A stretch of 20,281 bases of DNA from Nautiliaceae bacterium (GTDB taxonomy: Bacteria; Campylobacterota; Campylobacteria; Campylobacterales; Nautiliaceae), in NCBI GenBank assembly GCA_039831155.1, contig JBDONT010000034.1:1-20281 (forward strand), given 5' to 3'. The notes under the pieces were generated by a model. That model searched no databases and was not told the DNA's origin. It worked only from the letters and a program-made list of their open reading frames with translations. The translations under genes were made by a program, and so were the position numbers. This document shows positions 1 to 20,281 of this stretch, one piece after another (position 1 is the stretch's first letter; each line of letters begins with the position of its first letter).

Positions 1-1
1 T

Positions 2-427
2 CCTTATAAGGGTGAAAGTATTTCGTTTGCAATTCTTTTTGATATGAATAAGCTGTTTGAAAGTTTTGTGGGGAGCTGTTTTAAGAAGTATTCAAAAGAA
101 GTGAAACTTCAGCATAAAAAATTTCATCTTTTCGATATTGAGAAAAAATACGGGCTTATTCCGGATATTGTTGTTGAAAATAAAATTTTTGATACTAAGT
201 GGAAGATAATTAAATCTTTAGAGGATATTTCGGGAAGCGATTTTTATCAGATGTTTGCGTATGCTAAAAAATACGACTCAAAAGAAGTGACGCTTATTTT
301 CCCGAAAGTGTATGATACAGAAGAAAAAGAACTCGGATTTGAAGAGGGATATAAACTAAAAATCGTATTTTTCGATTTAAGGGAGTGTAAAAAAGAAGTG
401 AATAGGATTTTAAATGAGAAAGGATAG
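2..427 (+). CDS. mcrC: McrC-family (McrBC-type modification-dependent restriction) nuclease subunit, 5'-truncated by the window edge
   Basis: The frame is open from position 2 (PYKGESISFAILFDMNKLFESFV), so ATG 44 is internal. It carries the McrC-type FDMNxLFE motif, PD-(D/E)xK residues (IPDIVV...IFDTKWK) and the DxYQMFAY motif. Confidence 0.88.
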   Translation, partial: PYKGESISFAILFDMNKLFESFVGSCFKKYSKEVKLQHKKFHLFDIEKKYGLIPDIVVENKIFDTKWKIIKSLEDISGSDFYQMFAYAKKYDSKEVTLIFPKVYDTEEKELGFEEGYKLKIVFFDLRECKKEVNRILNEKG

Positions 428-1157
428 GTTTTACCGAATAATAAAAGAGATAAAAAGCGGTAGTGTAAAAAACGCCAAAGACAGAAAAGAGGTTTTAAAA
501 AAGGCGTATGAGTTTGCCGACAGGGAGGATTTGCTGAGGTATTTTTTAAAGTTTGAGGGGAAAGAGGCTGTTATACAAAATGAGGAGATTTTTGAAAGGT
601 TTATTGAAGAAAATCTCGGGTGCGGGTTTGAAAAATACGGGGAATATGAGAGTAAAAAAGATTTAGCACTAATATATAAAAACACAAAAGCCAAAAATCT
701 GCATACAAGCGATATTACGATAATTCACAGAAAAAGAAATGCACTTCCTCAAATTTTTTATGACGGTTTTGAACCGGAGATTGACGGAAGAATAGTCGTG
801 GTTGAAAATTATGAGAGTTTTTTAAGGATTGATTTTGAGTTGTTTGAAGAAGTGGATTTTATATATCTTGGAGGATATAGTAATAAAAAAACGGCGGAGT
901 TTTTGAAAGATAAGGATATTTTGTTTTTCGGGGATTTTGATTTTTTTGGGATGATGATTTTTGATGTGCTTGAGTGTAAAAGTAAGGAGTTTTTTATTCC
1001 GGATAATCTGGAAGAATTTTTTAAAAAATATCCAAATCAAAAACTTTATCTTGAACAAAGATATATTGAAAATAAGGTAAAAAAGGTCGATAAGGTTTAT
1101 AAACTGATAAAAAAATACGCGGCGGTTGTTGAGCAGGAGGTGTTAAATAAATTGTGA
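414..1157 (+). CDS. Toprim-domain protein, Wadjet JetD/MksG-like (DUF2220-type) putative nuclease
   Basis: Topo-VI-like Toprim motifs in JetD order: IVVVENYESF, FIYLGGY, LFFGDFDFFGMMIF (DxDxxG) and terminal VEQE. Overlaps mcrC by 14 nt. Confidence 0.75.
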   Translation: MRKDRFYRIIKEIKSGSVKNAKDRKEVLKKAYEFADREDLLRYFLKFEGKEAVIQNEEIFERFIEENLGCGFEKYGEYESKKDLALIYKNTKAKNLHTSDITIIHRKRNALPQIFYDGFEPEIDGRIVVVENYESFLRIDFELFEEVDFIYLGGYSNKKTAEFLKDKDILFFGDFDFFGMMIFDVLECKSKEFFIPDNLEEFFKKYPNQKLYLEQRYIENKVKKVDKVYKLIKKYAAVVEQEVLNKL

Positions 1158-1163
1158 TATAAT
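1155..1163 (+). promoter_or_regulatory. Extended -10 promoter element for the TA operon
   Basis: TGATATAAT (TGn-TATAAT) 28 nt upstream of ATG 1192. AAGG Shine-Dalgarno at 1181-1184. Confidence 0.65.
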
Positions 1164-1191
1164 AAGTAAATTTTTCCTTAAAGGTTTAAGT

Positions 1192-1425
1192 ATGAAAACA
1201 ATTACCTTAAAAGTAGATGATAATTTTTTTGAAGAGTTTAGCAATTTGGTAAAAGAATATAAAACAACAAAAACAGAATTTATAAAAGAAGCTATTAAAG
1301 AGTATAAAAATAAAAAAGAAAAAGAGAAATTAAAAAAGCTTTTTTATAATGCTTCATTAAAAGTAAGAGAAAAGAGTAAAAAAATTAATGAAGAGTTTGA
1401 AGATAGTACAAATGATGGAATATGA
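1192..1425 (+). CDS. Ribbon-helix-helix (CopG-like) type II antitoxin
   Basis: 77 aa. N-terminal alternating strand MKTITLKVDD, then TKTEFIKEAIKEY (RHH pattern) and an acidic tail. ATGA overlap with the downstream toxin. Confidence 0.8.
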   Translation: MKTITLKVDDNFFEEFSNLVKEYKTTKTEFIKEAIKEYKNKKEKEKLKKLFYNASLKVREKSKKINEEFEDSTNDGI

Positions 1426-1763
1426 AAAGAGGGGAAGTTTATTTAGCGTATCTCAATTCAAATAAAGGAAAAGAAGTTGGAAAATTAAGACCGGTACTTA
1501 TACTTCAAACAGATTTTTTAAATGAGGTTAAGCATCCAACTGTTATAATTTTACCTCTTAGTACGAAGCTGATAGATGATGCTTATCCTTTGAGATATAG
1601 AGTTAAAAAAAGAGATAATTTAGAGAAAGATTCAGATGTTTTGTGTGACCAGATTAAAGCTATAAGTATTGAAAGAATTAGAGGTGAGAGGCTTACTATT
1701 TTGAATGAAAAGGAATTAAAAGAGATTGAAAAACAGGTAAAACTTATTTTGGAGTTTGAATGA
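1422..1763 (+). CDS. mazF: PemK/MazF-family endoribonuclease toxin
   Basis: MKRGEVYLA..GKEVGKLRPVLILQ..IILPLST..SDVLCDQIKAIS..RI is the PemK/MazF signature. Confidence 0.93.
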   Translation: MKRGEVYLAYLNSNKGKEVGKLRPVLILQTDFLNEVKHPTVIILPLSTKLIDDAYPLRYRVKKRDNLEKDSDVLCDQIKAISIERIRGERLTILNEKELKEIEKQVKLILEFE

Positions 1764-2599
1764 AAATAAAAGAATTTTTAAAAGAACCGAACGGCACTTA
1801 CATACTTGAAAAAGTTTTAAACAAAGATAAAGCGTGGCTTTTTTTAAATGATGATTTGGAAGTGCCAAAAGAGGCTTTAAAGATTTTGGAAAAAGTGAAA
1901 TCGGGGTATCCTATTGAATATATGTTTGAGGAAGTCTGGTTTTACGGGGATAAATTTTATATAAAAGAGGGTGTATTAATCCCAAGGGACGATACGGAAG
2001 TAGTGGTAGAAAGAGCGATAAACTTAATAAAAGAAATGAATGCCAAAAGAGTGGTTGATTGCTGCACGGGAAGCGGGGTGATTGCGATAGAAATTGCAAA
2101 GCATACAAATGCAAAAGTAATAGCGACGGATATAAGCGATATGGCGATAGAAGTTGCTAGAAAAAATATTATGTTAAGTGTTGTAGGTGCTAAAGTTAAA
2201 GTTGTAAAAGCAGATTTACTGTCAAAAAGCAGTGTAAAGCAAGAAATAGAGCGGGATGAGACGATAAATAATAATGATATTGAAAAATTCGGATTTGAAA
2301 TTGAAAATGGTTTTGTAAAAGCCGATATTTTAGTTTCCAACCCTCCGTATGTCGAAAACAGCTGGGAAAAACCAAATGATTACGAACCCGATTTGGCTTT
2401 TTACGGAGGCGATGACGGGCTTGATATAGTAAAAAAACTTATTCTTAAAGCAAAAGAGCTTAAATACAAGGCCGCTGTAATTGAAATAGGGTATAACCAA
2501 AAAGAAAAATTAAGCGAATTTTTAAATGGAAAAGTAAAGGGGTTTGAATTTTTTAACGATTTGGCGGGAAACATAAGAGGGGTTGAGATTATATTTTAA
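1760..2599 (+). CDS. prmC: Release factor glutamine methyltransferase (HemK/PrmC)
   Basis: YPIEY, VLIPRDDTE, DCCTGSG SAM motif, SNPPYV, YEPDLAFYGGDDGL, EIGYNQ, DLAG. Confidence 0.95.
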   Translation: MKIKEFLKEPNGTYILEKVLNKDKAWLFLNDDLEVPKEALKILEKVKSGYPIEYMFEEVWFYGDKFYIKEGVLIPRDDTEVVVERAINLIKEMNAKRVVDCCTGSGVIAIEIAKHTNAKVIATDISDMAIEVARKNIMLSVVGAKVKVVKADLLSKSSVKQEIERDETINNNDIEKFGFEIENGFVKADILVSNPPYVENSWEKPNDYEPDLAFYGGDDGLDIVKKLILKAKELKYKAAVIEIGYNQKEKLSEFLNGKVKGFEFFNDLAGNIRGVEIIF

Positions 2600-3728
2600 G
2601 GTGTTTTTTTAAGCTTAAAGCCGGAATAATTGATATCAATGTTAAAACGGCTGATAATTGGAATGTTGTATATAATCCGAATTTTTCTCCTAAAAATCCA
2701 GCTATTAAGATTAAAATGGAACTAACCCCGAAATTAAGTGCCATATAAATGCTATTTAAAAAAGTAGGGGCTTTTGTTTTGATATCTTGAACTGCTGCTA
2801 AAAGCACCGGAGATTGGGAAAAGAGAAAAAATCCAAGAGGAGCCAAAAGAATCCATAAGGCTGATTTGTAAAAATATAAAAATAAAACCAAACTTAAAAA
2901 CGCTCCTATTGAAGAGATAATAAGCATTTTTACCCTTCCGATTTTATCCGAAAACCTACCGGCAAAAAGAGCCCCTAAAATTCCGAACCCCTGAAGCACA
3001 CCAAAAGCTATACCGGCACTTTCCACACTGTAGCCGTTTTGAGTTAAAAATACCGGTAAAAACAGAGATAAAGAGACTTTTGAAGTGTAGTTTAATAAAA
3101 TAAAAGAGCTTAAAGATTTAAAAAAGGGAAACACTTCTTTTAAAATTTGTTTAACTTCGTCTTTTTCGAATTTTTTGGCGTAAAAGTTTGTTTTGTAATC
3201 TTTAAGTTTTATATAAAGAAAGATTGAAGTTAAAATTCCAAGAGGCGTTAATTTCCATATCCCCTCAAGTCCCCAAACAGAAATAACACCCGCGGCAAGT
3301 ATAGGACCTAATGTCCTGGCACTCTCTCCCGCCGCCATAAAATAGCTCATGCCTTTTCCGGCTTCTTTTTTTGAAAATTCTTTAATGATTGTAGGTGCCG
3401 GTATATGGAAAAGCGCGGCACTTATTCCTGCAATAAACAGTAAAAACAGAGCTATTATGTATGATGAGGTTATACTCAAAAGCCCCATGGAAACTGCCGT
3501 AATTGTAGGTGTAATTATTACAAACATTTTGGCGTCTCTTTTTTCGGCTATTATTCCTAAAAGAGGATTTAAAAGAGAGGGTATTTTTCGTGCAATATCA
3601 AGCATACCGGCTTGAGTTAAACTGATACCTAATTTTTGAATAAGTAAAGGTAAAATGGGTGCAAGAAGGGCTGAGAAAATATCGTGTGCGAAATGTGCGA
3701 ATGAAATTAAGTAAACTTTCTTTTTCAT
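2589..3728 (-). CDS. MFS transporter, Fsr (fosmidomycin-resistance)-like
   Basis: Highly hydrophobic, about 12 TM segments by eye. HFAHD N-terminal motif, ALFHIPA, GRFSDKIGR (MFS motif A repeat). Confidence 0.85.
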   Translation of the reverse strand: MKKKVYLISFAHFAHDIFSALLAPILPLLIQKLGISLTQAGMLDIARKIPSLLNPLLGIIAEKRDAKMFVIITPTITAVSMGLLSITSSYIIALFLLFIAGISAALFHIPAPTIIKEFSKKEAGKGMSYFMAAGESARTLGPILAAGVISVWGLEGIWKLTPLGILTSIFLYIKLKDYKTNFYAKKFEKDEVKQILKEVFPFFKSLSSFILLNYTSKVSLSLFLPVFLTQNGYSVESAGIAFGVLQGFGILGALFAGRFSDKIGRVKMLIISSIGAFLSLVLFLYFYKSALWILLAPLGFFLFSQSPVLLAAVQDIKTKAPTFLNSIYMALNFGVSSILILIAGFLGEKFGLYTTFQLSAVLTLISIIPALSLKKHLKI

Positions 3729-3791
3729 TTTTATCCTTGTTTTTTGTGGAATTTTACACTAAAATTTTCTCAAATCTATAAAAGGGCTGAT

Positions 3792-4976
3792 ATGAGAAAA
3801 CTTGACAGTTTAGGATTTGAAGAGAGTTTGGAACTGATTTTGGAAAAAATAGAACCGAAAAAAGAAACTAAGAAAATATTTATCTCTCAAGCTATAGGTA
3901 AAATTCTTGCACAAGATATAAAAGCAAAGAGAGATTTGCCTCTTTTTACAAATTCGGCAATGGACGGATATGCTTTTAAATATAATGAAAAGTGTAAAAA
4001 GTATAAAGTTGTTAAGACGATTTTTGCCGGGGATATTGTTGAGGGGAGTTTAAATGAGTGTGAGTGTTATAAGATAATGACCGGAGCTATGGTGCCAAAA
4101 GACGCCGATACGGTAGTGCCTTTTGAGAAGGTAAAAGAAGTCGGTGAATTTATAGAGTTTGAAGAAAAAAAAGGAGCGAACGTAAGGTTAAAAGGGGAAG
4201 AAGTTAAAAAAGGGGAAGTTCTTTTAGAAAAAGGAAGAAAACTCAATTTTGCAGATATTGCAATGCTTTCGTCTCAAGGTATCGTAAATGTTTCAGTGTA
4301 TAGGGATTTAAAAATAGGAGTGGTGGTAAGTGGAAACGAACTTAAAGAGCCGTGGGAAGAGGTCGGTGAATTTGAGCTTTTTAACGCAAACGGAATGGGA
4401 ATAGTCTCTTTACTTAAAGAAAAAGGATTTGAAGCTGATTATTTAGGAGTATTGCCGGATTCTTTGGAAGAGAGTATAAAGTTTTTTGAAAATATAAAAG
4501 GTTACGATGTTCTTATAACAAGCGGAGGAATTTCGCAAGGGGAGGCCGATTTTATATTGGACGCTTTAGAAGAAAACGGATTTGAAAAATATATTCACGG
4601 TATTTTGGTAAAACCCGGAAGAGCTACTTTGGTTGGAAAATTAAAAGATACTCTTATTTTAGGAATGCCCGGAAATCCTCTTAGTGCTTTAATTCAACTT
4701 CTTAGTTTGGGAATTCCTGTTTTAGAAAAATTAAGAGGAAATAAAAACTATAATTTTACTTTTATTGAAATCGAAAATAAAATTCCTTTTAAACTAAACT
4801 CCAAAAAAGACCACACTATCTTGGGCAGAGTGGAAAAAGACGGATTTTATGTTATAGATAATTATAAATACGGAAGTGGAATGTTAATGCCTTTTATAAA
4901 AGCAAACGCTTTTGCGATTGTTAAAAAAGGAAAATCCTTTATAGAAAGCGAAAAACTAAAAGTCGCTTTATTTTAG
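3792..4976 (+). CDS. moeA: Molybdopterin molybdotransferase
   Basis: SAMDGYA, IMTGAMVP, SGNEL, TSGGISQG, VKPGR, MPGNPLSA. Start moved to ATG 3792, which follows AAGGG. Confidence 0.95.
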   Translation: MRKLDSLGFEESLELILEKIEPKKETKKIFISQAIGKILAQDIKAKRDLPLFTNSAMDGYAFKYNEKCKKYKVVKTIFAGDIVEGSLNECECYKIMTGAMVPKDADTVVPFEKVKEVGEFIEFEEKKGANVRLKGEEVKKGEVLLEKGRKLNFADIAMLSSQGIVNVSVYRDLKIGVVVSGNELKEPWEEVGEFELFNANGMGIVSLLKEKGFEADYLGVLPDSLEESIKFFENIKGYDVLITSGGISQGEADFILDALEENGFEKYIHGILVKPGRATLVGKLKDTLILGMPGNPLSALIQLLSLGIPVLEKLRGNKNYNFTFIEIENKIPFKLNSKKDHTILGRVEKDGFYVIDNYKYGSGMLMPFIKANAFAIVKKGKSFIESEKLKVALF

Positions 4977-5240
4977 TTTTTCGTTCATTTTTATATATTC
5001 CGGTTTTGTTTCTATGCACTGCATTGCCGGGCTTGTTTTAGGGTCGTCTCTAAATACGACAACGCAATGCATTCTAGGGTATCCTTGAGTGTCAAACTCA
5101 TACACCCTAGGATTTGTACCGGTTGTTTCTATTGTATAGCTTATGGTGTTTATTGTTTTTTTAAAAGTTCCTATGAAGCTGTTCCAGTTAAACGCTAGAG
5201 AAAATGACGCAATTAGAGATATTGCAAGTAATTTTTTCAT
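4968..5240 (-). CDS. Small secreted hypothetical protein (90 aa, signal peptide, two Cys)
   Basis: Start MKKLLAISLIASFSLA (Sec signal peptide) preceded by AAGGA. Mature part contains RVYEF..MHCVVVF..MQC. Confidence 0.75.
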   Translation of the reverse strand: MKKLLAISLIASFSLAFNWNSFIGTFKKTINTISYTIETTGTNPRVYEFDTQGYPRMHCVVVFRDDPKTSPAMQCIETKPEYIKMNEKLK

Positions 5241-5248
5241 ACTAATCC

Positions 5249-5275
5249 TTTTTGTTATAATTATAAACAAAAAAA
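5249..5275. promoter_or_regulatory. Bidirectional promoter (overlapping -10 boxes)
   Basis: TTTTTGTTATAATTATAAACAAAAAAA: TATAAT on + (5256-5261) and on - (5265-5260), inside a 42-nt divergent gap. Confidence 0.65.
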
Positions 5276-5282
5276 GGCAAAA

Positions 5283-8033
5283 ATGGATATAAATAAACTT
5301 TTAAATTCAAAAAAACTGTTAACAGAAATCTACTTTGAGATTCAGAAATATTACGATAATCTATATCCCAATGCGGTTGTTTTAATGGAAGTGGGAAGTT
5401 TTTTTGAAACTTACGAGGCTGAAGGTATCGGAAAAGCCAGAGAAATAGCAAGCGTACTTAATATTCAGCTCACAAAAAAGAATAAGTCTATTCAAAAAGT
5501 AGATATAAAAAACCCTCTAATGGCCGGATTTCCTTCTCACGCACTTGATAGATACTTAGAAAAGCTCATAGACGAAAACAGATACACTATTATTCTAGTA
5601 AAACAAAAAGGAACCCCTCCTAACGTTACAAGATATATAAGTGAGATTATTTCCCCCGGAGTTAATCTTGAGTATTCCAAAACCACTGAAAATTACGTAA
5701 CATCTATAATTATAGAAAAATACTCTGCTTTTCACGTAGGGTTTGCGAATGTAGATATAACAACCGGTAAAAGTTTTGTATATGAAAACTACTCTACAAA
5801 AGACGATCCGACTTTCGCACTTGATGAACTTTTTAGACTGTTGCAGACTTATAAGTCGAGTGAAATTATTTTAACTTTAAAAAACGTAGATTGCGATGAG
5901 GTTGTAAACTATTTGGAACTTGAAGGTAAAAACATAATTATTAACCGTACCAGAATGGATGTTAATTATCAAAACGAAATTTTTAAAAGGGTTTACAATA
6001 TAAAAAGCCTTTTAACTCCTATTGAGGTTATGAATCTTGAGAGGTTTCCTTTAATTACGGAGGCTTTAGGGATTTTACTTGAGTTTGTCATAGCCCATAA
6101 TAAAGAACTTTTGAATAAATTAAAAGAGCCCGTTTTAATTGATGATGAAAAATTCGTTTATTTGGGAAATAATCCCATAAAACAGCTTGAGATTGACAAA
6201 GTTTTAAAATTAATCGATAAAACCAAAACTTCAATGGGAAAAAGACTTATAAAAGAGAGGCTTTATAATCCCATTCAAGATATTGACGAGCTTAATAAAA
6301 GATATAAATCTGTTGATTTTATGTTAAAAAGATACAAAGAGTTTGAGCCTCTTTTAAGAGATATTTACGATTTGGAAAAGATTGACAGAAAAATAAAACT
6401 AAAAAAACTTCACCCTTTTGAGATTAATTTTTTATTGACTTCTCTTGAATCTATTGCCGAAATTTATGTAAAACTTAAAAAAAGAACTTCAAAAATAGAG
6501 ATTTTTATAGAGTTTATTAAGAAAAATTTCGATTTAAACAAAATAAACGTAAAATTGGAAGATGTGAAAGAGTCGTTTTTTAAAGAGGGGATAGATAAAG
6601 AACTTGACGAGCTTATTAAAGAAAAAGAGAGATATTATAATCAACTTGTAAAAATACAAAAGAAGATAGAGTCTTTGGGAGATTTTAAGGTTGAAATAAA
6701 CAGACTTGAAAAAGAGGGGTTTTATTTTTCTTTGACAAAAAACAGATTTAAAATTATTAAAGATAAATTTCAAGAGAGTTTTGTGGATTTGGGGGATGAG
6801 AAGCTTTTTTTTGAAGATTTGAAAATCAAACAACTTACAAACAGCGTAAAAATTACTGGCGATAAGATAGACGAAATAGGAGATAAGATAATAGCTCTTC
6901 AAAATAAGATTATAAAACGTTCTTTAGAACTTTTTTTTGATAAATTGAAAGAAATGGAAGAGTTTGATATTTTGCACTCTTTAGCAGATGAAATTGCAAA
7001 AATAGACGTGGCGGTTAGCAGTGCTAAAGCGGCAAAAGAACTAAACTATACAAAGCCCGTTATTACTAATAAAAAGGCCTGTTTTAAAGATTTAAGACAC
7101 CCTTTAATAGAAGTAAATCAAGAAAACGGTATTTACGTTCCAAATGATATAGATTTTAACGAATATGACGGAATGCTTTTATACGGGATTAACTCTTCGG
7201 GAAAAAGTTCTCTTATGAAAAGTGTGGGAATTGCCGTATTTTTGGCTCAAAGTGGTTTTTTTGTACCGTGTAGTAAAATGGAGTTTACCCCTTATAACGC
7301 CGTTTTTACAAGAATTGAAGCAAAAGATAACCTCTCTAAGGGGCTTTCCACTTTTGCAGTTGAAATGCTTGAGCTTAAAAACATATTCAACAGAGCAGAT
7401 AAAAACTCATTGGTTTTAGGAGACGAAATAGCTCACGGGACGGAGACGACTTCGGCTTTGGCTATTGTAGCTAGTGCTGTTATAAAACTTGCAAGAAAAA
7501 AAATAAACTTTCTTTTTGCCACTCATTTACATCAGTTAATGGATATAGATGAGATTAAAGAGTTAAAAAATGTAGTGGCTAAACATTTGGAAGTCTATTT
7601 TGACGGAGAAAAATTGGTTTATGATAGAAAACTTAAAGATGGAAGCGGCAGCAGTGTATACGGGCTTGAGTTTGCCAAATCCATTTATATGGATAAAGAG
7701 TTTTTAAAGACGGCTGAAGAGATTAGAAAAAGACTCACTCAAGAATATAGTGAAATGGAACTGTTGCTTAAAAAGAAAAAGAGTCGTTACAATAAAAAGC
7801 TTTTGGTAACTACCTGTGCTATTTGTGGGAAAGTGGTTGAGGATGTTCATCACATAGTGGAAAAAGAAAAAGCAAAAGAGGGCTTTATAGACCACTATCC
7901 GGTCCATCACAAATATAATTTAATTCCTCTTTGTAAAAAACACCACAAAATGGTGCACGAAGGTAAAATTAGAATTACCGGCTTTGTGACCACTTCAAAA
8001 GGAATAGAACTACATTACGAAGAAGTTACGTAA
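5283..8033 (+). CDS. mutS: MutS-family ATPase with C-terminal HNH endonuclease (MutS7 type)
   Basis: Domain I LMEVGSFFETY (FxE) and MAGFP; LRHPLIE; Walker A GINSSGKSS; STFAVEM; Walker B LGDEIAHGT; FATHLH; C-terminal CAIC..EDVHHI..NLIPLCKKHHKMVH. Confidence 0.93.
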   Translation: MDINKLLNSKKLLTEIYFEIQKYYDNLYPNAVVLMEVGSFFETYEAEGIGKAREIASVLNIQLTKKNKSIQKVDIKNPLMAGFPSHALDRYLEKLIDENRYTIILVKQKGTPPNVTRYISEIISPGVNLEYSKTTENYVTSIIIEKYSAFHVGFANVDITTGKSFVYENYSTKDDPTFALDELFRLLQTYKSSEIILTLKNVDCDEVVNYLELEGKNIIINRTRMDVNYQNEIFKRVYNIKSLLTPIEVMNLERFPLITEALGILLEFVIAHNKELLNKLKEPVLIDDEKFVYLGNNPIKQLEIDKVLKLIDKTKTSMGKRLIKERLYNPIQDIDELNKRYKSVDFMLKRYKEFEPLLRDIYDLEKIDRKIKLKKLHPFEINFLLTSLESIAEIYVKLKKRTSKIEIFIEFIKKNFDLNKINVKLEDVKESFFKEGIDKELDELIKEKERYYNQLVKIQKKIESLGDFKVEINRLEKEGFYFSLTKNRFKIIKDKFQESFVDLGDEKLFFEDLKIKQLTNSVKITGDKIDEIGDKIIALQNKIIKRSLELFFDKLKEMEEFDILHSLADEIAKIDVAVSSAKAAKELNYTKPVITNKKACFKDLRHPLIEVNQENGIYVPNDIDFNEYDGMLLYGINSSGKSSLMKSVGIAVFLAQSGFFVPCSKMEFTPYNAVFTRIEAKDNLSKGLSTFAVEMLELKNIFNRADKNSLVLGDEIAHGTETTSALAIVASAVIKLARKKINFLFATHLHQLMDIDEIKELKNVVAKHLEVYFDGEKLVYDRKLKDGSGSSVYGLEFAKSIYMDKEFLKTAEEIRKRLTQEYSEMELLLKKKKSRYNKKLLVTTCAICGKVVEDVHHIVEKEKAKEGFIDHYPVHHKYNLIPLCKKHHKMVHEGKIRITGFVTTSKGIELHYEEVT

Positions 8034-8728
8034 TTTCTTGCCTTTTTTAAATCTTCTGCTGTATCTATTCCGAAACTTTTGGTTTTAACTTCTATCATTG
8101 CTATTTTAAAGCCGTTTTCTATTACCCTTAGTTGTTCCAGTTTTTCTATATGCTCTAAGTTTCCTTGCATATTTACAAACATATCTAAGCTTTTTTTATC
8201 AAATCCGTATATGCCTATATGACCGAAATATTTATGTGGGGTATTGTCTCTGTTGTACGGTATTTTACTTCTTGAGAAATATATGGCGTCGTTTTGTTTG
8301 TTGAGTATTACTTTTACCAAATTGGGGTCGTTTGCCTGAAGCTCGTCAATTTCTTTATAGCAGCTTACCATTTTAAAGTCTCTTTTTAGAGTTTGGAGTC
8401 TGATTTTTACTTTTTTTAAAATTTCCGCTTCTAAGAAAGGTTCGTCACCTTGCATATTTATAACTATTTCATCATCTTCAAGTCCTAATATATCGGCTGC
8501 TTCTTTTATTCTGTCGCTTCCGCTTTTATGAGAAGGGCTTGTCATAACGGCTTGAAACCCGTATTTGTTGGCAACTTCTATAACTTCATAAGAATCCGTA
8601 GCTATACATACGTTATCAACTTGTTTTGCAACTTCCGCACACCATATTATCATAGGTTTTTGTTTTATCTCTACTAGAACTTTTTTAGGAAGTCTGCTTG
8701 AAGATAGTCTTGCCGGGATGATTATCAT
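8015..8728 (-). CDS. kdsB: 3-deoxy-manno-octulosonate cytidylyltransferase
   Basis: IIPARLSSSRLPKK, SGSDRI, NMQGDEP, AIYFSRSKIPY, HIGIY, EKLEQLR. Start moved to ATG 8728, which follows AAGGG. Confidence 0.96.
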   Translation of the reverse strand: MIIIPARLSSSRLPKKVLVEIKQKPMIIWCAEVAKQVDNVCIATDSYEVIEVANKYGFQAVMTSPSHKSGSDRIKEAADILGLEDDEIVINMQGDEPFLEAEILKKVKIRLQTLKRDFKMVSCYKEIDELQANDPNLVKVILNKQNDAIYFSRSKIPYNRDNTPHKYFGHIGIYGFDKKSLDMFVNMQGNLEHIEKLEQLRVIENGFKIAMIEVKTKSFGIDTAEDLKKARNYVTSS

Positions 8729-8737
8729 TGTATTCCC

Positions 8738-8761
8738 TTTTTGATAAAATTTTATCAAAAA
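8738..8761. promoter_or_regulatory. Perfect 24-bp palindrome / bidirectional promoter
   Basis: TTTTTGATAAAATTTTATCAAAAA equals its own reverse complement and gives TGnTAAAAT on both strands between divergent genes. Confidence 0.7.
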
Positions 8762-8770
8762 AGGATTGAT

Positions 8771-9454
8771 TTGACTTTGTATCAACCGAAAAACGGATAT
8801 TGTTATAACAGCGATACTATGTTTTTATATGATTTTATTACTAAATTCAATATAAAAGGCGATGTTTTAGAAGTCGGTGGAGGATGTGGTGTTTTAGGAC
8901 TTTTGGTTAAAAGGGACTTTCCGAAAATTGATTTAACGATTATTGAAAAGCAAAATGTTATGAGTGAATTTATTAAAAAAAATTTAAAAGAGAATTCTTT
9001 AGAAGCAGAGGTTATTAACGACGATTTTTTAAAACACTCTTTTTCTAAAAGGTTTGATTTTGTAATATCAAATCCTCCTTTTTATAACGGGAGTTTAAAA
9101 AGTGAAAACGAAATTATTAAAATCGCTAGATATGAGGATTTTTTACCTATGGAGGAATTTTTTAGGAAGGTAAACGCTATTTTAAAAGAGAGAGGGGAGT
9201 TTATATTTTGTTATGATGCAAAAAGAATTGATGATATAATTTCAAAAATGCCGAAACCTTTAAAAATAATAGACATAAGGTTTATGCATCCGAGAATTGA
9301 TAAAAAAGCGACTTTAGTAATGCTTAGGGCCAAAAGACACGCTAAATCTATGAGTGTTATTCATCCTCCTTTAATAGGATTTGAGGGGAAAGATTATTCC
9401 AAAGAAGCTAGCGAAATTTATAAAAAAGCCGCTACAAAAAGCGTAAAGGTGTAA
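8771..9454 (+). CDS. SAM-dependent methyltransferase, tRNA1(Val) m6A37 (TrmN6/YfiC)-like
   Basis: YQPKNGYCYNSDT, LEVGGGCGVLGL, ISNPPFY, IARYE. TTG 8771 after AAGGA taken as start. Confidence 0.85.
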   Translation: MTLYQPKNGYCYNSDTMFLYDFITKFNIKGDVLEVGGGCGVLGLLVKRDFPKIDLTIIEKQNVMSEFIKKNLKENSLEAEVINDDFLKHSFSKRFDFVISNPPFYNGSLKSENEIIKIARYEDFLPMEEFFRKVNAILKERGEFIFCYDAKRIDDIISKMPKPLKIIDIRFMHPRIDKKATLVMLRAKRHAKSMSVIHPPLIGFEGKDYSKEASEIYKKAATKSVKV

Positions 9455-9459
9455 ATGTT

Positions 9460-9837
9460 ATGATAATATCTAAAGAGGGTTTTAATTTTAAATTTAATCA
9501 AGAAGCTTGCAAGGAGTGTGAGGGGAATTGTTGTATAGGAGAGAGTGGTTATATTTGGGTGGCTCCTAACGATATAAAAAATATCTCCTCTTTTTTGGGA
9601 ATAGATGAAGAGATTTTTAAAAGTAGATTTTTAATTAAAGTAGGTTATAGATATTCGATTAGGGAAAAACCGTATAAAAACGGGTATGCGTGTATTTTTT
9701 TCGAAAACGGTTGTAAAATTTACCCGGTAAGACCTAATCAGTGTAGAACTTTTCCTTTTTGGGATTATTATAAAACCCATATGGATGAGCTTTTAAAAGA
9801 GTGTCCAGGAATTATCGTGGAAAAAGAGGAGAAATGA
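9460..9837 (+). CDS. YkgJ-family cysteine cluster protein
   Basis: CKECEGNCC..CIFF..CKIYPVRPNQCRTFPFW..CPGI. Confidence 0.9.
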   Translation: MIISKEGFNFKFNQEACKECEGNCCIGESGYIWVAPNDIKNISSFLGIDEEIFKSRFLIKVGYRYSIREKPYKNGYACIFFENGCKIYPVRPNQCRTFPFWDYYKTHMDELLKECPGIIVEKEEK

Positions 9838-11111
9838 GAAGAGTTTTTTTAATTGTTTTATTGCTTTTTGTAGGGTGTAGTGTTAAGAAAATACCTATAG
9901 GTAAAAAAGTTATACCCGATGAGGACGAATATATTATGAAAGCTCTTTTTTATGAAAACAACGATAAATTATCTCAAGCCGTTAAAGTTTATAAGTTTCT
10001 GTATGAAAAGACTGAAAAACCGGTCTATTATGAAAGGATGTTATCGGATTTGTTTTACGAAAAAAAGTATAAAGAAGTGGTTAAATTAAGTGACGAGTAT
10101 TTAAAAGAAAGTTTTAATAAAAACATTTTTATGTATAAGATTTTGTCTTTAGTGGCACTTAACAAAACGGATTTGGCGAAAAAGGAACTTTTAAAGAGGT
10201 TTAACAAAAAAGACGAGTTTTTTTATAGAATGATGGCTTATATTTATCTTAAAGAAAAAAACTACAAACAAGCGGCAATTTACCTTAAATCGTTGTATGC
10301 TTTAAACCATAATAAAAAGACTCTTTTAGAGTTGGTGGACGTTTTAATCAGGCTTAAAAAATATAATGAAGCCCTTGCTTATCTTAGGACTCATCTTGAT
10401 TTATACGGGTGTGAGCTTGATGTCTGTTTAAGGCTCGCCGTTATTTATAAACAGACTTACGATTATGAAAACTTAGCTACTATTTATTCTAAAATGGCTG
10501 CTTTGGATTCTAAATATGCCGTTTTTGCTTTTGGGATTTATTTGGAATCAAAAGAATATGACAAAGCTTTAAAAATTATTGACAAGTATAATCTTGACGA
10601 TACGTTTAAACTTGTGGTATATGAAGCTAAAAAAGATTACAAAAAAGCCGCTTTGCTTGCTAAAAAACTTTACGATAAAACAAATGACGACAGATTTTTG
10701 CTGAAATACTGTATTTATGCATATAAAATAGCAAAATCAAAAAAAGATTACAAAAAAATAGCGTTTTATTTAAAAAAACTGGCTAAAAAATATAAAAGCC
10801 CTTATATTTATAATTTTTTGGGGTATCTTTTAATTGATAAGAATATCAACGTTAAAGAAGGGCTAAAATATGTAAAAAAAGCCCTTAAATTAAATCCTAC
10901 CAAACAAGACTATATAGACTCTCTGGCGTGGGGGTATTATAAGCTTGGAAAATGCAAAGAGGCGTGGGAGATAATTAAAAACGTGACGTTAAAAAGAGAA
11001 GAGATTAAAATTCATAAACAACAGATTAAGAAGTGTTTAAAGGAGAGATATGATTCTGGAAAAAATCATAAAAAAAACAAAAGAAGATTTAGAAAAAAGA
11101 AAAAACAGTGA
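9834..11111 (+). CDS. TPR-repeat lipoprotein
   Basis: Start ATG 9834 (ATGA overlap). Lipoprotein signal MRRVFLIVLLLFVGC. TPR-like YNFLGYLLID..ALKLNP..YIDSLAWGYYKLG. Confidence 0.85.
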   Translation: MRRVFLIVLLLFVGCSVKKIPIGKKVIPDEDEYIMKALFYENNDKLSQAVKVYKFLYEKTEKPVYYERMLSDLFYEKKYKEVVKLSDEYLKESFNKNIFMYKILSLVALNKTDLAKKELLKRFNKKDEFFYRMMAYIYLKEKNYKQAAIYLKSLYALNHNKKTLLELVDVLIRLKKYNEALAYLRTHLDLYGCELDVCLRLAVIYKQTYDYENLATIYSKMAALDSKYAVFAFGIYLESKEYDKALKIIDKYNLDDTFKLVVYEAKKDYKKAALLAKKLYDKTNDDRFLLKYCIYAYKIAKSKKDYKKIAFYLKKLAKKYKSPYIYNFLGYLLIDKNINVKEGLKYVKKALKLNPTKQDYIDSLAWGYYKLGKCKEAWEIIKNVTLKREEIKIHKQQIKKCLKERYDSGKNHKKNKRRFRKKKKQ

Positions 11112-11823
11112 GGAGTTTAAGAGATTTTTAAGCGTAAAAAGAGCGTTTAGAGATGTAAAAAAGGCTTTGACTTCGACACCCGACAATCCTTATAGGATAA
11201 TTGCGGAAGTTAAAAAGGCAAGCCCTAGCAAAGGGATTATAAGAGAAGATTTTGACCCCGTCGCAATTGCCAAAGAGTATAACGAAGTGGCTGATGCTAT
11301 GAGTATTTTAACCGAACCTCACTTTTTTCAAGGCAGTCTTGAGTATTTAAAAAAAATAAATGAATTTTCAAAAATTCCCCTTCTTAGAAAAGATTTTATC
11401 GTAGATGAGTTTCAAATAGCAGAGGCTTACGCCGCAGGGGCTGATTTTGTACTTTTGATTGCAAAAGCACTTAGAGTGGAAGAGTTAAAAAGACTTTTTG
11501 ATTTTGCTAAAGGTATAGGGCTTGAAGTTTTATTTGAAATTCACGATGAAGAAGATTTACAAAAAGCCCTTGAAGTAGGAGCCGATATTATAGGCTTTAA
11601 CCATAGGGACCTTAAGACGTTTGAAATGCATATGGATTTGAGTGAAAAACTAATTTCAAAGCTCCCGGAAGGTGTAATCGTAGTGGCAGAGAGTGGAATA
11701 AATGATTTTGAAGTGGTAAAAAAACTTCATAAAAACAGAGTTGACGCTTATTTGGTCGGAGAGCATTTTATGAGACAAAGAGATATTAAAAAAGCCGTTT
11801 TGAAATTAAAAAAAGGGGAATAG
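11050..11823 (+). CDS. trpC: Indole-3-glycerol phosphate synthase
   Basis: IIAEVKKASPSKG, SILTEPHFFQGS, LLRKDFI, GADFVLLI, VAESGI, LVGE. Confidence 0.97.
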   Translation: MILEKIIKKTKEDLEKRKNSEEFKRFLSVKRAFRDVKKALTSTPDNPYRIIAEVKKASPSKGIIREDFDPVAIAKEYNEVADAMSILTEPHFFQGSLEYLKKINEFSKIPLLRKDFIVDEFQIAEAYAAGADFVLLIAKALRVEELKRLFDFAKGIGLEVLFEIHDEEDLQKALEVGADIIGFNHRDLKTFEMHMDLSEKLISKLPEGVIVVAESGINDFEVVKKLHKNRVDAYLVGEHFMRQRDIKKAVLKLKKGE

Positions 11824-11832
11824 TTTTTGCTT
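11815..11832 (+). promoter_or_regulatory. Sigma-54 (-24/-12) promoter of flgH
   Basis: GGGGAATAGTTTTTGCTT: GG (11817-11818), N10, GC (11829-11830). Matches the GGAA-N6-TTGCTT form of Campylobacterota RpoN promoters and lies directly upstream of a flagellar gene. Confidence 0.8.
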
Positions 11833-11852
11833 TTTATTGAAAAAGGGAATTA

Positions 11853-12557
11853 ATGAGATATTTATGGTTAGTGGGGGCTTTTATTTTTGTGGGGTGTTCT
11901 ACTCATCCTATGGACCCTACTATCAATATGAAACCTCCAAAATACGTAGAACAGATGCCAAGCCTTCAAACCGATAACGTAAGCAATAATCCGGGGTCTC
12001 TTTTTACAAACGGGGATAATCTTTTTTCGGATACAAAAGCTATGAAAGTAAACGATATAGTAACGGTTATCATTACCGAGGAAGTAAAACAATCCTCTCA
12101 AGCGAGTAAAAAGTTAAGTGAAGCCAATACCGACAGTGGAGGCCTTTTTGACGCTAGTATCAGTGGAAGTGCTTATTTGGGAGGTAAAGAGTATAAACTT
12201 AAAAAAACCGGACTTTCACTGAATCTTCCTAATATGAATTCAAGCCGTTCTTTTCAAGGAAGCGGCACCCAGCAAAGAAACGAGACGTTTCAAACTACAA
12301 TTAGTGCCAGAATCGTAAAAATTTTAGAAAACGGAAACTATTTTATAGTGGGAAGAAGAGAGATTTATGTGGACGGTCAAAAACAGATTATCCAAATCAG
12401 TGGGGTTATAAGACCTCAAGATATCGCATCCGATAATACCATAGATTCAAAATATATCTCCGATGCCAAAATAGCATATAAAACGGAAGGAGATTTGAAA
12501 AGATATACCGACCAAAACTGGTTTGCAAAAATTTGGAGTGCTTTGGCTCCTTGGTAG
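11853..12557 (+). CDS. flgH: Flagellar basal body L-ring protein
   Basis: Lipobox FVGC, GSLF..LFSDTKAMKVNDIVTVII, ISARIVKILENGN, SGVIRPQDI, ISDAKIAY, terminal PW. Confidence 0.96.
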   Translation: MRYLWLVGAFIFVGCSTHPMDPTINMKPPKYVEQMPSLQTDNVSNNPGSLFTNGDNLFSDTKAMKVNDIVTVIITEEVKQSSQASKKLSEANTDSGGLFDASISGSAYLGGKEYKLKKTGLSLNLPNMNSSRSFQGSGTQQRNETFQTTISARIVKILENGNYFIVGRREIYVDGQKQIIQISGVIRPQDIASDNTIDSKYISDAKIAYKTEGDLKRYTDQNWFAKIWSALAPW

Positions 12558-12558
12558 T

Positions 12559-13659
12559 TTAATCTAAAATAAAATTAGCAAGGGCGTCCGCTAGTAAAAA
12601 TTCGTAAGAGTAAATAAAATTTCCTTTTTTATAAACTTTTTTTTCTTCTATTAAAATTTTAGCTCTTTTTTTCTCTTCGTGGTTTAAAATCTTTTCATCA
12701 AATCCTACAATCGAGCGAAGTCCCAGTAGCACTTTTTCTTTTTTTATATCGGTTTTTGTGAGGTGTTCGAGTTTATAACCGGTCGGATTTTTAATATATT
12801 CGTATATGTTTTTGTGAGTATAATAGCGTGTATTGTCTTTAAATCCTACAGCTCCGGCTCCTATGCCTATATATTCTCTTAATTCCCAATACCCTAAATT
12901 ATGCAAACAGGGTTTACCGAAGTTGGATATTTCGTATTGAGGGAATTTTTCTTTTATCTGTTCTATAAACCATACTTCAAGCTCTTCGTCTTCTTTTCTT
13001 TTTGTATAGTCGTCTTCCCATTTGGTGTTTTCTTCAATTGTGAGAGAATAGGCACTTATATGGGTTATCGGTAGTGAAAAAGCTATTTTTAGGTCGTTTT
13101 GTAAGAGGCTTTTTGTATCAATAGCCGTAGAATAGATAAGGTCTAAATTTATGTTTTCAAATCCGGCTTTTTTTGCGTTTTTAATTGCTTTTAGGGCTTG
13201 AGAAGATGAGTGATTTCGGTTTAGAAATTTCAGTTTTTCGTTATTAAAGCTTTGGACGCCGAAACTTATTCTGTTTACTCCTAAGTTTTTAATTTCTTTT
13301 AGCCACTCGTAAGATGTGTTGGGGTTGCATTCTATTGTTATCTCTTTTGTGTTTTTTAAATAGGGTTTTAATAGAGTAAAGAGTTTTTCATAAAATTCAA
13401 CACTCATAGTAGAAGGAGTACCCCCACCTATAAATACCGTATAAACTTCTTGTTTTTCTTTTAAAAACTGTGTTTTTAAGGCATTAAAATACTCTTTTTT
13501 TAAATGATTTAAGTTGGTGTATGAATTAAACGCACAGTAGTTGCATTTACTGTCACAAAACGGAATATGGATATAAAGTAGGGGTAATTTGTCGTATGAA
13601 GGTGTAAAATTGTTTTTTTTTGGTGCAATATTTTTCATTTTTGATTTTCCATTTAACAT
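12559..13659 (-). CDS. hemW: Radical SAM heme chaperone (HemN-like)
   Basis: LYIHIPFCDSKCNYCAF, GGGTPS, RISFGVQSF, HISAYSL, YEISNF, HNLGYW (HNxxYW motif of HemW). Start uncertain (13659 or 13638). Confidence 0.9.
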   Translation of the reverse strand: MLNGKSKMKNIAPKKNNFTPSYDKLPLLYIHIPFCDSKCNYCAFNSYTNLNHLKKEYFNALKTQFLKEKQEVYTVFIGGGTPSTMSVEFYEKLFTLLKPYLKNTKEITIECNPNTSYEWLKEIKNLGVNRISFGVQSFNNEKLKFLNRNHSSSQALKAIKNAKKAGFENINLDLIYSTAIDTKSLLQNDLKIAFSLPITHISAYSLTIEENTKWEDDYTKRKEDEELEVWFIEQIKEKFPQYEISNFGKPCLHNLGYWELREYIGIGAGAVGFKDNTRYYTHKNIYEYIKNPTGYKLEHLTKTDIKKEKVLLGLRSIVGFDEKILNHEEKKRAKILIEEKKVYKKGNFIYSYEFLLADALANFILD

Positions 13660-13664
13660 TTTTA
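13630..13664. repeat. Degenerate 7-bp tandem repeat, 5 units
   Basis: ATTTTTC ATTTTTG ATTTTCC ATTTAAC ATTTTTA, spanning the hemW start. Confidence 0.6.
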
Positions 13665-13685
13665 GTTATAATTTTACTAAAAAAA
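13659..13685. promoter_or_regulatory. Bidirectional promoter for hemW and the rppH operon
   Basis: TTTTTAGTTATAATTTTACTAAAAA: TATAAT on + (13667-13672) and TAAAAT on - (13676-13671), flanked by the inverted repeat TTTTTAGT/ACTAAAAA. Confidence 0.65.
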
Positions 13686-13694
13686 GGTGATGTT

Positions 13695-14153
13695 TTGAAA
13701 AAGTATAGGCCAAATGTTGCTGCGATTGTGCTATCTTCAAAATATCCCGATAAAGTGGAAATATTGATTGCAAAAAGAAACGACGTAGATGCGTGGCAAT
13801 TTCCACAGGGTGGTATTGATGAGGGGGAAACTCCACAAGAAGCACTTTTAAGAGAGCTAAAAGAAGAAATAGGTACTGATGAGGTTGAAATACTTGCCGA
13901 AATGCCCCAGTGGCAAAGGTATGATTTTCCAAAAAGAATTGCAAAAAAGATGTATCCTTACGACGGGCAAGAGCAAAAGTATTTTTTAGTAAAACTAAAA
14001 CCGAACGCAAAAATAAACTTAAACACCGAAATACCGGAGTTTGAAGATTATAAGTTTGTGAGTGTGGAAGAAATTTTCGATTATGTGAAATCTTTTAAAA
14101 GACCGGTTTATAAAACGGTAATAGATTATTTTAAAAAGCAAGGTTATCTGTAA
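13695..14153 (+). CDS. rppH: RNA pyrophosphohydrolase (Nudix)
   Basis: YRPNVAAIV, WQFPQGGIDEGE..ALLRELKEEIG Nudix box, GQEQKYF, FKRPVY. TTG 13695 after AAGG taken as start. Confidence 0.95.
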   Translation: MKKYRPNVAAIVLSSKYPDKVEILIAKRNDVDAWQFPQGGIDEGETPQEALLRELKEEIGTDEVEILAEMPQWQRYDFPKRIAKKMYPYDGQEQKYFLVKLKPNAKINLNTEIPEFEDYKFVSVEEIFDYVKSFKRPVYKTVIDYFKKQGYL

Positions 14154-14162
14154 AGGAGATAT

Positions 14163-15371
14163 ATGTTAGTAGTTCAGAAGTTCGGAGGAACAAGTGTCGG
14201 GGATTTGGATAGAATTCAAAATGTTGCCAATATCGTAAAAAAGTATAAAGAAAACGGAGACGATGTAGTTGTAGTCGTATCTGCTATGGCAGGGGAGACA
14301 AATAAATTGCTTGAATACGCAAACCATTTCTCTAAAACTCCTCCTCAAAGAGAGGTTGATTTACTTGTAAGTAGTGGAGAGAGGGTAACGAGTGCACTTC
14401 TTAGTATTGCACTTCAGGCTATGGGAATAGACGCTATAGCACTTACCGGAAGACAAGCCGGAATTAAAACTACAAGCGACCATACAAAAGCCAGAATTAT
14501 GGATATAGACCCGAATAAAATGCAAAAATACTTTAAAGACGGAAAAGTCGTAATAGTTGCAGGATTTCAAGGGATTAACGAAAACGGAGACGTTACTACT
14601 CTTGGTCGTGGAGGAAGCGATTTAACGGCAGTTGCTATTGCAGGGGCTTTAAATGCCGATAAGTGTGAAATTTATACGGATGTTGACGGGATTTATACAA
14701 CAGACCCGAGAATTGAACCAAAAGCTAAAAAGATTGATGTAATAAGCTATGATGAAATGCTGGAACTTGCAAGTCTTGGAGCAAAAGTAATGCAAAGCCG
14801 TTCAGTTGAGCTTGCAAAAAAATTAAACGTGGATATTGAAGTTAAATCAAGCTTTAAACCAGAAGTTAAAGGAACATTAATAACAAAGGAGACACCGGAT
14901 ATGGAAAAAGTACTTGTGAGTGGAATTGCACTTGATAAAAACCAGGCGAGAGTGAGTATTTTTGGGGTAGAAGATAGACCCGGAATCAGTGCCGAAATTT
15001 TCGGAAAGCTTGCAGATAAAAATATAAACGTTGATATGATTGTTCAAAACGTAGGTAAAGATTCAAAAGCAAACCTTACATTTACAGTACCTCAAACGGA
15101 ACTTGAACTTACAAAAGAGGTTTTAAAAGAGTATGAGAAAAATTCAGAAGCGATTGAGTATGACGATTCTATTGCAAAAGTGAGTGTTGTCGGAGTTGGT
15201 ATGAAATCTCATTCAGGTGTAGCTGCAACTGCATTTAAAACTCTGGCAGATGAAAATATTAACATATTGATGATTAGCACAAGTGAAATTAAAATTTCTA
15301 TGGTAATTGATGAGAAATATGGGGAGCTTGCCGTTAGAGCACTTCATAAAGCTTATCAATTGGATAAATAA
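14163..15371 (+). CDS. lysC: Aspartate kinase (alpha subunit)
   Basis: VQKFGGTSV, VVVSAM, TTLGRGGSD, YTDVDGIYTTDPR, two ACT domains, STSEIKIS. Confidence 0.97.
   Translation: MLVVQKFGGTSVGDLDRIQNVANIVKKYKENGDDVVVVVSAMAGETNKLLEYANHFSKTPPQREVDLLVSSGERVTSALLSIALQAMGIDAIALTGRQAGIKTTSDHTKARIMDIDPNKMQKYFKDGKVVIVAGFQGINENGDVTTLGRGGSDLTAVAIAGALNADKCEIYTDVDGIYTTDPRIEPKAKKIDVISYDEMLELASLGAKVMQSRSVELAKKLNVDIEVKSSFKPEVKGTLITKETPDMEKVLVSGIALDKNQARVSIFGVEDRPGISAEIFGKLADKNINVDMIVQNVGKDSKANLTFTVPQTELELTKEVLKEYEKNSEAIEYDDSIAKVSVVGVGMKSHSGVAATAFKTLADENINILMISTSEIKISMVIDEKYGELAVRALHKAYQLDK
14901..15371 (+). CDS. Probable nested in-frame aspartate kinase beta subunit (156 aa)
   Basis: AAGGAG at 14886-14891, 9 nt before in-frame ATG 14901 (Met247, MEKVLVSGIA), at the start of the ACT region. 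Confidence 0.6.
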   Translation: MEKVLVSGIALDKNQARVSIFGVEDRPGISAEIFGKLADKNINVDMIVQNVGKDSKANLTFTVPQTELELTKEVLKEYEKNSEAIEYDDSIAKVSVVGVGMKSHSGVAATAFKTLADENINILMISTSEIKISMVIDEKYGELAVRALHKAYQLDK

Positions 15372-15904
15372 TGGATATAAATCAGTTTACTTTAAAACTT
15401 ATAAGAGAAAAAAACATAAAATGGATGGAAGAAAAGAGGCTTGAATGGGTGCCTCTTGTTAGCGATTTCGTATTGAACGTAATTGAGGGTAAGAGCGTTT
15501 TAATGATTAGCGATTATAAAAGAGAGTGGTTTTGTGATTATATGATTAACAAAATTAATAATTTTCAGGATTTCAAACCCTCTTTTATTCCTATTTTTCA
15601 TTTGCAAAAGATAGTCCCTCAAATTCTGAATGCCCGTACAAACGAACATTTTGAGATGATTGAGGATATGTTGAGTATAAGTTTTAGCGATAATTATATC
15701 TATTGGTATGTGGGAGTGGAAACTCCTATGTTGAAACTTGCAAGAAACAAGCCCGATTCTTTTTTTTGGATTATGGATATGGATTTGCATAAAAATTTCT
15801 TCTTAAAGTCTCTTGATGAAAATCTGGATAAAAAACTTTTGGATTTGGCAAATATCTTAAACGAAACTTTAAAAGCCGCTATTTTTGCAGAGGTGGAGAT
15901 TTGA
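15371..15904 (+). CDS. hobA: HobA-family DnaA-binding replication regulator
   Basis: WMEEKRLEWVPL, REWFCDY, IEDMLSISF, YWYVG. Sits between lysC and holB as in Campylobacterota. Confidence 0.88.
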   Translation: MDINQFTLKLIREKNIKWMEEKRLEWVPLVSDFVLNVIEGKSVLMISDYKREWFCDYMINKINNFQDFKPSFIPIFHLQKIVPQILNARTNEHFEMIEDMLSISFSDNYIYWYVGVETPMLKLARNKPDSFFWIMDMDLHKNFFLKSLDENLDKKLLDLANILNETLKAAIFAEVEI

Positions 15905-16452
15905 GTAAGATTATTATTACCGATGATTTTGAAGAGGTTATTAAAGAGTTAAAACCGGATGAAAAGATAGTCGTAGAAGAGTTAAAAGTTGAAGATGTCC
16001 AAAAGATAAGAGAACTTGCCTATATAGCCCAAAAAGAAAAAAAGATTATTTTAATAGCCGCTGAAAAATACAACTTAATTTCTCAAAACGCTTTATTAAA
16101 GCTTTTGGAAGAACCTCCTAAAAATATAGACTTTGTTTTGCTTGCAAAGTCAAAATATTCTTTGCTGGATACTATAAAATCCCGTCTTCCTATAGAAAAA
16201 AGAATTTTTTACTCTTCTTTAGGTATTGATATTGATATTTCAAAAATTACAAATGAGTTTATTTTGGAGCTTTTAAAAAAAGATTTGGAATTAAAAGAGT
16301 TAAAAGCTTTAATTTATAAAATTGTAAAAGAAAAGGAGCTATCGGCCGGTCAAATGGAAATTTTAAGCGACGCTATAAAAATGCTTGAACTGAACATAGA
16401 CAAAAAGGCTGTTTTGTCATTGATTATGCTTAGTCTTAAGGATAGAAAATGA
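15901..16452 (+). CDS. holB: DNA polymerase III delta' subunit (short Campylobacterota form)
   Basis: SQNALLKLLEEPP and LLDTIKSRL clamp-loader motifs. TTG start overlaps the hobA stop. Confidence 0.88.
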   Translation: MSKIIITDDFEEVIKELKPDEKIVVEELKVEDVQKIRELAYIAQKEKKIILIAAEKYNLISQNALLKLLEEPPKNIDFVLLAKSKYSLLDTIKSRLPIEKRIFYSSLGIDIDISKITNEFILELLKKDLELKELKALIYKIVKEKELSAGQMEILSDAIKMLELNIDKKAVLSLIMLSLKDRK

Positions 16453-17606
16453 AAATTTACAAACTTAACTGCGATACGAATTTAAAAAATCTTTTGCAGC
16501 GTCTAGGGGTAGATAAGCCGGGGATTGAAATTATGGCTAAAAAAAAGAGTGAATTTTTATTTTATATAAAAGATATAAGCTGCGGGGGAGCAAATATTTT
16601 AAAACAAGACGCCCTTAGTATCGGAGCCGAACTTGCGGTGCCAATAGGAGTTCCAAATTGTAAGAAAGAAGTAGTGGATGCAGTTTTGATGTGTAATAAA
16701 AAACAGCTTGAAATTCTTGCCAAAAAAGAACTTGCCCAGCCTTTTAAATTGAGACTTCTTGCAAAAAAATTAAAAGAGTTTATAAATTTGCCAGAATTTC
16801 CTATAAAGATTATGGGGGTTATAAATGCAAATGATGATAGTTTTTTTGAAGGGAGTCGTTTTAAAGGGGCTGATGCTATAAAAGTTATTGAAAAAATGAT
16901 AAGTGACGGTGCTAAACTTATAGATATAGGAGGGGTTTCAAGCAGACCCGGGAGTGAGTATCCGGGAGTTGAAGAGGAGCTTAGAAGAGTTAAGCCTATA
17001 ATTGATGAGATTTATAAAAGCAGACTTTATGAAAAAGTAATATTTAGTATTGATACCTTTGAGCCAAAAGTGCTTGAGTATGCACTTGATAGAGGTTTTA
17101 AGATAGCAAATGATATAACGGGGCTTGAAAATGATGAGTATGCAAAGGTTGTGGCAAAATATGGGGCTAGTGTTGTTATTATGCATAAAAAAGGGACTCC
17201 AAAGGATATGCAGATTAATCCATTTTATGAAAATGTGATTTTAGAGGTGGATAAATTTTTTGAAGAGAGAATTCAAAAAGCTAAAAGTTTTGGAATAAAA
17301 GATATTATATTAGATGTCGGGATTGGATTTGGAAAAAGGCTTGAAGATAATTTGGCTTTGATTAAACATATGGAGCACTTTTTGCATTTTGGATATGAGC
17401 TTTTAATAGGTGCAAGCAGAAAGTCAATGATTGATATGATTATGCAAAAAGAGGGAATTTCTCTGCCTCCAAGCAAGAGGCTTCCCGGGACGCTGGCTTT
17501 GCATATTGAAGCCGTTAGGAATGGGGCTAGTATTGTAAGGGCTCATGATGTGGCTGAACATTTTCAGGCTATTAGAGTTTTTGAAGAGATGAGGGAGTTT
17601 ATTTAA
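16449..17606 (+). CDS. folP: Dihydropteroate synthase with N-terminal extension
   Basis: IMGVINANDDSF, IDIGGVSSRPG, SIDT, DVGIGFGK, GASRKS, IVRAHDV. About 115 extra N-terminal aa including ANILKQDALSIGAELA. Confidence 0.96.
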   Translation: MKIYKLNCDTNLKNLLQRLGVDKPGIEIMAKKKSEFLFYIKDISCGGANILKQDALSIGAELAVPIGVPNCKKEVVDAVLMCNKKQLEILAKKELAQPFKLRLLAKKLKEFINLPEFPIKIMGVINANDDSFFEGSRFKGADAIKVIEKMISDGAKLIDIGGVSSRPGSEYPGVEEELRRVKPIIDEIYKSRLYEKVIFSIDTFEPKVLEYALDRGFKIANDITGLENDEYAKVVAKYGASVVIMHKKGTPKDMQINPFYENVILEVDKFFEERIQKAKSFGIKDIILDVGIGFGKRLEDNLALIKHMEHFLHFGYELLIGASRKSMIDMIMQKEGISLPPSKRLPGTLALHIEAVRNGASIVRAHDVAEHFQAIRVFEEMREFI

Positions 17607-17616
17607 GGAGGGGAAA

Positions 17617-18510
17617 ATGGATATTAAAAATTCTCTTACTAATTTGATTGTAAGGATAATTTCACTTGATAGTGCTTTTTTAGTTCCTCAAAATGAGGTC
17701 GGAATAGTTGAGAGGTTTGGAAAATTTAAAAAAATTGCAAGGGCTGGGCTTAACTTTAAATTACCTTTTATTGACAGTGTCGGTTATCAGACTCTTAGAA
17801 TCCAGCAGCTTGATGTTGATGTTTCAACCAAGACAAAAGATAATGTGTTTTGTACCGTTCAAGTTTCCGTTCAATACAGAGTAGAGGATGATGATGAAAA
17901 GATTTATAAATCGGTATATGAGCTTGAAAACGCAAGAGAGCAGATTACTTCTTATGTTTTTGATGTGGTGCGTTCAGAAGTTCCAAAACTTAGTATTGAT
18001 GAAATTTTTAACGAAAAAGGTAAAATCGCAAGGGCTATAAAAGAGGGAGTCGGAGAGGCGATTGAGAGTTTTGGGTATAAGATAATTCAAACTCTTGTGA
18101 CTGATATTAAAGTTGATGAGAGAATTATAAAAGCTATGAACGATATAGTTGCAAGCGAGAGAGAAAAAAGAGCGGCTATTGAAAAAGCCGAGGCTAAGAA
18201 AATTTTGATGATAAAAGAGGCTGAAGCGGAAGCCGAGGCTAAAAAACTTCAAGGTCAAGGTATTGCAAACCAGAGAATTGAGATTATAAAAGGTTTTGCA
18301 CAATCTATAAATGAGCTTAAAGATACCAATATTTCAGAAGAGGAAATTTTAAGGTTTGTGCTTTTGACTCAATATTTTGATACTTTAAAAGATGTCGCAA
18401 GCAGTGAGAGTAATACCATTATGCTTCCGGGGTCTCCAAGAGGATTTAGCGATATAAGTGAAGAGATTAGAGAAGCGATAATCAGTGCAAATTTAATAAA
18501 AGAGAAGTGA
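17617..18510 (+). CDS. SPFH/Band-7 domain protein (HIR-like subgroup)
   Basis: IVERFGKF..GLNFKLPFID, TKTKDNVF, SYVFDVVRSEVP, AEAEAEAKKLQGQGIANQR, TQYFDTL. Confidence 0.92.
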   Translation: MDIKNSLTNLIVRIISLDSAFLVPQNEVGIVERFGKFKKIARAGLNFKLPFIDSVGYQTLRIQQLDVDVSTKTKDNVFCTVQVSVQYRVEDDDEKIYKSVYELENAREQITSYVFDVVRSEVPKLSIDEIFNEKGKIARAIKEGVGEAIESFGYKIIQTLVTDIKVDERIIKAMNDIVASEREKRAAIEKAEAKKILMIKEAEAEAEAKKLQGQGIANQRIEIIKGFAQSINELKDTNISEEEILRFVLLTQYFDTLKDVASSESNTIMLPGSPRGFSDISEEIREAIISANLIKEK

Positions 18511-19142
18511 TGTATTCAAGGCAAATTGAGGTTATAGGCAAAGAAAATCAGGAAATTTTAAGCCAAAAAAGCGTTTTAGTAGTCGGGGCTGGGGGACTTG
18601 GGAATATTATTGTAACTACTATTAGTTGTATAGGACTTAAAAAAATTTATATTATTGATTTTGATGAGATTGAAATCCATAATATTCACAGGCAGTTTCA
18701 GTTTTGTGAGGGGGATTGTGGTAAGAGCAAAAGTGTTACGTTAAGTGAAAAGTTAAATAAAAGATGTAAAGATACCGAAATTATAGGTATTAATAAGAAA
18801 TTTGACAGTAGCTTGGAATTGGATGTGGATTTGGTTTTTGATGCTACGGATAATTTTGAAGTAAGACGTGAAATTGATAAATTTGCTAAAATTCGCTCAA
18901 TTCCCTGGATTTATGCAAGTGTTGAAGAGTTTAGAGGGCAGGTCGGGGTATTTAAAAACACCTCTTTTGAAATTTTTGCTACAAAAGAGCATAATGTAAA
19001 AGGACAAATTCCTATGATGGTAAATTTGATAGGCTCAATATCCTCTATGCTTGGGCTTAAAGTTTTAATTGGTAATCAAAAAGAGGTTTTTTATTTTGTG
19101 GATTTTAAAGAGGATTTAGAGATAAAAAAGTTCAGGTTTTAA
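18510..19142 (+). CDS. ThiF/MoeB/HesA-family adenylyltransferase
   Basis: YSRQ, VLVVGAGGLG, IIDFDEIEIHNIHRQ, DATDNFEVR. Start is GTG 18507 or ATG 18510. Confidence 0.88.
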   Translation: MYSRQIEVIGKENQEILSQKSVLVVGAGGLGNIIVTTISCIGLKKIYIIDFDEIEIHNIHRQFQFCEGDCGKSKSVTLSEKLNKRCKDTEIIGINKKFDSSLELDVDLVFDATDNFEVRREIDKFAKIRSIPWIYASVEEFRGQVGVFKNTSFEIFATKEHNVKGQIPMMVNLIGSISSMLGLKVLIGNQKEVFYFVDFKEDLEIKKFRF

Positions 19143-19159
19143 ATTCTAATTAATATTTG

Positions 19160-19207
19160 TTACATTTTTGTAAATTACGTTTTTATATTGTAGTTTTTTG
19201 TTATAAT
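19160..19207 (+). promoter_or_regulatory. cas6 promoter with upstream inverted repeat
   Basis: TGTTATAAT (19199-19207). TTACA-TTTT-TGTAA dyad (19160-19173). AGAGG Shine-Dalgarno before ATG 19226. Confidence 0.55.
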
Positions 19208-19225
19208 TTTTTAAAAAGAGGTTGT

Positions 19226-19927
19226 ATGAGATATTTTGAGGTTAAGATTTCTACTTCTCTAAAAGCTCCAATCCATTTTCAAAAGTCTCCCGAGGCTATT
19301 GGAAAGCTGATTTCTACCGCCTTAATTAATAGTGGATATAAAGAGCATAATCAAAAAAAGCCAAAACCTTATGTATTTTCAAATTTAGGCAGAGCTGATG
19401 AAAACGGATATTTTAAAGATGGAGAGATTGTTTTTAGAAGTTTTGATGAAAATTTGGCAAAGATGGTAAGTAAAGAGCTTTTGTTTTATGAGGATAATAT
19501 TTTTAAAATTAATTCCATTGCTTTTAAGGAAGTGCCTTATAGGTTTATTGAGGCGGTTGTAAGTGTTAATCCTGTGTTTGTGAAGATAAAAGAGACTAAG
19601 AAGTTTTGGACTTTAATAGAGGGTGATATTAATACTCTTTTAAAAGCGTTGCAAAGCAATTTATTGAGAAAATATGAACAGAGTTTTAATGAAAAATTAA
19701 ATCCAACTAATAATTTTATTGAATATTTGCAAATTAAGAATAACACTCCTCAAACTTTTATTTATAAAGGAGGCAGACTTTTTGGCAATAAACTCTATTT
19801 TGTGCCAAGGAGCGATGAAGTCTCTCAAAAACTTGCGTTTAGTGCGTTAGCGTGCGGGCTTGGGCATATGAATTCAAGTGTTGGGGGAGGATTTTGTAAA
19901 AAAGTAAAACCGACACATTTTGACTAA
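19226..19927 (+). CDS. cas6: CRISPR-associated endoribonuclease Cas6
   Basis: C-terminal Gly-rich loop ALACGLGHMNSSVGGGF, plus KPYVFS and NLLRKY motifs; 233 aa. Confidence 0.88.
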   Translation: MRYFEVKISTSLKAPIHFQKSPEAIGKLISTALINSGYKEHNQKKPKPYVFSNLGRADENGYFKDGEIVFRSFDENLAKMVSKELLFYEDNIFKINSIAFKEVPYRFIEAVVSVNPVFVKIKETKKFWTLIEGDINTLLKALQSNLLRKYEQSFNEKLNPTNNFIEYLQIKNNTPQTFIYKGGRLFGNKLYFVPRSDEVSQKLAFSALACGLGHMNSSVGGGFCKKVKPTHFD

Positions 19928-19933
19928 AAGTTC

Positions 19934-19942
19934 TGATATACT
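19934..19942 (+). promoter_or_regulatory. Extended -10 upstream of the gene after cas6
   Basis: TGATATACT (TGn-TATACT), followed by GGAGGAG Shine-Dalgarno at 19969-19975. Confidence 0.55.
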
Positions 19943-19977
19943 TTTAAAAATCAAAGCAGTTCTGTTTTGGAGGAGAG

Positions 19978-20281
19978 ATGATTAAAGAAATTGTGAATTT
20001 AGGAAGAGTAGTAAATCCTTTGGCTTCTGTATTTACTATGAAGATTGATAGTTTAGATGTTGTGAGAGTTGATATTAATAAAAATTATGTAGCAGATATT
20101 TATATTGATAGTGTGGAAAGTAAGGAAGATTTTTTAAAAGCTGGGATTTTTAGGGAAAGACAGAGTAATAAAATTATTTTGTTTCCTGGCTCTTTTGTGA
20201 TGGAGATTGAAAGAGATAATGTTAAAACTAAACTTGATTTCTTTGAAAATGGTTTGAAGTATGTTGAAAGTGAATTTTTGG
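19978..20281 (+). CDS. 3'-truncated ORF, probable type I-B Cascade large subunit (Cas8b/TM1802-like)
   Basis: Absent from the ORF track. Open to the window end: MIKEIVNLGRVVNPLASVFTMKIDSLDVVRVDINK... Strong SD and directly after cas6. The MIxxIxxLG start resembles Cas8b N-termini. Confidence 0.5.
   Translation, partial: MIKEIVNLGRVVNPLASVFTMKIDSLDVVRVDINKNYVADIYIDSVESKEDFLKAGIFRERQSNKIILFPGSFVMEIERDNVKTKLDFFENGLKYVESEFL

Follow-up and report, generated by a model that had tools for sequence, protein, structure and literature searches.

MutS7 is textbook knowledge among those working on giant viruses and octocoral mitochondria, and work on it by Ogata et al. from 2011 is cited by Bilewitch & Degnan in the same year (PMC3166940). 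The family was described from about 2007–2011 and named in later papers, with the C-terminal HNH endonuclease domain as its stated synapomorphy. As defined in the literature, MutS7 consists of domains I, III and V followed by this HNH domain, and it occurs in epsilonproteobacteria, NCLDVs/Mimiviridae and octocoral mitochondria. In contrast to MutS1, domains II and IV are given as undetected in PMC3166940. A comparable fusion of sensor and nuclease is plant-type MSH1, scattered over eukaryotes, a few bacteria and giant viruses, in which a MutS protein has independently been joined to a C-terminal GIY-YIG domain; both the nuclease family and the MutS lineage are different, and the papers speak of convergence rather than kinship. 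In the portions of the searched literature that deal with MutS7 activity, it is inferred from domains only, and no biochemical study of any MutS7 protein was found there; the initial annotation had called the bacterial members poorly characterised.

The window analysed here, a stretch of 20,281 nt from a Nautiliaceae bacterium, carries a gene (mutS7, ORF P0001) at 5283..8033 on the forward strand. With a probability of about 0.75, its product is an intact MutS7 protein of vertical descent, combining a full mismatch-recognition ATPase with a C-terminal zinc-stabilised HNH nuclease. The gene is a single ORF of 916 aa, running from the ATG at 5283 to the stop codon at 8031–8033, and relatives of the same family measure 912–919 aa. 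Three Pfam models exceed their cut-offs: MutS_I for the mismatch-binding domain I (residues 26–127, nt 5358..5663, PF01624, E 2e-13), MutS_III for the core and levers of domain III (residues 306–581, nt 6198..7025, PF05192, E 3e-21) and MutS_V for the domain V ATPase (residues 632–818, nt 7176..7736, PF00488, E 4e-44), all on the forward strand like the other parts of the gene and the promoter-like site given below. Within the source genome, mutS7 is the sole carrier of MutS_I. The connector, a domain II-like region (residues 137–280, nt 5691..6122), gives a weak match to Pfam MutS_II (0.0032; 18.3 bits, under the cut-off of 25) and shows alpha/beta elements in the AlphaFold2 (AF2) model, and MutS_IV has no Pfam match in the 916-aa protein. 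At the sequence level this agrees with PMC3166940. A beta-rich, clamp-like insert lies within domain III at about residues 466–530 (nt 6678–6872; DSSP strands 471–525). A Smr domain was not detected by the Pfam scan of the protein.

The residues by which the initial annotation had recognised a mismatch sensor, a complete ATPase and an HNH domain are all present. The Phe-x-Glu mismatch-contact motif F40-F41-E42 is located at nt 5400..5408, and in a phmmer alignment G38-S-F40-F-E42 falls on the mismatch-binding motif G-D-F-Y-E of E. coli MutS. In the same alignment, GINSSGKSS (635–643) is placed on the Walker A sequence GPNMGGKST and LVLGDEIAHGT on LVLMDEIGRGT; Walker A (G635–S642) occupies nt 7185–7208 and Walker B (D714-E715) nt 7422–7427. 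The C-terminal domain, delimited by alignments and an AF2 domain model, covers residues 834–916 (nt 7782..8030). Its zinc-type HNH motif, C845-A-I-C848, V855-H856-H857, N879, C884-K-K-H887-H888 and H892, spans nt 7815–7958, nearly identical to the interval of about 7815–7960 claimed before. Both C-terminal Pfam matches, HNH_2 (845–896, E 0.0051) and DUF968 (6e-4), remain under cut-off. The domain order I-III-V-HNH is that of the MutS7 proteins of Mimiviridae/Nucleocytoviricota, octocoral mitochondria (mtMutS) and epsilonproteobacteria as presented in PMC3166940, and the FxE motif, the Walker motifs and the HH...N...H pattern described for the family are common to the Nautiliaceae protein.

Among the systems closest to the protein is also MutS1 (E. 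coli MutS; PDB 1e3m, 7ai6). The full-length AF2 model (pLDDT 89.7, pTM 0.81) retrieves E. coli MutS chains as its top Foldseek matches, with E values of ~1e-49, TM-scores of 0.79–0.83 on the target and ~850 aligned columns, indicating the same whole-body fold. In sequence, one contiguous alignment joins residues 28–815 to residues 24–793 of E. coli MutS with the same mismatch and ATPase motifs, while identity in the structural alignment is only 21–22% and the two proteins belong to separate clades. The HNH domain corresponds in position to the C-terminal tetramerisation region of E. coli MutS. Since the model superposes on essentially the whole of E. coli MutS and contains connector-like and clamp-like elements, domains II and IV seem, as far as a predicted structure can tell, to be diverged rather than missing. 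The C-terminal domain modelled separately has a pLDDT of 84.6, and its seven best VIA-align rows are HNH nucleases, as judged in part by entry title, at Z scores of 4.2–5.6, within a range (4–6) that the program itself calls common. Its VIA-align matches include the IscB HNH, VcaM4I, Cap5, the GVE2 HNH, TagI and McrA. Against the PDB, Foldseek returned nothing at E ≤ 0.001 for the isolated HNH-domain model, its best rows (E 0.2–0.6) being IscB, TagI, McrA and Gme HNH.

Residue conservation was assessed in an alignment of 75 bacterial, viral and metagenome relatives with 32–84% identity. Invariant positions are C845, C848, H856, H857, N879, C884 and H888 in the HNH domain and N637, K641, D714-E715 and H748 in the domain V ATPase, whereas at F40, E42 and H892 conservation reaches 90% or more of the sequences. 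Since catalytic and ATPase residues alike are invariant across all 75 relatives, the motif match goes beyond chance. In a second alignment of 43 sequences, the same seven HNH residues are again invariant. In a 678-aa paralogue, restricted to one genus, the HH pair is gone, which illustrates the effect of relaxed constraint on the nuclease; in the full-length proteins these residues are invariant. The fourth zinc ligand differs between lineages: it is a His (C-K-K-H887-H888) in the present protein and in the Campylobacterota rows shown, and a Cys (C-x-x-C-H) in the viral rows shown.

Based on these features and on phylogeny, the protein is almost certainly a MutS7. A tree of 72 rows (LG+G4), constructed after removal of the HNH tail, resolves MutS1 (7 rows) and MutS2 (5 rows) each as one clade with a support of 100 and places the protein inside a 60-row clade supported at 99; all support values are SH-aLRT from quick IQ-TREE searches. 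Its companions in this clade are 26 proteins from IMG/VR viral contigs, 15 representatives from metagenomes, 16 further rows from Campylobacterota and the two rows of the 678-aa paralogue. A second tree of 44 rows (LG+C20+F+G4), likewise calculated without the HNH tail, recovers the same split, in which MutS1 is supported at 99 and the MutS7-like clade at 98, and MutS2 is the most distant group in both trees. The phylogeny proposed in the initial annotation therefore gives no clustering with the MutS1 or MutS2 references, and the family assignment made there holds. Octocoral, named Mimivirus and MutS3–6/8 references are not part of these trees, whose viral side consists of IMG/VR giant-virus contigs; the protein is connected with the published MutS7 clade by way of these contigs, the taxon labels of the ESM Atlas and the identity to a protein of Nitratiruptor sp. 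SB155-2. The latter, presumably among the founding bacterial members of MutS7, is 51% identical to the present protein. The NCBIfam equivalog models for MutS1 miss their cut-offs, with 407 versus 480 bits for NF003810 and 324 versus 641.7 bits for TIGR01070. The exact protein sequence was already present in public collections, and the 916-aa protein is an ordinary member of an already described family.

Relatives are widespread. A strong MutS7-like match is found in 72 of the 301 Campylobacterota genomes sampled, 71 of these extending to residue 911 or further, and the gene is present in all or most genomes of 9 out of 14 family codes, whereas the two largest family codes lack it altogether (0/90 and 0/124). 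The earlier statement that MutS7 occurs in some Campylobacterota is thus right as to presence and understated as to extent. The nearest named relatives are from Nautilia, Caminibacter and Lebetimonas, and the nearest ESM Atlas clusters are those of Campylobacterota and Nucleocytoviricota. Among viral contigs, 578 of 597 candidate stretches encode a relative. The best 80 of these 578 loci are mostly on GVMAG contigs and show 30–41% identity, in most cases over residues ~12–915, and the giant-virus contig proteins group with the bacterial protein in one clade when the HNH tail is removed. Of 10 clusters of distant relatives examined, 2 contain a named member, and the sole organism name is that of a ‘Candidatus Magasanikbacteria’ MAG.

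The bacterial genes are chromosomal. Vertical descent fits, since the five Nautiliaceae rows stand apart from the other families in the gene tree (support 100) and the genes flanking mutS7 are housekeeping genes. The family codes are resolved in part by the 72-row tree: f1 forms one clade (100), while f4, f7, f8 and f11 are mixed or split. The viral side of the comparison consists of IMG/VR contigs, without any named viral or coral sequence.

The source genome is Nautiliaceae-like, 1.53 Mb in size and 96.7% complete. At this completeness, neither MutL_C nor MutH nor NucS was found, and TIGR00585 (MutL) gives only local matches of 27 and 20 bits against a cut-off of 180. It is unlikely that a MutL gene was missed through incompleteness of the genome, since MutL_C is also absent from all 301 sampled genomes of the phylum (0/301). 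MutS1 was detected neither in the source genome nor in the phylum sample. A second MutS_V gene, a 722-aa frame without domain I, carries the only Smr domain of the genome (contig C20) and is therefore identified as MutS2. The search for mutL and mutS2 suggested earlier thus returns no MutL and one MutS2. The latter is similar to MutS7 in joining a MutS-family ATPase to a C-terminal nuclease, and differs from it in having no domain I and a Smr fold that is unrelated to HNH. The genome also contains three genes of the UvrD family that exceed the cut-off, together with a single RecJ gene.

These data are consistent with a mechanism in which the protein works without a MutL partner, unlike E. coli MutS. 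Dimerisation through domain V is textbook knowledge for MutS, and a MutS7 dimer would form in the same way as in MutS1. One subunit would sense the mismatch with F40 and E42, after which ATP binding may switch the dimer into a clamp state. Instead of recruiting MutL (and MutH), the protein would then cut the DNA near the mismatch with its own HNH domain, in which H857 is the predicted general base, N879 and H888 (with H892) form the putative metal site and C845, C848, C884 and H887 are likely to hold the structural zinc. Strand removal might be performed by the resident UvrD-type helicases and RecJ, and fill-in by polymerase and ligase. On balance, a mismatch-activated nuclease standing in for MutS1-MutL is the function to which domains and conserved residues probably point. 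Within this reading, nicking of one strand is given only a slight preference over cleavage of both. As in the literature, self-contained recognition and nicking is what we infer from the sequence. A stronger version, according to which MutS7 is the sole post-replicative mismatch correction of free-living Campylobacterota and its MutS clamp activates its own HNH in cis, is put forward tentatively; to our knowledge, such chemistry has been demonstrated in no organism so far. If true, the HNH-made break might be repaired by recombination, and the absence of MutS7 from the two largest family codes would explain their lack of mismatch repair.

How many strands are cut separates the nick from an alternative in which the dimer uses its two HNH domains to cleave both strands at the mismatch or close to it, and the break is repaired by homologous recombination from a sister chromosome. 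For plant organellar MSH1 with its GIY-YIG nuclease, such a model of breakage and recombination has been proposed. No strand discrimination would be needed in that case, which suits a genome where no strand-discrimination partner (MutH or MutL) was found, and a dimer would indeed bring two HNH domains; moreover, the MSH1 paper likens the architecture of MSH1 to that of MutS7. However, the structural matches of the HNH domain include nickers such as the Gme HNH nicking endonuclease (4h9d), and nick-processing UvrD and RecJ are available, though both also serve other pathways. Cutting of both strands is possible, if rather unlikely. The target of the nuclease might also be different: a protein acting chiefly in anti-recombination would destroy mismatched heteroduplex arising from uptake of diverged DNA instead of repairing replication errors. 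MutS2 with Smr, another fused-nuclease MutS, is described as suppressing recombination (PMC3200294), and the residues that read the mismatch are retained in the protein. But a MutS2-Smr gene is available in the genome for that purpose, and retention in giant viruses and octocoral mitochondria fits fidelity maintenance better. Anti-recombination as the chief role is therefore improbable, and it is compatible with a role in repair.

Two further explanations question the nuclease or its purpose. The top match in sequence and fold among solved structures is MutS1, and the Pfam HNH match is under cut-off, so that one might think of a diverged MutS1 with an acquired structural zinc finger, e.g., one that serves oligomerisation as a substitute for the C-terminal tetramerisation domain of E. 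coli MutS. Both missed equivalog cut-offs and the separation from the seven MutS1 references at 98–99 support speak against this, as does the tail itself, where invariance across the 75 sequences extends beyond the Cys ligands to the catalytic H856, H857, N879 and H888, positions whose decay without constraint is seen in the 678-aa paralogue. Such a protein is very improbable here. It is hardly credible, too, that the ATPase and HNH sense foreign DNA as a defence or mobile-element nuclease. The suspicion comes from the McrC/JetD-like/MazF cluster that opens the window (nt 2–1763), with genes for a McrBC-component fragment, a JetD_C-like protein and a MazF toxin, and from the many restriction or defence enzymes among the HNH structural matches. 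Yet three unrelated genes, for a methyltransferase, an MFS transporter and MoeA, intervene between this cluster and mutS7, a PADLOC scan of the protein gave 0 families, and in 9 family codes the gene is carried by all or most of the genomes sampled. The tree shows no sign of recent mobility, though the family codes are only partly separated, and at 1-kb resolution GC is 0.27–0.35 across mutS7, inside the range of the window and without anomaly.

The mismatch-activated nuclease remains the preferred reading. At stake is whether mismatch recognition and strand cutting by MutS are united in one polypeptide, as well as how or whether a strand is chosen when MutL, MutH and any known clamp-binding partner are lacking. 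With its confident AF2 model (pLDDT 89.7) and fully conserved catalytic residues, this compact protein, whose source is probably a moderate thermophile, lends itself reasonably well to a direct test of activity. As a small practical point, annotation as MutS7 (MutS-HNH) is preferable to ‘DNA mismatch repair protein MutS’, and presence of the gene is not to be taken as a canonical MutSL pathway. A moderately thermophilic source organism, called a probable thermophile before, is plausible from the kinship with Nautilia, Caminibacter and Lebetimonas and from a crude growth temperature estimate of ~52 °C based on proteome composition. Reverse gyrase lends no help, since it has no match over cut-off in the source genome, and the best one, a 733-aa frame, covers model positions 702–1169 only, i.e. 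the topoisomerase part.

Five neighbours of the gene in the window were compared by tblastn with 29 Campylobacterota loci, each taken with flanks of 1.5 kb. Of these five, only the MFS gene and the divergently oriented 100-aa ORF were found again, both restricted to the 7 loci of the same family; MoeA, KdsB and the methyltransferase had no match within these short flanks. Upstream, a promoter-like site at 5234..5261 (TTTTCA, 16 nt, TG-n-TATAAT) is a consensus match only, such sites being in no excess in the region (10 versus 11.8 in shuffles). The sequence AAGG is located 6 nt upstream of the mutS7 ATG.

The mutS7 gene (5283-8033, + strand) is a single uninterrupted frame encoding 916 aa. Pfam profiles place MutS_I (residues 26-127), MutS_III (306-581) and MutS_V (632-818) above cut-off, with sub-threshold matches to MutS_II (137-280) and, at the C-terminus, to HNH_2 (845-896, E 0.005) and DUF968. 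A phmmer alignment pairs residues 28-815 with E. coli MutS 24-793 in one contiguous stretch, in which G38-S-F40-F-E42 matches the mismatch-contact motif and both Walker A (GINSSGKSS) and Walker B (LVLGDEIAHGT) line up with their E. coli counterparts. The HNH nuclease residues CAIC (845-848), VHH (855-857), N879, CKKHH (884-888) and H892 are encoded at nt 7815-7958 (+). In an alignment of 75 sequences spanning 32-84% identity to the window protein, C845, C848, H856, H857, N879, C884, H888, K641 and D714-E715 are invariant, and F40, E42 and H892 are conserved in at least 90%. A tail-only alignment of 43 sequences yields the identical invariant set for the HNH tail (residues 834-916). The initial annotation had claimed a complete ATPase and an FxE motif, and these are borne out by the ORF, Pfam, phmmer and conservation results; every HNH residue it listed is likewise present, with its conserved set in the 75 and 43 sequences. 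This confirms that the MutS-HNH pattern is more than chance.

An AlphaFold2 model of the full-length protein, built from the 75-sequence alignment, has a pLDDT of 89.7 and a pTM of 0.81. E. coli MutS chains rank first among its PDB matches (E ~1e-49, TM 0.79-0.83 normalised on target), followed by Taq MutS and human MSH2/3/6. Because the model matches E. coli MutS over ~850 columns, at 21-22% identity, all five domains of the MutS body seem to be there. In sequence profiles, domain II is a weak match and domain IV goes undetected; the available literature text gives the same sequence-level view of MutS7. Folded alone, the HNH tail (pLDDT 84.6) is predicted to form short strands and a helix as in a beta-beta-alpha-metal finger. 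Foldseek returned no match for this isolated model at E <= 0.001. The first seven rows of an exhaustive VIA-align search are all HNH nucleases (IscB, VcaM4I, a second IscB, Cap5, phage GVE2 HNH, TagI and McrA; Z 5.6-4.2). This predicted fold supports the conserved motif and is no proof by itself, since the Z values are modest.

The window protein scores under both NCBIfam MutS1 equivalog cut-offs (407 vs 480 bits and 324 vs 641.7 bits) and far under the MutS2 cut-off. The HNH tail was removed before tree building to keep it from driving the grouping. As references, seven MutS1 sequences (E. coli K-12 and six taxonomically spread records from a plasmid collection) and five MutS2 sequences, all from Campylobacterota, were used; the viral side consisted of IMG/VR contigs, with named Mimivirus, octocoral and MutS3-6/8 references outside the set. 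MutS1 and MutS2 each form one clade (SH-aLRT 100 each) in a quick-search LG+G4 tree of 72 rows, where the window protein falls inside a 60-row clade (SH-aLRT 99) together with 26 IMG/VR viral-contig proteins, 15 metagenome cluster representatives, 16 other Campylobacterota proteins and two 678-aa paralogues. A 44-row subset under LG+C20+F+G4, omitting both paralogues and 26 other rows, gives the same split, again from a quick search (MutS1 99, MutS7-like clade 98). Clustering with MutS1 or MutS2 was seen in neither tree, with support of 98-99 for the MutS7-like clade, and the proposed assignment to MutS7 is judged right.

Relatives are encoded by 578 of 597 candidate stretches in viral contigs. 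The 80 viral-contig loci listed are mostly on giant-virus MAG contigs, at 30-41% identity and most over residues ~12-915; when the longest frame of each locus is scanned for simple patterns, nearly all loci show G-x-F-x-E, Walker A and CxxC...HH. The closest ESM Atlas clusters carry Campylobacterota and Nucleocytoviricota labels. One IMG/VR contig of 54.6 kb (L038) has a MutS7 match at 3001-5877 with 41% identity; in the tree, this protein branches among metagenome representatives on the bacterial side, apart from the giant-virus clades, and L038 is possibly not a giant-virus contig. Some distant relatives (P0125 of 1411 aa, P0146 of 1318 aa, P0201, P0254 and P0262) are 100-500 aa longer, and their matches are split into two or three stretches, as though a large insert interrupts the protein; the accessible text of one preprint describes inteins in nucleocytovirus MutS genes. 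A cluster of five MutS7 proteins (P0122/P0271), whose sole named member bears the label 'Candidatus Magasanikbacteria' MAG, nests within the Campylobacterota clade, which suggests a mis-binned contig or transfer.

Within the phylum, the window protein matched 81 of 301 sampled genomes at E <= 1e-10. In nine of these, the matches are weak, cover domain V only and lie in 502-753-aa frames of MutS2 type. The remaining 72 have a strong match, extending to at least residue 911 in 71; the exception, G030, ends at residue 819 in a fragmented assembly. By family code, and leaving out the window's own genome, strong matches occur in f1 (7/7 genomes), f4 (7/12), f6 (13/15), f7 (23/23), f8 (6/6), f10 (1/1), f11 (9/11), f12 (4/4) and f14 (1/1), and in none of f2 (0/90), f3 (0/124), f5 (0/3), f9 (0/2) and f13 (0/1). 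With this query, no full-length MutS1-like match was found among the 301 genomes, nor was MutL_C detected in any of them.

Three genomes of one genus (g41) carry a second, 678-aa MutS7-derived paralogue (L128:1225-3258 (+), L129:1258-3291 (+) and G231:C9 ~101193-103016, the last with an in-frame TAA). It matches only residues ~135-913, lacks domain I and has a degenerate HNH in which the HH pair after CxxC is gone. This loss argues that the full-length proteins retain those residues through use. An ESM Atlas cluster of 78 Campylobacterota 'MutS-related protein' sequences of ~674 aa is probably the same paralogue.

A search of the window's genome for mutL and mutS2, as the initial annotation had proposed, found no MutL and, on contig 20, one Smr-bearing MutS2. 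MutL_C is undetected by profile, and the full MutL model gives local matches of 27 and 20 bits against a cut-off of 180; MutH, NucS and a second MutS_I gene were not found in this genome. Three UvrD-family genes over cut-off and one RecJ are present. The HNH motif is strongly constrained in a protein with an intact mismatch-reading and ATPase apparatus, where MutL, MutH, NucS and MutS1 are undetected. In a self-contained mechanism, a domain-V dimer would read the mismatch, ATP would shift it into a clamp state, its own HNH domain would then cut the DNA, and UvrD-type helicases and RecJ would process the cut. From the zinc-type HNH pattern, we take H857 to be the general base, N879 and H888, plus H892, the catalytic metal site, and C845, C848, C884 and H887 the structural zinc ligands; at position 887, the window protein and the displayed Campylobacterota rows have His, the displayed viral rows Cys. 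There are two main alternatives: MutS7 might cut both strands at a mismatch and leave repair to recombination, the model put forward for plant MSH1, or its role might be mainly anti-recombination.

The self-contained repair function has already been proposed for MutS7 in the available part of PMC3166940, which characterises the family by MutS domains I, III and V together with an HNH at the C-terminus and places it in epsilonproteobacteria, NCLDVs and octocoral mitochondria. According to the accessible text of a 2018 review (PMC6163669), such homologues occur throughout the epsilon division and probably gave rise to the viral gene, and the available text of two preprints repeats this distribution. 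The ESM Atlas contains the exact sequence of the window protein, and public collections include a protein 97% identical to it. The window protein is already known, both as family and as sequence, and its interest rests solely on MutS7 biochemistry; the full-text literature searched, mostly outside subscription journals, yielded no report of enzymatic activity for any MutS7.

The window is the entire contig 21 of an assembly of 1.53 Mb (43 contigs, 96.7% complete, 32% G+C). The nearest named relative of its MutS7 protein is from Nautilia sp. (84% identity), followed by Caminibacter and Lebetimonas (77-78%) and by Nitratiruptor and Nitrosophilus (~51%). These relatives place the genome among vent Campylobacterota of the Nautiliaceae type. 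An IVYWREL fraction of 0.413 (987 long ORFs) converts by formula to a crude temperature estimate of ~52 C. This lies near the moderately thermophilic range implied by the N. profundicola paper, in whose available text 65 C is >20 C above the optimum. Reverse gyrase has no match over cut-off in this 96.7%-complete assembly, unlike in N. profundicola; that text records rgy there and also in Caminibacter and Nitratiruptor.

The mutS7 gene is flanked by housekeeping genes, with MoeA upstream and KdsB convergent downstream, and PADLOC gives no match for its product. At their 3' ends, mutS7 (+) and the gene for the kdsB-like cytidylyltransferase (-) share 19 nt (8015-8033). Alone conserved beside mutS7 is a divergent 100-aa ORF (4968-5270, -) without a Pfam match, which adjoins it in 7/7 same-family loci (65-93% identity) and is absent in the other 22 loci. 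An internal start at ~5240 in this ORF yields the signal-peptide-like MKKLLAISLIASFSLA. A small defence/toxin cluster occupies the contig start (2-1763, +). Its first gene, truncated by the contig end, encodes the C-terminal portion of a McrBC-system component (PF10117, E 1e-23); next come genes for a JetD_C-like product (414-1157, E 9e-9) and for a toxin of the MazF/PemK type (1422-1763, E 1e-25), and the interval between these two (1158-1421) could accommodate a short antitoxin gene. Further along, HobA (PF12163, E 8e-53), to our knowledge specific to the phylum, is directly followed by a DNA polymerase III delta-prime-like gene, the two forming a replication-initiation gene pair (15371-16452, +).
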